Assembly (NCBI GenBank): GCA_003605065.1
Contig: QZJM01000070.1
Span: forward strand, 6,382 to 70,381
Length of the DNA: 64,000 nt
Reading direction: 5' to 3'
DNA from: Dethiobacter sp.
GTDB taxonomy: Bacteria > Bacillota > Dethiobacteria > DTU022 > UBA8154
Shown: one piece after another, positions 1 to 64,000 of the stretch
Position numbering within the stretch: the stretch's first letter is position 1
Layout of the letters: each line of letters starts with the position of its first letter
Notes under the pieces: model-generated
What the model saw: only the letters and a program-made list of their open reading frames with translations
The model's database searches: none
Told to the model about the DNA's origin: nothing
Program-made: the position numbers and the translations under genes

Positions 1-182
1 CCGTTCTGGAAATGCTTGAAGAAGAAGGAATTAAAAATGTAAGTATCAAGCGCCTGGGATTTCCGGATCCTTTTACAGGACAGGGAAGCAGGGCTCATCT
101 ATTGAACCTTCACGGCCTTTCCGGTGAGGGGATCGCTCGTGAGGCTCTAAAAATCTGCCAGGTGAGGGAAAAGGTGCGGTAA
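1..182 (+). CDS. dxs: 1-deoxy-D-xylulose-5-phosphate synthase, C-terminal fragment (5' truncated by window edge)
   Basis: Frame from nt 3 reads VLEMLEEEGIKNVSIKRLGFPDPFTGQGSRAHLLNLHGLSGEGIAREALK... to TAA 180-182; resembles the DXS C-terminus (RLGxPD...GSR...L...GL); directly upstream of tlyA as usual. Confidence 0.85.
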   Translation, partial: VLEMLEEEGIKNVSIKRLGFPDPFTGQGSRAHLLNLHGLSGEGIAREALKICQVREKVR

Positions 183-185
183 GAA

Positions 186-1013
186 ATGGCCGGTGGAAAA
201 GAAAAAAAGCGTCTTGACGTGCTGCTTATCGAAAATAAGCTCGTTGTCACGCGAAGCAGGGCCAGGGCTGAAATTATGGCCGGAAATGTTTTTGTTGACG
301 GGAAAAAAAAGGATAAGCCCGGCGATGTTGTTTCCTCCGGGGCTACAATTGAACTTCGTGGCAATAAAAACCCCTATGTCAGCAGGGGGGGGCTAAAACT
401 CAAGAAAGCCCTCGAGGAATTTGCTGTTAACCTGGCAGGGAAAATTGTTCTTGATATCGGCGCCTCCACGGGAGGTTTTACTCATTGTTCCCTGGAGCAT
501 GGCGCCGGAAAGGTCTATGCCCTGGATGTGGGTTATGGGCAGTTGGCGTGGGAACTGCGTAACGATCCCCGGGTGATAAGTATGGAACGAATTAACGTGC
601 GTAATTTAAAAAAGGAAGATCTTTCTGAACGCCCTGATTTAGCCACTATAGATGTTTCCTTTATTTCTTTGCGGAAGGTTTTTCCCGTTGTTGCCTCGTT
701 ATCTATCAAAGAAGTTATTTGCCTGGTTAAACCCCAGTTTGAAGCTGCTCCTGGTCAGGTTGGCAAAAAGGGTGTGATAAGAGACATTGCTGTGCACCAA
801 GAGGTGTTAAGGGGCGTTGTGAAGGCTGCCCAGGACCTGTCATATACAGTAAAAGGGCTTACTTATTCACCTGTCAAAGGGCCACAGGGCAACATAGAAT
901 TTTTTTTATACCTTGTTAAAAACGGTGAGGAAAAACAAGCAGAACAAGAAAAGGAAAAAGACTGCAGGGTTTTAATAAATGATGTGGTTTTCCAGGCCCA
1001 CTCATTTTTGTGA
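186..1013 (+). CDS. tlyA: TlyA family rRNA methyltransferase (S4 + FtsJ-like)
   Basis: N-terminal KKRLDVLL S4 domain, YVSRGGLKL, LDIGASTGGFT SAM-binding motif, DVSFIS, LVKPQFE. Confidence 0.95.
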   Translation: MAGGKEKKRLDVLLIENKLVVTRSRARAEIMAGNVFVDGKKKDKPGDVVSSGATIELRGNKNPYVSRGGLKLKKALEEFAVNLAGKIVLDIGASTGGFTHCSLEHGAGKVYALDVGYGQLAWELRNDPRVISMERINVRNLKKEDLSERPDLATIDVSFISLRKVFPVVASLSIKEVICLVKPQFEAAPGQVGKKGVIRDIAVHQEVLRGVVKAAQDLSYTVKGLTYSPVKGPQGNIEFFLYLVKNGEEKQAEQEKEKDCRVLINDVVFQAHSFL

Positions 1014-1062
1014 TTTGCCGGTAAAAATATTTAAAGAAAAAAGTGAAGGAGGAGCGAGATTC

Positions 1063-1911
1063 TTGTTTAAAGGGATTGGGGTAGTTCCCAACTGGCAAAA
1101 AGAGCATATACATGATGTTATTGAGAAAATAAAGGGATTTTTCAGTACATACAACGTGCCCCTAGATATTGTCCCTGAAAAAGATCCGCTTTTGCACCTT
1201 TCTTCACCGGTACAGGAGATTCAGGAATGGCCTCAGAAGGTAGATCTGGTAATCGTCCTGGGCGGCGACGGAACTTTTTTACGGGCGGCGCGGGAACTTG
1301 CTTATACAGGTCTTCCCATTCTGGGAATAAACCTGGGACATAAGGGATTTTTGGCCGAAATAGAAGTTGACAAACTGACTGTTTCTCTGGAAAAACTTGT
1401 TAACAACAATTATTACCTGGGTGAACGCATGATGCTGCAAACCGAGGTCCTGAGAGAGGGTAAGCATTTTGCCTCTTCTATCTCTTTAAATGACGTAATT
1501 ATTTCCAGGGGACCTTTTTCCAGGATTATCAAACTGGATACCTATATTAACGATCATTTTATGGAAAGTTATCCCGGAGATGGCATTATTATCGCCAGTC
1601 CCACCGGTTCTACGGGCTATTCACTGTCAGCCGGGGGTCCGGTTGTTAATCCGGCTTTGAACATTCTGCTGATAACGCCTATTTGCCCCCATCTTCTTTA
1701 CCAGCGTTCCGTTGTTGTTAATAAAGATGACGTGGTAACAGTGGTTGTGGCCACAAAAAATGCCGATATATTTTTAACCCTGGACGGGCAGGAAGGTTTT
1801 GCCTTAAATCATAAAGACTGTATCAAGGTGAAAAGGGCTGAATGTGTTACCAAGGTAATAATTTTCCCGGAAAGTAATTTTTATAAACTTTTGCATGATA
1901 AATTAATGTAG
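1063..1911 (+). CDS. nadK: NAD(+) kinase
   Basis: GGDGT, GINLGHKGFL, NDV and GDGIIIASPTGSTGYSLSAGGP motifs; start moved from 979 to TTG 1063 behind AAGGAGGAG RBS. Confidence 0.95.
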   Translation: MFKGIGVVPNWQKEHIHDVIEKIKGFFSTYNVPLDIVPEKDPLLHLSSPVQEIQEWPQKVDLVIVLGGDGTFLRAARELAYTGLPILGINLGHKGFLAEIEVDKLTVSLEKLVNNNYYLGERMMLQTEVLREGKHFASSISLNDVIISRGPFSRIIKLDTYINDHFMESYPGDGIIIASPTGSTGYSLSAGGPVVNPALNILLITPICPHLLYQRSVVVNKDDVVTVVVATKNADIFLTLDGQEGFALNHKDCIKVKRAECVTKVIIFPESNFYKLLHDKLM

Positions 1912-1934
1912 AAATGTTTCCCGGGGGTGTTTTG

Positions 1935-3623
1935 ATGCTCTCCTATCTGCATATGCAAAATTTTGCCCTTATCGATGGTCTGTCCCTGGAGTTTTTTCCG
2001 GGAATGAACGTGTTAACGGGGGAAACAGGTGCGGGAAAATCTATTCTTATTGGAGCTATTAGCCTCATCTTAGGTGAGAGGGCTTCCAGTGAGCAGGTGA
2101 GAACAGGAACCGGACAGGCACTTATTGAAGCAGTATTTTCTGTCTCACAATGTTCCGGGCAGCTGCAAACAATCTTGGAAACAAACGGCCTGACATTAGC
2201 AGACGAATTAATAATTTCCAGGGAAATATCCCGCAGCGGCCGAAACACCTGCCGTGTAAACGGGAGATTGGTTCCCCTGGGGACGTTAAAAGAGATAGGA
2301 AGTGTCCTTGTTGATCTTCACGGGCAGCACAGCCACCAGTCCCTTTTAAAACCGGAGCAGCATATCTTCCTGTTGGATGAATTCGGCGATGAAGAACTGC
2401 GTAAAGAAAAACAGAGCCTGGAGTCTTTATTCGAACTCTGGCAAAAGGTAAGGCAAAAGCTAAAGTCCCGGGGAATATCCCCCGAGGAAAGAACCGGCCA
2501 ATTGGAATTGCTTCGTTTTCAAAGGGATGAAATTTTAAAAGCGGCCATAAGCCCGGGTGAAGAGGAGAGTTTAAGCCAGAGGCTGCTGCTGCTTAACAAC
2601 TTGGAAAGGCTCCTTTCTATGGCTAACAGGGCTTATTCCGAAATATACGGCGGTGAAGAGGCAAATGCAAATCCTGTTTTGGATAGAATAAATAGTATCA
2701 AGGAAGAAATGTCCTCATTGCTTAAAATTGACAGCAGCCTTTCTTCTTTTATCAGTACCCTGGAAGAGATCAGCTCAAATCTGGCAGAACTGGGCCACGA
2801 GCTTTTCAATTACCTGGACAAGCTTGCTTATTTCCCTGAAGAGATAAAGGAAATAGAAAGCCGTCTGGAGCTTTACCGACGCCTGAAGAAAAAGTACGGG
2901 ACAACGGTAGAGGAAATCCTTTGCTTTGCTGAAAAGTGCCAGGAAGAAATAACCGTCCTGGAAAACAGCGAAGAAGAAGCCCTGCGGTTAGAGAAGGAAT
3001 CAAAGGCACTCTGGCAGGATATTGAACAGTGTGCCCTGTTTTTAACAAAAAAAAGAAAACAAACGGCTCAAAAACTGGAGCTGCTGGCCAAAGAAGTTTT
3101 GGGGGAGCTTGGTATGGAAAACGCCCAATTTAGTGTTAACTTTATGGAAAGGGAAACCCCGGTGCGCCAGGGAAAAGAAGAAATCGAATTTTTATTTTCA
3201 GCTAATCCGGGGGAGCCGCCGAAACCACTGGCACGCATTATCTCTGCTGGAGAAATGGCCAGGGTGATGCTGGCTTTAAAAAGTATTTTAGCCGAGCAGG
3301 ACCATGTCCCCACTTTAATATTTGATGAAATTGACAGCGGAATCGGGGGCAAAATAATACAAAAAGTTGCGGAAAAAATGGCCAGATTAAGCAGGAAACA
3401 CCAAATTATTTGCGTTACCCACAGTCCGCAAATTGCCAGCGCCGCAAATCACCAGTATTATATTTTTAAAGAAATTGCCGAAGGTCGAACTATTACCTGC
3501 GTTAATTACCTGGAAGAGGAAAAAAGGGTACTGGAAATTGCCAGGCTGTTAGATGGTGGAAGAGTTAGCGAAATTACAAGGAAACATGCCGAGGAACTTT
3601 TAAATAAAGCACGTGATTTATAG
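1935..3623 (+). CDS. recN: DNA repair protein RecN
   Basis: Walker A GETGAGKS, DLHGQH, signature-like SAGEMARVML, Walker B LIFDEID, CVTHSPQIA; start set at ATG 1935 behind GGGGGTG. Confidence 0.96.
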   Translation: MLSYLHMQNFALIDGLSLEFFPGMNVLTGETGAGKSILIGAISLILGERASSEQVRTGTGQALIEAVFSVSQCSGQLQTILETNGLTLADELIISREISRSGRNTCRVNGRLVPLGTLKEIGSVLVDLHGQHSHQSLLKPEQHIFLLDEFGDEELRKEKQSLESLFELWQKVRQKLKSRGISPEERTGQLELLRFQRDEILKAAISPGEEESLSQRLLLLNNLERLLSMANRAYSEIYGGEEANANPVLDRINSIKEEMSSLLKIDSSLSSFISTLEEISSNLAELGHELFNYLDKLAYFPEEIKEIESRLELYRRLKKKYGTTVEEILCFAEKCQEEITVLENSEEEALRLEKESKALWQDIEQCALFLTKKRKQTAQKLELLAKEVLGELGMENAQFSVNFMERETPVRQGKEEIEFLFSANPGEPPKPLARIISAGEMARVMLALKSILAEQDHVPTLIFDEIDSGIGGKIIQKVAEKMARLSRKHQIICVTHSPQIASAANHQYYIFKEIAEGRTITCVNYLEEEKRVLEIARLLDGGRVSEITRKHAEELLNKARDL

Positions 3624-3626
3624 ATT

Positions 3627-3653
3627 AAGACGGGAAGAATCCCGTCTTTTTTT
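3627..3653 (+). terminator. Rho-independent terminator after recN
   Basis: AAGACGGGA-AGAA-TCCCGTCTT followed by T run. Confidence 0.85.
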
Positions 3654-3702
3654 AATTGTTATTTATGCCAAATAAAACATGTAGATTATGTAAACAAAAA
3701 AG

Positions 3703-3733
3703 GCATAAAAAAAATCTCCCGGAGGCAATTTAA
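3703..3733 (+). promoter_or_regulatory. Putative forespore (sigF/sigG-type) promoter of spoIVB
   Basis: GCATA (3703-3707), 16 nt, GGCAATTTAA (3724-3733); spoIVB is sigF/sigG-controlled in B. subtilis. Confidence 0.55.
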
Positions 3734-3778
3734 AGTTGCTCTTTAAAACTTTGTATTACTTCGGGAGGTTAGGCAATT

Positions 3779-5092
3779 ATGTGCAACTACAGAAAAAGAA
3801 ACATACTTTACATCATAGCAGTTTTTTTAGTATTATTTGCTCTATTACTGCCTCTGGAAATAAATATTAAAAACCTGGACAAAAATCTTCGACTTTTCGA
3901 AGGGCAGGAACAAAATTTTCAGATTAAGTTTCCCCTTGATCTCTATATCAGGGCGGATAAAGACGGTATACTGGATATCAACGGAAACCCGATAAATAAC
4001 AATGATTATAATCGACTGGCTTTTCATAATGATATTTCTTTGCGGGGTTTGAGCAGAGGAAGTGTAAACCTGGAGTTAAGTCTTTTCAAGGGGCTCATTC
4101 CCATTAGACAGCTTACAGTAAATGTGTTGCCGGAAATGAGGCTGGTTCCAGGCGGCCATTCTATTGGCATAAAACTTTGCGATGAAGGTGTCATTGTAGT
4201 GGGATATTTTCACCTGGAAAAAGGAAACAGTTTTTTTTCTCCTGCTGAAGAGAGCGGTGTATTAATAGGAGATGTTATTGTTGCCGTTAATGAGATCAGC
4301 ATTAAAGATATCGACATGGCTGCGGAAATCATTAAAACAGAGTCCGAAAAAGGGACTTTAAATTTTACTTTAAAAAGACGTGGCCAGGAACTGAAAATAA
4401 ATGTAACTCCCTATTTATGTCCCAACAGTCGGGAGCGCCGTATCGGGCTTTATATAAGAGATACGGCCGCAGGGGTGGGAACATTATCCTTTTATGATAA
4501 GGAGAATGAATGCTATGGTGCACTGGGTCATATTATAACAGATCTAGATACAAATGCTGCACTGGAAATCAGTGATGGTTTAATTGTCAGAGCGGATGTT
4601 GTTAATATAAAAATGGCTCAGCGCGGCCAGCCCGGGGAAAAAGCGGGGATTTTCCGGGAAGGAAAGGATATCCTGGGAACAATTAATAAAAATACAATTT
4701 TTGGTATATATGGTAAATTAAAAAATATCGAAGACTGTATAACGCCTTACCCTGATGCCATTCCTCTGGGTCTTGCCTCTCAGGTTGAACCAGGACCTGC
4801 GGAAATGCTTACTGTTATTGAAGGAAACAAAATACAAAGTTTTAAAATAGAAATCGAAAAAGTTAGTAATCAGAATAAACCTGTTGATAAAGGAATAATT
4901 TTAAGGATTGTCGATGAAAATTTATTAGGTATTACTGGCGGTATTGTACAGGGTATGAGCGGAAGCCCCATTATTCAAGACGGGCGACTCGTAGGGGTGG
5001 TAACCCACGTATTTGTCAATGATCCCAGTAGAGGGTATGGTATTTTTGCTGAATGGATGGTAAAAGAAATGGAATTTTTACCGGTCTCTTAA
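3779..5092 (+). CDS. spoIVB: Stage IV sporulation protein B (PDZ serine peptidase S55)
   Basis: PGGHSIG, PDZ, GLYIRD.AAGVGTL, ALGHII, GIVQGMSGSPII catalytic Ser motif; between recN and spo0A. Confidence 0.96.
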   Translation: MCNYRKRNILYIIAVFLVLFALLLPLEINIKNLDKNLRLFEGQEQNFQIKFPLDLYIRADKDGILDINGNPINNNDYNRLAFHNDISLRGLSRGSVNLELSLFKGLIPIRQLTVNVLPEMRLVPGGHSIGIKLCDEGVIVVGYFHLEKGNSFFSPAEESGVLIGDVIVAVNEISIKDIDMAAEIIKTESEKGTLNFTLKRRGQELKINVTPYLCPNSRERRIGLYIRDTAAGVGTLSFYDKENECYGALGHIITDLDTNAALEISDGLIVRADVVNIKMAQRGQPGEKAGIFREGKDILGTINKNTIFGIYGKLKNIEDCITPYPDAIPLGLASQVEPGPAEMLTVIEGNKIQSFKIEIEKVSNQNKPVDKGIILRIVDENLLGITGGIVQGMSGSPIIQDGRLVGVVTHVFVNDPSRGYGIFAEWMVKEMEFLPVS

Positions 5093-5186
5093 AAAGCTGA
5101 AATGAATATTGTTGTTTCCTTAGGATGATTCTCGTATTATTTTTTAAAAAAAATCAATAATCCAAAATATTATTTTGTAGAAAAGA

Positions 5187-5211
5187 AGGAACTCCTTTCC
5201 AATTGTCGAAT
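5187..5211 (+). promoter_or_regulatory. sigH-type promoter of spo0A with overlapping 0A box
   Basis: AGGA (5187-5190), 17 nt, GAAT (5208-5211); TGTCGAA 0A box at 5204-5210. Confidence 0.7.
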
Positions 5212-5250
5212 AATATTATAGCTATCAATTAAATAAAGGGGGTTTCATTA

Positions 5251-6045
5251 ATGCTCAAAATTTTAATAGCCGATGACAATCGGGAATTTAATGAACTTTT
5301 AACGGAATATTTCCATAAAGAAGAGGATCTGGATGTGATCGGCAATGCCTATAATGGTAAGGAGGCCTTGGAATTAGTAAGGGAAATAAAACCCGATATT
5401 ATTCTGTTAGACATTATTATGCCTCACCTTGACGGAATCGGGGTATTAGAAGAACTTAATAAAATGGATTTATTCCCGAAGCCGAAAGTAATTATGCTGA
5501 CAGCTTTTGGTCATGAAAATGTTACACAAAAAGCAGTGGAACTGGGAGCCGCATATTACATATTAAAACCCTTTAACCTGGAGATTCTTGTGGAAAGAAT
5601 CCGTCAGCTTGGCAAAGTGCAGGCATCCAGCCAGAGAAGCACATCGCCGGTTGTTAAAAATATTCCTGCCAAAAAAGATGATTTTATCGAAGAGATAACC
5701 CAGATAATCCATGAAATCGGTATACCTGCTCATATTAAAGGTTATCTTTATCTTCGTGATGCTATTGCTATGGTGGCAGAAGAGATCGAATTACTTGGTT
5801 CGGTTACCAAGATCCTCTATCCCCGTATTGCCCAAAAATTTGAAACTACCCCCAGCCGGGTGGAACGGGCTATCCGTCATGCCATTGAAGTGGCCTGGGC
5901 CAGGAACAACATTGAAACCATCAAGAAATTTTTTGGTTATACCATTAATACGGAAAAAGGAAAACCCACAAATTCTGAGTTCATTGCCCTCGTGGCCGAT
6001 CGAATTCGTTTGAAAAACAAGAAATATGAATATAAAGCACTCTAG
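5251..6045 (+). CDS. spo0A: Sporulation master regulator Spo0A
   Basis: Receiver ([21 protein letters not shown]) plus C-terminal [14 protein letters not shown] and [27 protein letters not shown]. Confidence 0.98.
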
Positions 6046-6113
6046 GCAATTTTGAGCGGAAAGTTGCCATTGCTTTAAACAAGTATTAACTCATACATAT
6101 ATAATTATTTTTT

Positions 6114-6137
6114 AAAAAGGCGTTTTACGCCTTTTTT
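6114..6137 (+). terminator. Rho-independent terminator after spo0A
   Basis: AAAAAGGCG-TTTTA-CGCCTTTTT. Confidence 0.8.
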
Positions 6138-6252
6138 ATTTACCTTTTTATTATAAAGTACTTATTTTTAAACATACTAACAAAAGAAGCTGAGCTGAAC
6201 CTGGACTACGCTACTACAAACTTGTGCTATTTTCATACCAAAGGGTGTTTAA

Positions 6253-7371
6253 ATGAACAGGACTTTAACCGGCACAATCAGAATGGACCGCAAGACAAAA
6301 ATGCTTTGTAAAAGACTAAGGCCCGGAGATATTGCCCTTATTGCCCACAGGAACCTTGATGAACTGGCGGCACAGGACCTTGTGGAAAAAGGCGTTAAAG
6401 CCGTAATTAATGCCTACAATACCTTTAGCGGAGAATATCCCGCCCGGGGCACCAAATATTTACTGGATAAGGGCGTCTATGTTTTGGATAGCGTAGGAGA
6501 TGGAATTTTTTCCAGGTTATCAGAGGGAGAAGTTGTTACCATCACAGGTAATTCGATTATTTCCTGCGGTCAAAATCTGGGAAAAGGAAGAATTATTGAA
6601 AACAATTTTTTGCAGAAAAAATTTTATTTGGCCGAAAAAAATCTCAAACACCAGTTGGACTTATTTGTACAAAATACCATGGAATATGCCCGGAAAGAAA
6701 AAGATTTGATTTTGGGCAACCTGGAAATACCCCACCTAAAAACCAGTCTTTTAGGCAAGCATGTTTTAATTGTCGTAAGAGGAAAAAATTATAAAAAAGA
6801 CTTGCGGGCCATACGTTCATATATCAAGGAAGTTAAGCCTGTTCTTATTGGTGTTGATGGTGGAGGGGACGCTCTTTGTGAAATGGGGTTCAGGCCCCAT
6901 CTAATTATAGGCGATATGGACAGCGTTGAGGATGGCACTTTAAAAAAAGCGGGAGAGATTATTGTTCATGCTTATCCAGATGGTACGGCACCGGGAATGG
7001 AGCGCATTAACCTCCTGGGATTGGAAGCCAGGCTTTTTCCTGCACCCGGCACCAGTGAAGATTTGGCTTTCTTAATTGCCTATGAAAAAAAAGCCGAGCT
7101 CATCGTGGCCGTAGGTTCTCATTCCCATATGATTGATTTTCTGGAAAAAGGACGTAAAGGAATGGCTTCCACTTTTCTGGTACGTTTAAAAATTGGTGAT
7201 AAGCTGGTTGATGCCAGGGGCCTGGCTCATTTATACCGTGGAGGAGTAAGATGGCAGTATTTATCGGCCCTGCTGGCGGCAGCAGCCTTTCCTGTTGCTG
7301 TCCTGACCATATTATCACCTCTGGTTCGCCACTTTTTTTATCTTCTTTCCTGGAGATTCGGACTTCATTGA
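6253..7371 (+). CDS. steA: SteA-like protein (thiamine pyrophosphokinase-like domain, C-terminal TM)
   Basis: DRKTKMLCKRLRPGDIALIAH.NLD, LIGVDGGGDAL, IIGDMDSV, GTSEDLA, FLEKGRKGMASTFLVRLK, C-terminal hydrophobic helix. Confidence 0.85.
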   Translation: MNRTLTGTIRMDRKTKMLCKRLRPGDIALIAHRNLDELAAQDLVEKGVKAVINAYNTFSGEYPARGTKYLLDKGVYVLDSVGDGIFSRLSEGEVVTITGNSIISCGQNLGKGRIIENNFLQKKFYLAEKNLKHQLDLFVQNTMEYARKEKDLILGNLEIPHLKTSLLGKHVLIVVRGKNYKKDLRAIRSYIKEVKPVLIGVDGGGDALCEMGFRPHLIIGDMDSVEDGTLKKAGEIIVHAYPDGTAPGMERINLLGLEARLFPAPGTSEDLAFLIAYEKKAELIVAVGSHSHMIDFLEKGRKGMASTFLVRLKIGDKLVDARGLAHLYRGGVRWQYLSALLAAAAFPVAVLTILSPLVRHFFYLLSWRFGLH

Positions 7372-7399
7372 AAACCGTCAAAGAAGGCGTTTACTGTAT

Positions 7400-8233
7400 A
7401 TGGACCAACAACAAAACCACATTATATCTTTAATCGCTGTTTTTTTAGCGCTGGGGATAGGAATTCTCATAGGTGCCTCTATGGGGGAAAATGCCCTTGT
7501 TTTGCATCAAATTGCCTTTATAGAGGAGCTAAAGAATGAGATCCTGCTTTACAGGAAAGAAATTGATACGCAATTTCTTTCTGCTTCACAATTAAGAGAG
7601 GAACTTTTGTTATGGGAGTCCCTGGAGGAAGAATATCTTAATCCTTTGCTGTTGGAAAATAAACTAAAAAACGTAGAGATAAAAGTTATCGCCCAGGACG
7701 ACTTAACGAATGGGCTGGAAGAGTTTTTAAATACAAGCGGTTGCTCTTATCTTGCCTTCGTTTTTGCAGGAACAAGTACTTGGCGGGATTCTTTTTTACT
7801 GGAACAACTGTCCGGCCAGATGATACGACCGGTGGGAAAGGGTTTGGAATTATCATGGCAGGATATGTTAGAGCATATTTTGCTGGAGGGGGAGACCGAT
7901 CAAATTAACGAAATTACCAGATATATGGAAGAAAATAAACTGCTCAGGATAGTAAAAGGGCGAACCTTTTCTTTCCCGCCGGAGAAGGGCTCAACGCTTT
8001 ACGGTGAGGAGATTTTTATCATAGCAGGGTCTTTGGACCCCTTCTTCTATGACATTATGGAAAGTTTGAAGAGGCAGGGAAAAGATATTGTTCAGGTAAT
8101 CGATCAGGGCCATATCATGGAGATAACAGGAACTGCTGCTTCCTTTCCTGTCATTAATAATGTACATAAATTTTACAACAGGATCAAGCTGCTGGAACTG
8201 CTTCAGGAGTTTGCACAGGAGGGGATCGGATAG
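7400..8233 (+). CDS. SteB/MctB-like (DUF3186, annotated 'copper transporter') membrane-anchored protein, divergent
   Basis: N-terminal HIISLIAVFLALGIGILIG TM followed by a predicted coiled coil; directly after steA. Confidence 0.75.
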   Translation: MDQQQNHIISLIAVFLALGIGILIGASMGENALVLHQIAFIEELKNEILLYRKEIDTQFLSASQLREELLLWESLEEEYLNPLLLENKLKNVEIKVIAQDDLTNGLEEFLNTSGCSYLAFVFAGTSTWRDSFLLEQLSGQMIRPVGKGLELSWQDMLEHILLEGETDQINEITRYMEENKLLRIVKGRTFSFPPEKGSTLYGEEIFIIAGSLDPFFYDIMESLKRQGKDIVQVIDQGHIMEITGTAASFPVINNVHKFYNRIKLLELLQEFAQEGIG

Positions 8234-8234
8234 G

Positions 8235-8894
8235 ATGCAGGTATCGGCCATAGTACCCGCTTATAATGAAGAAGGTTGGGTCGGAAAAACGGTACTGGCT
8301 CTCCAGGAACTGCCGGAGATCGGCGAGATAATTGTGGTTGATGACGGTTCTACGGATAAAACCTCTTTAGAAGCATGGTACGCCGGAGCTACCGTCTGTC
8401 GTTTTTCCCGGAACAGGGGGAAAAGCCAGGCCATGCGGGATGGAGCCGATCTGGCGCGGGGGGAGATTCTGGCTTTTGTAGATGCGGATCTGGGGGAAAC
8501 AGCCCTGGAGTTTCGACAACTTATTTCATGCGTGTTGGCTGATCACGCCGATATGGTTATTGCTTCTTTTAAATCATCAAGGAAGGCGGGTTTGGGGCTT
8601 GTAAAATCCCTGGCTTACTGGGGTATCCGATATTATACGGGTCAGGAAATGGTTGCTCCTCTTTCCGGCCAGCGTGTTATGAAGCGCTCCCTGTGGGAAT
8701 CTTTAAATTTTCAGGCGGATGGTTTTGCCGCCGAAGTGGCCCTTACCATTGAAAGCCTGAGAAGGGGGTTCAGGGTTAAAGAGGTTCCTTTGGAAATGAG
8801 CCATCGCGCCTGGGGAAACGATTATGAAGCCTTTTTTCACCGGGGAGGCCAGTTTTATGATGTAATAAAATTATTCATACAAGGGAAAATATAG
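8235..8894 (+). CDS. GT2 family glycosyltransferase
   Basis: IVPAYNEE, IIVVDDGSTD, NRGKSQA, FVDADL, PLSGQR motifs; start moved from 8160 to ATG 8235. Confidence 0.92.
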   Translation: MQVSAIVPAYNEEGWVGKTVLALQELPEIGEIIVVDDGSTDKTSLEAWYAGATVCRFSRNRGKSQAMRDGADLARGEILAFVDADLGETALEFRQLISCVLADHADMVIASFKSSRKAGLGLVKSLAYWGIRYYTGQEMVAPLSGQRVMKRSLWESLNFQADGFAAEVALTIESLRRGFRVKEVPLEMSHRAWGNDYEAFFHRGGQFYDVIKLFIQGKI

Positions 8895-8913
8895 ATTTTA
8901 GAGGTACAGGATA

Positions 8914-9741
8914 ATGACAGAAAACATTTTGCTGTCCTTTATCATGGTATTGATTCCCGTAACATTGACTTATTTTTTAACTCCCTTTTATATTAAACTG
9001 CAGGCTAAAAGAAAAATTACAACAATTAATTTCCGTGGGAAAAGAGTTGTTACAACCGGCGGAATTATTTTACTGGTGGTTTTATGGGCTGTACAGTCCG
9101 TTTATTATTTTTATCCCGGAAAAGAACTGTTTCCCCGGCAGCTTATGTTTCTTTACTTAAGCGGGATTGCACTTTTGGGGTTGGCGGATGATCTGTGGGG
9201 CGACAAAAAAAGTAAGGGTTTTCGCGGGCATTTTAAAATATTGTGGGAAAAAAAGGTGGTTTCTACAGGCCTTTATAAAGCTGTGGGCGGTTTTTTGTTC
9301 GGCACGGTAGTTTCCGCCCTGGCAGCAGGCGGTTCCTGGCCGGAATGGCTCTTAAAAGGAATATTCCTGGCCCTTTTTTCCAATTTTTTTAATCTGCTCG
9401 ATACCAGGCCTGCCAGGGCATCGAAAGTTTTTTTACTTTTTTCCCTGGTTTTTATGCTTGTTTCCAGGGAACAGGTTTTAGTGGTGTTTCCCCTGTGGAG
9501 CGCTCTTTATATTTACCTGTTCTGGGAAATGGATATGCAGATCATGTTGGGTGATACCGGCGCCTATTTGCTGGGGGGTGCCCTTGGTTTTCCCATTATG
9601 CTGAGAGTTACGCCAGGATGGCTCTTATTCCTTAATATCTTGCTGCTTGGTTTACACTACTTTTGTGAAAAATTTTCCTTAAATAAGGTTATGGAAAGTA
9701 CAAAGATTTTTACCTGGAAGGACCCTAGAGGAGAGATTTAA
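8914..9741 (+). CDS. MraY/WecA-like (glycosyltransferase family 4) polytopic membrane protein
   Basis: Multiple TM segments; TTGG, LLGLADD, NFFNLLDTRPARA, IMLGDTGAYLLG motifs. Confidence 0.8.
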   Translation: MTENILLSFIMVLIPVTLTYFLTPFYIKLQAKRKITTINFRGKRVVTTGGIILLVVLWAVQSVYYFYPGKELFPRQLMFLYLSGIALLGLADDLWGDKKSKGFRGHFKILWEKKVVSTGLYKAVGGFLFGTVVSALAAGGSWPEWLLKGIFLALFSNFFNLLDTRPARASKVFLLFSLVFMLVSREQVLVVFPLWSALYIYLFWEMDMQIMLGDTGAYLLGGALGFPIMLRVTPGWLLFLNILLLGLHYFCEKFSLNKVMESTKIFTWKDPRGEI

Positions 9742-9745
9742 AAAA

Positions 9746-10831
9746 ATGATCAGCGTGGAAACGGGGATTGTAGAAAAGATTATCTGGGCCAGAGAGGGAA
9801 TTCAATGCCTGGAGGTAAAACTTGGGGATAAAAGGGAAAAAGCTCTAAATTATCCTTGCCTTACCGGAACAGCCTTGCCGGGACACCGGGTTATTTTAAA
9901 TACCACCGCTGTCCAACTGGGACTGGGCAGCGGCGGTTACCACTTCGTGATGGCAAATTATATCGTTAATTCTTTACCTTTAAGCTCCAACGGTCATATC
10001 ATAAAAATGAGATATACGCCTCTGCAATGCAAAGTTCAGGTTTATGAAGAGATTTTGGGAAGTAAAAACTCCTCCTCGGCCCTGAGCAAATACGAAGGAT
10101 TAAAAAATGTCCCTGTTGTCATCGGGGAATTGCACAGTATGGTTGCACCTTTTGTTCTGACCTTGAAGATGCTGAATCCTACCCGGAGAATTGTTTATAT
10201 CATGACTGACAGCGCGGCTCTTCCCCTTTATCTGAGCGATACTATATCCTGCTTAAAAAATGATTCCCTGTTGGAAGGCACGGTAACCTGCGGGCACGCC
10301 TTTGGCGGGGACCTGGAAACAGTTAATATTTATACTGCTTTAATGGCTGCCAGGGAGGAATTAAAGGCCGATGTTATTTTTGTGGCACCGGGACCCGGGG
10401 TAGTCGGTACTTGTACCCGTTATGGGTACAGCGGTATTGAGCAGGGTGAACATATAGATAGAGTACGAAAGCTGCAGGGACTGCCGGTCGTTATCCCCAG
10501 AATCAGCTTTAGCGATGCGCGAACCAGGCATTATGGTTTAAGCCATCACACCTTAACAGCTCTGGGTGAAATAGCTTCAGAAAGTGCTTTTTTGCCGCTG
10601 CCTCTCCTTGACAGGGATAAGATGGTTGTAATTTACAGGCAGCTTAAAATATCCGGACTGCTGGGGAAGCACAAAATTGTCATTGTAAACAAACCACAAA
10701 GACTTAAATTTTTCCAGATCAAAAATTTTAGGCTTCAAACCATGGGGAGAGGGGTTAAGGATGATCCTGCTTTTTTTGTCACAGCTATGGCTGCTGCATC
10801 TTTTACGGAAAGAATTATACCTGTGCATTGA
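9746..10831 (+). CDS. DUF3866 family protein
   Basis: VILNTTAVQLGLGSGGYHFV, GHIIKMRYTPLQ, VVIGELHS, GHAFGGDLETVN, GPGVVGT, LSHHTLT; usual position after steA/GT genes. Confidence 0.8.
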   Translation: MISVETGIVEKIIWAREGIQCLEVKLGDKREKALNYPCLTGTALPGHRVILNTTAVQLGLGSGGYHFVMANYIVNSLPLSSNGHIIKMRYTPLQCKVQVYEEILGSKNSSSALSKYEGLKNVPVVIGELHSMVAPFVLTLKMLNPTRRIVYIMTDSAALPLYLSDTISCLKNDSLLEGTVTCGHAFGGDLETVNIYTALMAAREELKADVIFVAPGPGVVGTCTRYGYSGIEQGEHIDRVRKLQGLPVVIPRISFSDARTRHYGLSHHTLTALGEIASESAFLPLPLLDRDKMVVIYRQLKISGLLGKHKIVIVNKPQRLKFFQIKNFRLQTMGRGVKDDPAFFVTAMAAASFTERIIPVH

Positions 10832-10854
10832 TTATTTTTAAAAGCATCTTAAAA

Positions 10855-10883
10855 CATATTAACCTTTTCTTAAACATATGTAT
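10855..10883 (+). promoter_or_regulatory. Putative sigE-type promoter of spoIIM
   Basis: CATATT, 14 nt, CATATGTAT; spoIIM is sigE-dependent in B. subtilis. Confidence 0.55.
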
Positions 10884-10918
10884 TTATCAGTAAAAGGACA
10901 ACCCGAAGAGGTCAATAT

Positions 10919-11557
10919 ATGTTTAAACCGATGCGCAGGGCTTTTTTAGAATATCTCAGGGAAAATTTGGGTATATATACGGTTGTAATTATCTTTTTTG
11001 GGGCTGGGATTATTTCCGGTTCTGTTTTATTGAGGTTTTTAAAAGAAAGCCAGTTGGCAGAGCTTAATACGGCCGTGTCTTATTTTATGGAGGGTTTAAA
11101 AAATGAAAGTTATAACATGCTGCAACCCCTGGACTTGTTAAAAGTTTCCCTTCAAAAGAATATCCTGTTCCATTTTATGTTGTGGGCACTGGGGTTTTTA
11201 TGGATAGGTTTCCCTTTTATTCTGGTTGTTTTGGCCCTAAAAGGTTTTGCACTTGGTTTTACAGTTGCGTTTATCGTTTACCGCTCTGCTTTAAAGGGTT
11301 TAATATTCTGCCTGGCCGCTGTTTTGCCCCATAATCTGCTGCTGCTTCCCGCGTATCTTGTTGCAGCAGCCACGGCGTTGACTCTTTCACTTTTAAAGCT
11401 GAAAGAGCGCCTGGGTAAAAAGCGTACAGACAGGAACCACTATTACCGGGGGTACTGCTATTTAATGCTTTTACTTTTAGTTATTATTTTAATGGGCGGA
11501 TTGGTGGAAGCTTACATAACGCCTGTGTTTATGCGCCTGGTGATTTCAATTATATAA
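10919..11557 (+). CDS. spoIIM: Stage II sporulation protein M
   Basis: Polytopic membrane protein with KGFALGFT, VLPHNLLL, VEAYITP motifs; upstream of xerD. Confidence 0.9.
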   Translation: MFKPMRRAFLEYLRENLGIYTVVIIFFGAGIISGSVLLRFLKESQLAELNTAVSYFMEGLKNESYNMLQPLDLLKVSLQKNILFHFMLWALGFLWIGFPFILVVLALKGFALGFTVAFIVYRSALKGLIFCLAAVLPHNLLLLPAYLVAAATALTLSLLKLKERLGKKRTDRNHYYRGYCYLMLLLLVIILMGGLVEAYITPVFMRLVISII

Positions 11558-11599
11558 CACTAAAGGTAAATTAAATTAAAGACAAATGGCTTTTAAAAA

Positions 11600-11624
11600 A
11601 GGATTTTAAACAAGCGTGTGGAAT
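11600..11624 (+). promoter_or_regulatory. Putative sigH-type promoter of xerD-deoB-pdp
   Basis: AGGA (11600-11603), 17 nt, GAAT (11621-11624). Confidence 0.5.
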
Positions 11625-11669
11625 AAGATATAAAAATTGCTGGATTTTAGTTAAAGGGGATAGCCTTGG

Positions 11670-12557
11670 ATGGAGAGGATTTTAAAGGATTTTATTTACT
11701 ATCTTTCGGTGGAAAGAGGACTGGCTGATAATACCCTGGATTCGTACCGGCGGGATTTGAATAAGTATTTACAGTTTTTAAAAAAAAATAATGTTGATAC
11801 TTTAAATGGTACTTCCAGGAAAACCATCTCCCAGTATCTGTTGGAACAAAGGGAAAAAGGGCTGGCTCCTTCGACTTTAACCAGAAATTTGGCTTCCATA
11901 CGTTCTTTTTATAATTTCCTCTTAAAAGAACAATTAATTCAGGAAAATTATGCTGCAGAGCTGGAATCTCCCCGAACCGAGAAAAAACTCCCCCGGGTTC
12001 TTTCATTTAAAGATATGGAACTATTGCTGGAACAACCTGAAACCAGGGAAGTAATCGGGATGAGGGACAAGGCTATGCTGGAGCTGTTATATGCTACGGG
12101 CATACGGGTTTCCGAACTGGTTTCCCTGAGTTTAAACAATGTGAATATTAAAATGGGTTTTTTAAGATGTGAAGGTAAAGGAAATAAAGAAAGAATGATA
12201 CCCCTGGGCTCTGTTGCTATTAGAAGCCTGCAGGAATACCTCCAGCATGCCAGGCTTAAATTATTAAAACAAAAAGACGAAAAAGCGCTTTTTATAAACC
12301 AGCACGGAAAACGACTGACCAGGCAGGGCTTCTGGAAAATATTAAAAAAGTATGCACTTAAGGCTGGTTTTAGTACAGAGATTACCCCTCATACCCTGCG
12401 GCATTCTTTTGCCACCCACCTTCTGGAGAATGGAGCAGATCTTCGCTCAGTTCAGGAGATGCTGGGTCATGCCGATATTTCTACTACCCAGATTTATACC
12501 CAGATAACCAGGCGTAAAATTAAGGAAATTTATGACCAGACACACCCGCGGGCTTGA
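11670..12557 (+). CDS. xerD: Site-specific tyrosine recombinase XerD
   Basis: ERGLADNT.SY.RDL, LYATGIRVSE, GKGNKER, TPHTLRHSFATHL, LGHADISTTQIY; housekeeping context. Confidence 0.96.
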   Translation: MERILKDFIYYLSVERGLADNTLDSYRRDLNKYLQFLKKNNVDTLNGTSRKTISQYLLEQREKGLAPSTLTRNLASIRSFYNFLLKEQLIQENYAAELESPRTEKKLPRVLSFKDMELLLEQPETREVIGMRDKAMLELLYATGIRVSELVSLSLNNVNIKMGFLRCEGKGNKERMIPLGSVAIRSLQEYLQHARLKLLKQKDEKALFINQHGKRLTRQGFWKILKKYALKAGFSTEITPHTLRHSFATHLLENGADLRSVQEMLGHADISTTQIYTQITRRKIKEIYDQTHPRA

Positions 12558-12590
12558 TTTAAGGGGGTAAAATAAATTTTAATAAAAAGG

Positions 12591-13760
12591 GTGTTTATTA
12601 TTGTTTTAGATGGCGCGGGGGTAGGGGCTCTGCCGGATGCTGCCAGTTTTAGTGATCTGGGGAGCAACACTCTGGGCCATGTTGCTTTAAAAAGAAAAGA
12701 TCTTAAGATAGCCAATCTGGTGGCAATGGGCCTGAACAGGGTGGTTTCCCTGAAAGGAACAAGGGATACGGAAAAGACGCTGGGGGCTTATGGTAAGATG
12801 GCAGAGCTCTCGCCGGGTAAAGATACGATTACAGGGCACTGGGAACTGGCTGGTTTGATTTTACAAAAACCTTTTCCCCTTTATCCTCAGGGCTTTCCCC
12901 CAGAGATAATTGCCTCTTTTGAAAAACTGATTGGCCGCAGAACGCTGGGTAATATCCCTTTTTCGGGCACGGAAATTATTAAAAAACTGGGAGAGGAGCA
13001 CTTGAGGACTGGTTTTCCTATCGTCTATACCTCTGCAGACAGCGTATTCCAGGTAGCCGCCCATGAAGAAATCGTTTCCCCGGAAACCCTGTACGAATGG
13101 TGCTCAACAGCACGCCAGAAAATCCTGGTAGGGGGGAATGCCGTAGGCAGGGTTATTGCCAGGCCTTTTAAAGGCGAACCCGGCAATTTTATTCGTTCCC
13201 AAGGGCGAAAGGATTTTTCCCTGGCGCCTCCGGGGCCGACACTGCTGGATGTGGCTAAAGACGCAGGATACCAGGTACGGGTAATAGGCAAAGTAAAAGA
13301 TATTTTTGCAGGGAAGGGTATCACCGATCACCTTCCTGCTTCAGACAACAGAAGTACGATGGAAGCTGTTTCTTATGCCCTGCGGGAAGACTTCAAAGGT
13401 ATTTTGTGGGCCAATTTCATTGATTTTGATATGTTATACGGCCACAGGAACGATGTGGATGGTTTTGCGGCAGCGCTGGAAGACTTTGACGTCTTTTTGG
13501 GAAATTTCATGAAACTTTTGAAAAGTGAAGATATGCTGCTTGTTACTGCTGATCATGGCTGTGATCCGACTTTTAAAGGAACGGATCATACCCGGGAATA
13601 TGTACCGCTGCTTGTCTTTGGTGCTAAAATTATTCCCGGTGATCTGGGAATCAGGGAAAGTTTTGCGGACCTGGGGGCTACGGTGGCGGAAGTGTTAGGA
13701 TGTAAAGGGGTACTGCACGGACAGAGCTTCGCTGGAAAATTATTTAATGAGGAGATATAA
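12591..13760 (+). CDS. deoB: Phosphopentomutase
   Basis: IVLDGAGVG..PDA, GKDTITGHWE, YTSADSV, DFDMLYGHRND, TADHGCDPT, DHTRE; GTG start. Confidence 0.95.
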   Translation: MFIIVLDGAGVGALPDAASFSDLGSNTLGHVALKRKDLKIANLVAMGLNRVVSLKGTRDTEKTLGAYGKMAELSPGKDTITGHWELAGLILQKPFPLYPQGFPPEIIASFEKLIGRRTLGNIPFSGTEIIKKLGEEHLRTGFPIVYTSADSVFQVAAHEEIVSPETLYEWCSTARQKILVGGNAVGRVIARPFKGEPGNFIRSQGRKDFSLAPPGPTLLDVAKDAGYQVRVIGKVKDIFAGKGITDHLPASDNRSTMEAVSYALREDFKGILWANFIDFDMLYGHRNDVDGFAAALEDFDVFLGNFMKLLKSEDMLLVTADHGCDPTFKGTDHTREYVPLLVFGAKIIPGDLGIRESFADLGATVAEVLGCKGVLHGQSFAGKLFNEEI

Positions 13761-13761
13761 A

Positions 13762-15078
13762 ATGAGGGTTTTGGAATTGATTCTAAAAAAAAGAGACGGC
13801 GGGAATCTTTCGGCGGAGGAAATCGGCTTCCTGATAAGTGAATTTAACAGGGGAAATATACCGGATTACCAGATGTCAGCTCTTTTAATGGCCATTTATT
13901 TTCAGGGCTTAAATGCCAGGGAAACCACCGCGCTTACTGCTGCCCTGGCCGAATCGGGAGAGATGCTGGACTTTTCCTCACTGGGTGCTATCGTGGCGGA
14001 TAAACACAGCAGTGGAGGGGTAGGGGACAAAATAACCCTCGTTCTGGCTCCCCTGGTAGCTGCAGCCGGAGTTCCAGTAGCAAAAATTTCCGGAAGGGGC
14101 CTGGGATTTACAGGAGGCACTATCGATAAACTGGAGAGTATTCCCGGGTTTAGCGCCCGGTTACCCGTAGAAAAATTTATGGAATTAGTCCGGGAAAATA
14201 ACCTGGCTATTATGGCCCAGACGGAGAGGTTGACTCCGGCAGATGGAAAGCTTTACGCTCTGAGGGATGTTACGGGGACAGTAGAAAACATTTCCTTGAT
14301 AGCAGCCTCTATTATGAGTAAAAAAATTGCTGCCGGGGCCAATGCTATTTTATTGGACGTGAAAATGGGGAAGGGGGCCTTTATACAAAACAGGGAAGAG
14401 GCTTTTCATCTTGCTGAAACAATGGTTCGTATCGGCAAAGAAATGGGCAGGCGCGTAGTTTCGGTAGTTACCGATATGAACCAGCCCCTGGGTTTTGCTG
14501 TGGGTAATGCCCTGGAAATAAAAGAAATAATGGCCGTTCTTAACGGACAGGGGCCTTCTGATGTAGAACATCTTGCGGTTCTCCTGGGTGGCTATTTACT
14601 GGCCTTAGTAGGCAAGGTAAGAAATCCCGAAGAAGGTCAGGAAGAACTCTCCAGGCTAATAAAAAATGGTGCTGCGCTGAAAAAGTTTAAACAAATGGTA
14701 ATTTCTCAGGGTGGCCGCAGTGAGTGCCTGGAAGATCTTTCTCTCCTGCCGCAGGCAAAATTTGTGGAAATGATTAAAGCACCTAAACCCGGCTATCTTC
14801 ATGATATTGATGCCAGGAAGGTCGGTAAAGTAGCGGCTCTCCTGGGAGCAGGCCGGTTCTTTAAAGGGGATGAAATTGATTATTCTGTGGGAGTCGTTTT
14901 AAACCATAAAGTTGGGGATAGCGTTGCTGCAGGGGATGTCCTGGCTCATATTCACGGTAATAATGAAGACACCCTTAAAACTGCTTTTAAAGAGATTTCC
15001 GGTGCTTTTTCTATAGGCGAAGAAAAGTCCCCGGGCTTTCCTCTTGTTTACGGTGTGGTTCCACCGTTTCCCAGTTGA
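13762..15078 (+). CDS. pdp: Pyrimidine-nucleoside phosphorylase
   Basis: DKHSSGGVGDK, KISGRGLGFTGGTIDKLESIPG, LYALRDVTGTV, SIMSKK, LDVKMGKGAF. Confidence 0.95.
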   Translation: MRVLELILKKRDGGNLSAEEIGFLISEFNRGNIPDYQMSALLMAIYFQGLNARETTALTAALAESGEMLDFSSLGAIVADKHSSGGVGDKITLVLAPLVAAAGVPVAKISGRGLGFTGGTIDKLESIPGFSARLPVEKFMELVRENNLAIMAQTERLTPADGKLYALRDVTGTVENISLIAASIMSKKIAAGANAILLDVKMGKGAFIQNREEAFHLAETMVRIGKEMGRRVVSVVTDMNQPLGFAVGNALEIKEIMAVLNGQGPSDVEHLAVLLGGYLLALVGKVRNPEEGQEELSRLIKNGAALKKFKQMVISQGGRSECLEDLSLLPQAKFVEMIKAPKPGYLHDIDARKVGKVAALLGAGRFFKGDEIDYSVGVVLNHKVGDSVAAGDVLAHIHGNNEDTLKTAFKEISGAFSIGEEKSPGFPLVYGVVPPFPS

Positions 15079-15108
15079 AAATATAGTCTTATAAAAACGA
15101 TGAAAACG

Positions 15109-15144
15109 AAGCCTTACTTAATAATAAAGAAGTGAGGCTTTTTT
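15109..15144 (+). terminator. Rho-independent terminator after pdp
   Basis: AAGCCTTACTT...AAGTGAGGCTT (one G.U pair) followed by TTTT. Confidence 0.7.
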
Positions 15145-15173
15145 GTATCATTTTATAAGCGCTGGGAAAAATA
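15144..15173 (+). promoter_or_regulatory. Putative sigF-type promoter of dacF
   Basis: TGTATC -35-like box, ~15 nt, GGGAAAAATA matching GGNRANANTW. Confidence 0.55.
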
Positions 15174-15193
15174 AAAACAGGAGGGATATTAAT

Positions 15194-16378
15194 ATGAAAA
15201 TAAAATATTCACGTCTTTTCTGTCTTATGCTTTCCCTTACGATTCTTGTGATAATTTGTTTTTGGCCTGCGGACAATACAGTTTCTGCCTTTGAAATGGA
15301 GATACAATCGAAGGCGGCCCTGTTAATGGAGGCTCATACGGGAGACATTCTTTTTGCCCGCAATGAACATGAGAAGCTTTTCCCCGCAAGCGTAACAAAA
15401 ATCATGACCCTGCTGCTGGCCCTGGAGGAATTAAACACAGGGGATATCACCCTGGAGGACGAAGTTCCCATTTCGGGTAAAGCATCATCCATGGGCGGCT
15501 CACAACTCTTCTTGAGCGCTGGAGATGTAGTAGAACTGGAATCTCTTTTAATTGGAATTACCGTAGGATCAGGTAATGATGCTGCGGTTGCTGTGGCCGA
15601 ATATATGGCCGGCAGTGAGGAAGCTTTTGTTGAGCGTATGAACAAGCGGGCGGTGGAGTTGGGGATGAAAAATACAAATTTTATCAACTGTACCGGCCTG
15701 CACCACGATGAGCATTATTCCACGGCTTATGACGTTGCTTTAATGAGCAGGGAGCTAATTAACTATCCCCGTTTTTTTAGCTGGAGTAAAATATGGATGG
15801 ATGAAAATTTTTTGGAGGGTATTATTAAAAGCGGTAAGGTTTATCTGAGCAATACCAACAGGCTGATTCGCTATTACCAGGATTGCGACGGTATTAAAAC
15901 GGGCTTTACCAGGGAGTCGGGGCATAGTATTGCGGCTTCGGCCCAGAGAAAAGATACACGTTTTATAGCCGTTGTACTTAACGCCCCTTCCAGCGATATA
16001 CGTTATGAAGAGGCCAAAAACCTTCTCAACTTTGGTTTTGCCAACTATTATACTATTCTCCTGGCCGGTAAAAAGGAAAAGGTATCCAGGCTTCCGGTAG
16101 AAAAGGGCTGCCGGAGAGAAGTGGATGTTGTTACCAGTGATATTTTAAGTTTGCTGGTTAAAAAAGGTGAAGAGCCGCAGTATACTACAGAAGTTGTCCT
16201 GCCGAAAAAACTGGGAGCCCCTCTTTCTTTGGAGAATAAAGTAGGAATAATGAAGGTCATGCAAGGAGATAAAGTGTTAAAAGAAGTTGAACTGGAGGTT
16301 ACGCAGGAAGTGGAAAGAGCGTCCCTGGTTCAACTTTTGCGGAGATATATGGAGGTATGGTTGAAATTTGGTCGTTAA
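15194..16378 (+). CDS. dacF: D-alanyl-D-alanine carboxypeptidase DacF
   Basis: SVTK, SGN and KTG penicillin-binding motifs; signal-like N-terminus; immediately upstream of spoIIA. Confidence 0.9.
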   Translation: MKIKYSRLFCLMLSLTILVIICFWPADNTVSAFEMEIQSKAALLMEAHTGDILFARNEHEKLFPASVTKIMTLLLALEELNTGDITLEDEVPISGKASSMGGSQLFLSAGDVVELESLLIGITVGSGNDAAVAVAEYMAGSEEAFVERMNKRAVELGMKNTNFINCTGLHHDEHYSTAYDVALMSRELINYPRFFSWSKIWMDENFLEGIIKSGKVYLSNTNRLIRYYQDCDGIKTGFTRESGHSIAASAQRKDTRFIAVVLNAPSSDIRYEEAKNLLNFGFANYYTILLAGKKEKVSRLPVEKGCRREVDVVTSDILSLLVKKGEEPQYTTEVVLPKKLGAPLSLENKVGIMKVMQGDKVLKEVELEVTQEVERASLVQLLRRYMEVWLKFGR

Positions 16379-16389
16379 AATATTTTACA

Positions 16390-16415
16390 AAAGCCCGTTA
16401 AGGGCTTTATTTTTT
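16390..16415 (+). terminator. Rho-independent terminator after dacF
   Basis: AAAGCCC-GTTAA-GGGCTTT then ATTTTTT. Confidence 0.7.
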
Positions 16416-16417
16416 GC

Positions 16418-16442
16418 AGGAAAATGCAGATAGACGTAGAAG
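16418..16442 (+). promoter_or_regulatory. Putative sigH-type promoter of the spoIIA operon
   Basis: AGGA (16418-16421), 17 nt, GAAG (16439-16442); spoIIA is sigH-dependent in B. subtilis. Confidence 0.5.
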
Positions 16443-16475
16443 TATTTTCCAGTAAGGCGGCGGAACAAAGGGGGG

Positions 16476-16820
16476 TTGAAATTGCAGGTTCAACTGATTA
16501 GAAGAAATAAAAACCTTATTGTCAGGCTAAAAGGTGAGTTAGACCATCATACCGCAATAAATTTTCGCCAGGTAGTGGAAAAGGAACTGGAAAAAGATAT
16601 TACAAAGAATCTGATTCTAAATATGGAAAACCTGACTTTTATGGACAGTTCCGGAATAGGAGCAATACTGGGACGTTATAAACAGGTTAAGGCAAAAGGA
16701 GGCCAAGTTATAATCTGCGGACTGGGCAGGCATAATAAAAAAATCCTGGAAATGGGCGGCCTGTTAAAAATAATTCCGGTCAGCAGTGACGAGAATAAAG
16801 CCCTGGAGAGCCTGAAATAA
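16476..16820 (+). CDS. spoIIAA: Anti-anti-sigma F factor
   Basis: STAS domain: LKGELDHHTA, FMDSSGIGAILGRYK phospho-Ser motif; TTG start. Confidence 0.95.
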   Translation: MKLQVQLIRRNKNLIVRLKGELDHHTAINFRQVVEKELEKDITKNLILNMENLTFMDSSGIGAILGRYKQVKAKGGQVIICGLGRHNKKILEMGGLLKIIPVSSDENKALESLK

Positions 16821-16954
16821 AGGGGCCATAACAAGGATTATTCAGTTAGCCGCTTCATATTTTGAAGGCAGGGATAAAAACCTGCACAAAGTTTTCAGTA
16901 TGTTATTAAAAAAGTTTAAAACCATTAAAATTTTAGGCGGGAGGTGTAACTGGT

Positions 16955-17416
16955 TTGTACGATTGCAGACCAGGTAAGCGGATGAATTATATGACGCTGG
17001 AAGTTCCGGCGAGATCAGAAAATGAAAGTTTTGTGCGGGTTGTAGTCGCTGCTTTTGTGGCACGCCTTGACCCTAACCTGGAAGAAATTAATGAAGTGAA
17101 AACTGCCGTCTCAGAAGCGGTGACCAACAGTATCTTACATGCTTACGAGGACGATAACGGCCTCATCAAGATTAATGCCGTTGTGGAAGATAACAGGCTT
17201 TTTGTAGAGATACTTGATACCGGAAAAGGCATCGAAGATATCGCCAGGGCCCGTGAACCTCTTTATACAGACAAACCGGAATTGGAGCGGTCTGGTATGG
17301 GTTTCACAATCATGGAAAATTTTATGGATGAAGTTGTAATTGAATCTGCTCCGGGGAAAGGTACGGTTATCAAGATGTTAAAAGTTTTTGGCAAAGTTGC
17401 AGAAAGTAATCATTAA
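16955..17416 (+). CDS. spoIIAB: Anti-sigma F factor (Ser kinase)
   Basis: SENESFVR, VSEAVTNSILH, DTGKGIEDI, ERSGMGFTIMENFMD, GKGT; TTG start behind GGGAGGTG. Confidence 0.95.
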   Translation: MYDCRPGKRMNYMTLEVPARSENESFVRVVVAAFVARLDPNLEEINEVKTAVSEAVTNSILHAYEDDNGLIKINAVVEDNRLFVEILDTGKGIEDIARAREPLYTDKPELERSGMGFTIMENFMDEVVIESAPGKGTVIKMLKVFGKVAESNH

Positions 17417-17433
17417 AAAAGGGGTAAAATCAG

Positions 17434-18150
17434 ATGGCGGAATTTACAGAGAAAGAATTACAGGAGCTATACCTTAAAAACAGGCAGGGGGACCTTCAGG
17501 CCAGGGAAAAAGTGATAAATTACAACTTGCCCCTCGTCCATGCCATATGTAAAAGGTTTTATCCCATGGAAACAGCAGTAGATTATGATGATCTTTTTCA
17601 GGAAGGCTGTATCGGCCTGCTTATGGCGTTAAGTAAATATGATCCCGGAAAGGGGACAAAATTTTCAACTTATGCCGTTCCCTTTATACTTGGCGAAATA
17701 AGGTCCTGTTTAAGGCGCAATGGTCATCTTTTAAAGGTTTCCCGCTCGAACCATGAACATTATTGCCGTCTCCTCAAAAGTAAAGAAGAACTGGTGCAAG
17801 AGCTTAAACGCCAGCCCCGCCTGGAGGAACTTGCTGAGAAAATGGGGCTGCCGGGAGAAGAGATTATCTGGTTGATGGAACTGCAAAACCCGGTAGGATC
17901 ACTGCAGGAAATTAACGAAACACCCCCCAGGGAGGAGGAAAACAGTGCTTTTAATACGGATAAGTTTTTTGACAGCCTCATAATCCAGGAAAAACTCAAC
18001 AACCTTCCCCCCCGTGAGAAGCAGATTATTGTTTTACGCTATATTTTGGAAAAAAGCCAGGAGGAAGTTGCCCAGATCCTGGGGTTATCACAGTCTCACA
18101 TATCCCGTCTGGAAAGACAGGCCATTAAAAATTTAAAAGAAAACGAATAA
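17434..18150 (+). CDS. sigF: Sporulation sigma factor F (divergent)
   Basis: DDLFQEGCIGLL, KFSTYAVP..GEI, LKVSRS, region 4 LPPREKQIIVLRY..SQEEVA..LGLSQ..ISRLE; third gene of spoIIA. Confidence 0.85.
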   Translation: MAEFTEKELQELYLKNRQGDLQAREKVINYNLPLVHAICKRFYPMETAVDYDDLFQEGCIGLLMALSKYDPGKGTKFSTYAVPFILGEIRSCLRRNGHLLKVSRSNHEHYCRLLKSKEELVQELKRQPRLEELAEKMGLPGEEIIWLMELQNPVGSLQEINETPPREEENSAFNTDKFFDSLIIQEKLNNLPPREKQIIVLRYILEKSQEEVAQILGLSQSHISRLERQAIKNLKENE

Positions 18151-18187
18151 TACTAAAGCGCCAAAAGAGATTAAAAAAGCACAGAAG

Positions 18188-18277
18188 CCATGGGGACATT
18201 CCATGGGGACATTCCTCTGAAAGAGGTGTGTCCCCTTACCTCTTCGGTGTGTCCCCTTACCTCTTCTGGGCTTTTTT
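18188..18277 (+). repeat. Hairpin with both arms tandemly duplicated (13 bp x2 and 21 bp x2), terminator-like
   Basis: CCATGGGGACATT at 18188-18200 and 18201-18213; GGTGTGTCCCCTTACCTCTTC at 18225-18245 and 18246-18266; GGGGACA/TGTCCCC are complementary; T run follows. Confidence 0.9.
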
Positions 18278-18283
18278 CTTTTT

Positions 18284-18313
18284 GTTATAAAAAAACTGCT
18301 AACGAGAATAATA
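18284..18313 (+). promoter_or_regulatory. Possible forespore (sigF/sigG-type) promoter
   Basis: GTTATA, 14 nt, GAGAATAATA. Confidence 0.4.
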
Positions 18314-18343
18314 AAATAAAGTAACTTCTGGGGGGAAGTTCAA

Positions 18344-18541
18344 GTGCTAAAGGACACTCATTATTTTCTAATTTTATTAATGATTATTATCCTTTTAATG
18401 ACAGTTTTTACTTTTGTCTTAACCTTTTCCTTTTTTCCCCATGAAGAGCCGGCTCCACGGCGCTCCAGACCTGTAAGCGTCCAGGAAGTAAGAGTTTACC
18501 CGGGTGAAGAACTGTCGTTGACTTATAAGTTTCCTGTCTGA
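18344..18541 (+). CDS. Small single-pass membrane protein of unknown function
   Basis: GTG start behind GGGGGAAG; 65 aa with one strongly hydrophobic stretch (FLILLMIIILLMTVFTFVLTFSFF). Confidence 0.6.
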   Translation: MLKDTHYFLILLMIIILLMTVFTFVLTFSFFPHEEPAPRRSRPVSVQEVRVYPGEELSLTYKFPV

Positions 18542-18627
18542 CGATACTGGAGAATAGAAGAATAATAAAAGAGGTAAACTATCATCGGTTAAAAAACTTA
18601 ATCTAAAAGTAAAGGAGAGTAAAAATT

Positions 18628-18831
18628 ATGGGAGTAGCTAAAGTAATCGAATTAATCGGCGAGTCCAATTTAGGATGGGAAGATGCTGTTAAAGATGCGG
18701 TTGAAAGAGCCTCAAAAACTGTGGATAATATCACAGGAATAGAGGTGTTGAATCTTACGGCAAATATAGACAATGGTGAAGTTGTGGAGTACAAGGCCAA
18801 TGTCAAGCTGGCTTTTGGTGTACGGGATTGA
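18628..18831 (+). CDS. Dodecin family flavin-binding protein
   Basis: VAKVIELIGES..GWEDAVKDAV.RASKT..I..EV...G.VVEYKANVKLAF; AAGGAG RBS. Confidence 0.9.
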   Translation: MGVAKVIELIGESNLGWEDAVKDAVERASKTVDNITGIEVLNLTANIDNGEVVEYKANVKLAFGVRD

Positions 18832-18868
18832 AACTTTAATAACAGGAGAAAAAGGAGGGTGTAGACCG

Positions 18869-19351
18869 ATTAGTTCTAAAAAAAAGACCATTAGTTCAAA
18901 AAATAAGTCCAGGGATATTCTCGTAGATTTAAACTGGGTAAAAAACTGGAACCGGCTGAAACAGCCCAAACCCCCTCTTCTAAAAAATATTTTAAGCGCT
19001 TTCTTTTTTGGCGGGATAATTTGCACGCTGGGGCAGGCGATTCTCAACATCTATATTGCCCTGGGCGTTTCAGAACAACAGGCGGGAAATCCCACAGTGG
19101 CAACAGTTATCCTTATAGCAGCAATTATGACAGGGTTCGGAGTTTTTGATGACATTGCCCGTGTGGCCGGGGCGGGAATAGCGGTGCCGGTGACGGGTTT
19201 CGCCAATTCCGTTACTTCTATGGCCATCGAGTTTCGCAGAGAAGGATTGATTCTGGGTACCGGGGCCAAAATGTTTGCCTTGGCAGGCCCTATTATAGTT
19301 TTCGGTGTGGTAACCGCATTTATCATTGGGCTAATTTCCGCGCTGCTTTAG
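18869..19351 (+). CDS. spoVAC: Stage V sporulation protein AC (probable non-canonical ATT start)
   Basis: PKPPLLKN..AFFFGGIICTLGQ, AGAGIAVPVTGFANS, GAKMFALAGPII; no in-frame ATG/GTG/TTG between the AGGAGG RBS (18853-18858) and the conserved core. Confidence 0.9.
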   Translation: MSSKKKTISSKNKSRDILVDLNWVKNWNRLKQPKPPLLKNILSAFFFGGIICTLGQAILNIYIALGVSEQQAGNPTVATVILIAAIMTGFGVFDDIARVAGAGIAVPVTGFANSVTSMAIEFRREGLILGTGAKMFALAGPIIVFGVVTAFIIGLISALL

Positions 19352-19389
19352 AGCGGGATTAGAGAGAGGAAGGGAGATTTAAAGACAAA

Positions 19390-20409
19390 TTGCAGAGTAC
19401 TACTATAGAAAGAAGGATAGGTAAGCAGAGTGTTGTCCTGGAAAAAAATGTTACGCTGGTATCTTCAGCAACTGTCGCCGGCCCCAAAGAAAGTTTGGGG
19501 CCTTTGTCAGCCTTTTTTGACCGTCATCACACCGATAACATCTTAAAAGAAAAAAGCTTTGAGAAAGCTGAATGCCATATGCTGGAGGAAGCCTGTCATT
19601 TAGCACTGGGAAAATCCGGCCTTTCCCCCGGGGATATGGATTATTTTATTGCCGGAGATCTTCTTAACCAGGTTATCAGTGCTTCTTTCTGCGCCAGGGG
19701 ACTGGCCATACCTTACCTGGGCATTTATGGCGCCTGTTCCACCCTGGCCGAAGGCCTATCAGTAGGAGGTATGCTTATTCAAGGCGGGTTTGCCAGGCAT
19801 GTGCTCGTGGCCACATCCAGTCATAACTGTACTGCCGAGAGACAATATCGCTATCCAACGGAATATGGCTACCAGAGGCCTGGATATGCCCAGTGGACCG
19901 TTACAGGAGCAGGCGCAGTTGTGCTGGGCTCAGAAGGGGAAGGGCCGCATCTGGAATCCATAACGACCGGTAAGGTAGTCGATGCCGGCGTCATGGACCC
20001 TTTTGATCTCGGTGTAGCCATGGCGCCGGCCGCTGCTGATACTATTTATAATCATTTTGTAGATTTAGAAAGGGAGCCCTCCTATTACAATCTTATTCTT
20101 ACCGGCGATCTCGGAGGAATGGGAAAAAAATTAAACGAGGATATTTTGGCCGGTAAGGGATTCAATATCGGACCTAATTACACTGATTGCGGAGTTTTAC
20201 TCTATTATCCTCACCAGAAAGTAGATGCCGGGGGCAGTGGCTGTGCCTGTTCAGCCCTGGTTTTCCTGAGCCAATTTTATAAAAAAATGCTGCAAAAAGA
20301 ACTGCGCAGAGTACTGCTTGTGGCAACGGGTGCCCTTCACAGCCCCACTACCTATTTGCAGCAGGAGAGCATTCCTGCTATTGCCCATGCTGTATCCCTG
20401 GAAATTTGA
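19390..20409 (+). CDS. spoVAD: Stage V sporulation protein AD
   Basis: GPKES.GPL, GDLLNQ, YGACST, ERQYRYPTEYG, QWTVTG, MAPAAADT, AGGSGCACS, ATGALHSPT. Confidence 0.96.
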   Translation: MQSTTIERRIGKQSVVLEKNVTLVSSATVAGPKESLGPLSAFFDRHHTDNILKEKSFEKAECHMLEEACHLALGKSGLSPGDMDYFIAGDLLNQVISASFCARGLAIPYLGIYGACSTLAEGLSVGGMLIQGGFARHVLVATSSHNCTAERQYRYPTEYGYQRPGYAQWTVTGAGAVVLGSEGEGPHLESITTGKVVDAGVMDPFDLGVAMAPAAADTIYNHFVDLEREPSYYNLILTGDLGGMGKKLNEDILAGKGFNIGPNYTDCGVLLYYPHQKVDAGGSGCACSALVFLSQFYKKMLQKELRRVLLVATGALHSPTTYLQQESIPAIAHAVSLEI

Positions 20410-20441
20410 ATTTATAAAAAGAATAAAAAGAAGGTGTTTTT

Positions 20442-20795
20442 TTGGGTACTTATTTAACTGCATTTTTGGTGGGTGGGCTGATTTGTGTTATCGGCCAGTT
20501 GTTATTTGACCTGACTCCCTTTACCCCCGGGCATATCTTAACCGGTTTTACCGTAGCAGGAGGCATTTTAGGGGGGCTGGGTCTTTATGACCGTTTGATT
20601 GATTTTGCCGGTGCTGGTGCCTTGCTTCCTATTTCCAGCTTTGGCAATGCCCTGGCCAAAGGTGCCATGGCTGAAGCAGCCCGTACAGGAATCATGGGGG
20701 TTTTAACGGGGATGTTTGAGTTAACTTCCACAGGAATAACCGCTTCCATACTTTTCGGCTTTATTATGGCCATATTTTTTAAACCGAAAGGATAA
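20442..20795 (+). CDS. spoVAE: Stage V sporulation protein AE (SpoVAEb-type)
   Basis: AFLVGGLICVIGQ, TPGHIL, FAGAGA.LPISSFGNAL; TTG start. Confidence 0.92.
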   Translation: MGTYLTAFLVGGLICVIGQLLFDLTPFTPGHILTGFTVAGGILGGLGLYDRLIDFAGAGALLPISSFGNALAKGAMAEAARTGIMGVLTGMFELTSTGITASILFGFIMAIFFKPKG

Positions 20796-20863
20796 AATAG
20801 TATTAAAACTTGTTTCCTCGCTTCACAAGTCACTCCGCCAACAGCAAAACGCTTAAGTCTATA

Positions 20864-20936
20864 GAACAATGGCGGGATCTAAACCCGGTCATTTTAATCC
20901 ATTGTTGTGACCCGTAGAGTCGTGGTGGTTAGATAA
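20864..20936 (+). repeat. Dispersed hairpin element, copy A
   Basis: Starts GAACAATGG, internal CCATTGTT complement, ends CATTGTTGTGACCCGTAGAGTCGTGGTGGTTAGATAA (31/37 identical to 46855-46891). Confidence 0.8.
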
Positions 20937-20956
20937 AAATGAGGTGGCGAAGGTTA

Positions 20957-22441
20957 ATGCCAGTAAAAACAGCACAAAAAACGATAATATTTCCTAAAAT
21001 TGAAGATAATATCGCTTATTTTTCCCGGGAACTGGGCATAGAAATAAGTTTTGATGTTATTTTACGGGAATTTAAAATTGGACGCAAGAAGGCTGCTTTT
21101 ATCTTTTTAGACGGTTTTGCCAATGCTGAGATCATTACACTTATCATGCAGTCCCTCCTGGAGGCAAAGCAGGAAGAGATCGTTCCTAATACCCTGGAAA
21201 AAGTTGCTTCAAAATTATTGCCCTTCGGGGAAATTTCCTTAATAGATAATCTCGAAGAAGCTGTTAAAGAGGTTTTGGCCGGCCCGCTTATTTTTTTTGT
21301 AGATGGTGAGCGCGAAGCTATCTCCATAGATACCAGGCAATATCCGTCACGGCAGCCCGAAGAGGCTGATATTGAAAAGGTAACCCGTGGTTCCAGGGAT
21401 GGGTTTGTGGAAACTTTAATTTTCAACGTTAGTTTGATCAGGAGAAGGATAAAGGATCCAAGATTAAGAACAGAAAGTATTCAACTGGGGCGTCGTTCTT
21501 TAACGGAAATAGTCCTGTTATACATTGAAGATATTGTCAATCCAGAAATCCTGGAGAAAATAAGGGATAAGCTCTTAAAGATTGATGTTGACGGTTTGCC
21601 CATGGCCGAAAAATCAGTAGAGGAATTTTTAACAGAAGATTTCTGGAACCCTTTCCCGAAAGTCCGCTATACGGAAAGGCCGGATGTGGCTGCCGTACAT
21701 CTCTTAGAAGGGCATGTGTGCATTATCGTGGACACATCTCCATCCGTTATGATTGCCCCGGTAACACTTTTCCATCACATCCAGCACGCCGAGGAGTTTC
21801 GTCAAAATCCTATCGTAGGGGTTTATATCCGCTGGGTTCGTTTACTGGGGGTTTTCATTTCAGTATTTTTGGTTCCTATCTGGCTTTTGGCAGCGGAATA
21901 CAGGGCTTTACTACCCGAGGGCCTCCAATTTATTGGTCCGAGAGAATCGCCCACCATCCCTCTTTTTATACAATTTATCCTGGCCAATCTGGGTCTTGAT
22001 TTACTGCGAATGGCCAGTATCCATACACCTTCGCCTCTTGCTACGGCGCTGGGTCTTGTGGGGGCGTTATTAATCGGTGATATTGCCGTTACTGTCGGTT
22101 TTTTCGTCCCGGAGGTATTACTGTATATAAGTCTTGTAGCCATAGGTATCTTCTCTACGCCAAGCTGGGAACTGAGCCTTGCTAACAGGCTGGCCCATTT
22201 TTTTCTGCTGATAACTACGGGATTGTTTACAATTTATGGATTTTTGGCAGGGTTTTTACTTATATTTATCAGGCTGGCAACGACCCGTTCCTTTGGAATT
22301 CCCTACTTATGGCCTTTACTTCCCTTTAATGGGCCCGCTTTGCTTAATGTGCTGTTAAGAAAACCTGTTCCTATAAAAGGATTTAGGCCATCCTTTTTAA
22401 AAACGCGTGATTCTGATACTGCACCGCCCGGTGAAGTATAA
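20957..22441 (+). CDS. spoVAF: Stage V sporulation protein AF (GerA family)
   Basis: EPEEADIEKVTRGSRDGFVETL, NPFPKVRYTERPD, LLEGH..IIVDTSP, HAEEFRQ, SFGIPYLWP; ATG 20957 behind GAGGTG. Confidence 0.92.
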   Translation: MPVKTAQKTIIFPKIEDNIAYFSRELGIEISFDVILREFKIGRKKAAFIFLDGFANAEIITLIMQSLLEAKQEEIVPNTLEKVASKLLPFGEISLIDNLEEAVKEVLAGPLIFFVDGEREAISIDTRQYPSRQPEEADIEKVTRGSRDGFVETLIFNVSLIRRRIKDPRLRTESIQLGRRSLTEIVLLYIEDIVNPEILEKIRDKLLKIDVDGLPMAEKSVEEFLTEDFWNPFPKVRYTERPDVAAVHLLEGHVCIIVDTSPSVMIAPVTLFHHIQHAEEFRQNPIVGVYIRWVRLLGVFISVFLVPIWLLAAEYRALLPEGLQFIGPRESPTIPLFIQFILANLGLDLLRMASIHTPSPLATALGLVGALLIGDIAVTVGFFVPEVLLYISLVAIGIFSTPSWELSLANRLAHFFLLITTGLFTIYGFLAGFLLIFIRLATTRSFGIPYLWPLLPFNGPALLNVLLRKPVPIKGFRPSFLKTRDSDTAPPGEV

Positions 22442-22444
22442 AAA

Positions 22445-23512
22445 ATGGAGGAAATGAAGATGAGAATAAAAATCGGTATACCGCGAGCTCTTTTATATTA
22501 CGATTATTTTTTGCTCTGGAGTACTTTCTTAGAGCGTCTGGGTACAGAAATAGTCCTTTCACAAAAAACAAACAAGGAGATCGTTTACAACGGTATTAAA
22601 TCAGCGATAGAGGAGACATGCCTGCCTGTTAAGGTCTTTCTGGGTCACGTTCAAGATTTGGCCCGGAAAAAAGTTGATTATATTTTTATCCCGCGCTATA
22701 TCAGCGTTGAGCCCCGCAGGTTTTTATGTCCTAAATTTATGGGTTTACCGTATATGATTAAGCATTTATTGCCGGGAATTCCCCCGGTATTGAATGTTGA
22801 GGTTGACCTGCGGAAACGCGAAAGGCAACTGCCCGTGGAAATGTACAGGTTGGGAAAACTCTTTACTTTTAACCCCTGGAAAATCCGCCTGGCATACAAA
22901 TTGGCACAGGAAAATCAAAAGAGTTTTAAAAAAAATATTCTGCAGGGCTTTTTGCCGGAGAATGTTTATTTTAACGAAACGGAAAAAAATAAAGCTTTAA
23001 AAAGGACCGTTTTAAAAAACAATCAGCACAAAAATGTTTTAAGAATAGGGTTGATCGGGCACAGCTATAATCTTTACGATGAATACGTTAACATGAATAT
23101 TCTGAACAAATTGCAGGAAATGGGAGTGGAAATCATAACCAGCAAAATGTTCTCGGAGGCAGAGATAAACAGTGGTTTAAAAAGACTCCGGAAGGATATT
23201 TTTTGGACTTTCGGCAAAGAAACCATTGGTTCGGCCTTCTACCTCCTGGAGGAGAGAATAACCCACGGCATTATTCTGATCGTTTCCTTTGCCTGTGGTC
23301 CTGATTCCATAATTATGGATCTGATTGACAGGGCCTATAAAAGAGCAGGGGTACCCTGTTTAACCCTGGTGCTGGATGAACATTCCGCAGAAGGGGGAGT
23401 TATTACCAGGCTGGAAGCGTTTATAGAGATGTTAAAATGGAAGGAGCAAAAAAATGAAAGTTACTTTTCCCCACATGGGCAACCTGTGGATTGCCCTGAA
23501 AGCCCTTTTTGA
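22445..23512 (+). CDS. Acyl-CoA dehydratase activase-related protein (DUF2229-like)
   Basis: IGIPRALLYY, EETCLPVKVFLGH, FLCPKFMGLP, GLIGHSYN, FACGPDS, LDEHSAEGGVITRLEAF. Confidence 0.8.
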   Translation: MEEMKMRIKIGIPRALLYYDYFLLWSTFLERLGTEIVLSQKTNKEIVYNGIKSAIEETCLPVKVFLGHVQDLARKKVDYIFIPRYISVEPRRFLCPKFMGLPYMIKHLLPGIPPVLNVEVDLRKRERQLPVEMYRLGKLFTFNPWKIRLAYKLAQENQKSFKKNILQGFLPENVYFNETEKNKALKRTVLKNNQHKNVLRIGLIGHSYNLYDEYVNMNILNKLQEMGVEIITSKMFSEAEINSGLKRLRKDIFWTFGKETIGSAFYLLEERITHGIILIVSFACGPDSIIMDLIDRAYKRAGVPCLTLVLDEHSAEGGVITRLEAFIEMLKWKEQKNESYFSPHGQPVDCPESPF

Positions 23513-24539
23513 AAAACTGGGGCATGAGGTAATACCTCCTCCGCCGGTGACCAGGAAAACAATTGAGCTTGGCGCGCGCTATGCCCCTGAATTCGCCTGC
23601 CTGCCGTTAAAGGTAAATGTAGGGAATTTCATTGAGGGTCTGGAAGAGGGAGCGGAAACAATTGTTATGCTGGGAGGTTCCGGTCCCTGTCGTTTTGGAT
23701 ACTATGCCCAGGTAGAAAGGGAAATTTTAAAAGACCTGGGGTATTTATTTGATATAATTATCGTGGATCCTCCCATGGGTGACTGGACCAGATTTCTACA
23801 GGACCTGCAACCCCTGGGAAACGGGTGCCGAGGGAGAGAAGTATGGAATGCCCTTACTCTGGTCTGGGAGATAATAAAGGCTCTTGACCATCTCCACCGT
23901 ATGCTTTTAAAGGTACAAATTTATAACCACCGTGGTGCCTGGAAATGTTATGAGAAGGCTGTAAAAGCAATAACCGAGGTTGGCGATAAAAAGCTGCTGC
24001 AAAGAGTGACCTCGGAGAGCATAAGGGAACTGGCACTGTTCTCAGAAGTTCAAAACAGTACATTGGCACCTCTTAAAATAGCCATCGTCGGTGAGGTCTT
24101 TATGATGTGGGAGCCCTATGTAAATCTCGATCTGGAAAAAACCCTGGGAGGCATGGGGGTGGAAGTAATCAGGAGTGCTTATCCTTCCGATTGGATTTGT
24201 GAAAACGTTCTTTTTAATCCACGTCATATGCTCAGGCGATTAATATTTAAAAAAGCCGCCAGGCCATATCTTAATTGCTTCGTTGGCGGGCACGGCTGGG
24301 AATCTGTGGGTAAGAGCGTCCTGTATGCCAGGAAAAAAATAGATGGAGTTATCCATGTGCTGCCTTTTACGTGCATGCCCGAGATTGTAGCACAAAGCAT
24401 TCTTCCTTCTGTAAGCAGGGATTATAAGCTGCCGGTGTTGACCCTTTCCTTAGACGAACACTCCGCTCAGGCCGGTTTACTAACCAGGATAGAAGCATTT
24501 GTAGATCTGATCCGGGAAAAGAAACAAGTGACGGCATGA
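23454..24539 (+). CDS. 2-hydroxyacyl-CoA dehydratase D-component-like protein
   Basis: MKVTFPHMGN, PEFACLPLK, GPCRFGYY, IVGEVF, VGGHGWESVG, LPFTCMPE, DEHSAQAGLLTRIEAF. Confidence 0.8.
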   Translation: MKVTFPHMGNLWIALKALFEKLGHEVIPPPPVTRKTIELGARYAPEFACLPLKVNVGNFIEGLEEGAETIVMLGGSGPCRFGYYAQVEREILKDLGYLFDIIIVDPPMGDWTRFLQDLQPLGNGCRGREVWNALTLVWEIIKALDHLHRMLLKVQIYNHRGAWKCYEKAVKAITEVGDKKLLQRVTSESIRELALFSEVQNSTLAPLKIAIVGEVFMMWEPYVNLDLEKTLGGMGVEVIRSAYPSDWICENVLFNPRHMLRRLIFKKAARPYLNCFVGGHGWESVGKSVLYARKKIDGVIHVLPFTCMPEIVAQSILPSVSRDYKLPVLTLSLDEHSAQAGLLTRIEAFVDLIREKKQVTA

Positions 24540-24622
24540 TTATTTGCCTTTTATTTATCTTTTGTTATTGCTATTTTATGGTATAATCAAATGAAGAAAT
24601 AATCTTTGAAGGATTTTTCATA

Positions 24623-25921
24623 ATGAATAACCTTACTCCACTGATAAATACCGCTCTTTCCAAGGAACTCCATGCCCTGATTTATCATTTGGGGTACTGT
24701 TCCCAGCAGGGGTCATTCAAAACATACGCTGTGGGCGGTTTTGTCAGGGATCTGCTCCTGGGCCGGGAAAACCGTGATCTGGACCTGGTTGTGGAAGGTT
24801 CCGCCGTGGATTTTGCTAAAAGTTTGCTGAAAATCCTGCCAGGACGCTTACGATGTTATGAAAGATTTGGAACCGCTACCCTGGTGCTTTCAAAAGGAAT
24901 AGTTTTTGATATGGTTACAGCCAGAAAGGAATTTTACGCTGCCCCGGGGGCCCTGCCATCCGTAGAGCAGTCAACATTAAAAAATGATCTTTTCCGCAGG
25001 GATTTTACCATCAATACCATGGCTTGCGCTCTTAATACCGAGACGTTTGGCAGGCTTTACGATTTTTTCGGGGGCAGAAAAGACTTAGAAAAAGGTATCA
25101 TAAGGGTGCTGTACAAGCTCAGCTTTGTGGACGACCCCCTTCGTATCATCCGTGCCATACGCTTTGAACAAAGGTTTGATTTCGTGATAGAGGAAGATTC
25201 TCTGGCGATGCTCACCAGGGCCATAAACAACCGGCTCTGGGAAAAAGTAAGCAAAGAAAGGCTTTATAACGAGGTCAGGTTGATTTTCAGGGAGCCAGAG
25301 CCTTCCAAGGTTTTAACACGCTTAGATGAGTTAAACCTGTTCCATGAAATATTTCCCCGTTTGGTTTTCAACCAGCAAATAAAAAGCAGGTTGCAGCGGC
25401 TGGAGCGGGTTTTAACGGAGATTAGCCTGAATAAACTTCCCAAAAACTGGAATTATTTAGTCCTTTATCTTTCTGCTCTTTTTTATGAACTGACAGAGCA
25501 CGATTTCAAATTCCTCTGTCATCTAATGCGCCTTAAAAGAGAAGAGCGATTAAATATGCTCTCCATACGGGAAAAGATCCCGTTTATACTGTTGCAGTTG
25601 AAGACGTCTGATCTGAGCTCGTCGCGGCTTTATCATTTTCTTGAAGGTTTGCCGGAAGAAGGCCTGCTCTTAATCATGGCTCTTGCCCCGGAACCTCATG
25701 TCCAAAAACATGTCCTGTTTTATTGGGACTATCTCGTCAAAAAAACGCCTTCCATAACAGGAAAAGATCTTTTGGAAGCCGGTATTAAACCGGGACCTGT
25801 TTTTAATCGAATTTTGAAGAAACTGCATGAGGCTGTCCTGGATGAAAAAATAAGCGGGAAGGAAGAAGAACTTGGATTTTTACATTTTTTAATTAATAAT
25901 GAAATATATGCAGAGGAATAA
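24623..25921 (+). CDS. Class II tRNA nucleotidyltransferase (CCA- or A-adding, Thermotoga/Aquifex type) lacking the N-terminal DHH/CBS half
   Basis: VGGFVRDLLL, DLDLVV, FGTA, TARKEFY..PGALP.V, DLFRRDFTIN, DDPLRIIRAIRF, C-terminal G.KPGP. Confidence 0.85.
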   Translation: MNNLTPLINTALSKELHALIYHLGYCSQQGSFKTYAVGGFVRDLLLGRENRDLDLVVEGSAVDFAKSLLKILPGRLRCYERFGTATLVLSKGIVFDMVTARKEFYAAPGALPSVEQSTLKNDLFRRDFTINTMACALNTETFGRLYDFFGGRKDLEKGIIRVLYKLSFVDDPLRIIRAIRFEQRFDFVIEEDSLAMLTRAINNRLWEKVSKERLYNEVRLIFREPEPSKVLTRLDELNLFHEIFPRLVFNQQIKSRLQRLERVLTEISLNKLPKNWNYLVLYLSALFYELTEHDFKFLCHLMRLKREERLNMLSIREKIPFILLQLKTSDLSSSRLYHFLEGLPEEGLLLIMALAPEPHVQKHVLFYWDYLVKKTPSITGKDLLEAGIKPGPVFNRILKKLHEAVLDEKISGKEEELGFLHFLINNEIYAEE

Positions 25922-25936
25922 GGAAGGAGGGAAATA

Positions 25937-26560
25937 ATGCCATTTTTTCCCGAAAATTTGCTGGTACGTATACCCGCTTTACTAATAGCCATATCTTTTC
26001 ATGAATATGCCCATGCCAGGATGGCTTACGCCTGGGGTGACCCTACGGCGAAATACCAAGGCAGGTTAACTTTAAATCCCCTGGCCCACCTAGATCCCAT
26101 CGGCCTGCTCATGCTGTTGATAATTCGCTTCGGGTGGGCTCGGCCCGTTCCCATTAATCCTTTCAATTTCCGGGACCAGAGGAAAGGTCTTTTCTGGGTT
26201 TCCCTGGCCGGACCAGGAATGAATTTACTTATAGGTCTTGTTTCCGCCTTTCTATTCTTTCTTTTAAGAGGTTATGGCCCCTTGGTTAGTGCTATTCTGG
26301 AAAATTTAGTTATTTACAATGTCTTTCTAGCCGTTTTTAATATCATTCCCTTACCGCCTCTGGATGGTTCCAAGATACTCTCTTCTCTCCTGCCAGGGCG
26401 GTACCTGCATTTTTATCGTGCTGTAGAGCCCTATGGTCCCTTTTTACTGATTATACTGCTGGTTTTTGGCCTGCTGCCGCTCTTCTTAATTCCTATTTCC
26501 TATGTTATTATCGACTTGTACAGGAGTTTGGTACTGTTGTTTGTAAACATCAGTTTTTAA
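25937..26560 (+). CDS. Site-2 protease (peptidase M50)
   Basis: HEYAH zinc motif, GDPTAK.QGRLTLNPLAH, AGP, FNIIPLPPLDG. Confidence 0.92.
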   Translation: MPFFPENLLVRIPALLIAISFHEYAHARMAYAWGDPTAKYQGRLTLNPLAHLDPIGLLMLLIIRFGWARPVPINPFNFRDQRKGLFWVSLAGPGMNLLIGLVSAFLFFLLRGYGPLVSAILENLVIYNVFLAVFNIIPLPPLDGSKILSSLLPGRYLHFYRAVEPYGPFLLIILLVFGLLPLFLIPISYVIIDLYRSLVLLFVNISF

Positions 26561-26606
26561 AGAGAGAGGAAATATTTAATTTAATGCTTGAAGGGGTTGA
26601 TGTTAC

Positions 26607-27599
26607 TTGTCAGAGAAAAAAGGTATAATCCTTAGCGGGATGAGGCCTACGGGCAAACTACACCTGGGAAACTTGTTCGGAGCCCTGGAAAACTGGGTAA
26701 AACTGCAGGATGAATATCAATGTTTTTTTTGTGTTGTGGACTGGCATGCTTTGACTACAGCTTATGAAGAACCGTCCGACGTCAAAGAAAATGTTAAAGA
26801 AATGGTTTTAGACTGGCTCAGTTGTGGTATTGACCCGGAAAAAGCTGTAGTTTTCCGGCAGTCTGATGTTAAAGAACATGCTGAATTGCATCTCCTGCTT
26901 TCTATGGTAACCCCGCTGTCCTGGCTGGAACGCATACCTACCTACAAGGAACAGCTGCAGCAGATTGAAGGACGAAACCTGGCCACTTATGGATTTTTGG
27001 GATATCCTCTTTTACAGGCTGCCGATATTCTTATCTATAAGGCCACTGCTGTTCCTGTGGGAGAGGATCAGGCTCCGCATATTGAATTTACCAGAGAAAT
27101 TGCCCGGCGGGTTAATTACATGTACAACAAAAAGATTTTTCCGGAGCCTGCTACCATCTTAAATGAGTATAAACTGGTTCCCGGCCTTGACAATAGAAAA
27201 ATGAGCAAGAGTTATAACAATGTCCTGGAGATTTCTATCCCGCCACAGGAAATTCCGGAACGTGTAAGGATGATGATTACCGATCCGGGGCGTATCCGGA
27301 AGAGCGATCCCGGTAACCCTGAAATTTGTAGTATCTACGCCTTTCACCGTATCTTTAACCAGCTGGAACCGGAAAGTATTGAAACTGCCTGCCGGGGAGG
27401 AGAAATAGGCTGCGTTGAATGCAAAAAGATGCTTTCCGGCTGGATGCATAAATTCCTGGAACCTATCTTTAATAAAAGGCAGGAGCTGGAAAAAAATCCT
27501 CAGCTAGTGGCAGAGATTTTGGAAAAAGGCCGGGAGAAAGCTCAGGAAGTTGCCCGCAATACTATGCAAGAGGTGCGTTCCGCCATGGGAATGGTATAA
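26607..27599 (+). CDS. trpS: Tryptophan--tRNA ligase
   Basis: SGMRPTGKLHLGN (HIGH), GYPLLQAADIL, VPVGEDQ, KMSKS. Confidence 0.97.
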   Translation: MSEKKGIILSGMRPTGKLHLGNLFGALENWVKLQDEYQCFFCVVDWHALTTAYEEPSDVKENVKEMVLDWLSCGIDPEKAVVFRQSDVKEHAELHLLLSMVTPLSWLERIPTYKEQLQQIEGRNLATYGFLGYPLLQAADILIYKATAVPVGEDQAPHIEFTREIARRVNYMYNKKIFPEPATILNEYKLVPGLDNRKMSKSYNNVLEISIPPQEIPERVRMMITDPGRIRKSDPGNPEICSIYAFHRIFNQLEPESIETACRGGEIGCVECKKMLSGWMHKFLEPIFNKRQELEKNPQLVAEILEKGREKAQEVARNTMQEVRSAMGMV

Positions 27600-27603
27600 G
27601 ATA

Positions 27604-27624
27604 AAAAGCCTGCCCCAGGCTTTT
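27604..27624 (+). terminator. Rho-independent terminator after trpS
   Basis: AAAAGCCTG-CCC-CAGGCTTTT. Confidence 0.65.
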
Positions 27625-27672
27625 GAAGGGGGACGGGGGTAACAGCGGCATAATTTTCCGGAGGAAGAACAC

Positions 27673-28461
27673 TTGAGCACGTTAAAAAAGTTCAAAAATG
27701 ACAACGATAAAGATCGTTATTGTGTAAAACTTCCGGTTTTTGAGGGTCCCTTTGACCTTCTTTTCCACTTGATAAACAAAGAAGAGGTGGATATCTGGGA
27801 AATCCCCCTGGCAAAAATTACGGAAGAATACCTGCAGTACCTGCAATCCATGCAGGAACTAAAAATTGATTTGGCAGGAGAATTTCTGGTAATGGCTGCT
27901 TCTTTGCTTTACCTTAAATCACAGATGCTGCTGCCACAGCACCCCTCCTTTTTTCCCGGAGAGGAGGAAGAGGCTCTTTTTTTTGGGTCCAAGGAAGAGC
28001 TTGTTCGTTGCCTGCTGGAATATAAGCGCTTCAAGTTAATAGCCATAAACCTAAAAGAACGGGAAAACCAGCAGAAAAGAATCTTTTTAAGATCCCCGGG
28101 CCTCCAGAGGGTTATCATTGTTAACAGGCAGTGCAGTCTTTACCCTCACGACCTGGAAAGCCTGAAACATGCCTTTCAGCAGCTAAAAAAGAAAAAGGTT
28201 AAGAGAACGGAAATGATTTCCCTGCCTGAGGAAATGCCATTTAATCATAAGATCCGGCAGATTGTCGCCATCCTCAGGAAAAATAGTTTTTTTAAGTACT
28301 TCCTGGATGATTTCCTGAACAAGACAGAGAAAAAGGAGATTGTTCTGACCTTCTTTGTTCTTCTGGAGCTGGCTAAACGTGGAAGGGTTTCCTTGCAGCA
28401 GCAAAATATTTTTGGAGAAATATGTGTTTTAACACCTTTAGAGCGAGCTAAAAAGCTTTAA
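27673..28461 (+). CDS. scpA: Segregation and condensation protein A
   Basis: LPVFEGPFDLLFHLI, EFLVMAASLLYLKS..LLP, C-terminal VLTFFVLLELAK. Confidence 0.92.
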   Translation: MSTLKKFKNDNDKDRYCVKLPVFEGPFDLLFHLINKEEVDIWEIPLAKITEEYLQYLQSMQELKIDLAGEFLVMAASLLYLKSQMLLPQHPSFFPGEEEEALFFGSKEELVRCLLEYKRFKLIAINLKERENQQKRIFLRSPGLQRVIIVNRQCSLYPHDLESLKHAFQQLKKKKVKRTEMISLPEEMPFNHKIRQIVAILRKNSFFKYFLDDFLNKTEKKEIVLTFFVLLELAKRGRVSLQQQNIFGEICVLTPLERAKKL

Positions 28462-28487
28462 TAACCCCGAGTGAAAGGCTGGTATAC

Positions 28488-29069
28488 ATGGAGGAAGACA
28501 ATAAATCCGGGCAGGCCTTATCAACCATGGCCATACTGGAAGCCGCTCTTTTTTTAAGTCATGAACCTTTATCCCTGGAAAAGTTAAGACAGGTATGTGA
28601 GACAACTCCTCAAGAAATCAGGGACTCCCTGGAGAAGATAAAGGAAGAGCTGGAGAAAGATGATCGGGGCCTGGTGCTCCTGGAAATGCCTCAGGGCTAT
28701 CAACTTGGGACCAAACCGGAAGCAGCAGCTTATGTTGAAAAGTTGTTTGCCGAAGAAGAATATACCAGAACTTCTTTATCCCGGGCAGCTCTGGAAACGC
28801 TGGCCATTATAGCAATGAAACAGCCTGTTACCAGGCTGGAAATCGAAAATATTCGCGGGGTAAAAGCTGACGGTGTTATTGATAACCTCTTAAAAAAGGG
28901 TTTAGTAAAGGTTACAGGCCGCAAAGAAGTGCTGGGAAGACCTCTGCTATTTGGAATTACGGAAGAGTTTCTGCAGTACTTTGGTCTTAAAGATCTGGCA
29001 GAGCTGGAAGATTTAAAAAAGATATGGCTAACCGATACTGTTTTTCCTGAATTTGGAGAAACTAAATAG
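28488..29069 (+). CDS. scpB: Segregation and condensation protein B
   Basis: ILEAALF, GYQLGTKPE, LSRAALETLAIIAMKQPVTR.EIENIRGV, GRPLLFG.TEEFL..FGL. Confidence 0.95.
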   Translation: MEEDNKSGQALSTMAILEAALFLSHEPLSLEKLRQVCETTPQEIRDSLEKIKEELEKDDRGLVLLEMPQGYQLGTKPEAAAYVEKLFAEEEYTRTSLSRAALETLAIIAMKQPVTRLEIENIRGVKADGVIDNLLKKGLVKVTGRKEVLGRPLLFGITEEFLQYFGLKDLAELEDLKKIWLTDTVFPEFGETK

Positions 29070-29090
29070 AAAGACTTTATTTAAAAGCAG

Positions 29091-29795
29091 GTGTTCTCCA
29101 TGTGGCTGGATCTACTGCTGTCTTTCTATTTATGGTTTCTTTTCTTATTTGTTGTAGTCATTATCTTATGGTTGCCGCTGCAGATACGAATATCTATGAA
29201 TAATTTGCGGAAAGATAATAGTGTTTCCTTGGAAATGGAAATATTTATCCTGGGCAGAGTTAAATTGTTCAGGTGGAAAAAACATTTTTTAGTTACTGAA
29301 AATGTGTTCTTCTTGTCAGAAATGCTTGCCTCAATTGCGGAAAGGGGCAGATGGTGGAAAGAATTAAGTACAATCCGGCTTCGGAAAATCTTGTTTTTAA
29401 TGTACCGCTTTATCCTTGCCTTAAAGTGGAGGCAGCTGGACATTTACGTAAAACTGGGTGCAGGTGATGCAGCCTGGACCGGTGTACTCACAGGACTGTT
29501 GCGCTACCTTTCAGCTATGGTCTCTGCTGATCTTTCTAAACTGTTTCACTTGGAGAACAGGCCCCGTATATTAGTGTACCCGTCATTTCTGCAAAAGGAA
29601 ACCAATTTCTCCCTCTTGATGGTATTTTATACCAGCGGGGCTGTACTTATCTATCATTCAACTTTGCTTTTATGGGAACTTTTTTACAGGAGTCAAATTC
29701 AAATATTAAGGAGGCTGGTAAAATATGGGCGATCATCCTATACAGGGCTTAATGATAACGGCCATGGAAAATTTAAAGGAAATGGTCGATGTTAA
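29091..29795 (+). CDS. DUF2953-like membrane protein (YtfI position)
   Basis: N-terminal TM; KLGAGDAAWTGVLTG motif; directly upstream of ytfJ. Confidence 0.7.
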   Translation: MFSMWLDLLLSFYLWFLFLFVVVIILWLPLQIRISMNNLRKDNSVSLEMEIFILGRVKLFRWKKHFLVTENVFFLSEMLASIAERGRWWKELSTIRLRKILFLMYRFILALKWRQLDIYVKLGAGDAAWTGVLTGLLRYLSAMVSADLSKLFHLENRPRILVYPSFLQKETNFSLLMVFYTSGAVLIYHSTLLLWELFYRSQIQILRRLVKYGRSSYTGLNDNGHGKFKGNGRC

Positions 29796-30147
29796 TAAGG
29801 TGGTGGGCGAAGCAGTGGAAACTCCCGATGGCCATATTATTATTCCTGTATCAAAAGTAACTTTTGGTTTTGTGGCTGGAGGTTCGGAATTCGGTGCTGA
29901 CGAGGAGGAGAAAAAAAACCAGGCCCAAAATCAGCAAAACGCTTTTCCCTTCGGGGGCGGCAGCGGCGGAGGCGTTTCTATCCAGCCCATGGCTTTCCTG
30001 GTGGTGGGGCCGGGAGAAATAAGACTTTTACCGGTTGATCGCAACGCAATTTTTGACCGTCTCGTTGATCTTGCCCCTCAGGTTATTCAGTATATCCAGG
30101 AAATCGTAAAACCGGACAATGAGAAAAGGCTTAATGTAAAACTCTAG
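29725..30147 (+). CDS. ytfJ: Sporulation protein YtfJ/GerW
   Basis: HPIQGLM.TAMENLKEMVDVN..VG, IIPVSKVTFGF.AGGSEF, FGGGSGGGVSIQPMAFLVV. Confidence 0.93.
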   Translation: MGDHPIQGLMITAMENLKEMVDVNKVVGEAVETPDGHIIIPVSKVTFGFVAGGSEFGADEEEKKNQAQNQQNAFPFGGGSGGGVSIQPMAFLVVGPGEIRLLPVDRNAIFDRLVDLAPQVIQYIQEIVKPDNEKRLNVKL

Positions 30148-30308
30148 CTTCCGGAAAATTAATTATTTTCCTCTAGGCCGGGCTTTTTACAGCCCTTTTT
30201 TCATTTATCATAAAAAAGATAAATGAAGAATAAATATGCCTAGAGGAATTTTTGTTTTTTCACAAATGATATGCACCGTGAAGAAGAATTGTTGATGGGG
30301 AGGATAGA

Positions 30309-31433
30309 ATGTTAAAAAGAGTATTATATGTAATTTTATGTATATTGCCGTGCTTTATATTTTATTCTGTGGTAAGAGCAGAGACAGCACTGCCTAATCT
30401 TTCTGCCGAAGCAGCAGTGCTTCTTGATTGGAACAGCGGCCGGATTTTGTATGCCAGAAATCCTCACCTGTCCCGGCATATGGCCAGCACGACCAAAATA
30501 ATGACAGCCATTGTTGCACTGGAAAGGGGAAATTTTGATGATGAAGTTAAAACCAGTCCAAGGGCGGCGAATACCGGCGGTTCTTCAATCTGGCTGGAGG
30601 AGGGTGAAATAAAGACTCTGGAGGAATTGCTTTTAGGATTAATGCTGCGGTCCGGTAATGATGTTGCCGTAGCTATTGCAGAACATATTTCCGGCAGTGT
30701 GGAAAAATTTGCCGAATTAATGACGGAGAGAGCCAGGGAATTGGGGGCTCAAAATACTTCTTTTCGTAACCCCCATGGACTGCACCATCCCGAGCATTAC
30801 ACCACTGCTTATGATCTGGCGCTTATTTCCGCACATGCCATGGGAATTAAGGAGTTCCGCCGGATCATTTCTACGCCCGGAATAGCCATCTCCTGGCCGG
30901 GGCACCCCTGGGATCGCTTTTTATATAATCAGAACAAGCTGTTTACACTGTACCAGGGAGCGGAAGGAATTAAAACCGGTTGGACAACACCCGCCGGCCG
31001 TTGTTTTGCAGGTGCTGCCATCCGTAACGGGCGCCGCCTGATTTCCGTGGTTTTAAATGCACCACAGTTGTGGGAGGACACGGTGGCCTTGCTGGACTAT
31101 GGTTTCGCTAACTTTGAATATAAATGCCTTGTGGAGGAGAGACAGTATTTAAAATCGGTAGCAGTTGTTGATGGTGTGAGCGGAAAAGCGGAAGCAATTG
31201 CCTCCAGCAGTTTTTATTTCCCACTCAGGGCACTGGAAGAAAACAAAGTAACCTACCGCTTTATTTTAAATGAACCGCTAAAAGCTCCTCTTAAAGAGGG
31301 TGAAAGAATAGGAGAACTGGAGATCTGCTTTCAGCAGGAAGCAGTTGGTGTGATCGATTTACTTGCCGGACGTGAGGTCAAAAAAATCGGACTCTGGGTG
31401 AGTTTAAAAAGAAAGCTCGGGAGGAGAGAATAA
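30309..31433 (+). CDS. dacB: D-alanyl-D-alanine carboxypeptidase DacB
   Basis: STTK, SGN, KTG motifs; upstream of spmAB. Confidence 0.88.
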   Translation: MLKRVLYVILCILPCFIFYSVVRAETALPNLSAEAAVLLDWNSGRILYARNPHLSRHMASTTKIMTAIVALERGNFDDEVKTSPRAANTGGSSIWLEEGEIKTLEELLLGLMLRSGNDVAVAIAEHISGSVEKFAELMTERARELGAQNTSFRNPHGLHHPEHYTTAYDLALISAHAMGIKEFRRIISTPGIAISWPGHPWDRFLYNQNKLFTLYQGAEGIKTGWTTPAGRCFAGAAIRNGRRLISVVLNAPQLWEDTVALLDYGFANFEYKCLVEERQYLKSVAVVDGVSGKAEAIASSSFYFPLRALEENKVTYRFILNEPLKAPLKEGERIGELEICFQQEAVGVIDLLAGREVKKIGLWVSLKRKLGRRE

Positions 31434-31434
31434 T

Positions 31435-32076
31435 GTGGTAAATATACTCTGGGCAGGTATGATCGCCGCAGCTATTATTATCGCCGGTATAAACGGGAAG
31501 ATGGAGGTCATAACTCCGATAATTTTTGCATCGGCGGAAAAAGCTGTAAGTATTGCCTTGAGCCTGATAAGTGTTATGGCTTTCTGGCTTGGTATAATGA
31601 AAATTATTGAAAAGTCCGGTTTTATACACATAGTGATCTTTTTTCTTAAACCCCTGGCTTACTGGCTGTTTCCAGGTATTCCGCGCAATCACAGGGCCAT
31701 GAATGCCATGCTTATGAATATGAGCGCTAACCTTCTGGGTATGGGTAATGCAGCTACACCTTTCGGTATTAAAGCCATGGAAGAATTGCAAACTTTAAAT
31801 AGCAGACCCGATACAGCTACAGATGACATGTGTACTTTTCTGGCCATCAATACTGCCAGCCTAACCCTTATTCCCACGACCGTAGTTGCTTTAAGGGCCG
31901 CCACCGGGGCGTTAAACCCGGCAGATATTATCGGAACAACGATCATCGCCACTTTTTGTTCCACTTCCGTTGCTGTTTTAAGCGATCGTGTTTTTCGTCA
32001 TTATAACCGTTGGAAGAATAAGGGCACAGTACCGGATCCAAAAAAGAAAAAAGAAATTAAAAAAATCAGGGGGTAA
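31435..32076 (+). CDS. spmA: Spore maturation protein A
   Basis: MVNILW, FWLGIMKI, ANLLGMGNAATPFGIKAM, FLAINTASLTLIP. Confidence 0.93.
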   Translation: MVNILWAGMIAAAIIIAGINGKMEVITPIIFASAEKAVSIALSLISVMAFWLGIMKIIEKSGFIHIVIFFLKPLAYWLFPGIPRNHRAMNAMLMNMSANLLGMGNAATPFGIKAMEELQTLNSRPDTATDDMCTFLAINTASLTLIPTTVVALRAATGALNPADIIGTTIIATFCSTSVAVLSDRVFRHYNRWKNKGTVPDPKKKKEIKKIRG

Positions 32077-32077
32077 T

Positions 32078-32617
32078 ATGAGCCCTTTTTCTATTCTCAA
32101 TATTATTTCCATATGGGTTGTGCCCTCCCTTATTTTGCTGGCGTTGATTTTTGCTTATTTTCGCGGCGTTAAAGTCTTCGAGACGTTTGTTGAAGGAGCC
32201 AAAGAGGGCTTTGGAATGTCGGTCAGGTTAATTCCTTTCCTGGTGGGGATGATGGTCGCTATCGGGTTGTTCAGGGACAGTGGTGCCATGGAACTGATCA
32301 CCAGGGTTTTAGCACCCCTGATCAGGCTAATAGGTATCCCTACGGAAGTTCTTCCCCTGGCCTTTATGCGCCCTATTTCCGGAAGCAGTGCCCTGGCCAT
32401 CACGGCAGAGATTATGAACACCTTTGGGGCGGATTCGCTGCTTGGTCGTATGGCAGCGACTATGCAGGGCAGTACAGATACGACTCTTTTTGTCCTGACC
32501 GTTTATTTTGGGGCCGTAGGCATTAAAAGAACGCGGTATACACTGGCTGTGGGCTTGCTGGCTGACCTTGCGGGAATTCTGGCTGCCGTTTTTATTTGCA
32601 ATCTGGTTTTTAAATAA
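32078..32617 (+). CDS. spmB: Spore maturation protein B
   Basis: VFETFVEGAKEG, PFLVGMMVAIG, RPISGS, GSTDTTLFVLTVYFGAVGIK; start moved from 31988 to ATG 32078. Confidence 0.93.
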   Translation: MSPFSILNIISIWVVPSLILLALIFAYFRGVKVFETFVEGAKEGFGMSVRLIPFLVGMMVAIGLFRDSGAMELITRVLAPLIRLIGIPTEVLPLAFMRPISGSSALAITAEIMNTFGADSLLGRMAATMQGSTDTTLFVLTVYFGAVGIKRTRYTLAVGLLADLAGILAAVFICNLVFK

Positions 32618-32721
32618 TAAATATATTATAATCAAAACAGATCTGGGCAGGCCTGTTTTTTTAAAAAGATGGTATTTCTAAAAATTTACCGGCCTGCAGT
32701 AGTAAAAGTGGAGCAAGTTGC

Positions 32722-33465
32722 ATGCGCGAATTAATCAGATTGCCGAAATTCCTTGCTTCCGGGGGTGTGGCTTCCCGCCGTGCAGCGGAAAAGCTGATTG
32801 CTGCCGGCAGGGTAAAAGTCAACGGTATTCCGGTCAGGGAACCGGGAAGAAAAATCGATCCCCAATGTGATCGGGTTGAAGTTGATGATATCCCCGTGGA
32901 AACTGCCGGGGAGAAAAAATATTACCTTTTGTTTAAGCCCAAAGGTTACCTGACTACGGTCCGGGATCCTTTTGGCCGTCCTACGGTTATGGATCTTTTT
33001 CCGGAGGGGGCTAAAGACGGCCTTTTCCCCGTAGGTAGGCTCGATATGGACACGGAAGGGCTGCTTTTAATGACAAATGACGGGGAGCTGGCCTTTCGCC
33101 TTATGCATCCCCGTTTTCAAATTGAAAAGAAATATCTGGCCACGGTTAAGGGTGTTCCTTCAGCAGAGGATTTACTACAATTTCACCGAGGAATACTTCT
33201 GGAAGAAGGACGGACAGCTCCGGCTAAAGTAAAAGTGTGTTCACAGGGTAAAAGGAACACCCAGCTTTTGATCACAATTCATGAGGGTAAAAAGAGACAG
33301 GTTAAGCGCATGTGCCAGGCCCTGGAGCATCCTGTTATTTCTCTTAAAAGAGTCTCTTTGGCCTTTTTAAATCTCAAGGGGCTTAATCCCTCCGCCTTCA
33401 GACCCTTAACCAGAGAAGAGATCCGAAAGCTTTCCGTAATGGTGGGTTTGAAAGACCGGTTATGA
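32722..33465 (+). CDS. rluB: 23S rRNA pseudouridine synthase (RluB/RsuA family)
   Basis: S4 domain (RLPKFLA.GGVASRR), KPKGY, VGRLDMDTEGLLL catalytic Asp, EGKKRQVKRM. Confidence 0.9.
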   Translation: MRELIRLPKFLASGGVASRRAAEKLIAAGRVKVNGIPVREPGRKIDPQCDRVEVDDIPVETAGEKKYYLLFKPKGYLTTVRDPFGRPTVMDLFPEGAKDGLFPVGRLDMDTEGLLLMTNDGELAFRLMHPRFQIEKKYLATVKGVPSAEDLLQFHRGILLEEGRTAPAKVKVCSQGKRNTQLLITIHEGKKRQVKRMCQALEHPVISLKRVSLAFLNLKGLNPSAFRPLTREEIRKLSVMVGLKDRL

Positions 33466-33621
33466 GGGGGATAGGGAAAAAAGGAGGACAAGCCCAATAA
33501 TTCAACCGGATCTCGAAAAGTAGAGCAGGACTTTGCAGCTAACGATTCCTTTAAAGCCTATTTTAAACTGGAGGAGGATTGTAAAAGGCTAAAAGTTATG
33601 CAAAAGATATTCCGGTTCAGC

Positions 33622-33646
33622 AGGAAATATCGATTTCCTGGCGAAT
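33622..33646 (+). promoter_or_regulatory. sigH-type promoter overlapped by an 8-bp inverted repeat and a 0A-like box
   Basis: AGGA (33622-33625), 17 nt, GAAT (33643-33646); CAGGAAAT-ATCG-ATTTCCTG at 33621-33640; TGGCGAA at 33639-33645. Confidence 0.55.
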
Positions 33647-33774
33647 TAAATTTATGTCACAGGGGTAAAATGATAGTTAATATGAAAATAGCGCAGCGTT
33701 TGCTGGTGGCGTAGTTCCGGGTTCAGCTGAAGCCAAGTTCTACTACTTTTGTGACCTGTAGGGAGGGGTAAAGG

Positions 33775-34269
33775 ATGCTTAAATCGGAGATTAATTCACG
33801 GGAGAAAGAAGAAAAAAGTGAACGTCCCAGGGAACAACTAATTAACACCCGTTTAAGGTTTAAGGTGAGGTTTGATTATAAAGGGAAACCCAGGCCGGCA
33901 CGCTTTTTTTTCGGCGGGAGAAGAACAGAAAGCGTTGCCCAGGAGTTCAGGGAGCAGCAGGTTGCGCTCTGGAGAAACGTACCCTTGCAGGGGATATACG
34001 TTGAGAACATGGACCTGGGGGAGATATACAGCGTCTATGATGATGAGATGGATGAGGAGATAGCTTTTGCGCCTCTCGAACTGATGGTTTCAGCGGATTC
34101 CCTGGACGATCTTCTACGCTTTATTGTCAGGGAAGAATTCAGGCGCATTGAAATCCTGGAACCCGGCAGTATTATCCTGAATGGTAAGGAGATCGAGAGA
34201 TTGCTTTTTAAAATAAACGAGCTTTTCCAAAACAGGTTGCTGCTGCGTTTAAAAGAAAGCAGCCGTTAA
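33775..34269 (+). CDS. Conserved hypothetical protein
   Basis: 164-aa ORF with GGAGGGG RBS; VRFDYKG...FFFGG...REQQVALWRNVP.QG pattern of a type seen near cmk in clostridial spore formers (recalled, not searched). Confidence 0.75.
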   Translation: MLKSEINSREKEEKSERPREQLINTRLRFKVRFDYKGKPRPARFFFGGRRTESVAQEFREQQVALWRNVPLQGIYVENMDLGEIYSVYDDEMDEEIAFAPLELMVSADSLDDLLRFIVREEFRRIEILEPGSIILNGKEIERLLFKINELFQNRLLLRLKESSR

Positions 34270-34337
34270 ATAGGATCAAAAAAGGTATTAAACCCCCCCC
34301 TTTTGCATAAAGATATATGAAAGGGGGCTTTTACTGT

Positions 34338-34853
34338 ATGGACTTCGATAGATGGTTACAACGTTTTGTAACTGCAATAGAAAAAATTATTTTCAGAGTA
34401 GCCCTGGCACTTGTTGTTTTACTTTTTATCGTCCAGGCTATGCTTATAAATGGGAACTTACGCCTGTTCTTAAGTAAAACGGATCGGATGGAAGGAAAAC
34501 CCGTCCTGCAAAATATTCAGGATGTCATGGGTAGGAAAATTACAGGTGCAGAAAGACCGGTTTCACCTGCGCATGAAGAAATTACACTGGTTTTGGAACT
34601 AAGATCTCCCCCGGGAATTTCCTGCAATCTTTTTTTACTGGTTAATAACCAGGTTGCAGGACAGTTCGGGGAGGAAAATATCTCTATAACCGTTCAACCG
34701 GGAGATCTGCTGGAAGTGATTGGTGAAGTTTCGGGAGAGACGCCTGCTGCCATAAGGGTGGTTGAAGTCTATGGAAAATTAAAGGCTCCTGGAAAGGGAC
34801 ATGAAATAAAAACCTTTGGAGAAAGGGATCTTTTGGCCTGGATTATACCTTAA
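34338..34853 (+). CDS. Hypothetical membrane-anchored protein (YpfB-like N-terminus)
   Basis: AAAGGGGG RBS then ATG 34338; N-terminal IEKIIFRVALALVVLLFIVQ helix resembles B. subtilis YpfB, which also precedes cmk. Confidence 0.65.
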   Translation: MDFDRWLQRFVTAIEKIIFRVALALVVLLFIVQAMLINGNLRLFLSKTDRMEGKPVLQNIQDVMGRKITGAERPVSPAHEEITLVLELRSPPGISCNLFLLVNNQVAGQFGEENISITVQPGDLLEVIGEVSGETPAAIRVVEVYGKLKAPGKGHEIKTFGERDLLAWIIP

Positions 34854-34869
34854 TAATTCAATCTTAGGG

Positions 34870-34898
34870 TTGTCAAAAGAGTTATTATAGTATATTAT
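34870..34898 (+). promoter_or_regulatory. sigA-type promoter upstream of cmk
   Basis: TTGTCA, 17 nt, TATTAT. Confidence 0.6.
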
Positions 34899-34941
34899 TG
34901 CTTATGGAATGCTTTCTCTTTCTCTATGAGGTGGTAATAAG

Positions 34942-35184
34942 GTGCAAGGTGTAAAGACGTGGGTTATTAAAGTGGCCGTTATCTTTTATGTAAGCTGGAA
35001 AAAATGTTTTAAACCGGAGAGATTGTTTACTGATGCTGAAGAATTATTTGCCCCGTTATCCTCTGCGGGGATAAAAGTTTTTATTAACCGGGTCTTCTTT
35101 TCTGTTTGCGCCAGTTTGTATTTTTTTAATGGACAAGGGTGCAGACCGGTGAAGTTATCCGGTATTTTTATTTTGAGGGACTAA
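34942..35184 (+). CDS. Possible small ORF of unknown function
   Basis: GTG start behind GAGGTG, 80 aa, fills the gap between the sigA promoter and cmk; no recognisable motif. Confidence 0.3.
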   Translation: MQGVKTWVIKVAVIFYVSWKKCFKPERLFTDAEELFAPLSSAGIKVFINRVFFSVCASLYFFNGQGCRPVKLSGIFILRD

Positions 35185-35219
35185 GTGTTTTACTCGGATT
35201 GTATTGGGGTGAGGTTTAA

Positions 35220-35936
35220 ATGCAGATTGCTATTGACGGCCCGGCAGGTGCCGGTAAAAGCAGTGTAGCCAGGGAAGTTGGCCGTCGTCTGGGCCTGAAA
35301 TGCCTGGATACGGGAGCTATGTACCGTGCTGTTACATGGAAGGCTTTAAAAGAAGGTATCGATATTACTAACGGCAAATTACTGGGCCAGCTTGTACGGG
35401 ACTGTAACATGGAAACGGAATATAATGACAAAAAAGGGACCTTAATTTATCTGGATGGCGAAAACGTTACAGAAAAAATCCGCAGTCCCCGGGTTAATAA
35501 AAATGTTTCTATTGTGGCCAGGTCGCCCGAACTTAGAAGAGAGCTCGTTTTTCTGCAGAGGAAACTGGCTGAAAAAAGCGACGGGATCGTCATGGAAGGA
35601 AGAGATATCGGCACAAATGTTCTTATAAATGCGGATTACAAGTTTTACTTATGTGCCAGTCTGGAGGAGCGTGCCAAAAGACGCTGGCTGGAAATGGAAG
35701 CAAAGGGAGTAGATGTTGTTTTTGAGGATCTTATCAAAGAAATTGCCATGCGAGACCGTATTGACCAGGAAAGAGAGGAATCACCCCTGGCAATTGCTTC
35801 GGAAGCGCAGATTATAGATACAACTTCTTATACCTTAGAGGAAGTTGTTGAAAAAGTACTGGAAATTGTCTGCACTGCTAAGATAAAAGAGCACAGGGAG
35901 GACAGGATCGAAATATTCCATAAAGAGGGCCGCTGA
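35220..35936 (+). CDS. cmk: Cytidylate kinase
   Basis: IAIDGPAGAGKS, DTGAMYR, VMEGRDIGT, RDRID..REESPL. Confidence 0.96.
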   Translation: MQIAIDGPAGAGKSSVAREVGRRLGLKCLDTGAMYRAVTWKALKEGIDITNGKLLGQLVRDCNMETEYNDKKGTLIYLDGENVTEKIRSPRVNKNVSIVARSPELRRELVFLQRKLAEKSDGIVMEGRDIGTNVLINADYKFYLCASLEERAKRRWLEMEAKGVDVVFEDLIKEIAMRDRIDQEREESPLAIASEAQIIDTTSYTLEEVVEKVLEIVCTAKIKEHREDRIEIFHKEGR

Positions 35937-35937
35937 T

Positions 35938-36513
35938 ATGTTTTATCGTTTTACCAGAGCGCTGTTTTATTATTACTTTAAATATGTGTATCTGTGGAAG
36001 TTTAATGACCGGGAAAAACTCCCTCCCCGGGGACCTTATATTATTTGTGCCAACCATACCAGTTGGTTTGACCCTCCCATGGTAGGAGCTATCGTGACTG
36101 GTGGTAACAGGGTTAATTTTATGGCCAAGGAAGAGCTTTTTAACATATTTATCCTGGGAACCCTGCTCAAAAAGCTTGGGGCCTTCCCGGTAAAAAGAAA
36201 TACAGCGGACAAAAGCGCTATAAGGCGTGCCCTGCAGGTGCTGGAAGAAGGAGGGATTCTGGGGCTTTTCCCGGAAGGAACCAGGAGCCGTACCGGTGAA
36301 CTGGGAAAACCCCGACACGGTGCTGCCTTGATTGCTTTGAAAAGCAAAAAGCCTGTTTTGCCCGTAGCTATAAAATGGCCGGAAAAGATTTTCCGGCCGG
36401 TAGAGGTCAAAATAGGTCCTTTGATATATTTTGCAGAAGAGGGTAAAATAAGGGGGAACGTTTTAGAGGAAGCAAGTTTGCAGATTATGGAAGAAATTAA
36501 GAAGTTGCTGTAA
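35938..36513 (+). CDS. plsC: 1-acyl-sn-glycerol-3-phosphate acyltransferase
   Basis: NHTSWFD (HxxxxD), FMAKEELF, FPEGTRS. Confidence 0.93.
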   Translation: MFYRFTRALFYYYFKYVYLWKFNDREKLPPRGPYIICANHTSWFDPPMVGAIVTGGNRVNFMAKEELFNIFILGTLLKKLGAFPVKRNTADKSAIRRALQVLEEGGILGLFPEGTRSRTGELGKPRHGAALIALKSKKPVLPVAIKWPEKIFRPVEVKIGPLIYFAEEGKIRGNVLEEASLQIMEEIKKLL

Positions 36514-36533
36514 ATACAGGGAGGCACGGCTTA

Positions 36534-38555
36534 TTGCAGGTATTTTTAGCGGAAGATGCAGGATTTTGCCACGGGGTCAGAAAGGCCCTGGAGCTAACTT
36601 TGCGAGAAGTTGACAGGGGGAAAGATGTCAGTACCTTGGGACCCCTGGTACACAATGATGAAGTCATTAATTTTTTGGAAACAAAAGGGGTAAAGGTTGT
36701 CGACAACCCGCAAGAACTGGAAAGCGGCACCGTTATAATACGTACTCACGGTGTTCCACCGCAGGTCCTTAAAATCCTGCAAGAACAAAAAGAACTGGAA
36801 ATTGTTGATGCTACCTGTCCGATTGTCAGGCGATTACAAAATATTGCCTGTAATTATCATGAAGATGGTTATGAAGTCATTATATACGGCAACAGCCAAC
36901 ATCCTGAAGTACAAGCTTTGCTGGGCTGGACTGAGGGAAAAGCCAGGGTCATTGATCCGGAAGATAAAGTTACGGAAAAAATGCCTGTTACTTCCAAGGC
37001 CCTGTTAATTTCTCAAACTACCCAGCGCGAAGACAGCTTTTTAAAAATAGCGGAAAATTTAAAGAAAAATCACCCTAGCCTGGAGGTTTGTCAGACAATT
37101 TGCAAGGCAACCACGCTCAGGCAGGACTCCGCTGCTAAATTGGCTTCAACGGTAGACTTGATGCTTGTAGTTGGAGACGAAAAGAGCTCTAATACCCGCA
37201 AGTTAACCCAGGTCTGTCGTGAAATAGTAAAAACCCATCAGATCACAGGGGCCCGGGATATCTCCGGGGAATGGCTGGTGGGAATAAAAAAAGTAGGGGT
37301 GACTGCAGGGGCTTCCACCCCCCCCTGGACGATAAAGGAGGTTATGGTTAAGATGGAAAACGGCAATTTAGAAGCCAGAACAGAAGAGGATATTTCCTAT
37401 CAGGAAGCGGAGGGAAAGGATTTTCGGTCCGGTGATGTGGTAACCGGAAAAGTTGTCCTGGTAGAGGAAGATCAGGTAATGGTTGATTTCGGCTATAAAT
37501 CTGAAGCGGTACTTCCCCGCAACGAGGTTTTCCTGGAAGGAGAAACTAAATTAAAAGATAAATTTTCTGTCGGAGATAATATTGATCTTTTAATACTAAA
37601 AGTCAGCAACCAGGAAGACAAAATTATTGTTTCCCTAAAACGCCTGGAACGGGAAAGGCGATGGAAGGAACTGGAAGAAGCTGTGGAGCAGGGGTTAACT
37701 ATGAAAGGGATTGTTAAGGAAATAGTGCCTGCGGGGATAATAGTTAACCTGGGTAGCGGTATTGAAGGTTTTATGCCCGGATCACTGGTGGATGTTCGTT
37801 ATGTTCCTGATTTTCAGCAGTTTTTAGGGCAAGAATTTTCTTTCAGAGTAATCGAATTAAACAGAGATCGGGATAAAGTGATCCTATCAAGGAAACAGAT
37901 GCTGGAAGAAGAAGCGGAGAAACAAAAAAAAGATACGCTGAACAATTTAAAAGAAGGGGAAATAATAGGCGGAGTTGTTAAAAGGCTGACAGAATTTGGT
38001 GCCTTTGTAGACGTAGGTGGCATTGATGGACTGGTGCATATTTCCGAGGTATCATGGCAGAGGGTTGGGCACCCCCAGGACGTTTTAAAAGTTGGTGAAC
38101 AGGTAAATGTAAAGGTTCTGGAAATAATTCCGGAAAGGGAAAGGATAAGTTTAAGTATCAGACAGGCCCAGCCTGATCCCTGGTCCAGGGTCAACAAAGA
38201 ATACAAGGTTGGGGAGATTATTAGCGGCAAAGTCACCAGGATTGTAAATTTCGGTGCTTTTATCGAGATTATGCCCGGGGTGGAAGGTTTGGTGCATATT
38301 TCTCAGATGGCAGATTTTCATGTTAAACACCCTTCGGAGATTATCCAGGAAGGGGAAGAGGTTGAAGCAAAGATTCTGGATATAAATGTGGAAAACAAAA
38401 GAATTAGTTTAAGCCTTAAAAAGGCACGTCCTGCTCCCAGAGATTTAACAGAGCACTCTTCATCCAAGGAAGGTGAGAACCAGAACGTAACCCTGGGAGA
38501 TGTTTTTGGGGGTCTTTTCAACAGCGAGAATCAGGCCGGGAAAAATGAGGAATAA
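36534..38555 (+). CDS. ispH: Bifunctional IspH (HMBPP reductase) / ribosomal protein S1 fusion
   Basis: AGFCHGV, DATCP, TICKAT cluster Cys, SSNT, TAGASTP; then four S1 repeats (FGAFVDVGGIDGLVHISE, EGLVHISQ). Confidence 0.94.
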   Translation: MQVFLAEDAGFCHGVRKALELTLREVDRGKDVSTLGPLVHNDEVINFLETKGVKVVDNPQELESGTVIIRTHGVPPQVLKILQEQKELEIVDATCPIVRRLQNIACNYHEDGYEVIIYGNSQHPEVQALLGWTEGKARVIDPEDKVTEKMPVTSKALLISQTTQREDSFLKIAENLKKNHPSLEVCQTICKATTLRQDSAAKLASTVDLMLVVGDEKSSNTRKLTQVCREIVKTHQITGARDISGEWLVGIKKVGVTAGASTPPWTIKEVMVKMENGNLEARTEEDISYQEAEGKDFRSGDVVTGKVVLVEEDQVMVDFGYKSEAVLPRNEVFLEGETKLKDKFSVGDNIDLLILKVSNQEDKIIVSLKRLERERRWKELEEAVEQGLTMKGIVKEIVPAGIIVNLGSGIEGFMPGSLVDVRYVPDFQQFLGQEFSFRVIELNRDRDKVILSRKQMLEEEAEKQKKDTLNNLKEGEIIGGVVKRLTEFGAFVDVGGIDGLVHISEVSWQRVGHPQDVLKVGEQVNVKVLEIIPERERISLSIRQAQPDPWSRVNKEYKVGEIISGKVTRIVNFGAFIEIMPGVEGLVHISQMADFHVKHPSEIIQEGEEVEAKILDINVENKRISLSLKKARPAPRDLTEHSSSKEGENQNVTLGDVFGGLFNSENQAGKNEE

Positions 38556-38699
38556 TTTTCTAGTTTTCACATAGAACATAGGCCTTACAGCGTCTTTTCT
38601 AAAATATGCCCCTGTATACCTGTTTCCTGTACGGAAGAATCTTAACGTACCAGCCCTTATTTAATAAACATACAAGGAAAACTATAAATCTTTTTCCGT

Positions 38700-38729
38700 A
38701 AAGCGGACTTGAGAAAAGTCCGCTTTTTT
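38700..38729 (+). terminator. Rho-independent terminator
   Basis: AAAGCGGACTT-GAGAA-AAGTCCGCTTT plus T run. Confidence 0.85.
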
Positions 38730-38761
38730 ATGTACTTGTTACAGGGCTGGATTTATCAAAA

Positions 38762-38790
38762 GAATAAATAATTTATTTCCGGTTATTCTA
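38762..38790 (+). promoter_or_regulatory. Putative sigG/sigF-type promoter of the DUF1614-spoIIP cluster
   Basis: GAATA, 17 nt, TATTCTA. Confidence 0.5.
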
Positions 38791-38830
38791 CTAGGGAAGC
38801 AAAAAAGTTTAAAAAAAGGAGCGGTAAATA

Positions 38831-39523
38831 GTGAACATCGGCATGGTGCTTCTTTTAGCGGTGGCTATTATTATATATTTTGGCCTTGCGCAGAGGGTTC
38901 TTGACAGGTTGCGATTAAGTGATCGCGCCGCCCTGCTTTTTCTTGTAGCCATGATTGTGGGAGGTTTTTTGCCTGATATTCCCCTGGTGGGAGGAACCAG
39001 TATTAACCTGGGCGGAGGCGTTGTTCCCATCATCCTTGTTATATATCTCTGGAGCAAAGCTGAAAAACCGGAAATAAGCAGGTCTGTTACGGCCCTTCTT
39101 ATTACGGCCGTGGTTGTTTATGCCACGATGAAGATCATGCCCCTGGAGCCCACATATAACTTTTTTTTGGATCCGCTATATATAATTGCCATCATTGCCG
39201 GTGTGGTAGCTTATATTACCGGTAGAAGCAGGAGGGGATCCTTTATTGCCGGGACCATGGCTATAGTGCTGAGTGATATTGCCGCACAGGTGGAAAATGC
39301 TTTTGCCGGGGTCAGATCGTCTGTAACTATCGGAGGAGCCGGGGTTTTTGATGCCGTGGTAATCGCCGGTTTAATTGCTCTCGGCCTGGCGGAATTTGTG
39401 GGAGAAACGGTGGAAAGGGTTAGTCTTGAATTAAAGGGAGCTAAAAAAGAAGATCAAAATAATAAGGATTTCCACGGGGAAAATCCTCCGGAATCAAAAC
39501 AGGAAAACCGTCCGGAGGAATGA
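38831..39523 (+). CDS. DUF1614 family membrane protein
   Basis: YFGLAQRVLDRLRLSD, NLGGGVVP, GRSRRGSFIAG, IGGAGVFDAVV, GETVER. Confidence 0.8.
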   Translation: MNIGMVLLLAVAIIIYFGLAQRVLDRLRLSDRAALLFLVAMIVGGFLPDIPLVGGTSINLGGGVVPIILVIYLWSKAEKPEISRSVTALLITAVVVYATMKIMPLEPTYNFFLDPLYIIAIIAGVVAYITGRSRRGSFIAGTMAIVLSDIAAQVENAFAGVRSSVTIGGAGVFDAVVIAGLIALGLAEFVGETVERVSLELKGAKKEDQNNKDFHGENPPESKQENRPEE

Positions 39524-39562
39524 AATGTTTTGTGCCGGATCAATCATTATTTTACGGGGTAG

Positions 39563-40750
39563 GTGTTTATAATAAACGGTTTAAAAAATTCCAGAAAAAA
39601 CATTTTCTTATGCCTGATATTTTTAATCGTGTTCCTGATTGGCGGAAATTTAACTTGCTCCGGGGTTGAAGCGGAGGATTTCTTTGAACTTAAAGAACTG
39701 GATGAGCGGACCGATGGTTTTTTCATAATGAAAGACATGCAGACCAGCGAAACAATCATGCGCACCGCGAGAATTATTCATCCCGGGGACGAGTATATCA
39801 GCAGTAAAAATAAGTTTTATCGTGTGGAAAGAATAGAGGGAGATATAGCCTGGGCGCATTTTATAGAAGATATAAAGCTTTTCGAGGTAAATGTGGAAGA
39901 GGTTTTAAATTCATTGATGATTAAGGGCGGTACCTTCCAGGAAGGGCAGCCCCAAAGGAGGGACATCCTGCTGGGGGTTTACCATTCCCACGGCGCCGAA
40001 TCCTATGTGCCCTCAGATGGTACAGAAAGCATTCTCCAGGGCGGCGGCATTTTAGATGTAGGTAGGGCTTTCAGTGAAGCTTTACGGGAAAAAGGGTTGA
40101 ATGTTAATTATTCCCCGGAAACACATGTGCCCCATGACGCCGGTACCTATCACAGGTCCAGGAGAACCGCGGAGGAGTTATTAAGACAGGGATCAAGCTC
40201 CATTTTTGATATTCACCGCGATGCTGTTCCCGCTGAAGAATATATCGGGACTGTTGACGGCAGGCCCACCGTACAGCTGCAGTTTGTTGTCGGTCGTCAG
40301 AATCAAAACGCCCAGGCTAACAGGGACTTTGCGGAAAGCCTTAAAAAGGTAACTGATGATATCCACCCCGGGTTAATCAAGGGTATTTTTCTGGCCAGGG
40401 CTAACTACAACCAGGATATGTTGCCCCTGGCTATGCTGGTAGAAGTGGGAAGCCACGAGAATACCAGAGAAGGGGCGGAAAGATCTGTAGCCCTCTTTAG
40501 CGATGCGGTAGGTGCTTACTTCCTGGGGCGAGAAGGACAGCGGGCCAGGCAAGGAGTCGGGGCGACAGCTTTAAGAAGTATCCTATGGGTTATCTTTATT
40601 GTTGCAGTTGTCCTGGGTGTTTACCTTTTGATCAGTAATGAAAATATTGATGAATTACGAGCCAAATTAAGACACTTTTTTAGCAAAGAATTTGCCGAAT
40701 TTAGGAGCAGAAAAAGAAAAGGTGGGGGAGATAATGGAGCCGGGGAATAG
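39563..40750 (+). CDS. spoIIP: Stage II sporulation protein P (amidase/endopeptidase)
   Basis: YHSHGAESY, HDAGTYHRSRRTA, FDIHRDA, YNQD, LVEVGSH; C-terminal TM. Confidence 0.88.
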   Translation: MFIINGLKNSRKNIFLCLIFLIVFLIGGNLTCSGVEAEDFFELKELDERTDGFFIMKDMQTSETIMRTARIIHPGDEYISSKNKFYRVERIEGDIAWAHFIEDIKLFEVNVEEVLNSLMIKGGTFQEGQPQRRDILLGVYHSHGAESYVPSDGTESILQGGGILDVGRAFSEALREKGLNVNYSPETHVPHDAGTYHRSRRTAEELLRQGSSSIFDIHRDAVPAEEYIGTVDGRPTVQLQFVVGRQNQNAQANRDFAESLKKVTDDIHPGLIKGIFLARANYNQDMLPLAMLVEVGSHENTREGAERSVALFSDAVGAYFLGREGQRARQGVGATALRSILWVIFIVAVVLGVYLLISNENIDELRAKLRHFFSKEFAEFRSRKRKGGGDNGAGE

Positions 40751-40767
40751 GAGGGACGGGAAAAGAG

Positions 40768-41664
40768 ATGTTGGATGCTCCTTATTTACGGGCAATATTC
40801 AACGGGGTTCTTATTGGTAATTTAATTCGTTATTTTATGCTCAGGAGAGACTACCGCCAGTATCCGAGCTATCCTCACGGTGTGGTTACTCACCTTTCGC
40901 TGGGTTTTATAGCTGCTGTTATAGGTTCTGTAGCTGTACCGGTTTTAATTGAGAAGGAATTTATGGCGGTTACGTTTCTTACTCTGGCGGCAACACAGTT
41001 TAGAGAAGTACGTGATATGGAAAGAGAAATGTTACAGCACCTGGACCAAGCAAGGCTGGTTTCGAGGGGTCCTGATTATATTGAAGGAATAGCCAGGGTG
41101 TTCGAGGCTCGCAATTACCTGGTTATGTTTACATCTTTACTGGTAGGAGGAATAACTTACCGGAGTAATATTTTCTATGGAATGGTAGCCGGTATTATTG
41201 CTTTTCTTGTTTCCAGGAAATTAATGGGCGGAAGAGTTATAGCACAGATTGCTCAAGTTCGGGAGGGTAAGGTACACTTTAAAGGAGCTAACCTCTTTGT
41301 GGAAGACATCCACTTTATGAACTTGGGAACTGACAGTGTCAAAGAAACTTATCTGGAACGAGGTCTGGGAGTAATAATCGAACCATTTGACGATGATGCT
41401 CGTGCCACACTTTCCAGTAACGGGCAGCGTATGGCCATTGCTCATGATGCTGCTGCTTTACTGGGCATTTATAAAGATGTCGATACGGCTGAGTTTACAC
41501 CTATCGTCCGCAGGGACCTTGATACGGGAAGAGTGGGCCTGGTAATTGTTCCAATTGAAAGAGATATTGAGTTTTTACTGGAGGCTGTTAAAAGAGTTCC
41601 AGTACTGGAAAGTGCTTACAGAGCTCCTTTAAAAACCTATATCGGACGTAAGGCTTCTGATTAA
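40768..41664 (+). CDS. YIEGIA family membrane protein
   Basis: Literal YIEGIA motif, RRDYRQYPSYPHG, LAATQFREVR, AVKRVPVLES. Confidence 0.9.
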   Translation: MLDAPYLRAIFNGVLIGNLIRYFMLRRDYRQYPSYPHGVVTHLSLGFIAAVIGSVAVPVLIEKEFMAVTFLTLAATQFREVRDMEREMLQHLDQARLVSRGPDYIEGIARVFEARNYLVMFTSLLVGGITYRSNIFYGMVAGIIAFLVSRKLMGGRVIAQIAQVREGKVHFKGANLFVEDIHFMNLGTDSVKETYLERGLGVIIEPFDDDARATLSSNGQRMAIAHDAAALLGIYKDVDTAEFTPIVRRDLDTGRVGLVIVPIERDIEFLLEAVKRVPVLESAYRAPLKTYIGRKASD

Positions 41665-41684
41665 TAAAGAAGGGAGCGGTTGAA

Positions 41685-41873
41685 GTGGAGCTAAACAAAT
41701 TTATCCTGGCGATTATCGCTCTGGAACCGGAAAAGGTTGGTGGGTGCGGAGCACCCATTTTTTATGCCGTAAACAGAGAAGAACAGGATAAAATTGCCAT
41801 TACCCTGGCCCGGATAACTGAGGGCGTAGTACATGACCTCGAAAACGGAACTTATATTATCGTCAAGCATTAA
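41685..41873 (+). CDS. Small YIEGIA-associated ('capping complex subunit') protein
   Basis: 62 aa: ILAII..EKVGG.GAPIFY, EQDKIA..LARI..VVHDLENGTYIIVKH; follows the YIEGIA gene. Confidence 0.8.
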   Translation: MELNKFILAIIALEPEKVGGCGAPIFYAVNREEQDKIAITLARITEGVVHDLENGTYIIVKH

Positions 41874-41882
41874 GGAGGTTTT

Positions 41883-42338
41883 ATGAAAATTATTTACCAT
41901 TGTTATGGTGGGACACATTCCTCTGTTTTGGCGGCTGCTCTTCACCTGGATATTTTAGATGGAGAAAAATTTCCTTCGTTCCGGGAATTACTGTCCTGCC
42001 CTTATTTTGATAAAGTAAAAAGTAAAGATGTGGGAAAGATTTTTTTTATGGGCAAAGATGAGAAAGGCCATGAAGTTTTTGTTATGGGCTGCAGGAATGC
42101 CGGTCCACTGGTGGAAACAGTCCTAAAGGACTTCGGCAGCATCATGAATATTGATCCCGGTGAAGTTATCCTTGCCAGCACAATGCCCTGCCTAAACATA
42201 CTAATGAAGCTGGGCGGCTTGTTGTCGAGGAGTCTGAACCTGGTAACAGCAGGACGCATTTTTCTATTTCCCGGCTGTATGCTGGCTTACGGTAAAATTA
42301 AGAAAGTTGTGGAGCAGGTAAAAAGCAAGCCCGGGTGA
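41883..42338 (+). CDS. DUF3189 family protein
   Basis: MKIIYHCYGGTHSSVLAAALHL, FMGKDE.GHEVF, MKLGG.LSR.L. Confidence 0.8.
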   Translation: MKIIYHCYGGTHSSVLAAALHLDILDGEKFPSFRELLSCPYFDKVKSKDVGKIFFMGKDEKGHEVFVMGCRNAGPLVETVLKDFGSIMNIDPGEVILASTMPCLNILMKLGGLLSRSLNLVTAGRIFLFPGCMLAYGKIKKVVEQVKSKPG

Positions 42339-42450
42339 GTACCTTTCTCCACCGGCAACCTTGACAGAAAGTAAAGTACATAGGATAATGAGTATAAATT
42401 TGTATATTGGGGGGAGGCAGCTGTCAGTTAAATACCAGGGGAGAAAAACA

Positions 42451-43779
42451 ATGCAGCGGGGCTTTACAATTTCACGTGTTAAAAAAGATTCTCCGGCTGC
42501 TAAAGCTGGTATTAAAGCAGGAGATTTTCTTGTTAAGATAAATGATTCCTATTTTCATGATATCCTTGATTATTATTATCTTTGTTCCGGGCAGAGGGTA
42601 ATTCTTTCTGTATATACTAAAAAAGGCCATTTTACCGAGATTGAAATCAGAAAGAATTATGATCAGAAGCTGGGATTAGAATTCTGTTCTCCCACTTTTG
42701 GTCCTATGCGGTGCTGCCAGAATCACTGTGTGTTTTGTTTTATAGATCAGCAGCCTCCCGGAATGCGCCTTTCTTTGTATGAGAAGGATGATGATTACCG
42801 TCTTTCCTTTTTTCACGGGAACTATATTACTCTCACCAATACGGGTGATCTTGACCTGAAAAGAATTATACGAAGGGGGATCTCTCCCCTGTACGTTTCC
42901 ATACACTGCACTGATCCCGCTATTCGCCGTAAAATGATGGGAAATGGTGCTGCCGGGGATATTTGGGGACAGTTAAAGAAACTGGTGCGCGGCGGCGTGG
43001 AAATTCACGGGCAGGTGGTTGTCTGCCCCGGCCTTAACGACGGTACGGTTTTAAAGAAAACTGTTGAGGATCTTTCCCTCCTGTGCCCTGGTTTAAAAAC
43101 CGTGGCTCTTGTTCCTGTTGGTTTGACCAGGTACCGCCAAAAACTTGCTCCCCTTCGCAGTATTTCGCCCGGGGAAGCCTGCAGCATTGTCGAAGAGTAC
43201 ACGGCCATGCAGGAACGTTTTCAGGAACAGTGGGGAACGCCGTTTATATATCTTGCAGATGAGTTATATCTTCTCTCTGGCAGGCCTCTTCCCCCCCATG
43301 AACATTACGGGATGTATCAACAGTTAGAGAATGGGGTGGGGCTGGGAAGGTTGTTTTTGAATGAGGTTGAGGAATGGAAAAAGCATTCAATTTTACCGCC
43401 CCTGCCTCGAAAAATGGAGATATCCCTGGTAACCGGTCAATCCGGGGGATCATTCTTAAAAATATTTAGGGGTGAATTAGAGAAAATCGGGGGTTTAAAA
43501 ACATACCTGCATATTCTCCCTAATGTTTTTTGGGGAGGAAATGTTACAGTTACAGGACTGCTTACTGGCAGTGACCTGCTTTTGGGCTTAAGACGGAAAA
43601 AGTTAGGAGAGGTTGTGTTTATTCCCGCAGTTATGCTTAAAGAGGGAACCAGGCTTTTCCTGGATAATATCCATCTGGAGTTCCTGTCCACCAGGTTAAA
43701 AGTTCCCCTTGTTCCCGTTACCGGCCTGGAGGAAATCAGGAATCACCTTGTAAAAAAAGTACTAACCGTTGCAGGCTAA
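42451..43779 (+). CDS. DUF512 PDZ / radical-SAM-like Fe-S protein
   Basis: N-terminal PDZ (SPAAKAGIKAGD), CQNHCVFC, KDDDYRLSF.HGNYITLTN, QLENGVG; upstream of der; start set at ATG 42451. Confidence 0.85.
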   Translation: MQRGFTISRVKKDSPAAKAGIKAGDFLVKINDSYFHDILDYYYLCSGQRVILSVYTKKGHFTEIEIRKNYDQKLGLEFCSPTFGPMRCCQNHCVFCFIDQQPPGMRLSLYEKDDDYRLSFFHGNYITLTNTGDLDLKRIIRRGISPLYVSIHCTDPAIRRKMMGNGAAGDIWGQLKKLVRGGVEIHGQVVVCPGLNDGTVLKKTVEDLSLLCPGLKTVALVPVGLTRYRQKLAPLRSISPGEACSIVEEYTAMQERFQEQWGTPFIYLADELYLLSGRPLPPHEHYGMYQQLENGVGLGRLFLNEVEEWKKHSILPPLPRKMEISLVTGQSGGSFLKIFRGELEKIGGLKTYLHILPNVFWGGNVTVTGLLTGSDLLLGLRRKKLGEVVFIPAVMLKEGTRLFLDNIHLEFLSTRLKVPLVPVTGLEEIRNHLVKKVLTVAG

Positions 43780-43792
43780 AGGAGAGGTATTT

Positions 43793-45118
43793 TTGTCTAA
43801 TCCGCTGGTGGCTTTAGTGGGACGACCTAACGTAGGAAAATCAACTCTTTTTAACCGTCTGGTGGGAGGAAGAAAAGCTATTGAAGAAAAGATCCCAGGA
43901 GTAACCAGGGACCGCCTGTACGGACGTTCCAGTTGGTTGGATAAGGAATTTCTGGTGATAGATACCGGTGGCTTAACTCTTTCCGGGAAGGAAGAAATGG
44001 AGCTACAGGTTCAGAAACAGGTCCAGTTGGCCATGGAAGAAGCTGTAGTTATTGTTTTCCTGGTGGATGGGCGCCAGGGTCTCACCTATCTCGATGAAGA
44101 AATAGCCGGCATGTTACGACGCCAGGGGAAACCTGTCATCCTGGCCGTTAATAAAATTGATTCCATGGAGCAAAGTTTTGCCGAGTTTTATAAACTGGGT
44201 CTGAATGATCCACTGCCAATTTCGGCCGCCCATGGGTTAAATATCGGAGATCTTCTGGATAAAATCGTTTCTTTCTTTCCGTCCCTTCCGGGCGAAAACC
44301 GGCAAGAAGATGAGGTTATACGCATAGCTGTAGTGGGCCGTCCCAATGTGGGGAAGTCTTCATTCGTAAATGCTTTGCTGGGAGAGGATCGGATAATAGT
44401 AAGCCAGGAACCGGGGACTACAAGAGATGCCATCGATACATGGCTGCAACGGGAAGGGAACAAATACATACTTGTCGATACGGCCGGTATACGTAAGAAA
44501 AGCAAGGTTTTTGAAAACGTGGAATATTATAGCGTCATACGCTCCTTGAAGGCCATAGATAGTGCCGATATAGCTTTTCTGCTGTTGGAGGCCCCTGAAG
44601 GGGTAACGGAACAGGACCAAAAGATTGCCGGTTATATCCTGGAAAGTGGAAAAGCTTTGGTAGTTGCCCTGAATAAATGGGATCTGCTTAAACAACAGCG
44701 GCAAGAAGGACGTGTTGAAGAAATAGTAAGCGACGCCAGGGATGCTTTAAAATTTGTTTCCTACGCTCCAATCGTATTTACCTCGATTCACGAACCCCGT
44801 CGTTTAAAAAATTTATTTGAACTTTTTCAAAAAGTTTATAAAAATTATAGTACACGAATTCCCACTCCGTTACTAAATAAGCTTTTAGCTGATGCCCAGG
44901 GGGTCAACCCTTTGCCCGCATCGAAAGGGAAAATAGGTAAAATATACTACTGGACGCAGTCTGCTATCAAACCGCCCACTTTTGTACTTTTTGTTAACAA
45001 TTCCTCTTTGATACATTTTTCCTATCTGAGGTACCTGGAAAATCGCTTAAGGGAGGCCTTTGATTTTAAGGGCTCCCCTGTAAGGCTGCTGGTCAGATCC
45101 CGTAAAAGGAAGGAGTGA
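43793..45118 (+). CDS. der: Ribosome biogenesis GTPase Der (EngA)
   Basis: Two G domains: GRPNVGKS/DTGG/NKID and GRPNVGKS/GTTRD/DTAG/NKWD; KH-like C-terminus (PPTFVLF). Confidence 0.97.
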   Translation: MSNPLVALVGRPNVGKSTLFNRLVGGRKAIEEKIPGVTRDRLYGRSSWLDKEFLVIDTGGLTLSGKEEMELQVQKQVQLAMEEAVVIVFLVDGRQGLTYLDEEIAGMLRRQGKPVILAVNKIDSMEQSFAEFYKLGLNDPLPISAAHGLNIGDLLDKIVSFFPSLPGENRQEDEVIRIAVVGRPNVGKSSFVNALLGEDRIIVSQEPGTTRDAIDTWLQREGNKYILVDTAGIRKKSKVFENVEYYSVIRSLKAIDSADIAFLLLEAPEGVTEQDQKIAGYILESGKALVVALNKWDLLKQQRQEGRVEEIVSDARDALKFVSYAPIVFTSIHEPRRLKNLFELFQKVYKNYSTRIPTPLLNKLLADAQGVNPLPASKGKIGKIYYWTQSAIKPPTFVLFVNNSSLIHFSYLRYLENRLREAFDFKGSPVRLLVRSRKRKE

Positions 45119-45124
45119 AACAAA

Positions 45125-45721
45125 TTGGGTGTTTTTCTCGTGATATTTTCTTATTTATTGGGTTCTATTTCTTTTAGCTATTTGCTTTCTAAAGGAATAA
45201 AAGGGGTGGACATCCGTAAAGTGGGAAGCGGCAATGCGGGCGCTACCAATATCTCCAGGGTTTTAGGCTTAAAATTTGCCGTACTGGTCTTATTCCTGGA
45301 CGCTTTAAAGGGACTTATTGTTATTCTCCTGGCCTCTCACCTCACCACGGAAAGCCGGCTTATCCTGCTGTGTGGTGGAACTGTAATCATTGGTCACAAC
45401 TGGCCTGTATTTTTTAACTTTAAGGGTGGGCGTGGTGCTGCCACAACACTGGGTGTTTTTTTCGGGTTAGCACCCATACCGACACTGTTTGTATTTTTAC
45501 TTTTTATAATAATTATCCTGTTAACGCGCTATGTATCCCTTGGTTCTATTATAGGGGCAATAGCTATTCCAGTGGCCATGTTACTTTTACATTATCCCCG
45601 TGATTATTTTATTTTCGGGCTGTTAGTTTGCCTGCTGCTGCTGTGGAGACATTTTTCCAATATCAAGAGGCTTATACAGGGTAAAGAATCTAAATTGGGC
45701 GAAAAGGCTAACAATTATTAA
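45125..45721 (+). CDS. plsY: Glycerol-3-phosphate acyltransferase PlsY
   Basis: SYLLGSI, GSGNAGATN, DALKG, GHNWPVF..FKGGRG.AT, RHFSNIKRL..GKE. Confidence 0.95.
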   Translation: MGVFLVIFSYLLGSISFSYLLSKGIKGVDIRKVGSGNAGATNISRVLGLKFAVLVLFLDALKGLIVILLASHLTTESRLILLCGGTVIIGHNWPVFFNFKGGRGAATTLGVFFGLAPIPTLFVFLLFIIIILLTRYVSLGSIIGAIAIPVAMLLLHYPRDYFIFGLLVCLLLLWRHFSNIKRLIQGKESKLGEKANNY

Positions 45722-45743
45722 TTAAAAAGAAAGGTAAGTACCC

Positions 45744-46760
45744 ATGAACATAGGTGTTATCGGAGCGGGAAGCTGGGGAACATCCCTGGCCATACTGCTG
45801 GGAGATAAAGGCTTTAATGTTACCCTCTGGGTGCGGAGAGAAGAATTACTACAAAAAATGGTACAAGCCCGTGAAAACAGCGATTATTTACCGGGTGTTA
45901 CTTTGCTTGCAGGGATAAAATTGACCCATAATCTGCCAAATGCTGTTCATGGGAAAGATTTAATTGTTCTGGCCGTTCCTTCCCACGTTGTCGGAGAGAT
46001 CGTAGCCAAAATTAAAGTTTTTATACAAGAGGAAACTGTTATTGTCAATACGGCCAAAGGTCTGGCTGAAAGGTCTTTAAAACGCTTGTCCGAAGTAATC
46101 ATGGAGGGGCTTTGGCCTGATATTCCCTGTAAGGTTGCTATTTTATCGGGACCCAACCATGCGGAGGAAGTAAGCCGCTTTATACCGACGGTGACCGTAG
46201 TCGCTGCCAACGATCAGACCGTGGCGGAAAAAGTGCAGGATATCTTTATGACGCCATATTTCAGGGTTTATACTAATCCTGATATCATAGGGGTAGAGCT
46301 GGGTGGGGCCCTTAAAAATATAATTGCTTTGGGAGCAGGGGTCTGTGACGGTTTAAATTACGGAGACAATACCAAAGCAGCTCTCTTAACAAGGGGTTTG
46401 GTGGAAATTACACGCCTGGGCCTCGCCCTGGGAGCCAGGCAGGGAACTTTCAGCGGCTTGACAGGGATAGGAGACCTTATTGTGACATGTACCAGTCCTC
46501 ACAGCAGAAACCGCTATGTGGGGATGATGTTGGGCAAAGGTCACTCCCTGGAAGAGATAACTGCTTCAATGAAGATGGTGGCGGAGGGGATTAAGACAAC
46601 CAGGGCTGCTTACGAGCTGTCCTGTAAATACGGTGTGGAAATGCCCATCACAAAAGAAGTATACTCAATTTTATTCCAGGGAAGAGAACCCCGGGAAGCG
46701 GTAAAGAACCTTATGAGGAGACAGAAGAAACATGAAATCGAAGAGATAGCTTTCGATTAG
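45744..46760 (+). CDS. gpsA: NAD(P)H-dependent glycerol-3-phosphate dehydrogenase
   Basis: GAGSWGT, NTAKG, LSGPNHAEE, GVELGGALKN, GDLIVTC.S.HSRN, VAEG. Confidence 0.97.
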   Translation: MNIGVIGAGSWGTSLAILLGDKGFNVTLWVRREELLQKMVQARENSDYLPGVTLLAGIKLTHNLPNAVHGKDLIVLAVPSHVVGEIVAKIKVFIQEETVIVNTAKGLAERSLKRLSEVIMEGLWPDIPCKVAILSGPNHAEEVSRFIPTVTVVAANDQTVAEKVQDIFMTPYFRVYTNPDIIGVELGGALKNIIALGAGVCDGLNYGDNTKAALLTRGLVEITRLGLALGARQGTFSGLTGIGDLIVTCTSPHSRNRYVGMMLGKGHSLEEITASMKMVAEGIKTTRAAYELSCKYGVEMPITKEVYSILFQGREPREAVKNLMRRQKKHEIEEIAFD

Positions 46761-46785
46761 GAGTCTTTGGTAAAACTTGCAGACT

Positions 46786-46891
46786 GAACAATGGTAACTT
46801 TTCCACTCAGAGTGGGAAAGGAGCGTACCATGTTAAGTTTGGAACATTTACATACATCGTTGTGACCCGCAGGGTCGTGGTAATTAAATAA
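46786..46891 (+). repeat. Dispersed hairpin element, copy B
   Basis: Starts GAACAATGG; ends CATCGTTGTGACCCGCAGGGTCGTGGTAATTAAATAA; longer interior than copy A with TTTCCACTC/GAGTGGGAAA hairpin. Confidence 0.8.
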
Positions 46892-46951
46892 GCATAAGCA
46901 TTGTGAACCTGTTATGTGATAAAAAACAGACAGGTTTTTCTTTATTTAATG

Positions 46952-46980
46952 TAATATTGTCCTTTTATCTTCATATAAAT
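46952..46980 (+). promoter_or_regulatory. Possible sigE-type promoter of spoIVA
   Basis: TAATATT ... CATATAAAT; spoIVA is sigE-dependent in B. subtilis. Confidence 0.45.
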
Positions 46981-47038
46981 ATAACGTTAAAACATTTCTT
47001 GTTGTAACTTTGCCTGTAATTAAAGGAGGGGAGAAGTT

Positions 47039-48514
47039 GTGAAGTTCGACCTTTTTAAGGATATTATCGAACGAACTGGAGGTGATATTTATTTAGGTGT
47101 TGTAGGTCCGGTCAGAACGGGTAAATCAACCTTTATTAAAAAGTTTATGGAAATGCTTGTTCTCCCCAATATCGATAACCCTCACGTTTTGGAAAGAACC
47201 AAGGATGAATTGCCCCAGGGCAGTGCCGGTAAGACGATTATGACTACCGAACCGAAATTTATTCCGGATGAGGCTATAGAAATCAAGTTAGCAGAAAATA
47301 TCACGATGAGAGTAAGACTGGTAGACTGTGTAGGTTACACTGTCCCCGGAGCGGTGGGTTACGATGATGAGGGGAAACGTCGCATGGTTTCCACTCCCTG
47401 GTTTGACGAACCAATTCCGTTTGAAGAAGCTGCAGAGACTGGTACCCGCAAGGTTATACAGGACCATTCCACCATAGGAATCGTTGTTACTACTGATGGG
47501 ACAATTACGGATATCTCCAGAGAAAGTTATGTGAATGCTGAAAAAAGAGTTGTTAACGAGCTAAAAGAAATTGGAAAGCCTTTTGTCGTAGTCCTTAATT
47601 CCACCAAACCTTTTTCCCAGAGCACATTACAGCTCAAAGATGAGCTCTCAGAGAAATATGAAGTGCCGGTTGTTTCTCTAAACTGCCTGGAATTGAGTGA
47701 GAGCGATATCAACCTTTTATTTAAAGAAGTCCTCTACGAGTTTCCTGTCCAGGAGATCAGTATAAATTTACCCCCCTGGGTTGAGGTGCTGGGGCCTTCT
47801 CATCAGGTGGCCGTTGAATACACTGATGCTATCCGGGAACATCTCCTCAGCGTAGAACGTTTAAGGGACGTTGAGGCTGCCGTGGAGGAAATTAAGAAGT
47901 ATGATATTGTGGAAGAGGTTTTTATCAGAAACATTGAACTGGGCAGCGGTTATGCTCTGGTTGAAATTACTGCTCCGCAGGCTCTCTATGAAAAGATACT
48001 TTCCGATATTTGTGGAGTGGAAATTGAAGACCAGGCCGACCTTTTAAGAGTAATGAAAGATTTTGCTTATGCCAGGAAAGAATATGATAAGATCGCACAG
48101 GCCCTGGAAGACGTTAAAGAAAAAGGTTACGGCATTGTGCCTCCTTTCCTGGAGGAAATTTCCCTGGAGGAACCGGAAATCATACGACAGGGAAGCCGTT
48201 TTGGTGTCCGCCTCCAGGCCAGCGCTCCCTCTTTGCATATTGTTCGCGTAGATATTAAATCGGAATTTACTCCTATTGTGGGGTCGGAGAAACAAAGTGA
48301 AGAACTGGTAAATTACCTTGTAGACGAATTTGCTGAAAATCCGGAAAAACTATGGGAATCAAATTTATTTGGGAAATCACTATATGAACTGGTAAAAGAC
48401 GGTATTTCCGGAAAATTAAGCAATATGCCGCCCAATGCCCAGCAAAAGCTGAGGGAGACCCTGGAGAAAATCATCAATGAAGGCAGCGGAGGCTTGATTG
48501 TTATAATCCTATAG
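47039..48514 (+). CDS. spoIVA: Stage IV sporulation protein A (coat morphogenetic ATPase)
   Basis: RTGGDIYLGVVGPVRTGKSTFIKKF, GKTIMTTEPKF, DHSTIGIVVTTDG, C-terminal NEGSGGLIVIIL. Confidence 0.98.
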   Translation: MKFDLFKDIIERTGGDIYLGVVGPVRTGKSTFIKKFMEMLVLPNIDNPHVLERTKDELPQGSAGKTIMTTEPKFIPDEAIEIKLAENITMRVRLVDCVGYTVPGAVGYDDEGKRRMVSTPWFDEPIPFEEAAETGTRKVIQDHSTIGIVVTTDGTITDISRESYVNAEKRVVNELKEIGKPFVVVLNSTKPFSQSTLQLKDELSEKYEVPVVSLNCLELSESDINLLFKEVLYEFPVQEISINLPPWVEVLGPSHQVAVEYTDAIREHLLSVERLRDVEAAVEEIKKYDIVEEVFIRNIELGSGYALVEITAPQALYEKILSDICGVEIEDQADLLRVMKDFAYARKEYDKIAQALEDVKEKGYGIVPPFLEEISLEEPEIIRQGSRFGVRLQASAPSLHIVRVDIKSEFTPIVGSEKQSEELVNYLVDEFAENPEKLWESNLFGKSLYELVKDGISGKLSNMPPNAQQKLRETLEKIINEGSGGLIVIIL

Positions 48515-48559
48515 TATTCTGGGTGTGTATATTAATAATAAAATGGAACTTCAAGAAAG

Positions 48560-48588
48560 AAGCACTTCTTGCAGAGAGGTGCTTTTTT
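48560..48588 (+). terminator. Rho-independent terminator after spoIVA
   Basis: AAGCACTTCT-TGCAG-AGAGGTGCTT plus T run. Confidence 0.75.
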
Positions 48589-48697
48589 GTTTAAATTGTG
48601 TAAAAGAGGTTAATTAAAGGTGGCCGGCTCCTGATCTTTCATCCAAAATAAAAGGTGAAAATATTTCTATAATACTATAATTTTGAACAGCGGTTTC

Positions 48698-49624
48698 TTA
48701 CACCAAAACCTGTAAGGCCTGAGGAAGTATTTCAATTTCCACGGGAGCTTTCCCGGGTTGTTCGCCGTCAAGTTCCAGCAGAACGTCCTCAGGCGAAGTG
48801 ATGAATACTTTTTTAGCCCGCATAAATTCTACACCGCTGATGGATAGATGTGTCCCTTTATAAACCCGGGAAAGATTAGCCAAAAGTTTTATTTTACTCA
48901 TGTCATGTATAAAAAGAACATCAAGAAGAGCATCGTCCGGTTCGGCCAGGGGTGCTATTTTCATTCCACCGCCGAAATATTGACCATTAGCAAGGACTAA
49001 AGTAGTAATTTTACCCTGTCTTTTAATTTTTCCATCAATAACTGCCGATATTTCTTTGTTTTTATAAAGAAAAAGGGAAACGATCGTCCCATAAATAAAG
49101 GAAAGTCTCCCTCCCAGGATTTTGGAGGTTTTGTTCACACGGGCAGCCGTTTCTCCTCCCAGACCTATATCCGTGATATTGCAGAAATAGCGGCTGGTTT
49201 TTTCACCATTCGGAAGGACAAAGCGGGCCAATCCTAGATCGATAAGGCGACTTTTTCCTCTGATTAATGTTTCCACGGCCCGGTTAATTTCTCTTGGTAT
49301 GCCCAGAGTTCTGATAAAATCGCTGCCGGTACCAACAGAAATAATTCCCAGAACACTTCTATTTCTTTTATTATATTCAACTTCAAAAAAACCGTTTACT
49401 ACTTCATTTAAAGTACCGTCTCCACCTACACAGACCAGGGTTTTGTACTCATCATTTAAAGCTTTCTGTGTAATAACAGTTGCTTTCCCGGGCCCACCGG
49501 TCGCCCTAAAGTCGAAATGTAGCCCCTTTGCCTGCATAATATTTTTGATATAAGGCCAGCGCCGTCCTGTTTTTCCGTTTGCTGCGGCGGGGTTAACGAC
49601 TACCATCATTCTGTTATCATCCAT
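48698..49624 (-). CDS. Diacylglycerol/lipid kinase family protein (YegS/BmrU type)
   Basis: NPAAANG, GGDGTLNEVVNG, GTGSDF, NGQYFGGGM, LDGE. Confidence 0.9.
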   Translation of the reverse strand: MDDNRMMVVVNPAAANGKTGRRWPYIKNIMQAKGLHFDFRATGGPGKATVITQKALNDEYKTLVCVGGDGTLNEVVNGFFEVEYNKRNRSVLGIISVGTGSDFIRTLGIPREINRAVETLIRGKSRLIDLGLARFVLPNGEKTSRYFCNITDIGLGGETAARVNKTSKILGGRLSFIYGTIVSLFLYKNKEISAVIDGKIKRQGKITTLVLANGQYFGGGMKIAPLAEPDDALLDVLFIHDMSKIKLLANLSRVYKGTHLSISGVEFMRAKKVFITSPEDVLLELDGEQPGKAPVEIEILPQALQVLV

Positions 49625-49858
49625 GCTTATGTACTCCTGTATTATTTATAAACCTGTTTTCAGATTTGATATATTATTCGCCGGGGGTTTATTTATTCCT
49701 GCATTTCAAAAATTTTGAGATAGCTTTTAATGCTTTCATTAAACAGTAAAAGGAAATATAGTAAATATAATGCTTTTTCAGGAATATAATTCATGTTGTG
49801 ACAGCTGCGGATGGTTGATATAATTCAACCGAATAAAGAAAAGAAAGGGGGAAACCCG

Positions 49859-50887
49859 ATGCGATTCCTTGCCAATTTATTTGCCGGGAAAATCTGTATT
49901 GATCCTGGTACTGTTAATACTTCGGTTTTCATTAAAGGTAAAGGAATCGTGCTGCGCCAGCCTTCAGTAGTAGCATTGCAAAATAATGGTTCGGTATTGG
50001 CTGTTGGTGACGAAGCTAAAAAAATGATTGGGCGTACTCCCCAAAATATTACGATAGTCAGGCCTATTAAGAACGGTGTTGTGGCCAATTTTGATTTAAC
50101 CAGGATTATGTTTAAGCATTTTTTCTCTAAATTATTTTACCTGCATGCTGTTCCCATACCACAAGTCACCGTTCCGCTTTCCCTCGGCGTTACAGATATA
50201 GAAAGAAGAGCATTACAAGAAGCTATCAAACAGGCTGGAGCAAAAGAAGTAACTTTTATTGAAGCCCCCATGGCTGCTGCATTAGGTGCAAATTTACCAG
50301 TAGATGATTACAGGGGAGCTATGATCGTAAATCTAGGGGGAGGAACATCCGAAGTCGCCGTTATCTCACTGGGGGGCATTGTAACCAGCAGCTGCCTTCG
50401 TTTTGGTGGAGAAAATATGGATGAAACCATCATAAAGTATATCAGAAAAAAACATTACCTGGTGATCGGGGAAAGAACGGCAGAAGAAATTAAAATTACA
50501 ATTGGTTCGTCCTGCTGTAGGGCAGAGGAATATATGGATATCAGGGGCAAGGATCTGATCAGTAGATTACCCGGATCTCTTACCATAAGTTCCAGTGAAA
50601 TACAAAAGGTCCTGGCTGAGAACATTGCGGTTATTTTAAAAAACATAAGGGATACCCTGGAGAGAACGCCACTGGAATTAGCATTTGATATTATGAAAAC
50701 AGGCATCACCTTGACCGGCGGAGGGGCTCTTCTGAAAGGTTTTAGCAAAGCAGTGGCAGAGGCTACGGGGATGCCTGCACAACTGGCAGAAAAACCCCTG
50801 GACTGCAACGTTTTGGGTGCAGGGAAAATTGTTAAAGATCCGGAACTTTTTAAAAAAATAGCGGTTATTCCCCAGGAAGCCCCGTAA
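49859..50887 (+). CDS. mreB: MreB/Mbl family actin-like protein, orphan paralog with altered catalytic residues
   Basis: IDPGTVNT, PSVVA, MIGRTP, IEAPMAAALGA, VNLGGGTSEVAVISLGG, IGERTAEEIK, GITLTGGGALL; no mreC/mreD adjacent; ATG 49859 behind AAAGGGGG. Confidence 0.88.
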   Translation: MRFLANLFAGKICIDPGTVNTSVFIKGKGIVLRQPSVVALQNNGSVLAVGDEAKKMIGRTPQNITIVRPIKNGVVANFDLTRIMFKHFFSKLFYLHAVPIPQVTVPLSLGVTDIERRALQEAIKQAGAKEVTFIEAPMAAALGANLPVDDYRGAMIVNLGGGTSEVAVISLGGIVTSSCLRFGGENMDETIIKYIRKKHYLVIGERTAEEIKITIGSSCCRAEEYMDIRGKDLISRLPGSLTISSSEIQKVLAENIAVILKNIRDTLERTPLELAFDIMKTGITLTGGGALLKGFSKAVAEATGMPAQLAEKPLDCNVLGAGKIVKDPELFKKIAVIPQEAP

Positions 50888-51044
50888 ATCAGGTTTTTTG
50901 TAATTGTGAATTCTTTATTTAAGGAACAAAATAACAGGTTTAAACGTCTTATTTTATAGAACACAGGAAGAGGGGAAAAATTTTTACCGGCTGCCCGAAT
51001 TAATAATTAAAAACGTGCTATGAAAAGCCAAAGGAGGAAAAACC

Positions 51045-51719
51045 ATGAAAAGACTATTTATCGTTTTCCTGACAATTGCAACTGCTTTATTATTTGCCGG
51101 ATGCGGAACGGTTAACAAGCCCGGTGCCACGGAACCTCTGGAGTATGAAATTGTGGAAGAAACTGATTCTCTGCCTCAGGATATTAGCGGCATTATCGAG
51201 CACTTAAAAATCCACCGGGGATATTTTGTCTTTACCCCGCAAGACTATGATACGGGAAAAGATATTTACTTATTGATCTCTTCAGGAGAAAAACCTACCG
51301 GTGGTTATACTATCGAAGTGGATTCTTTAATTGTCCAGAACGGAGCCCTAAAAATAACAGTTGAAGAAAGGAAACCTGCCAAAGAAGACTTGGTGATTCA
51401 AGTCTTAACATATCCCTTTGTCGTAGTAAAAATTTTTGATTCTTATGAAAACTACAACATCATAAATAAAGAAAATATTAAGTTTGAAGAAATATCTTCT
51501 GAAAGTATCCCTTTGATTATAGAGAAAAGCGGAAAATATGTTGGCCAGATTGATAATAATTTTATAGAAATAGAAGTTGACGGCAAGGCGATGTCATTTA
51601 TGATATCACAGGAATTTTCCCCGTTTCTTGAACTTCTGAATACAGGAGACAATATTCTATTCTCTTATTATGAAAATGCCAACGGGCAGCTGGAAATTAC
51701 CAACCTGAATAATACATAA
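51045..51719 (+). CDS. Lipoprotein with PrcB C-terminal-like domain
   Basis: Lipobox LFAGC; SSGEKPTGGYTIEV...V.QVLTYPFVVVK PrcB-like motif; extra C-terminal beta-rich domain; AAGGAGG RBS. Confidence 0.8.
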   Translation: MKRLFIVFLTIATALLFAGCGTVNKPGATEPLEYEIVEETDSLPQDISGIIEHLKIHRGYFVFTPQDYDTGKDIYLLISSGEKPTGGYTIEVDSLIVQNGALKITVEERKPAKEDLVIQVLTYPFVVVKIFDSYENYNIINKENIKFEEISSESIPLIIEKSGKYVGQIDNNFIEIEVDGKAMSFMISQEFSPFLELLNTGDNILFSYYENANGQLEITNLNNT

Positions 51720-51721
51720 GC

Positions 51722-51862
51722 ATGGATCCCTATGATGCCACATTTTACCAGATCAGGGGTATTATTTACGAAAAACGGGGTCAGCCTGAAAAGGCCATAC
51801 TTGATTTCTGTAAAGCTGTTATTTTAACTACTCCTATTTATTTATTGTTCCCGTGCATTTAA
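51722..51862 (+). pseudogene. Single-TPR-motif ORF / TPR gene remnant (46 aa)
   Basis: ATG 51722: MDPYDATFYQIRGIIYEKRGQPEKAILDFCKAVILTTPIYLLFPCI*; fits TPR spacing; below the ORF-track cut-off; no RBS of its own. Confidence 0.55.
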
Positions 51863-52748
51863 CCGCGCAAGCGGAAGTATGTGGCGCTTTACCTTTAAAC
51901 AGGATGGGCAGCACACAGCGTGCAGTAACGGCAGTAAGCACCACCACTCCCCCCACCAGGGCCCAGAGGCCCGGAGTTTCCGCGATGAACAACAATACCC
52001 AAACGGGATTAAGTATTGGTTCAACTACAGGTATCAGGATCGCGTCAAGTGCCGTTACATGTTTAATGGCGATAGAGTAAAGGATATATGACAGTCCCAG
52101 TTGAAACACACCCAGCACTGAGAGAACGATCCATCCTGTCAGATCCGGCAGCTGCTGGCCGGGCAAGAAAGGTATCGCAATTAGTGCCGTGAGAATGTTA
52201 CCGAAAAACACCGATTCCAGCGGGGAATCGTTTTTTTGTTTACGCAAGAAAAGAATAAGGGCCGCAAAACTTAAACCGCTCAAAATGGCCATGATATTGC
52301 CCAGCATGTTGCCGGGGGTCAAATCGTCCCTAAAGAAAAGAAACATTCCTGCGATCACAGTAAGAACAGTAACCCAGTCCGCCGGCCCTGTGCGCTCTTT
52401 CAAGAACCAGGCACCAAACAGAGCTACATAGACTGGTGCCGTATACTGCAGCAGTATGGCATTGGCTGCCGTTGTCATTTTGGTTGCAGCCACAAACAAA
52501 ATTACTGTGGCAGCATAGGCCACGGCCCCACCAATCTGCGCTGTGGTTCCCCTCCATTTGGGTTTGCGAATTACGGTCAAAAATAATAGCGATGCAATGG
52601 CACTACGTGTACCTGCTATGGCAATGGGGTGCCAGGGAACCAGTTTAATCAGAATTCCACCCATGCTCCATAACACCGCGGTGATAACAAGGTAAATGAC
52701 GGCTCTGGAGCGTCCGAAATCTTTCCCTGTGGCCAGCAAACTTACCAT
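51834..52748 (-). CDS. EamA/DMT family transporter
   Basis: Ten-TM-like pattern in two repeats; LWSMGG, ANAILLQYTAP, VFQLGLSY, EPILNPVWV. Confidence 0.9.
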   Translation of the reverse strand: MVSLLATGKDFGRSRAVIYLVITAVLWSMGGILIKLVPWHPIAIAGTRSAIASLLFLTVIRKPKWRGTTAQIGGAVAYAATVILFVAATKMTTAANAILLQYTAPVYVALFGAWFLKERTGPADWVTVLTVIAGMFLFFRDDLTPGNMLGNIMAILSGLSFAALILFLRKQKNDSPLESVFFGNILTALIAIPFLPGQQLPDLTGWIVLSVLGVFQLGLSYILYSIAIKHVTALDAILIPVVEPILNPVWVLLFIAETPGLWALVGGVVVLTAVTARCVLPILFKGKAPHTSACAVKCTGTINK

Positions 52749-52838
52749 TTAATTATCCCTTTTTAAGTGTATTTAATTAAAAGTCTCGCCTTACATCTTA
52801 TCATTTATATGGCAGGTGGGAAACCCCAAAAATATTAA

Positions 52839-52864
52839 AGGATTTCATATAGATCGTGTGGAAT
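52839..52864 (+). promoter_or_regulatory. Possible sigH-type promoter of the C69 peptidase gene
   Basis: AGGA, 18 nt, GAAT; shares CGTGTGGAATA with the xerD promoter. Confidence 0.45.
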
Positions 52865-52912
52865 ATGGCTTAAAGCCTATACCTCACTAAAACCAGGGTG
52901 GGAGGTATTTTC

Positions 52913-54247
52913 ATGTGCGACACCATGGTGGCTCTGGGTAATTCTACAAAGGATGGTTCGGTCATTTTTGCCAAAAACAGCGACCGACAGCCCAATGAAC
53001 CCCTGATCATGGTCAGAGTTCCCCGGAAGCAGTATCAAAAGGGTATGAAGGTCCAGTGTACTTATATTGAGATCGACCAGGCCGAAGAGACCTATGAAGT
53101 TTTTCTTTTAAAGCCTTCATGGATATGGGGATGTGAAATGGGCTGTAACGAATTCGGCCTCAATATAGGAAACGAAGCAGTCTTCACGAAGGAAAAGTAT
53201 GGAGAAGACAGGCTTCTGGGCATGGATATGATCCGCATTGCCCTGGAGAGGTGCAGGACAAGTGATGAGGCCCTTGAGATGATTATAGGGCTTTTAGGCA
53301 CATACGGCCAGGGGGGAAACTGCGGGTATGAAAAAAAGTTCACCTACCATAACTCCTTCCTTATTGCGGATAAGAGCTCTGCCTGGGTCCTGGAGACTGC
53401 CGGGGAATACTGGGCTGCAGAGAAGGTCAAAGATGTGAGGAGCATCTCAAACTGCCTGACCATCGGCAGCAGATTTGACAGGTGCCATCCTGATCTAGTC
53501 AAGCATGCTGTAGATAAGAGATGGTGCAAAGGTGAAGAGGATTTTAACTTTGCAAGGTGCTACAGTAACCATCTGATTACAAAATTCAGCGGTTCCCTAC
53601 AGAGGTTGAATACCGGTAAAAGCATCCTGGAAAAGGAAAAGGGACGTATAACTGCTGTCACTATGAAAAATATACTAAGGTGTCATGAAGACGGACTTGA
53701 GGGAAAGCAGTTTACAAAGCACTCGCTAAAAAGTATCTGTATGCACGCCGGCTTTCCAATAGGCGACCATACTACTGGAAGCTATATCGCAACTCTCAAT
53801 GAAAAAACATGCAGTTACCTGATAACAGGAAGCTCATCACCGTGCCTGGCTGTCTTTAAGCCCTTCTGGATGATAGATGGAGAACACTTCACTTTCAAAG
53901 AGGGTGAAGAGAAAGCCGCTATAGATTTCTGGAGAAAAAGAGAAAGGCTTCACAGGTATGTAATAGAAAACAGAATTCCCACCCTTGAGTCGTATCTGGT
54001 TGAAAGGGACAGCCTCGAAGAAAGTTTTGATAAAATAATAGCTTCCCTTGATTTTGATGTGAAAGATGAAGGCCGGTTATCAAAAATAATGAACTATACC
54101 ATGGACGCAGAAGAGAAGCTTATCGACAAGACCTTAAGCTCGGTCCTGGATAAGCCGGGAAAAATAAATGGGGGGCTTTACTTCAGGCATTACTGGAAAA
54201 AACAGACCGGTAACCTGTATAAACTAAGGACTGTAAAAAGATCATAA
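52913..54247 (+). CDS. Peptidase family C69 / secernin-like Ntn hydrolase
   Basis: M-C-D-T start (N-terminal Cys), FAKNSDRQPNE, WIWGCEMG.NEFG..IGNEAV, LLGMDMIRIALER, YHNSFLIAD; GGGAGG RBS. Confidence 0.85.
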   Translation: MCDTMVALGNSTKDGSVIFAKNSDRQPNEPLIMVRVPRKQYQKGMKVQCTYIEIDQAEETYEVFLLKPSWIWGCEMGCNEFGLNIGNEAVFTKEKYGEDRLLGMDMIRIALERCRTSDEALEMIIGLLGTYGQGGNCGYEKKFTYHNSFLIADKSSAWVLETAGEYWAAEKVKDVRSISNCLTIGSRFDRCHPDLVKHAVDKRWCKGEEDFNFARCYSNHLITKFSGSLQRLNTGKSILEKEKGRITAVTMKNILRCHEDGLEGKQFTKHSLKSICMHAGFPIGDHTTGSYIATLNEKTCSYLITGSSSPCLAVFKPFWMIDGEHFTFKEGEEKAAIDFWRKRERLHRYVIENRIPTLESYLVERDSLEESFDKIIASLDFDVKDEGRLSKIMNYTMDAEEKLIDKTLSSVLDKPGKINGGLYFRHYWKKQTGNLYKLRTVKRS

Positions 54248-54441
54248 GGGAATTGGAAAATGAAATTATTCAAATGGAAATTATTGCTGCTGATTTCCGA
54301 GATGCTTCAGAAGTGTATAAGATAGCAGTGAATCGATGCGTCATTAATTAATAATGCTCTTAAATTCGCGTAGGTAAAAGGAATCTTAACATTTTTGAAC
54401 TTCTTTCCTGGAAAGAAGTAAGTTTTTGCTTGTTTTTACAT

Positions 54442-54465
54442 AAAAGGCACTCTTTACGAGTGCCT
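54442..54465 (-). terminator. Terminator downstream of tRNA-Pro
   Basis: AGGCACTC-TTTAC-GAGTGCCT with A run on + (T run on -). Confidence 0.75.
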
Positions 54466-54474
54466 ATATTTTCA

Positions 54475-54551
54475 TGGTCGGAGCGACTGGATTTGAACCA
54501 GCGACCTCTTGACCCCCAGTCAAGCGCGCTACCAAGCTGCGCCACGCCCCG
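54475..54551 (-). tRNA. tRNA-Pro (anticodon GGG), CCA encoded
   Basis: Reverse complement CGGGGCGTGGCGCAGCTTGGTAGCGCGCTTGACTGGGGGTCAAGAGGTCGCTGGTTCAAATCCAGTCGCTCCGACCA, 77 nt; acceptor stem, CTTGA/TCAAG anticodon stem, GGTTCAAATCC T-arm. Confidence 0.97.
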
Positions 54552-54561
54552 TTAATTATTA

Positions 54562-54590
54562 ATTCTACCATTCTAAGACCATAAAGTCAA
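54562..54590 (-). promoter_or_regulatory. sigA promoter of tRNA-Pro
   Basis: On - strand TTGACT, 17 nt, TAGAAT. Confidence 0.8.
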
Positions 54591-54776
54591 CAACCGGGAA
54601 GCAAGATTTCGTGTTCTTGCCGAACATTTTAAGGAATTTTCTCTTTGTAGGGGTGATGTTCTGTTTAATTTTAGATTAAGTGTGATTTGAGAAAAAATAT
54701 GATATGATCACAAAGATCTGGTACAGTATTTTGTAAATGCTATTGTATTGTAAAAATATAATGTGGAGGTACATAA

Positions 54777-54980
54777 ATGGCAAATGCTTGTGGCAACACC
54801 AAAATCGATATTGGTAAGGCTTGTAACTGTTCCTATTCCCCTTGCAGCAGGAAAGGGCTCTGCTGTGAATGCCTGCATTACCACCGTTTAAGAAAAGAAC
54901 TTCCAGCCTGTTACTTTAATGTGGATGATGAAAAAAGTTATGACCGGAGTATAAAACATTATATAAGCAAACATAAATAG
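54777..54980 (+). CDS. Small Cys-rich protein (DUF6485-like)
   Basis: [21 protein letters not shown]...ELPACYF; GGAGG RBS. Confidence 0.8.
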
Positions 54981-55115
54981 AACTTTTGAAGCCATTAAGT
55001 TGCATTGGTAAAATTTTAAAAATCACAATTTAACCCTGTTTACAGCGATTAAGTCTTATTAGCAACCGTAATACATAAACAGCATATCTTTTCTTAAAAA
55101 AATTTCCTGTAATCA

Positions 55116-55143
55116 TTGACTTTTTCACTTAATTTGTTAAAAT
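55116..55143 (+). promoter_or_regulatory. sigA promoter of speD-speE
   Basis: TTGACT, 16 nt, extended TGnTAAAAT. Confidence 0.65.
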
Positions 55144-55188
55144 TTAATTTGACCTTTAATACAAAATTTTAAAAAGGGGGTTTTGAAA

Positions 55189-55584
55189 ATGCGCGCTTTA
55201 GGCCGTCACGTTCTAGCTGAATTTTATGGGTGTTCTCCAGATATACTAAACAATACAGCCAAAATCGAACAAATAATGGTTAATGCAGCCCTGGAGGCTG
55301 GAGCTGAAATTAGGGAAGTTGTCTTCCATGAGTTTACTCCGCAAGGAGTAAGCGGCGTTGTGGTAATATCCGAATCACATCTGGCTATTCACACATGGCC
55401 CGAGTTTGGATATGCTGCAGTGGATGTATTTACTTGTGGGACTACTGTAGATCCCTGGGTGTCGTGCTACTATTTAAAGAAGCACTTTACTGCCGAGCGT
55501 ATGGCGGCCAAGGAAATAAAACGCGGCATTTTCGAACTAAATGATGCTGAAATAAGCCCTATACAGCAAAAATCTGCTGTATAG
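55189..55584 (+). CDS. speD: S-adenosylmethionine decarboxylase proenzyme
   Basis: [34 protein letters not shown] (E|S cleavage), DVFTCG; ATG 55189 preferred over TTG 55183 on RBS spacing. Confidence 0.95.
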
Positions 55585-55605
55585 GAACAAGAAGGGGGCC
55601 TGTCC

Positions 55606-56520
55606 TTGCCATCTCTAATCTGGAAATGGTTTATTGAGCATACCCATCCTACCCAAGCGCACATGTTCGGCGTGGAAAGGTATATTTACAATGGCCAAAC
55701 CCCATTTCAGAGCGTAGAGATCGTGGATACGGATTTTTTCGGTCGTTGTCTGATTGTTGACGGGAAAATCCAGTCAGCACAATTGGATGAATATATTTAT
55801 CATGAAGCACTAATCCACCCCGCTATGGTCATGCATCCGGTGCCCAGAAAAGTTATGGTTATTGGTGGAGGAGAGGGAGCCGTTTTAAGGGAGATATTAA
55901 AACATCCCTCTGTAGAGAGGCTGTTAATGGTCGATATTGACAGCGAAGTAGTTGAGCTTTGTAAACAGTATTTGCCGGAATGGAGTCGGGGAGCCTTTGA
56001 TAATCCCAAGGTAGAGACGTGTTATATGGATGCCCGTAAATATCTGGAGCAAAACGAAGATAAATGGGATATCATATTCATTGATCTCACAGAGCCACTG
56101 GATGACAGTCCTTCGTACCTGCTGTTTACAAAGGAATTTTACCAATTGGTAACTCAAAGGATTAAAAACGGGGGAAGTATAGCGCTGCAGGCCGGCAATT
56201 TAAATCCCAGGCTGTTCGAGTGCCATGGCGCGATTTATAATACTTTAAAACTTGTCTTTAAAAACGTGGACTCCTATGGAGCTTTTATTCCTTCTTACGA
56301 TTCCAGGTGGGGTTTTATCCATGCTTCTCAGGAGTCCAGTGCCCCGAAATTTACCCCTTTGATGATTGATGAATGTCTTAAGGAAAGAAACATCAACGAT
56401 TTACGCTTTTATGACGGTTTAACACATCTCCACATCTTTACGTTAACAAAGGACATGCGTGAATTGCGTTCCAGTGAAAAGCGGATTATCGAAGACAACA
56501 ATCCTCTTTTCACTTATTAA
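55606..56520 (+). CDS. speE: Polyamine aminopropyltransferase (spermidine synthase)
   Basis: QTPFQSVEI, DGKIQSA..DEYIYHEALIHPAM, VIGGGEG, VDID, DIIFIDLTEP. Confidence 0.93.
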   Translation: MPSLIWKWFIEHTHPTQAHMFGVERYIYNGQTPFQSVEIVDTDFFGRCLIVDGKIQSAQLDEYIYHEALIHPAMVMHPVPRKVMVIGGGEGAVLREILKHPSVERLLMVDIDSEVVELCKQYLPEWSRGAFDNPKVETCYMDARKYLEQNEDKWDIIFIDLTEPLDDSPSYLLFTKEFYQLVTQRIKNGGSIALQAGNLNPRLFECHGAIYNTLKLVFKNVDSYGAFIPSYDSRWGFIHASQESSAPKFTPLMIDECLKERNINDLRFYDGLTHLHIFTLTKDMRELRSSEKRIIEDNNPLFTY

Positions 56521-56530
56521 GAACTCAGGT

Positions 56531-56568
56531 AAGCTTCTCATCTTTTAGAAAGATAATGAGAAGCTTTT
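56531..56568 (+). terminator. Rho-independent terminator after speE
   Basis: AAGCTTCTCAT...ATGAGAAGCTT plus T run. Confidence 0.8.
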
Positions 56569-56611
56569 CTTTTATAAAATAAAATTAGCTTCAGAAAGGG
56601 GACGACTCTAT

Positions 56612-57061
56612 ATGGAAAAAACCTTTGTAATGCTTAAACCGGATGCTATCCAGCGGAACCTGGCCGGTGAGATAATCGGCAGGTTGGAAAAAAGGGGCCT
56701 TAAACTGGTAGCTATGAAAATGCTTCGAATAGGTAAAGAAATGGCAGAACAACATTATGGTGAACATCAAGGCAAACCTTTTTTTGACGATCTGGTAAGT
56801 TTTATTACCTCCGGGCCGGTGATAGCAATGATCTGGGAAGGGAAACAAGCGGTTCAGGTAACCCGTAAGATGATGGGAAGCACGGATCCACAGGAAGCGT
56901 TACCAGGGACTATTCGCGGGGATTATGGACTTTTTACCGGCAATAATATCATACATGGCTCGGATTCCACAGAGAGTGCAGGCAGGGAAATTTCCCTTTT
57001 CTTTTCAGAAGAGGAGATAATAACCTACCATAAAGATATGGATTCCTGGATATACGGTTAG
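56612..57061 (+). CDS. ndk: Nucleoside-diphosphate kinase
   Basis: [34 protein letters not shown] phospho-His motif. Confidence 0.97.
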
Positions 57062-57133
57062 TTTAGAATCAGGGTAAAAGGGTATAATGTTTAAAAAATA
57101 TAACTATTTTGACTATTCAATTGAAATCATAGG

Positions 57134-57175
57134 TAGGGTATAACCCTAATACTAAGGGTTATTATCCCTTAGGGG
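57134..57175. repeat. Cluster of overlapping inverted repeats (alternating AGGG/CCCT)
   Basis: TAGGGT-ATA-ACCCTA, TAACCCT-N7-AGGGTTA and TAAGGG-N7-CCCTTA overlap within 42 bp. Confidence 0.8.
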
Positions 57176-57360
57176 CTTTTATTTTTAGTATTTTTCCCGA
57201 TAGTAAATAATATTAACTTATGGCAATATGATATTGTAATAATAATTTACTATTAGTTGTTATTATATCATCTCGATAGAAGTTATTTGTTAATTTAAAA
57301 TATTACTAAAGAGATTGTTGTAAAAAAAGGACGTTTTGTTTAAGGACGGGTTTAAGGAAT

Positions 57361-57542
57361 GAAGCCCCGGGTAAGAATTATAATCAAATTAATATAAAAG
57401 ATATTGAAGAAGAAGTTAATTATTATTTAAAAAAGAAAAAGGATTTTCCTCTATTGTAGATCTATATAGGGCGATTTTTTCTGTACAGAAGAAAAAAACT
57501 TTAATGGTATATTACAGAGAAGCTAGAAAAATTAGAGTATAG
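57361..57542 (+). pseudogene. Degraded fragment resembling the N-terminus of FdhE
   Basis: With one -1 shift reads EVNYYLKKKKDFSSIVDLYRAIFSVQ versus EVEFHLEKNKNLAQIFEVYKGILAVQ in the downstream FdhE (10/26 identical by hand); no in-frame start. Confidence 0.55.
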
Positions 57543-57699
57543 ATAATGTTTCTAGCAATGTTCATGGTTTTTGTTGACTCAAACAGATAAGAGGCAGGTG
57601 ATGTGATCGAGGGGGAGAAGGAAGTAGAGTAAGTTGAAAATAAACCTGTCCCGTCATGGTTAAATGGAGACTTCATCGGTACGAGGAGGTGAAAAGAAC

Positions 57700-58599
57700 A
57701 TGGAGTGTTATTACCCACCATCAATGGATAGAGTCATTAAGGAAGTAGAATTTCATCTGGAAAAGAATAAAAATCTTGCACAGATATTTGAGGTTTATAA
57801 AGGAATTTTGGCCGTACAGCTTGATATTCTGGACAAGATCAAAACCTCTGTCAATCTTTCAGAAGAAGAGTTGAAAGAATACTTCAGGAATAAAAAGTAC
57901 CTGATGGCGGACCAAAAAATAGAGATCGATAGCGAACTTTTCAGGAAAATACTCCAGTCAGTGTGTAAAGCAATCAAAGAGGCCAGTCCTGAAGCACCTG
58001 TATCTCTTTTGAGACTATCAGAAGCAGAAGTATTTAATGAAGAAAATATTCAGGAATTTCTACGACAAATTGCTTTATACAACAAACAGGAACTGGAAAG
58101 TTTTATTGAAGAAAAGGAAATTGATAAGAAAACCGGCTTAGACAGTGAAATAATTGCTTTTGTTATCTTTATGAGCCTGAGCCCTTTTTACAGTGTAAAC
58201 ATGAAAGAGGTTAGGGGAAAAGTAGATTTTTCAAGCTGGCGTCAGAGTTACTGTCCTGTATGCGGCCAAACCGCTGTAATTGCCAAACACCGGAATGAAG
58301 ACGGAGCAAGAGTTCTGGAGTGCTGGCTCTGTCATGCCGAGTGGGTTTATCCTCGTATGGAGTGTCCTTATTGTAATAACAATGATCAAAAAAAGTTACG
58401 CTTTTTTTATGTAACAGGTGACAAGGCACGCCAGGTTCATGTTTGTGAGCAATGTAAAAGGTATCTGAAAACAATTGATAGCAAAATCATGGAAAAGGAT
58501 GCTCTTTTGGATATCGAAGCAATTGCTACGAGCTATTTAGATGAACTGGCCAAAAAGGAAGGCTATAAACCTCCCATAGAAATGGTTGTTTTAAACTAG
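57700..58599 (+). CDS. fdhE: Formate dehydrogenase accessory protein FdhE
   Basis: CPVCG, R.LECWLCHAEW.YPRMECPYC, VCEQCKRYLK Cys pairs; ATG 57700 behind GGAGGTG; upstream of FDH genes. Confidence 0.88.
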   Translation: MECYYPPSMDRVIKEVEFHLEKNKNLAQIFEVYKGILAVQLDILDKIKTSVNLSEEELKEYFRNKKYLMADQKIEIDSELFRKILQSVCKAIKEASPEAPVSLLRLSEAEVFNEENIQEFLRQIALYNKQELESFIEEKEIDKKTGLDSEIIAFVIFMSLSPFYSVNMKEVRGKVDFSSWRQSYCPVCGQTAVIAKHRNEDGARVLECWLCHAEWVYPRMECPYCNNNDQKKLRFFYVTGDKARQVHVCEQCKRYLKTIDSKIMEKDALLDIEAIATSYLDELAKKEGYKPPIEMVVLN

Positions 58600-58720
58600 G
58601 CGGGCACTGAACCTAAAGTTTATTTTTAACCGAAATACCCAATTTAATAAACAATCAGGAAAGGGGTCAAAAAAAATTATTCCAATTTGTTAAAATATTG
58701 AAGTGAGGTGAAATATTTTT

Positions 58721-61700
58721 ATGAAGATTTCCCGTAGAAGTTTTTTATGGATTTCTGGTGCCGCCATTACCGGAAGTTTAGCTTTAAAGCTTGGTTGCGC
58801 ACCGAAGCAGCCACCTGCTGGTCCTGGCGAACCGCAGGTTGAAGCCGAAGATTTGAGAATTAAATATGCTCAAACATCAACTGCTATTTGTCCTATTTGC
58901 GGTGTAGGTTGTGGTGTTCTCGTTTACTCGGAAAACGGGAAAATAGTTGCGACGGAGGGCGATCCGGATCATCCCATCAATGAAGGCACACTTTGCAGCA
59001 AGGGATCGGCACTATTTAACATGTACTATACTTACGATGTAAAAGGAGAGGCCATCCCCAACCCGCAGCGTATGACCAAGGTTCTTTACCGTGCACCAAA
59101 AGCCAAAGATTGGGAAGTAAAAGACTGGAATTGGGCCCTGGAAACGATTGCCGACCGCGTTAAGAAGACCAGGGACGAGTACTTCCAGGAAAAAAACAAA
59201 GACGGTGTCACAGTTAACAGGTGTACTGCCCTGGCCTGGCTGGGAAGCGCCATGTGCAACAACGAAGAAAACTACCTCTTCCAAAAATTCGGCCGGGCTC
59301 TCGGTATTACAAACTTAGACCATTGTGCCCGTCTCTGACACTCCTCTACCGTTGCCGGTCTTGGCAACACATTCGGCAGGGGAGTAATGACCAACCACTG
59401 GATAGATTACAAGAATTCGGATGTCATCATGAATATCGGTGGCAATACCGCAGAGAACCACCCCATTTCCATGAAGTGGGTCCAGAAAGCCCGTGATGAA
59501 AGAGGGGCCAAATTAATAGTCGTAGACCCGCGTGTCACCAGGACGGCAGCTGTCGCAGACCTGTATGCACCGATTCGCCCGGGGACAAACATCGCTTTTC
59601 TTTCCGGTTTAATTAATTATGCCCTGGAAAAGGACCTGTATCATAAGGAATATGTCCTTAATTATACCAATGCAGCCAGCCTGGTTAACCCGGGATTTGG
59701 TTTTAATGACGGGCTTTTTACCGGATCGAAAGCTGCAGAACATGGCCAGTATACTTATGACAAGGCTACCTGGGCTTTCCAGACGGATGCTGAAGGAAAA
59801 ACTTTAAAGGACCCAACACTGCAGGACCCCAACTGTGTCTTCCAACTCATGAAAAAGCATTATTCCCGCTATGACGTGAAGACAGTTTCTGAAATTACCG
59901 GATGCCCGGAAGACAAATTCCGTGAAGTGGCCGATTTATTCTGCAGCACGGGTAAACCGGGTAAGGCAGGCAATATTTTATATGCCATGGGTATAACCCA
60001 GTTTACACATGGCTCACAGGGTGTCCGCAGCATTGCTTTACTACAGCTTTTGTTGGGCAACGTAGGTATCGCCGGCGGTGGGGTAAATGCCCAACGCGGC
60101 CAGTCCAACGTCCAGGGTGCCTGTGATATGGGGCAGCTTTACCACATCGTAACAGGCTACATGCCCATGCCTGCTGATGCACATAAAGACCTGGCCGGTT
60201 ACAATGCTACCACTCCCAAGGCGGGTTATTGGACCAACAGGCCCAAGTTCATGGTCAGCATGTTAAAGGCCTGGTATGGCGATAAGGCAACCGCTGATAA
60301 CGACTTTTGCTTTGATTACCTGCCCAAACTGGACAAGGACCGTTCTCACATGGCTATGTACAAGTACATGGCTCAGGGTGAAGTAAAAGGTATGTTCTGT
60401 TTTGCTGACAACCCCGCGGTGGGAGGCCCTACTGCCTTCCGGAAGCGTGAATATGCCAAGAAACTCGACTGGCTGGTGGTATCGGATATCTTTGAAAACG
60501 AAACGGCGGCTTTCTGGAAAGCGCCCGGTGAGAACCCGGAAGAAATTGACACGGAAGTATTTCTCTTACCTGCCGCCCTGCATTTCGAGAAAGAAGGTAC
60601 CATTACCAACAGCGGACGCTGGATCCAGTGGCGCTATAAAGCCCAGGAAGCGCTTGGAGATTCTAAATCCGACCTGTGGATTGTTGACAAGCTGTTTAAA
60701 GCAGTACGCAAAGCTTATGCAGCCGGTGGTAAGTTCCCCGCTCCCATCCTGGATATGGTTTGGGACTATGGTGATGATGCCGATGCTGTTAAAGTGGCCA
60801 TGGAGATTAACGGCTACGATGCATCAGGCGCACTGGTTGAAAACTTCACCAAACTGGCTGATGACGGCTCCACTTCCTGCGGCAGCTGGATCTACAGCGG
60901 CTTCTACAACAACGAAAGCGACCCGGCAAGCAAGCGCCGTGAAAAAGAAACCGAAGGAATCGGCAGTAATGCCAGGTGGTCTTTTGCCTGGCCGGTAAAC
61001 AGGCGTATTGTTTACAACCGCTGCTCTGCTGATCCTGAAGGCAAACCCTGGAATCCCGACCTGCCCGTCTTATGGTGGGATGGAAAAGAATGGAAGCGTA
61101 ACGACGTGCCTGACTTCAATGCCACTGTTCCGCCGGCAGATACCGCCAAAACGCCGTTTATTATGTCTCCAGAGCTGCAGGCCAGGTTATTTTCTTCGGC
61201 CATGGCCGAAGGCCCCTTCCCCGAGCATTACGAGCCGTGGGAGAGCCCGGTTGCTAATAAGATGGGTAAAGTACAATTCAACCCGGTCAGCAAGGTATGG
61301 TATCCGGGGGACAATGCCGAAGTGGGCAGTTCAGAATTTCCGTATATCGCTACTTCATATCGTCTTACGGAGCACTACCAGTCCGGGATTATGACCCGCA
61401 ATATGCCCTGGCTTAATGAGGCTATGCCGGAGATGTTTGTGGAAATCAGCCCGTCTCTGGCCGGAAAAATTGGGGTGAAAAGCGGCGACAAAGTAGTTGT
61501 GGAGAGCAAGCGTGCGCAGATCGAATGTAAAGTAGCTGTCACCCCGCGCTTAAAGTCTCTTAAAGTCAACGGTGAAGAGAAGGAAATTGTCGGTATGTTC
61601 TTCCACTGGGGCTTCATGGGCCTCTCCAAAGGTGCCTCAGCAAACGACCTGATTCCTTCCATCGGTGATGCGAACACAACCATACCGGAATTCAAGGCAT

Positions 61701-61729
61701 TCCTGTGCAATATAAGGAGGGTGGGATAA
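58721..61729 (+). CDS. fdnG: Selenocysteine-containing formate dehydrogenase alpha subunit (FdnG/FdhA type, Tat-exported, Mo/W-bisPGD), 1002 aa
   Basis: ORFs 58721-59338 and 59387-61729 are in frame, joined by TGA 59336-59338 in HCARL-U-HSSTVAGL...FGRGVMTN; SRRSFL Tat motif; CPICGVGC...C; RGQSNVQG; PEHYEP.ESP; RLTEHY. Confidence 0.95.
59351..59368 (+). promoter_or_regulatory. Bacterial SECIS element
   Basis: GTTGCC-GGTCTT-GGCAAC hairpin starting 12 nt after the in-frame TGA; resembles the E. coli fdhF SECIS apical stem-loop. Confidence 0.88.
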
Positions 61730-62515
61730 ATGACAACCAAAGTTAGGCTTATTGATGTTTCTAAATGTGTGGGCTGCAAAGGTTGCCAGGTTTCCTGTAA
61801 GAACTGGAACCAACTGCCGGCTACACCGACGGAATTTAGCGGTTCCTATGAGAGCCCTCCTGATCTTTTTCCCAATACCTGGAGCCGTGTAAAATTTAAT
61901 GAGTATGCGGATAGCGATAAAGTTAAGTTTTACTTCTCCTTCTTCTCCTGCATGCATTGTTCAGATCCAGCCTGCCTGAATATTTGCCCGGTAAAAGCCA
62001 TTTCCAAGGACAGTCTGGGTTCGGTAAAGGTGGACTTGGGCGTTTGTATAGGCTGTGGTGCCTGCAAGGGCGTTTGTCCCTTTAATGTACCGAGAATAGG
62101 CAATAATAAGATGTTTAAATGCACCCTTTGCTCTGCTCGGGTCAGCAATGGCATGGCATCCGCATGTGCCACGGCCTGTCCTACCGGGGCGATCTCTTTA
62201 GGGGATGCAGATGAAAAAATTGCTGAAGCAGAGGCCAGAGTAGCTGAATTGAAAAAAAGTGGTTTTGCTAATGCCCGTATTTACGGCAAGGATGAACTCG
62301 GTGGTTTGGGAGTGGTTTATGTGTTGACTGACGCTCCTGACAAATACGGCTTACCTGCAGAACCGAAAGTTTCTCTTGCCGACGTTTATTTCTGGAAGGT
62401 GGCTCTTGGTCCTGTAAAAACACTGGCCACGGTAGGCCTGGCGGCTGGTGCCCTTTCCGGTTGGCTGCAAATGCGTAAAGAGGAAATCAGGAAGGAACAA
62501 GAAGGAAAAGAATAA
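61730..62515 (+). CDS. fdnH: Formate dehydrogenase Fe-S beta subunit with C-terminal TM anchor
   Basis: CVGCKGCQVSC, CMHCSDPAC..CP, CIGCGACKGVCP, KCTLC..R..ACATACP (four clusters); C-terminal hydrophobic helix. Confidence 0.92.
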   Translation: MTTKVRLIDVSKCVGCKGCQVSCKNWNQLPATPTEFSGSYESPPDLFPNTWSRVKFNEYADSDKVKFYFSFFSCMHCSDPACLNICPVKAISKDSLGSVKVDLGVCIGCGACKGVCPFNVPRIGNNKMFKCTLCSARVSNGMASACATACPTGAISLGDADEKIAEAEARVAELKKSGFANARIYGKDELGGLGVVYVLTDAPDKYGLPAEPKVSLADVYFWKVALGPVKTLATVGLAAGALSGWLQMRKEEIRKEQEGKE

Positions 62516-62558
62516 GAAATATAAATCCTTAGCTAGTTTTAATGGAAAGAATAATTCT

Positions 62559-62588
62559 AAAGAGGGGAAAGACATCCCCTCTTTTTTT
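62559..62588 (+). terminator. Rho-independent terminator after FDH beta
   Basis: AAAGAGGGGA-AAGACA-TCCCCTCTTT plus T run. Confidence 0.85.
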
Positions 62589-62606
62589 ATACCAATCATA
62601 TGTTGG

Positions 62607-62635
62607 TTGTCAGTTAGATTTAAATACTGTATAAT
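62607..62635 (+). promoter_or_regulatory. sigA promoter of the response regulator
   Basis: TTGTCA, 17 nt, TATAAT. Confidence 0.75.
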
Positions 62636-62669
62636 TTACATAGCTAAACAAGAGGAGATTGGAAAAAAG

Positions 62670-63341
62670 ATGGACAAAATAGGGATTTTAATCGTTGACG
62701 ATCATGCCGTTTTAAGAACGGGTTTAAGATTATTGCTCGATTCTCAAAAAGATATGGAAATAATCGGAGAAACAGGCAGCGGTATGGAAGCACTTGGAAT
62801 GGCCGCTGATTTGAAACCCAGGGTAATTTTACTGGACCTGTCCCTTGACGATATTAACGGGCTGGAGATTCTCTCGGAGTTAAAAGCCATTGACCCGTAT
62901 ATTAAAGTATTGGTTTTAACCATGCATGATGATGAGGGTTATCTTCATAAAGTGCTGGAAGGCGGCGGTGACGGCTATATCTTGAAGAAAGCTGCTGATA
63001 TTGAATTGATTACTGCCATAAGGGCTGTAAACCGTGATGAGATCTTTCTGGATCCATCTTTGACCAGGGCTGTATTAAGAAGTATCTATAACAGTAACAA
63101 CAGAGACGCACAGGAACACAGCGGAGATGAAGACATATTAAGCAACAGGGAGAAAGAAGTTCTAAAGCTCGTCGCTCTCGGTTATACCAACAAGCAGATT
63201 GCTGATCAATTAGTGGTGAGTATCAAAACTATTGAAAGCCATAAAGCGCGTATTAGAGAAAAACTGAATATGAATTATCGTTCCGACCTTGTTAAGTATG
63301 CAATTCAAAAAGGTATTCTGAGCAAGGAAGAGGAAAAATAG
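62670..63341 (+). CDS. NarL/FixJ (LuxR) family response regulator
   Basis: IVDDH, LLDLSL, VLTMH, ILKK receiver; LSNREKEVLKL...YTNKQIADQL.VSIKTIESHK LuxR HTH; start moved from 62448 to ATG 62670. Confidence 0.93.
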   Translation: MDKIGILIVDDHAVLRTGLRLLLDSQKDMEIIGETGSGMEALGMAADLKPRVILLDLSLDDINGLEILSELKAIDPYIKVLVLTMHDDEGYLHKVLEGGGDGYILKKAADIELITAIRAVNRDEIFLDPSLTRAVLRSIYNSNNRDAQEHSGDEDILSNREKEVLKLVALGYTNKQIADQLVVSIKTIESHKARIREKLNMNYRSDLVKYAIQKGILSKEEEK

Positions 63342-63595
63342 CAATTTTTCTTGGTGATAATTTTTAATAGCCCATCCCTCATTAAAAGGGATTTTATATT
63401 TTGTTAATCTATTATAATGCAAGCTCAAACTTCTCCGTAATAGAGCAAAAAAAACCAGGGTTTTACATAATATAATTAGGGCTTTACGATAGTTTATATA
63501 GGTGATATAATCAAGTCTAATAGATATAAATTAATAAAATGCCCTATAATTGTAGTGTTATTTTCAGGATAAACCGGTAGCAGTTAGGGGATGTA

Positions 63596-64000
63596 ATGTC
63601 AATGCCCGAAGAGAAAATGGAAAGAAAAGAGTTCTTTAAATTTTTAGCTGGTTCTGTTTCCAAAACAGGTTATAAATACCTGGATTCTTTTTTTGAAATG
63701 AATCTAATTTTCGGTGAAAAGTGGGTTAAAGCTATACACCAAGGTGAGCTGCAATCATTGCCTAAAATGATTTTATTAAATGGAAAATGGCTCTTTCTTC
63801 AAGGTGAAGGCAAATTATCTTTTAAAGCTGTATGCCCAAAAGATAATGCTTTTCTCCAGCATCAGCTTCCTGCAAACCACCTTTTTTGCCCGCGATGTTT
63901 CCGGTTATATGACTCCTTTACCGGCCATTGCCTGTTAAAGGGGGAAGATAATATATCTCTGGAGTCCATACATGTTAAAATCACGGAAGAGGGGGGGTTT
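63596..64000 (+). CDS. Rieske-fold-like protein with atypical ligands (3' truncated by window edge)
   Basis: Not in the ORF track; ATG 63596 behind AGGGG, open to the end: MSMPEEKMERKEFFKFLAG...AVCPKDNAFL...LFCPRCFRLYDSFTGHCL...LESIHVKITEEGGF. Confidence 0.7.
   Translation, partial: MSMPEEKMERKEFFKFLAGSVSKTGYKYLDSFFEMNLIFGEKWVKAIHQGELQSLPKMILLNGKWLFLQGEGKLSFKAVCPKDNAFLQHQLPANHLFCPRCFRLYDSFTGHCLLKGEDNISLESIHVKITEEGGF

Follow-up and report, generated by a model that had tools for sequence, protein, structure and literature searches.

Two intergenic segments beside spoVAF and spoIVA in a Dethiobacter genome are probably relics of an ORF-less, folded mobile element of about 300 nt

The window analysed here is a 64,000-nt stretch of the Dethiobacter sp. 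assembly G000 (2.34 Mb, 79 contigs). It holds two look-alike segments: copy A lies in the spacer between a spoVAE-like gene and the GerA-family gene spoVAF, and copy B between gpsA and spoIVA. The initial annotation had reported that positions 20900-20936 and 46855-46891 are identical at 31 of 37 positions, and this was confirmed, with all six differences being transitions. The pattern TTGTGACCC-N3-GRGTCGTGG matches the window twice, against a chance expectation of 0.01. Both segments have a 52-nt 3' module in common, and R1, a covariance model of this module built from 49 family members, has exactly two matches in the window, at 20888-20939 in copy A (67 bits, E 3e-10) and at 46843-46894 in copy B (55.6 bits). 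The unit that had been described is therefore real, but the homologous stretch is longer and covers 20798-20936 in copy A and 46774-46891 in copy B. The features of the window that the text refers to are the following.

20798..20807, + strand: 5' stub of copy A, TAGTATTAAA; remnant of the element 5' end after an internal deletion
20808..20936, + strand: 3' part of copy A, subfamily 1, about model positions 176-303
about 20837-20853, + strand: orphaned 3' strand of helix P1 in copy A, CGCCAACAGCAAAACGC
20873-20887, + strand: small hairpin of copy A, CGGG-ATCTAAA-CCCG
20890-20898, + strand: 3' strand of helix P0 in copy A, CATTTTAAT
20901..20929, + strand: terminal hairpin of copy A, ATTGTTGTGACCC GTA GAGTCGTGGTGGT; 13 pairs, including four consecutive G.U/U.G wobbles
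20930-20935, + strand: end motif of copy A, TAGATA
46774..46891, + strand: copy B, the final ~115 nt of an element of subfamily 3; similar by blastn and nhmmer to other members of that subfamily, e.g. C28:12471-12584
46798-46821, + strand: hairpin of copy B, CTTTTCCACTC-AGA-GTGGGAAAGG
46845-46853, + strand: segment of copy B, CATTTACAT
46856-46884, + strand: terminal hairpin of copy B, ATCGTTGTGACCC GCA GGGTCGTGGTAAT, followed by the end motif TAAATA
46906..46947, + strand: terminator-like hairpin with T-run, AACCTGTT...AACAGACAGGTTTTTCTTTATTT, separating copy B from spoIVA; lies outside the element
33676..33747 (to about 33765), + strand: third member, a mini-copy; the first ~70 nt of subfamily 1 fused to TTTTGTGACCTGTAGGG
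6189..6243, - strand: small 5'-end fragment; blastn match to positions 1-57 of a G004 copy, 81% identity
6057-6095, + strand: further family fragment, from blastn of the element library against the window

Several details of the first description hold as well. In copy A, AACAATGG (20866-20873) is able to pair with CCATTGTT (20899-20906) around the CGGG/CCCG stem, and the outer four G.U/U.G pairs of the terminal hairpin are found in both copies. The 9-mer GAACAATGG, which had been taken as a common start of the two copies, does occur exactly twice in the window (20864 and 46786), but the two positions are not homologous. In copy B it belongs to the 3' strand of the closing helix of subfamily 3 (cf. 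..AGCAACGGTAACTTTCC.. in other copies) and in copy A it lies downstream of the closing helix, so that the common 9-mer is a coincidence. Taken alone, the two relics are not unusually stable (z = -0.46 for copy A and -2.26 for copy B).

The mini-copy at 33676 matches profile positions 2-66 by nhmmer (C5:40060-40127) and positions 3-70 of copy L010 by blastn with 91.5% identity, and the TTTTGTGACCTGTAGGG to which it is fused represents the 5' half of the terminal hairpin. The AGGGG..ATG after it resembles the ribosome-binding site and start of the next gene, and the same mini-derivative arrangement is present on C26 in front of ychF. The window also contains a second repeat family, a small palindrome GGGGACATTCCTCTGAAAGAGGTGTGTCCCC at 18190-18265 (core 18205-18235), here with partial tandem duplications. 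This palindrome has about 30 hits in the genome, both strands counted, and is also nested within ~300-nt element copies, one such place being the terminal-hairpin loop.

Searches of the genome and its relatives by covariance model, pattern and BLAST returned dozens of further copies, in support of the dispersed, non-autonomous, structured element that had been proposed at the outset; the family has no match in Rfam 15. The fuzzy pattern CATTTTCATCCATTGTTGTGACC-N-GGTCRT finds at least 34 module copies in the whole G000 assembly, and R1 finds 25. Applied to 149 genomes of the class, R1 detected the module in 7, all belonging to one family, with 25 copies in G000, at least 39 in the sister genome G004, 20 in G007, which represents another genus, and 1-2 in the remaining positive genomes. 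Within the genus, BLAST identified at least 30 element bodies in G003, at least 30 in G004, 7 in G001, and 2 in G002, which has 0 covariance-model hits; in other genera of the family it found fewer copies, or partial ones. When 185,579 species genomes were scanned for the exact module, the matches came from essentially one MAG, JAGVAS01, which is G004, and plasmid and phage collections gave no element match. Rfam 15 returned only a tRNA for the window at the gathering threshold and only noise for both loci at E<=10, and cmscan of eight full-length copies at E<=1 gave no match, including to HEARO, the IS605-orfB motifs, group I introns, Intron_gpII, omega-like families, and TwoAYGGAY. Judged from these sequence searches, the family appears to be previously uncatalogued and limited to a few uncultured spore-forming bacteria. 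JAGVAS01 is labelled Desulfovibrio sp. DeMMO6_36, yet it is placed in the genus of the spore-former studied here and shares syntenic sporulation loci with it; the Desulfovibrio label is probably wrong. An identical 98-nt stretch of a subfamily-3 copy is found at contig ends (C36:1-98, the end of C40, and the start of C50). Since element copies coincide with contig ends, the element probably contributes to the fragmented assemblies of these MAGs.

Intact units are 295-330 nt long. All-against-all BLAST placed the homology at ~270 nt upstream and ~47 nt downstream of the module start, and no ORF was found within the element in the BLAST-delimited copies. They form at least four subfamilies, which have the two termini in common and differ in the body; copy A is a member of subfamily 1, and copy B of subfamily 3. 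In its simplest form, an intact element reads (TTARTA)TGAAAATGG ... CATTTTCAT-CC-(13-bp hairpin with four G.U pairs)-TTARTA. On the element strand, (T)TARTA-TGAAAATGG is followed by the 5' strand of the long helix P1 (e.g. GCGCAGCGTTTGCTGGTGGCG) and a body of ~170 nt that forms helices P2 to P5, one of its hairpins being CTGCTGGC-TTCCAT-GCCAGCAG. After the body, P1 is completed by its 3' strand (CGCCAACAGCAAAACGCTGCG), and a variable region follows in which a YCUAA loop is conserved. Next are CATTTTCAT, CC, the 13-bp terminal hairpin ATTGTTGTGACCC-GCA-GGGTCGTGGCGGT, and TARTA. The right end can be written as ...GTGACCCGCAGGGTCGTGGCGGTTAGTA and the left end as TGAAAATGG... Helix P0 is formed by the 5' end, ATGAAAAT, and the CATTTTCAT immediately before the terminal hairpin, a segment that complements ATGAAAATG of the 5' end. 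Within the conserved loop AUCUAAAC, CUAA is the complement of TTAG in the end motif. Between subfamilies the sequence of P1 is wholly different while its complementarity is kept, as in GGTGGCGCAAG / CTTGCGCCACC, CAGCGTGCAGGTA / TACCTGCA.CGCTG, and GGAAAGTTACCGTTGCTTTAG / CTAAAGCAACGGTAACTTTCC; chimeric copies with a broken P1 also exist, e.g. L027 and L030.

Two arrangements depart from this plan. In G003 (L011, L038, L039, L040), a subfamily-1 core without P0 and 3' module sits inside a subfamily-2-like element, and this composite of about 550 nt has itself been amplified (at least 30 BLAST hits). A single divergent copy from another genus, L013 (G006:C6), located between a ylmG/yggT-like gene and a ylmH-like one, departs from the others at its 3' end, where GTGACGCGGGTCGCGG...CCGCGATGCCGCCGTCAC forms the closing helix and the usual module is absent.

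For analysis of the fold, 25 diverse full-length copies were taken from four genomes and aligned. In the 64-pair model, 90.4% of cells are paired, compared to 79.8% in column shuffles (0 of 500 reach the observed value) and about 40% with slid partners, changes on both sides occur in 33 of the 64 pairs, and the covariation score is 0.370 against 0.179; because the aligned copies are related by descent, these figures overstate independence. RNAalifold independently finds P1-P5 and the hairpin, with 27 of 45 pairs compensatory in at least one sequence. The multi-helix fold is clearly conserved despite the kinship of the sequences, and the compensatory changes in the body exceed the controls, as expected of a structured single-strand element in the generic sense.

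The terminal hairpin is conserved in sequence and shows no significant covariation. Among the 49 family members, its wobble positions are UG in 42, UG in 44, GU in 48, and UG in 31 plus UA in 18, and the wobble pairs change to Watson-Crick pairs only. The four conserved G.U wobbles imply that the hairpin forms on one strand only, so that the strand-specific fold suggested by the initial annotation is supported for this part of the element. G.U and A.C cells stand at 91:3 in the hairpin and 81:46 in the body, which identifies the element strand as the folding strand, with a strong preference in the hairpin and a mild one in the body. The fold of a full copy has a z of -2.9 with RNA parameters and -3.8 with DNA parameters; the body folds about equally well on the opposite strand, and folding with DNA parameters gives P0 to P5 again. 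As P1 and P2 to P5 close the body, both ends are brought together beside the hairpin.

Comparison of locus A between genomes suggests how copy A was formed. Against the full-length profile, nhmmer aligns copy A to model positions 176-301 (C5:27188-27313). The same spoVAE/spoVAF spacer contains a full-length copy in G004 (L028), which begins TAGTATTAAATATAGCACAGCG, and is empty in G001 and G003, while in G000 a 10-nt 5' stub is joined directly to about model position 176. Copy A is thus an internal deletion derivative of the element and not a 5' truncation. AGGTGGCGAAGG, 3' of copy A, was considered as the 5' end of a new element and rejected, being the native ribosome-binding region of spoVAF.

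At locus B, the 5' part of the element lies immediately after the gpsA stop codon in G004, and G001 and G003 have kept a ~47-nt 5' stub. Since the remnants in G004, G001/G003, and G000 differ, the insertion predates the split of these genomes and decayed differently in each. The terminator-like hairpin at 46906-46947 is conserved in G000, G001, G002, and G003; its long loop kept the consensus scanner from listing it. This hairpin lies downstream of gpsA, which places copy B in the 3' UTR of gpsA, upstream of the terminator-like hairpin of the gpsA operon and not in the spoIVA leader. Both copies are co-oriented with the downstream genes spoVAF and spoIVA, as had been pointed out, but the link to sporulation does not hold. 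For 38 genome hits, the orientation relative to the flanking genes is same/same in 13, opposite/opposite in 13, and mixed in 5 and 5, and no recurrent neighbouring gene family was found among the copies of the genome. Because orientation relative to the neighbours is random, the sporulation context is a coincidence, and we infer that the copies beside spoVAF and spoIVA have no dedicated regulatory role.

Orthologous sites are filled or empty in both directions between the sister genomes G000 and G004, and also in comparison to G001/G003; the empty-site comparison that had been proposed as a check is thus positive. C14 and C42 have the insert in G000 but not in G004; at L010, L098, L087, L080, and L084, it is present in G004, and the G000 site is empty or reduced. 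In the cleanest case (L098/C38), the 7 bp TAATATG flank the insert on both sides; the empty site GGTATAATATGTTC corresponds to the filled site GGTA[TAATATG]AGAAT...GGCGGT[TAATATG]TTC. Each of the four informative empty sites has one TTARTA-like sequence (ATAATA, TTAGTT, ATAGTA, and TCAAAG), and the four filled/empty comparisons are compatible either with insertion after TTART, in the way IS200/IS605 elements insert 3' of a specific tetra- or pentanucleotide without duplicating the target, or with a duplication of 5-7 bp. The TTARTA on both sides may have arisen by duplication of the target, may be the core of a recombination, or may be an end motif that the element carries and that mimics the target.

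Most copies have TTAGT/TTAAT as their 5' flank, and inverted repeats are absent. As the element sits at TTAGT/TTAAT-like sites, the motif is found on both of its sides. Junction logos show conservation starting at TTAGTATG and stopping at GGTTARTA; an apparent asymmetry in conservation within the two TTARTA copies turned out to be an artefact of hit selection. The 5' and 3' R in TTARTA are not significantly concordant (13 of 22), and the C/U of the YCUAA loop does not covary significantly with this R. Head-to-tail tandems occur, with about 9 of 56 intact 3' ends abutting a new 5' end, nested and mosaic copies are common, and deletion derivatives that retain both termini are present at C36:82-166 and at 33676-33765 of the window. 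The family is intergenic and inserted in either orientation, and 3'-truncated copies are about as frequent as 5'-truncated ones. No conserved promoter was found at the element 5' end. A candidate outward sigma-70 promoter in the 3' module (GTGACC-17-TAGTAT) was rejected, reaching 8/12 by hand count and thus falling below the scanner threshold of 9/12. Copies within a genome are 75-92% identical, and orthologous copies of G000 and G004 are about as similar as their flanks. Together with the lack of a partner gene, this suggests that the family is old and probably inactive now.

Membership in IS200/IS605, one of the identities considered at first, is not supported by the left end or by the gene content. 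The right end carries the hairpin GTGACCC-GCA-GGGTCGT about 10 nt from the end, and no hairpin resembling it was found in the first 60 nt of the left end, for which the best partner is the distant 3' strand of P1. IS200/IS605 transposition requires a left-end hairpin as well. No TnpB domain was detected in G000, whose Y1-domain genes comprise one decayed IS605 and three RAYT-like genes (C30, C35, and C46; frames of 231-341 aa), and the module is not present beside any of them. A REP-like nature, another early suggestion, is not supported either, as the unit is ~300 nt long and multi-helical and the RAYT-like genes are not flanked by the module. The ends do not fit a TIR-type MITE, which would have terminal inverted repeats and a target duplication of fixed length: TGAAAATGGCG... 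and ...GTCGTGGCGG are not inverted repeats, and the complementarity between ATGAAAATG and CATTTTCAT is internal on the 3' side, where another 45 nt come after it. Upstream of the decayed IS605 (C27 about 17520, L140), ATGAAAATAAGCGCAG matches the element 5' end at 16 of 17 positions. This IS605, a truncated tnpA with a tnpB start, is the sole IS605 remnant in G000. Since intact IS relatives do not have the 16/17-nt resemblance, ATGAAAATAAGCGCAG may be a stub or due to chance.

The other candidate partners were likewise rejected. R1 has no match at the TnpB, IscB, IS110, RT, and Y1 loci of G000 and its relatives, and the copies do not abut tnpA or tnpB, as no module was found at any such locus of these genomes. 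For a TnpB omega RNA, nhmmer and R1 find no module at 6 TnpB loci of relatives; for an IscB omega RNA, the sole IscB (G007) has its own unrelated upstream RNA and gives no module match. An IS110 bridge-RNA carrier was dismissed because the IS110 loci of G000, G003, and G004 show no similarity to the element; an intact IS110 gene is present in G000, only remnants in G004, and none in G007 despite its 20 modules. An RT partner was dismissed as well, since G000 has only an RT fragment and none was detected in G004, and the RT loci have no module. MAGs lose multicopy autonomous elements, and the absence of a mobilising enzyme is therefore weak evidence.

We favour, with moderate confidence, the interpretation that an ORF-less mobile element of ~300 nt, restricted to this lineage and recognised as a folded single strand, gave rise to the window copies, which are its inactive relics with internal deletions. 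In this scheme a trans factor would recognise the 3' module on the folded single strand and mobilise the element. If the ends were joined, a hypothetical circle junction would read GGCGGTTAGTA-TGAAAATGG. Among the mobile readings, a route through ssDNA, of the HUH or of the site-specific/short-core recombination type and analogous to that of the protein-less PATEs (PMC10055086), would take a little less than half of the weight. This preference is based on the subterminal hairpin ~10 nt from the end, the lack of inverted repeats, the tandems, the same short motif at the 5' flank and the 3' end, and the DNA-parameter fold with P0 to P5. The four consecutive G.T pairs count against it, since they make a weak stem in DNA and fit RNA better, as do the missing left-end hairpin and the conserved multi-helix body, which no ssDNA transposon is known to require as a whole. 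Further points against the favoured interpretation are the chimeric copies with a broken P1 and the similarly good fold of the body on the opposite strand. Roughly a third would go to an RNA-centred route, meaning either retroposition or a guide-type RNA with a trans enzyme; these shares within the mobile readings are separate from the stand-alone confidence in each of the rival explanations considered below.

The alternative that survives best, although unlikely, is an RNA-guided or RNA-dependent element in which the ~300-nt transcript would be the functional core, like the TnpB/IscB omega RNAs or the IS110/IS1111 bridge/seek RNAs. The nuclease or recombinase would be encoded elsewhere, and CATTTTCAT and the YCUAA loop would read the junction or target (ATGAAAATG, TTAG). 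Such RNAs typically have a complex, covarying fold of many helices, for which plain DNA repeats have no need, the G.U-rich hairpin stem favours RNA, and both the complementarity of CATTTTCAT to the 5' end and that of the loop CUAA to TTAG are consistent with a guide. In addition, G000 has an intact IS110-family gene, and PATE-like elements with omega RNAs that depend on TnpB in trans have been described (PMC10055086). However, the TnpB, IscB, and IS110 loci show no similarity to the element, and the enzyme genes do not track copy number, with no TnpB in G000, no IS110 in G007, and remnants in G004. It is also an argument against this explanation that the loop position (C/U) does not covary with the R of TTARTA and that Rfam has no omega-like match.

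A SINE-like retroposon is improbable. Here, the element would be transcribed, its conserved 3' hairpin would be read by an RT in trans, and target-primed copying into TTARTA-like sites would generate short duplications. Such a route would agree with the absence of terminal inverted repeats, the direct repeat of TTARTA on both sides (up to 7 bp in L098/C38), and the G.U-rich stem. It would also agree with the 3' module being the most conserved part, common to otherwise different subfamilies and genera, and with the many truncated copies and subfamily chimeras, which template switching predicts. Against it, 3' truncations are about as common as 5' truncations, copy A is internally deleted, the 5' end has no conserved promoter, and RT is represented by a fragment in G000 and was not detected in G004, with no module at the RT loci. 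No SINE/LINE-type system is known from bacteria. A protein-less, RNA-centred element, in which the folded ~300-nt transcript itself would specify or catalyse the joining of the ends and the integration at TTARTA sites, also has a low probability. CATTTTCAT and CUAA would then act as guides, and only a generic host or trans enzyme would be borrowed; if true, this would be a new class alongside the omega-RNA and bridge-RNA systems.

Even less probable is a host-domesticated repeat of the REP/BIME-REPIN type, spread and kept by a RAYT-like Y1 protein and serving as a transcript-end or nucleoid element. Three long Y1_Tnp-domain proteins are encoded in G000, and the repeat is intergenic, multicopy, hairpin-bearing, and vertically persistent, with the locus B insertion predating the split of the genomes. 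However, the RAYT-like genes are not flanked by it, the unit has tenfold the length of a REP without an inverted doublet or a GTAG-type head, and copy number differs sharply, from 2 BLAST and 0 covariance-model hits in G002 to at least 39 in G004. A cis-regulatory or trans-acting structured RNA tied to sporulation genes, suggested by the co-orientation of both window copies with spoVAF and spoIVA downstream, is effectively refuted here by the random orientation and unrelated neighbours across 38 hits, the empty spoVAE/spoVAF spacer in G001 and G003, the conserved terminator-like hairpin separating copy B from spoIVA, and the absence of the 5' half of the fold from both copies.

Small protein-less repeats are common in bacteria, but few of them combine a defined end module with covariation support for a large fold and with sites that are clearly filled in one sister genome and empty in another. 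With dozens of copies, at least four subfamilies, and nested mosaics, the family offers a compact, alignable case in which to study the recognition and movement of a non-coding element in the form of a folded single strand, and it lets one ask if an omega- or bridge-type RNA can persist without its protein. The element also accounts for several "conserved structured" intergenic segments in G000, which calls for caution before such segments are read as sporulation riboregulators.

Literature searches found no description of the element, and it lies outside the Rfam, IS200/IS605, REP/REPIN, TIR-MITE, omega RNA, and bridge RNA families as these are defined. REP and REPIN-RAYT repeats are palindromes of 20-40 nt, usually in inverted doublets, that flank a single-copy RAYT gene. 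The element shares with REP/BIME and REPIN-RAYT systems the intergenic hairpin repeats, the long vertical persistence, and the Y1/HUH-type genes in the genome (PMC3116915, PMC8266576), but differs in unit size and architecture, is without a REP doublet, and is not found beside the RAYT-like genes. Bridge/seek and omega RNAs are structured RNAs of 150-300 nt encoded at an element end, to which a transcript of the element would be comparable. IS110 elements may resemble it further, with one short core standing on either side after integration and with internal segments complementary to their own junction. Unlike these systems, the element has no recombinase or nuclease gene in cis, and the examined loci have no sequence in common with it.

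PATEs are protein-less derivatives of IS200/IS605, found for example in Geobacillus stearothermophilus (PMC10055086). The element resembles them in lacking both an ORF and terminal inverted repeats, in the subterminal hairpin, which lies about 10 nt before the 3' end, in a short conserved motif at the 5' flank and the 3' end (cf. TAM and TEM), and probably in its reliance on trans factors (PMC10055086). A structured RNA is possible in both, as is head-to-tail insertion if the TAM resembles the TEM (PMC10055086). In contrast to PATEs, the left hairpin is absent, the entire 300 nt form one closed covarying fold, the right flank is also weakly conserved, and no cognate TnpA/TnpB with the element ends was found in G000 or 148 relatives of the class. 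TwoAYGGAY RNA (RF01731) is a multicopy RNA with mobile-element-like expansion (bioRxiv 10.64898/2026.09.22.753630). The element matches it neither in sequence nor in structure, has no AYGGAY loops, and ends in another terminal module. Nevertheless, both are orphan, multicopy structured families of anaerobic Firmicutes with a long closing stem, flanking repeats, and extreme variation in copy number between related genomes (bioRxiv 10.64898/2026.09.22.753630). By analogy, the logic of the element would thus be nearest to that of PATEs, and the phenomenon appears to resemble the TwoAYGGAY type of multicopy structured RNAs.

Follow-up and report, generated by a model that had tools for sequence, protein, structure and literature searches.

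The window, a 64,000-nucleotide stretch from an uncultured spore-forming Dethiobacteria (Bacillota) lineage known from anaerobic-digester metagenomes, encodes a full-length, well-folded MreB paralog that is under selective maintenance and in which the catalytic glutamate and the phosphate-2 aspartate are naturally replaced by alanine (A136) and asparagine (N158). Judging from the residues, the structure model and the behavior of laboratory mutants, we consider it somewhat probable (roughly 55%) that this protein is an ATP-binding, polymerizing MreB that hardly hydrolyzes ATP and turns over slowly. We propose that the paralog would bind ATP and polymerize with very slow hydrolysis, which would make filament turnover slow and insensitive to the cellular ATP/ADP ratio, and that its role would be that of a static scaffold with high membrane avidity, working beside the dynamic canonical MreB encoded in the mreBCD operon. 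Natural MreBs with low ATPase activity are already known; what is new is the natural A136/N158 variant, not a new kind of system.

An intact and selectively maintained paralog

The translated reading frame contains no internal stop and, as claimed in an earlier reading made from the sequence alone (hereafter the sequence-only reading), is full length and preceded by a good ribosome-binding site (Table 1). The protein matched the Pfam model MreB_Mbl (PF06723) over residues 11-330 with 395 bits (cutoff 27), passed the NCBIfam models PRK13927 (414 bits, cutoff 293) and TIGR00904 (385, cutoff 365.75), and shares 57% identity with Geobacillus MreB across residues 12-333. An AF2 model built from a 144-sequence alignment (pLDDT 90.0, pTM 0.87) predicts an actin/Hsp70-type fold with subdomains IA, IB, IIA and IIB that is superimposable on solved MreB structures, as Foldseek comparison with 1JCF (TM 0.91/0.93, rmsd 1.6 Å) and 4CZJ_A (TM 0.88/0.96, rmsd 1.5 Å) indicated. 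A first model from 58 low-diversity sequences (pLDDT 60.8, pTM 0.47) was an artifact of its alignment, and no inference was drawn from it.

Table 1. Positions of the paralog, its sequence elements and its neighbors in the window.
Feature	Coordinates	Strand	Comment
Divergent MreB paralog CDS, 342 aa, TAA stop included	49859..50887	+	intact ORF, MreB models, dN/dS 0.14-0.15
RBS AAAGGGGG	49844..49851	+	7 nt 5' of ATG 49859; read from sequence
Predicted σ70-type promoter: TTGTGA, 17-nt spacer, TATAAT, TG extended −10	49796..49824	+	putative function
Phosphate-1 loop D15-P-G-T-V-N-T21 (canonical DLGTANT): L16P, A19V	49901..49921	+	D15, G17, T18, N20, T21 kept
Q34, canonical E of REPS (RQPS here)	49958..49960	+	CAG here, CAA in L001, L084
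N72-G-V-V-A-N77, canonical DGVIAD (KDGVIAD to KNGVVAN): D72N, D77N	50072..50089	+	
A136 (GCC) in IEAP (residues 134-137), replacing catalytic Glu (CcMreB E140; B. subtilis and Geobacillus E136)	50264..50266	+	GCT in L001, L084
N158 (AAT) in IVNLGGGT (I-V-N-L-G-G-G = residues 156-162), replacing phosphate-2 Asp	50330..50332	+	
T163-S164-E165, kept T-X-[D/E] half of catalytic motif	50345..50353	+	
E185-N186, canonical D-E of GGDE (GGD to GGE)	50411..50416	+	
spoIVA, stage IV sporulation protein A, upstream neighbor	47039..48514	+	Pfam SpoIVA domains; its homologs place the host in Dethiobacteria
Diacylglycerol-kinase-like gene between spoIVA and paralog, window species only	48698..49624	-	missing from L001, L004, L084
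PrcB_C-domain lipoprotein gene, downstream neighbor	51045..51719	+	

We place the start at ATG 49859 because of the ribosome-binding site, an aligned ATG in the ortholog (there preceded by AAAGGA) and an N-terminal length like that of canonical MreBs. A longer reading frame from ATG 49811 (MVDIIQPNK...), which some gene-calling programs assign to P0002, P0135 and P0124, was rejected since a conserved DNA block begins 5' of that codon, the block matches a σ70 extended −10 promoter, and the codon lacks a ribosome-binding site. This block, CATGTTGTnACA...GATGGTTGATATAATTCAACCGAA, is near-invariant between the window and locus L001, and the coding region carries many synonymous changes. The predicted promoter is the only promoter-like site between 49600 and 51100 (10 of 12 matches), and no match to the consensus of σE, σK, σF or σG was visible there by eye. 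The GC content of the paralog gene (0.40-0.42) is not anomalous relative to its neighbors (0.39-0.47) and thus gives no signal of horizontal transfer.

The unusual residues are shared throughout the family. P16, V19, Q34, N72, N77, A136, N158 and E185 are common to all 22 known members, which fall into two clusters that are 64% identical, and at least 20 sequence variants of the second species all carry the same variant residues, with synonymous codons differing between the two species at six of the eight variant sites. Loci L001 and L084 gave a dN/dS of 0.149 at dS 0.166 (L084 was used in place of L004, which differs from L001 by only 2 nucleotides and is uninformative), the between-species ratio was 0.14-0.15, and gpsA in the same genomes had a similar value (0.165). 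The sequence-only reading had asked for homologs sharing A136 and N158 and for purifying selection, both of which were thus found. It had also named confinement of the substitutions to one genome, and read errors, as grounds for doubt; the second species and the independent assemblies counter these. An identical protein recurs in three independent assemblies (NCBI GCA_020059905.1, Logan SRR22388160 and JGI contigs), which rules out sequencing error.

Between the two species the paralog is 64% identical, versus 88% for SpoIVA and 80% for Der, so it evolves much faster than its neighbors, indicating relaxed or shifted constraint. This fast evolution and the patchy presence among relatives might be taken as signs of a decaying pseudogene or of an assembly or sequencing artifact, but such a reading is hardly credible and is refuted by the intact 342-codon reading frame with its ribosome-binding site and conserved predicted promoter, the recurrence in assemblies, the second-species variants, the dN/dS of 0.15 at unsaturated dS, the codon turnover at key sites and the confident structure model. 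The distribution of the paralog is restricted to two closely related species. No further clade members were found in an exhaustive search of 50%-representatives (724 bits, then 460 bits), UBA9862 was the sole holder among GTDB species-representative genomes, and a metagenome scan for the IEAP...GAN pattern yielded only extra P0002-type contigs and an unrelated gut lineage.

Replaced and retained residues

Conservation was read against 118 close relatives, among which E136 is conserved in 100% and D158 in 99%. Because the window protein aligns one-to-one with Geobacillus stearothermophilus MreB (7ZPT) from residue 111 onward, A136 and N158 correspond to E136 and D158 of the Bacillus subtilis and Geobacillus mutants. 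Translation bore out A136, N158, DPGTVNT, RQPS and KNGVVAN exactly as the sequence-only reading had listed them. The catalytic motif E...T-X-[D/E] (CcMreB E140, T167 and E169), present in 95.8% of MreBs (PMC9597168), reads A136...T163-S164-E165, and the phosphate-2 motif V-D-I-G-G-G-T reads I-V-N158-L-G-G-G-T. By alignment, E136A and D158N remove the carboxylates responsible for placing Mg2+ and the attacking water, and no new acidic residue was found near A136 or N158 in either species.

The phosphate-1, adenosine and connect-2 nucleotide-binding motifs are present, with L16P and A19V falling within phosphate-1. Retained phosphate and adenosine residues comprise D15, G17 (equivalent to B. subtilis G14), T18, N20, T21, G160-G162, T163, E165, IGERTAEEIK and TGGGALL. 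Among longitudinal-interface residues, G58 (equivalent to G56) and G230 (equivalent to G231) are kept in both species, and the window protein retains L171, where the P0002-type species has F. Among the 201 positions with at least 95% conservation in relatives, 51 are changed in both species, so that neither homo- nor hetero-polymerization of the paralog should be assumed; the altered sites include V114I, a conservative change in the lateral interface, and the VVCVPS strand, which becomes V(T/V)VPLS.

ATP turnover and filament stability

Laboratory mutants provide the closest functional comparison. Two 2026 preprints (bioRxiv 10.64898/2026.07.23.740262 and 10.64898/2026.07.24.740542) report that ATPase activity of Geobacillus MreB falls 55-fold in E136A and 3-fold in D158A, while E136A and D158A proteins of Bacillus and Geobacillus still bind ATP and polymerize, in Geobacillus as the wild type does. 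E136A filaments become hyperstable: Geobacillus E136A traps ATP and its polymers outlast limiting ATP, and B. subtilis E136A filaments show no nucleotide exchange and resist an ADP wash and, in vivo, CCCP. The paralog resembles these mutants in the positions affected, in their numbering and in the alanine at position 136. It differs in that its changes are natural and combined and accompanied by L16P, A19V, E34Q, D72N, D77N, D185E and about 40 more at conserved sites, in that position 158 is Asn rather than Ala, and in that the protein is basic. By this analogy, the claim in the sequence-only reading of a catalytically silenced protein holds as far as reduced hydrolysis with ATP binding and polymerization kept, whereas its term 'ATPase-dead' was an inference and goes too far, D158A costing only 3-fold; the static filaments that it envisaged have a parallel in the stabilized filaments of the E136A mutant. 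It also suggested that the protein may cap or modulate the main MreB/Mbl polymers.

The same preprints supply some of the grounds for a different reading, in which L16P, A19V and D158N abolish nucleotide binding and the protein is a nucleotide-free or non-polymerizing pseudo-MreB. It would then form no filament of its own but bind, as a monomer or oligomer, to canonical MreB or to elongasome partners, for instance to cap, sequester or link them. Polymerization of Geobacillus MreB requires ATP binding, G14E, G160R and G56R abolish nucleotide binding or polymerization (G14E and G160R losing both), and the D158A mutant binds ATP with lower affinity and ADP not detectably. L16P and A19V, located in the phosphate-1 hairpin beside G17, could weaken nucleotide binding or prevent it altogether, many otherwise conserved residues at the surface and interfaces are altered, and the net charge is reversed (+6.8 versus −4.4 for canonical MreB), which would favor electrostatic hetero-association. 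Nevertheless, we regard this reading as unlikely, given that purifying selection has left G17, G160-G162, T163, GGGALL and IGERTAEEIK invariant (although they also have a structural role), that both species retain the interface glycines G58 and G230 and the window protein L171 as well, and that the phosphate-1 hairpin is modeled with a pLDDT of 91-92.

Conversely, the paralog might still be an active, dynamic ATPase, an ordinary divergent isoform like Mbl or MreBH in which T163, E165, D15 or a partner compensates. The T-X-E half-motif and the phosphate-1 Asp are kept, the effect of D158A is small, and B. subtilis with native-level E136A is rod-shaped (the 2026 preprints). Single substitutions of this sort are fixed elsewhere, D158N throughout one clade of Clostridia MreBs that are canonical in other respects and E136Q in Verrucomicrobia-type MreBs, so one such change appears to be tolerated in presumably working proteins. 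Even so, continued activity seems distinctly unlikely: the loss caused by E136A by itself is large, S. citri MreB5 E134A has a strong ATP-hydrolysis defect as cited in the 2026 preprints, Pi release by Spiroplasma MreB3 is unmeasurably slow, and loss of the Glu is here combined with loss of D158, D72, D77 and E34, with no compensating acidic residue nearby in either species.

Spiroplasma MreB3 (7E1C/7E1G) is a natural paralog without the full catalytic motif that coexists with active paralogs; it lacks the E...T-X-[D/E] motif and forms double-stranded filaments (Takahashi et al. 2022, PMC9597168). The window protein nevertheless differs in its residues, MreB3 having E to D (E140), T to K (T167) and E to S/T (E169), whereas the window protein combines E to A with an intact T-X-E and loss of the phosphate-2 Asp, and in its host, which is a spore-forming Dethiobacteria member rather than wall-less. 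Identity to MreB3 is about 33%, without specific kinship, and by analogy the window protein may work like MreB3 without belonging to its group. The catalytic motif is also missing in 4.2% of 4832 non-Spiroplasma MreBs (PMC9597168), and replacement of E136 by A, N or Q and of D158 by N is fixed in several other lineages, including apparently related Bacillota paralogs. The statement in the sequence-only reading that no natural example had been described was therefore too strong. Among more distant proteins, the magnetotactic actin-like Mad28 has Ser in place of the phosphate-2 Asp and forms stable filaments. A natural Glu-to-Ala change has also been described in the bacterial actin MamK-like, which reportedly retains activity, a point against the reading of low hydrolysis. 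MamK-like and Mad28 belong to other actin-like families, are about 17% identical to the window protein and function with magnetosomes.

The role of ATP hydrolysis in MreB is still debated, and the 2026 preprints argue that MreB requires it only to disassemble and to sense the ATP/ADP ratio. A paralog whose A136 and N158 are maintained by purifying selection, presumably alongside a normal MreB, allows that model to be tested against evolution and, if its hydrolysis is as low as predicted, makes a case for the usefulness of a non-hydrolyzing MreB to the cell. It would also lend itself directly to comparisons of static with dynamic bacterial actin. The practical impact is modest, since no host is in culture and Spiroplasma already provides an example of a natural MreB with low ATPase activity.

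Genomic neighborhood and related basic paralogs

As the sequence-only reading had noted, the paralog is not accompanied by mreCD: neither mreC nor mreD adjoins it, so that it does not form an mreB-mreC-mreD operon, and its immediate neighbors are the diacylglycerol-kinase-like and PrcB_C lipoprotein genes. The 64-kb window holds no second mreB. In L001, L004 and L084 the paralog adjoins spoIVA on the same strand, an order interrupted in the window by one inserted gene, and the region contains other sporulation genes (spoIIP and a YIEGIA family gene). This arrangement could suggest a sporulation-specific cytoskeletal partner of SpoIVA, whose position 3' of spoIVA would reflect a role in engulfment or in assembly of the coat basement; a filament outlasting a drop in ATP would suit a developmental structure, and the authors of one of the 2026 preprints speculate that hydrolysis matters in development. 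We consider such a partner very improbable. In three relatives, with SpoIVA identities of 93%, 86% and 84%, the place beside spoIVA is taken by other genes and holds no mreB, which makes the sporulation link weak and the paralog apparently dispensable in their lineages; in L088 the PrcB_C gene directly follows spoIVA with no mreB between, and L090, among the relatives without the paralog at spoIVA, is represented by a 4-kb contig only. Moreover, the paralog has its own conserved predicted σ70-type extended −10 promoter, related basic paralogs are not beside spoIVA, and, with only two closely related species holding the paralog, a shared order at spoIVA is expected from common descent. Synteny with spoIVA was accordingly rejected as functional evidence after the comparison with relatives.

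The window protein is strongly basic (pI 9.1 versus 5.1-6.6 for relatives). In an NJ tree it groups, with a bootstrap of 100, with basic (pI 9.0-9.3) Glu-less Bacillota/Dethiobacteria paralogs of the LVENSI and IEAP types, a grouping that comes from NJ only and may be inflated by long-branch attraction but finds independent backing in the derived residues and the basic pI that its members have in common. The LVENSI paralogs (P0285-P0293, P0319, P0323 and P0346) and P0144 resemble it in loss of the catalytic Glu, in D77N, in an S-L change in the VVCVPS strand, in replacement of P272, in a pI of about 9 and in being stand-alone genes without mreCD. They differ in keeping D158, E34 and L16 and, except for P0144 and P0323, D72; most of them carry Asn in place of the Glu, and Ser in place of P137. 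Identity between these proteins and the window protein is 46-52%, and the genomic contexts are unlike.

The window protein has each of the features by which we provisionally delimit a basic Glu-less clade, namely Glu loss, D77N, the altered VVCVPS strand, loss of P272, a pI close to 9, a gene that stands alone and, in the NJ tree, monophyly. The charge reversal together with the related Glu-less basic paralogs suggests a distinct, undescribed functional class. More tentatively, these basic, stand-alone Dethiobacteria/Bacillota paralogs could form a previously unrecognized subfamily without ATP hydrolysis, of which the window protein would be the extreme member and whose 'ATP-locked', energy-independent filaments would make up a permanent membrane scaffold; we hold this to be less likely than not. 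If true, the scaffold would outlast an ATP/ADP collapse, as in low-energy syntrophy, starvation or sporulation, and nature would have made and kept the hyperstable-filament E136A mutant of the laboratory. Genome annotation names all such paralogs 'rod shape-determining protein MreB', the LVENSI paralogs and P0144 being annotated only as rod shape-determining protein.

Overall, the closest proteins are the canonical Dethiobacteria MreBs (among them P0004, P0009 and P0093 from D. alkaliphilus), which share 54-60% identity, length, fold and N-terminal origin with the window protein and about 82% mean pairwise identity with one another across the class. Unlike the window protein, they have all catalytic residues, a pI of 5.1-6.6, an amphipathic basic N-terminus and an mreC/mreD operon; the nearest of them are acidic and lie, in other samples, in maf-radC-mreB-mreC-mreD-pbp2-rodA operons. 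The amphipathic N-terminus suspected in the sequence-only reading did not hold up, the hydrophobic moment of MRFLANLFAGK being 0.32 versus 0.53-0.58 in the canonical proteins, from whose N-terminus this segment derives via loss of two Arg.

An MreB paralog altered at its catalytic residues

The MreB paralog of the window is an uninterrupted protein of 342 amino acids that matched Pfam MreB_Mbl over its whole length (395 bits), also passed the NCBI MreB models and shares about 57% identity with Geobacillus stearothermophilus MreB. Because this alignment is one-to-one from residue 111, A136 and N158 of the paralog take the numbering of the B. subtilis and Geobacillus E136 and D158 mutants. All residues singled out by the sequence-only reading were present, namely IEAP at 134-137 and IVNLGGG at 156-162, together with IDPGTVNT, RQPS and KNGVVANF; translation also gave GGEN. 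The full-length frame and ribosome-binding site described there were likewise borne out, as was the lack of mreC and mreD beside the gene, and no other mreB occurs in the 64-kb window. Sequence and fold place the protein in the MreB family; it lacks two of the family's catalytic hallmarks and is not the operon (elongasome) MreB.

The ATG at 49859 is the correct start. It lies 7 nt downstream of the Shine-Dalgarno sequence AAAGGGGG, aligns with an ATG in the ortholog and gives the same N-terminal length as canonical MreBs. Some gene callers (protein entries P0135, P0002 and P0124) chose a start 16 codons earlier. We rejected this extension, whose amino-acid conservation coincides with a conserved σ70-type extended −10 block; the stretch is probably not coding, a predicted promoter being the better reading. 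This promoter DNA is near-invariant across both species that carry the paralog, begins upstream of the alternative ATG and is the only such site in the region.

Positions of features discussed in the text
Feature	Position	Strand	Detail
mreB paralog	49859-50887	+	start ATG 49859
Codon of A136	50264-50266	+	GCC
Codon of N158	50330-50332	+	AAT
Predicted σ70-like promoter	49796-49824	+	TTGTGA-17-TATAAT, TG extended −10
Rejected N-terminal extension	49811-49858		'MVDIIQPNK...'
Genes after spoIVA in the window	48515-51044		DAGK(−), mreB paralog, prcB_C
Formate dehydrogenase alpha subunit	58721-61729		two ORFs
In-frame TGA of the same	59336-59338		within DHCARL-U-HSSTVAG
LVENSI-type paralog, contig L085	10001-11023

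Conservation, charge and relatives

Among the 120 best homologs from a collection of 5.8 billion proteins, 118 were canonical at all of these positions (E136 in 100%, D158 in 99%). The only other cluster with the whole substitution set, A136/N158 included, was P0002 (64% identical; CVDPGTVNT, FQPS, QNGVVVNF, IEAP, VNVGGG and GGEY), from a second species comprising 'Bacillota bacterium UBA9862' and biogas-fermenter contigs. The derived residues were retained in all 20 of its 20 members, drawn from many assemblies, and a protein identical to that of the window occurred in NCBI MAG GCA_020059905.1, one Logan assembly and JGI contigs. Purifying selection was evident from a dN/dS of 0.14-0.15 between the two species and 0.149 within the second (contigs L001 and L084), where dS (0.166) was unsaturated, similar to gpsA (0.165) and looser than spoIVA or der (0.06). 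Synonymous codons differed between the species at six of eight key sites while encoding the same derived residue. Chance, sequencing error and decay, the last two named by the sequence-only reading as grounds for setting it aside, are excluded as the source of the substitutions because the residues are fixed in P0002, independent assemblies are identical, dN/dS is low and the codons have turned over.

Divergence extends beyond the active site. At 51 of 201 positions at least 95% conserved in 118 relatives, both species are changed, mostly to one common residue. In both species the negative charge is gone from nine of 29 conserved acidic positions (E34Q, D42N/S, D72N, D77N, E136A, D158N, E186N/Y, D296S/R and E302A), and of 18 conserved basic positions only two have been lost. 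Its pI of 9.1 and net charge near +7 set the window protein apart from 117 canonical relatives, whose pI spans 5.1-6.6 and whose charge averages −4.4. The N-terminus, MRFLANLFAGK, descends from the canonical Dethiobacteria type (MRFLTKYFSRD in Dethiobacter alkaliphilus); the suggestion that it is amphipathic is unsupported, because both arginines are gone and its hydrophobic moment is 0.32, versus 0.53-0.58 in canonical Dethiobacteria.

An exhaustive HMMER search against 1.84 billion representatives clustered at 50% identity brought up no further family member, the score falling from 724 to 460 bits, and neither did scanning one genome for each GTDB species or screening JGI metagenomes for the motif. 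The closest canonical proteins (59-60%) are the primary MreBs encoded by maf-radC-mreB-mreC-mreD-pbp2-rodA operons of other Dethiobacteria. More distant relatives are P0144 (46% identical; IEAP, D72N and D77N) and paralogs of 337-340 amino acids in Bacillota and Dethiobacteria with LVENSI where canonical proteins have LIEEPM. Like the window protein, they have lost the catalytic Glu and P272, carry D77N, are altered in the VVCVPS strand and have a pI near 9; the window protein and its Glu-less relatives (P0002, P0133, P0144, P0285, P0289 and P0319) have pI 9.0-9.3 and charge +6 to +7. Neighbour-joining placed the window protein, P0144 and the LVENSI paralogs in one clade (bootstrap 100), a distance-based grouping in which long-branch attraction is possible. 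Because derived residues and charge are shared, the basic Glu-less paralogs are apparently of common descent. The genes for P0144 and the LVENSI relatives likewise stand alone, in genomic surroundings that are unrelated.

Predicted nucleotide handling and known systems

By sequence, the elements for nucleotide binding and assembly are retained. The phosphate and adenosine motifs (D15, G17, T18, N20, T21, G160-162, T163, E165, IGERTAEEIK and TGGGALL) are kept, as are G58 and G230 of the longitudinal interface in both species; L171 of that interface is kept in the window protein and is F in the P0002-type species, and V114 of the lateral interface is conservatively Ile. An AlphaFold model built with 144 diverse sequences (pLDDT 90.0, pTM 0.87), used in place of one from a shallow alignment (pLDDT 61), matched solved MreB structures with TM 0.88-0.96 and rmsd 1.5-1.6 Å.

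Two 2026 preprints describe laboratory mutants at these two positions (bioRxiv 10.64898/2026.07.23.740262 and 10.64898/2026.07.24.740542). For G. stearothermophilus MreB, ATPase activity falls 55-fold with E136A and 3-fold with D158A; both mutants keep ATP binding and polymerise as the wild type does. The E136A protein traps ATP and forms polymers that last under limiting ATP, and binding or assembly is abolished by G14E, G160R or G56R. In B. subtilis MreB, nucleotides are not exchanged within E136A filaments, which withstand an ADP wash and, in vivo, CCCP, and D158A lowers ATP affinity. From A136, N158 and the retained counterparts of G14, G160 and G56 in the window protein we propose, with a probability of roughly 0.55, that it would bind ATP and polymerise, hydrolyse ATP very slowly and form long-lived filaments indifferent to the ATP/ADP ratio; its positive charge may favour anionic membranes. 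A cap or adaptor, its nucleotide binding compromised by the phosphate-1 hairpin changes L16P and A19V, is an alternative that we regard as unlikely. Less probable again is compensation that leaves appreciable ATPase activity, a reading consistent with the existence of whole clades of MreBs, canonical in other respects, that have fixed D158N or E136Q singly.

The catalytic motif E...T-X-[D/E] is conserved in 95.8% of 4832 MreBs, and Spiroplasma MreB3, which lacks it, still forms double-stranded filaments with unmeasurably slow Pi release (Takahashi et al. 2022, PMC9597168). The slowly hydrolysing protein proposed here would be closest in working to the E136A mutant and MreB3, although, with different substitutions and only 33% identity, it does not belong to the MreB3 group. 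Mad28 and MamK-like are analogous cases in other bacterial actin families.

The statement that no natural example was known proved too strong, since about 4% of MreBs lack the motif and single or double losses turned up in several lineages. What is new is this combination of changes, its upkeep by selection, and the charge reversal with an apparent clade of basic Glu-less Dethiobacteria paralogs. A clade of Clostridia-type MreBs with D158N (MIVNMGGGT, and AAGDKQ replacing GGDE; contigs L007, L009, L010, L012, L013, L014, L019, L020 and L026) is otherwise canonical, so that MreBs which presumably work can accommodate this change by itself. Gln replaces the catalytic Glu (LIEQPM/LIKQPM), recalling Q137 of actin, in MreBs of Verrucomicrobia/PVC-type and some unclassified or Actinomycetes MAGs (L036, L051, L056, L058, L060 and L068). 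An MreB-like protein of L094, L098 and L099, the last two from human gut metagenomes (43% identical to the window protein), has Ala (LIEAPI) and keeps the phosphate-2 Asp and other acidic residues (FIIDIGGGTTE, AASSKM). In the representative library, P0250 (604 aa; FMEAPL, MVVNIGGGT) and P0252 (352 aa; LMEAPL, MVLNAGSGI) have both the E to A and the D to N change; being divergent and unrelated, they indicate that the double loss evolved more than once.

The spoIVA neighbourhood

The SpoIVA encoded next door assigns the host to the class Dethiobacteria, its named matches being Dethiobacteria bacterium (84% and 79%), Dethiobacteraceae (70%) and D. alkaliphilus (69%). In both paralog-bearing species, whose SpoIVA proteins are 88% identical, the paralog lies downstream of spoIVA within the order spoIIP, YIEGIA, DUF512, der, plsY, gpsA, spoIVA, then speH, speE, ndk, fdh, an arrangement expected anyway because the species are closely related. 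In the second species (L004) spoIVA is followed by the paralog, prcB_C and DUF2062. Inspection of the genes downstream of spoIVA in three relatives' contigs found no paralog: prcB_C follows directly, then DUF2062, in L088 (SpoIVA 86%), a Na/Ca exchanger and DUF2062 in L090 (93%), and unrelated genes (pheA, aro genes) in L089 (84%). What follows spoIVA varies within this group of Dethiobacteria. A sporulation role for the paralog is possible but weakly supported, because the spot is variable, the gene has its own predicted promoter and the locus lacks it in three related lineages.

Elsewhere, the LVENSI-type basic paralog of L085 lies between genes for a PAS histidine kinase and a SleB-like cortex-lytic hydrolase (Hydrolase_2), close to DUF421 and DUF4363 genes, which we take to be of spore-associated families. 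These neighbours suggest a possible link of the wider Glu-less clade to sporulation or germination.

The window's formate dehydrogenase alpha subunit, split into two ORFs, is probably a single selenoprotein gene, because its in-frame TGA falls at the classic selenocysteine position of FdhA-type enzymes.
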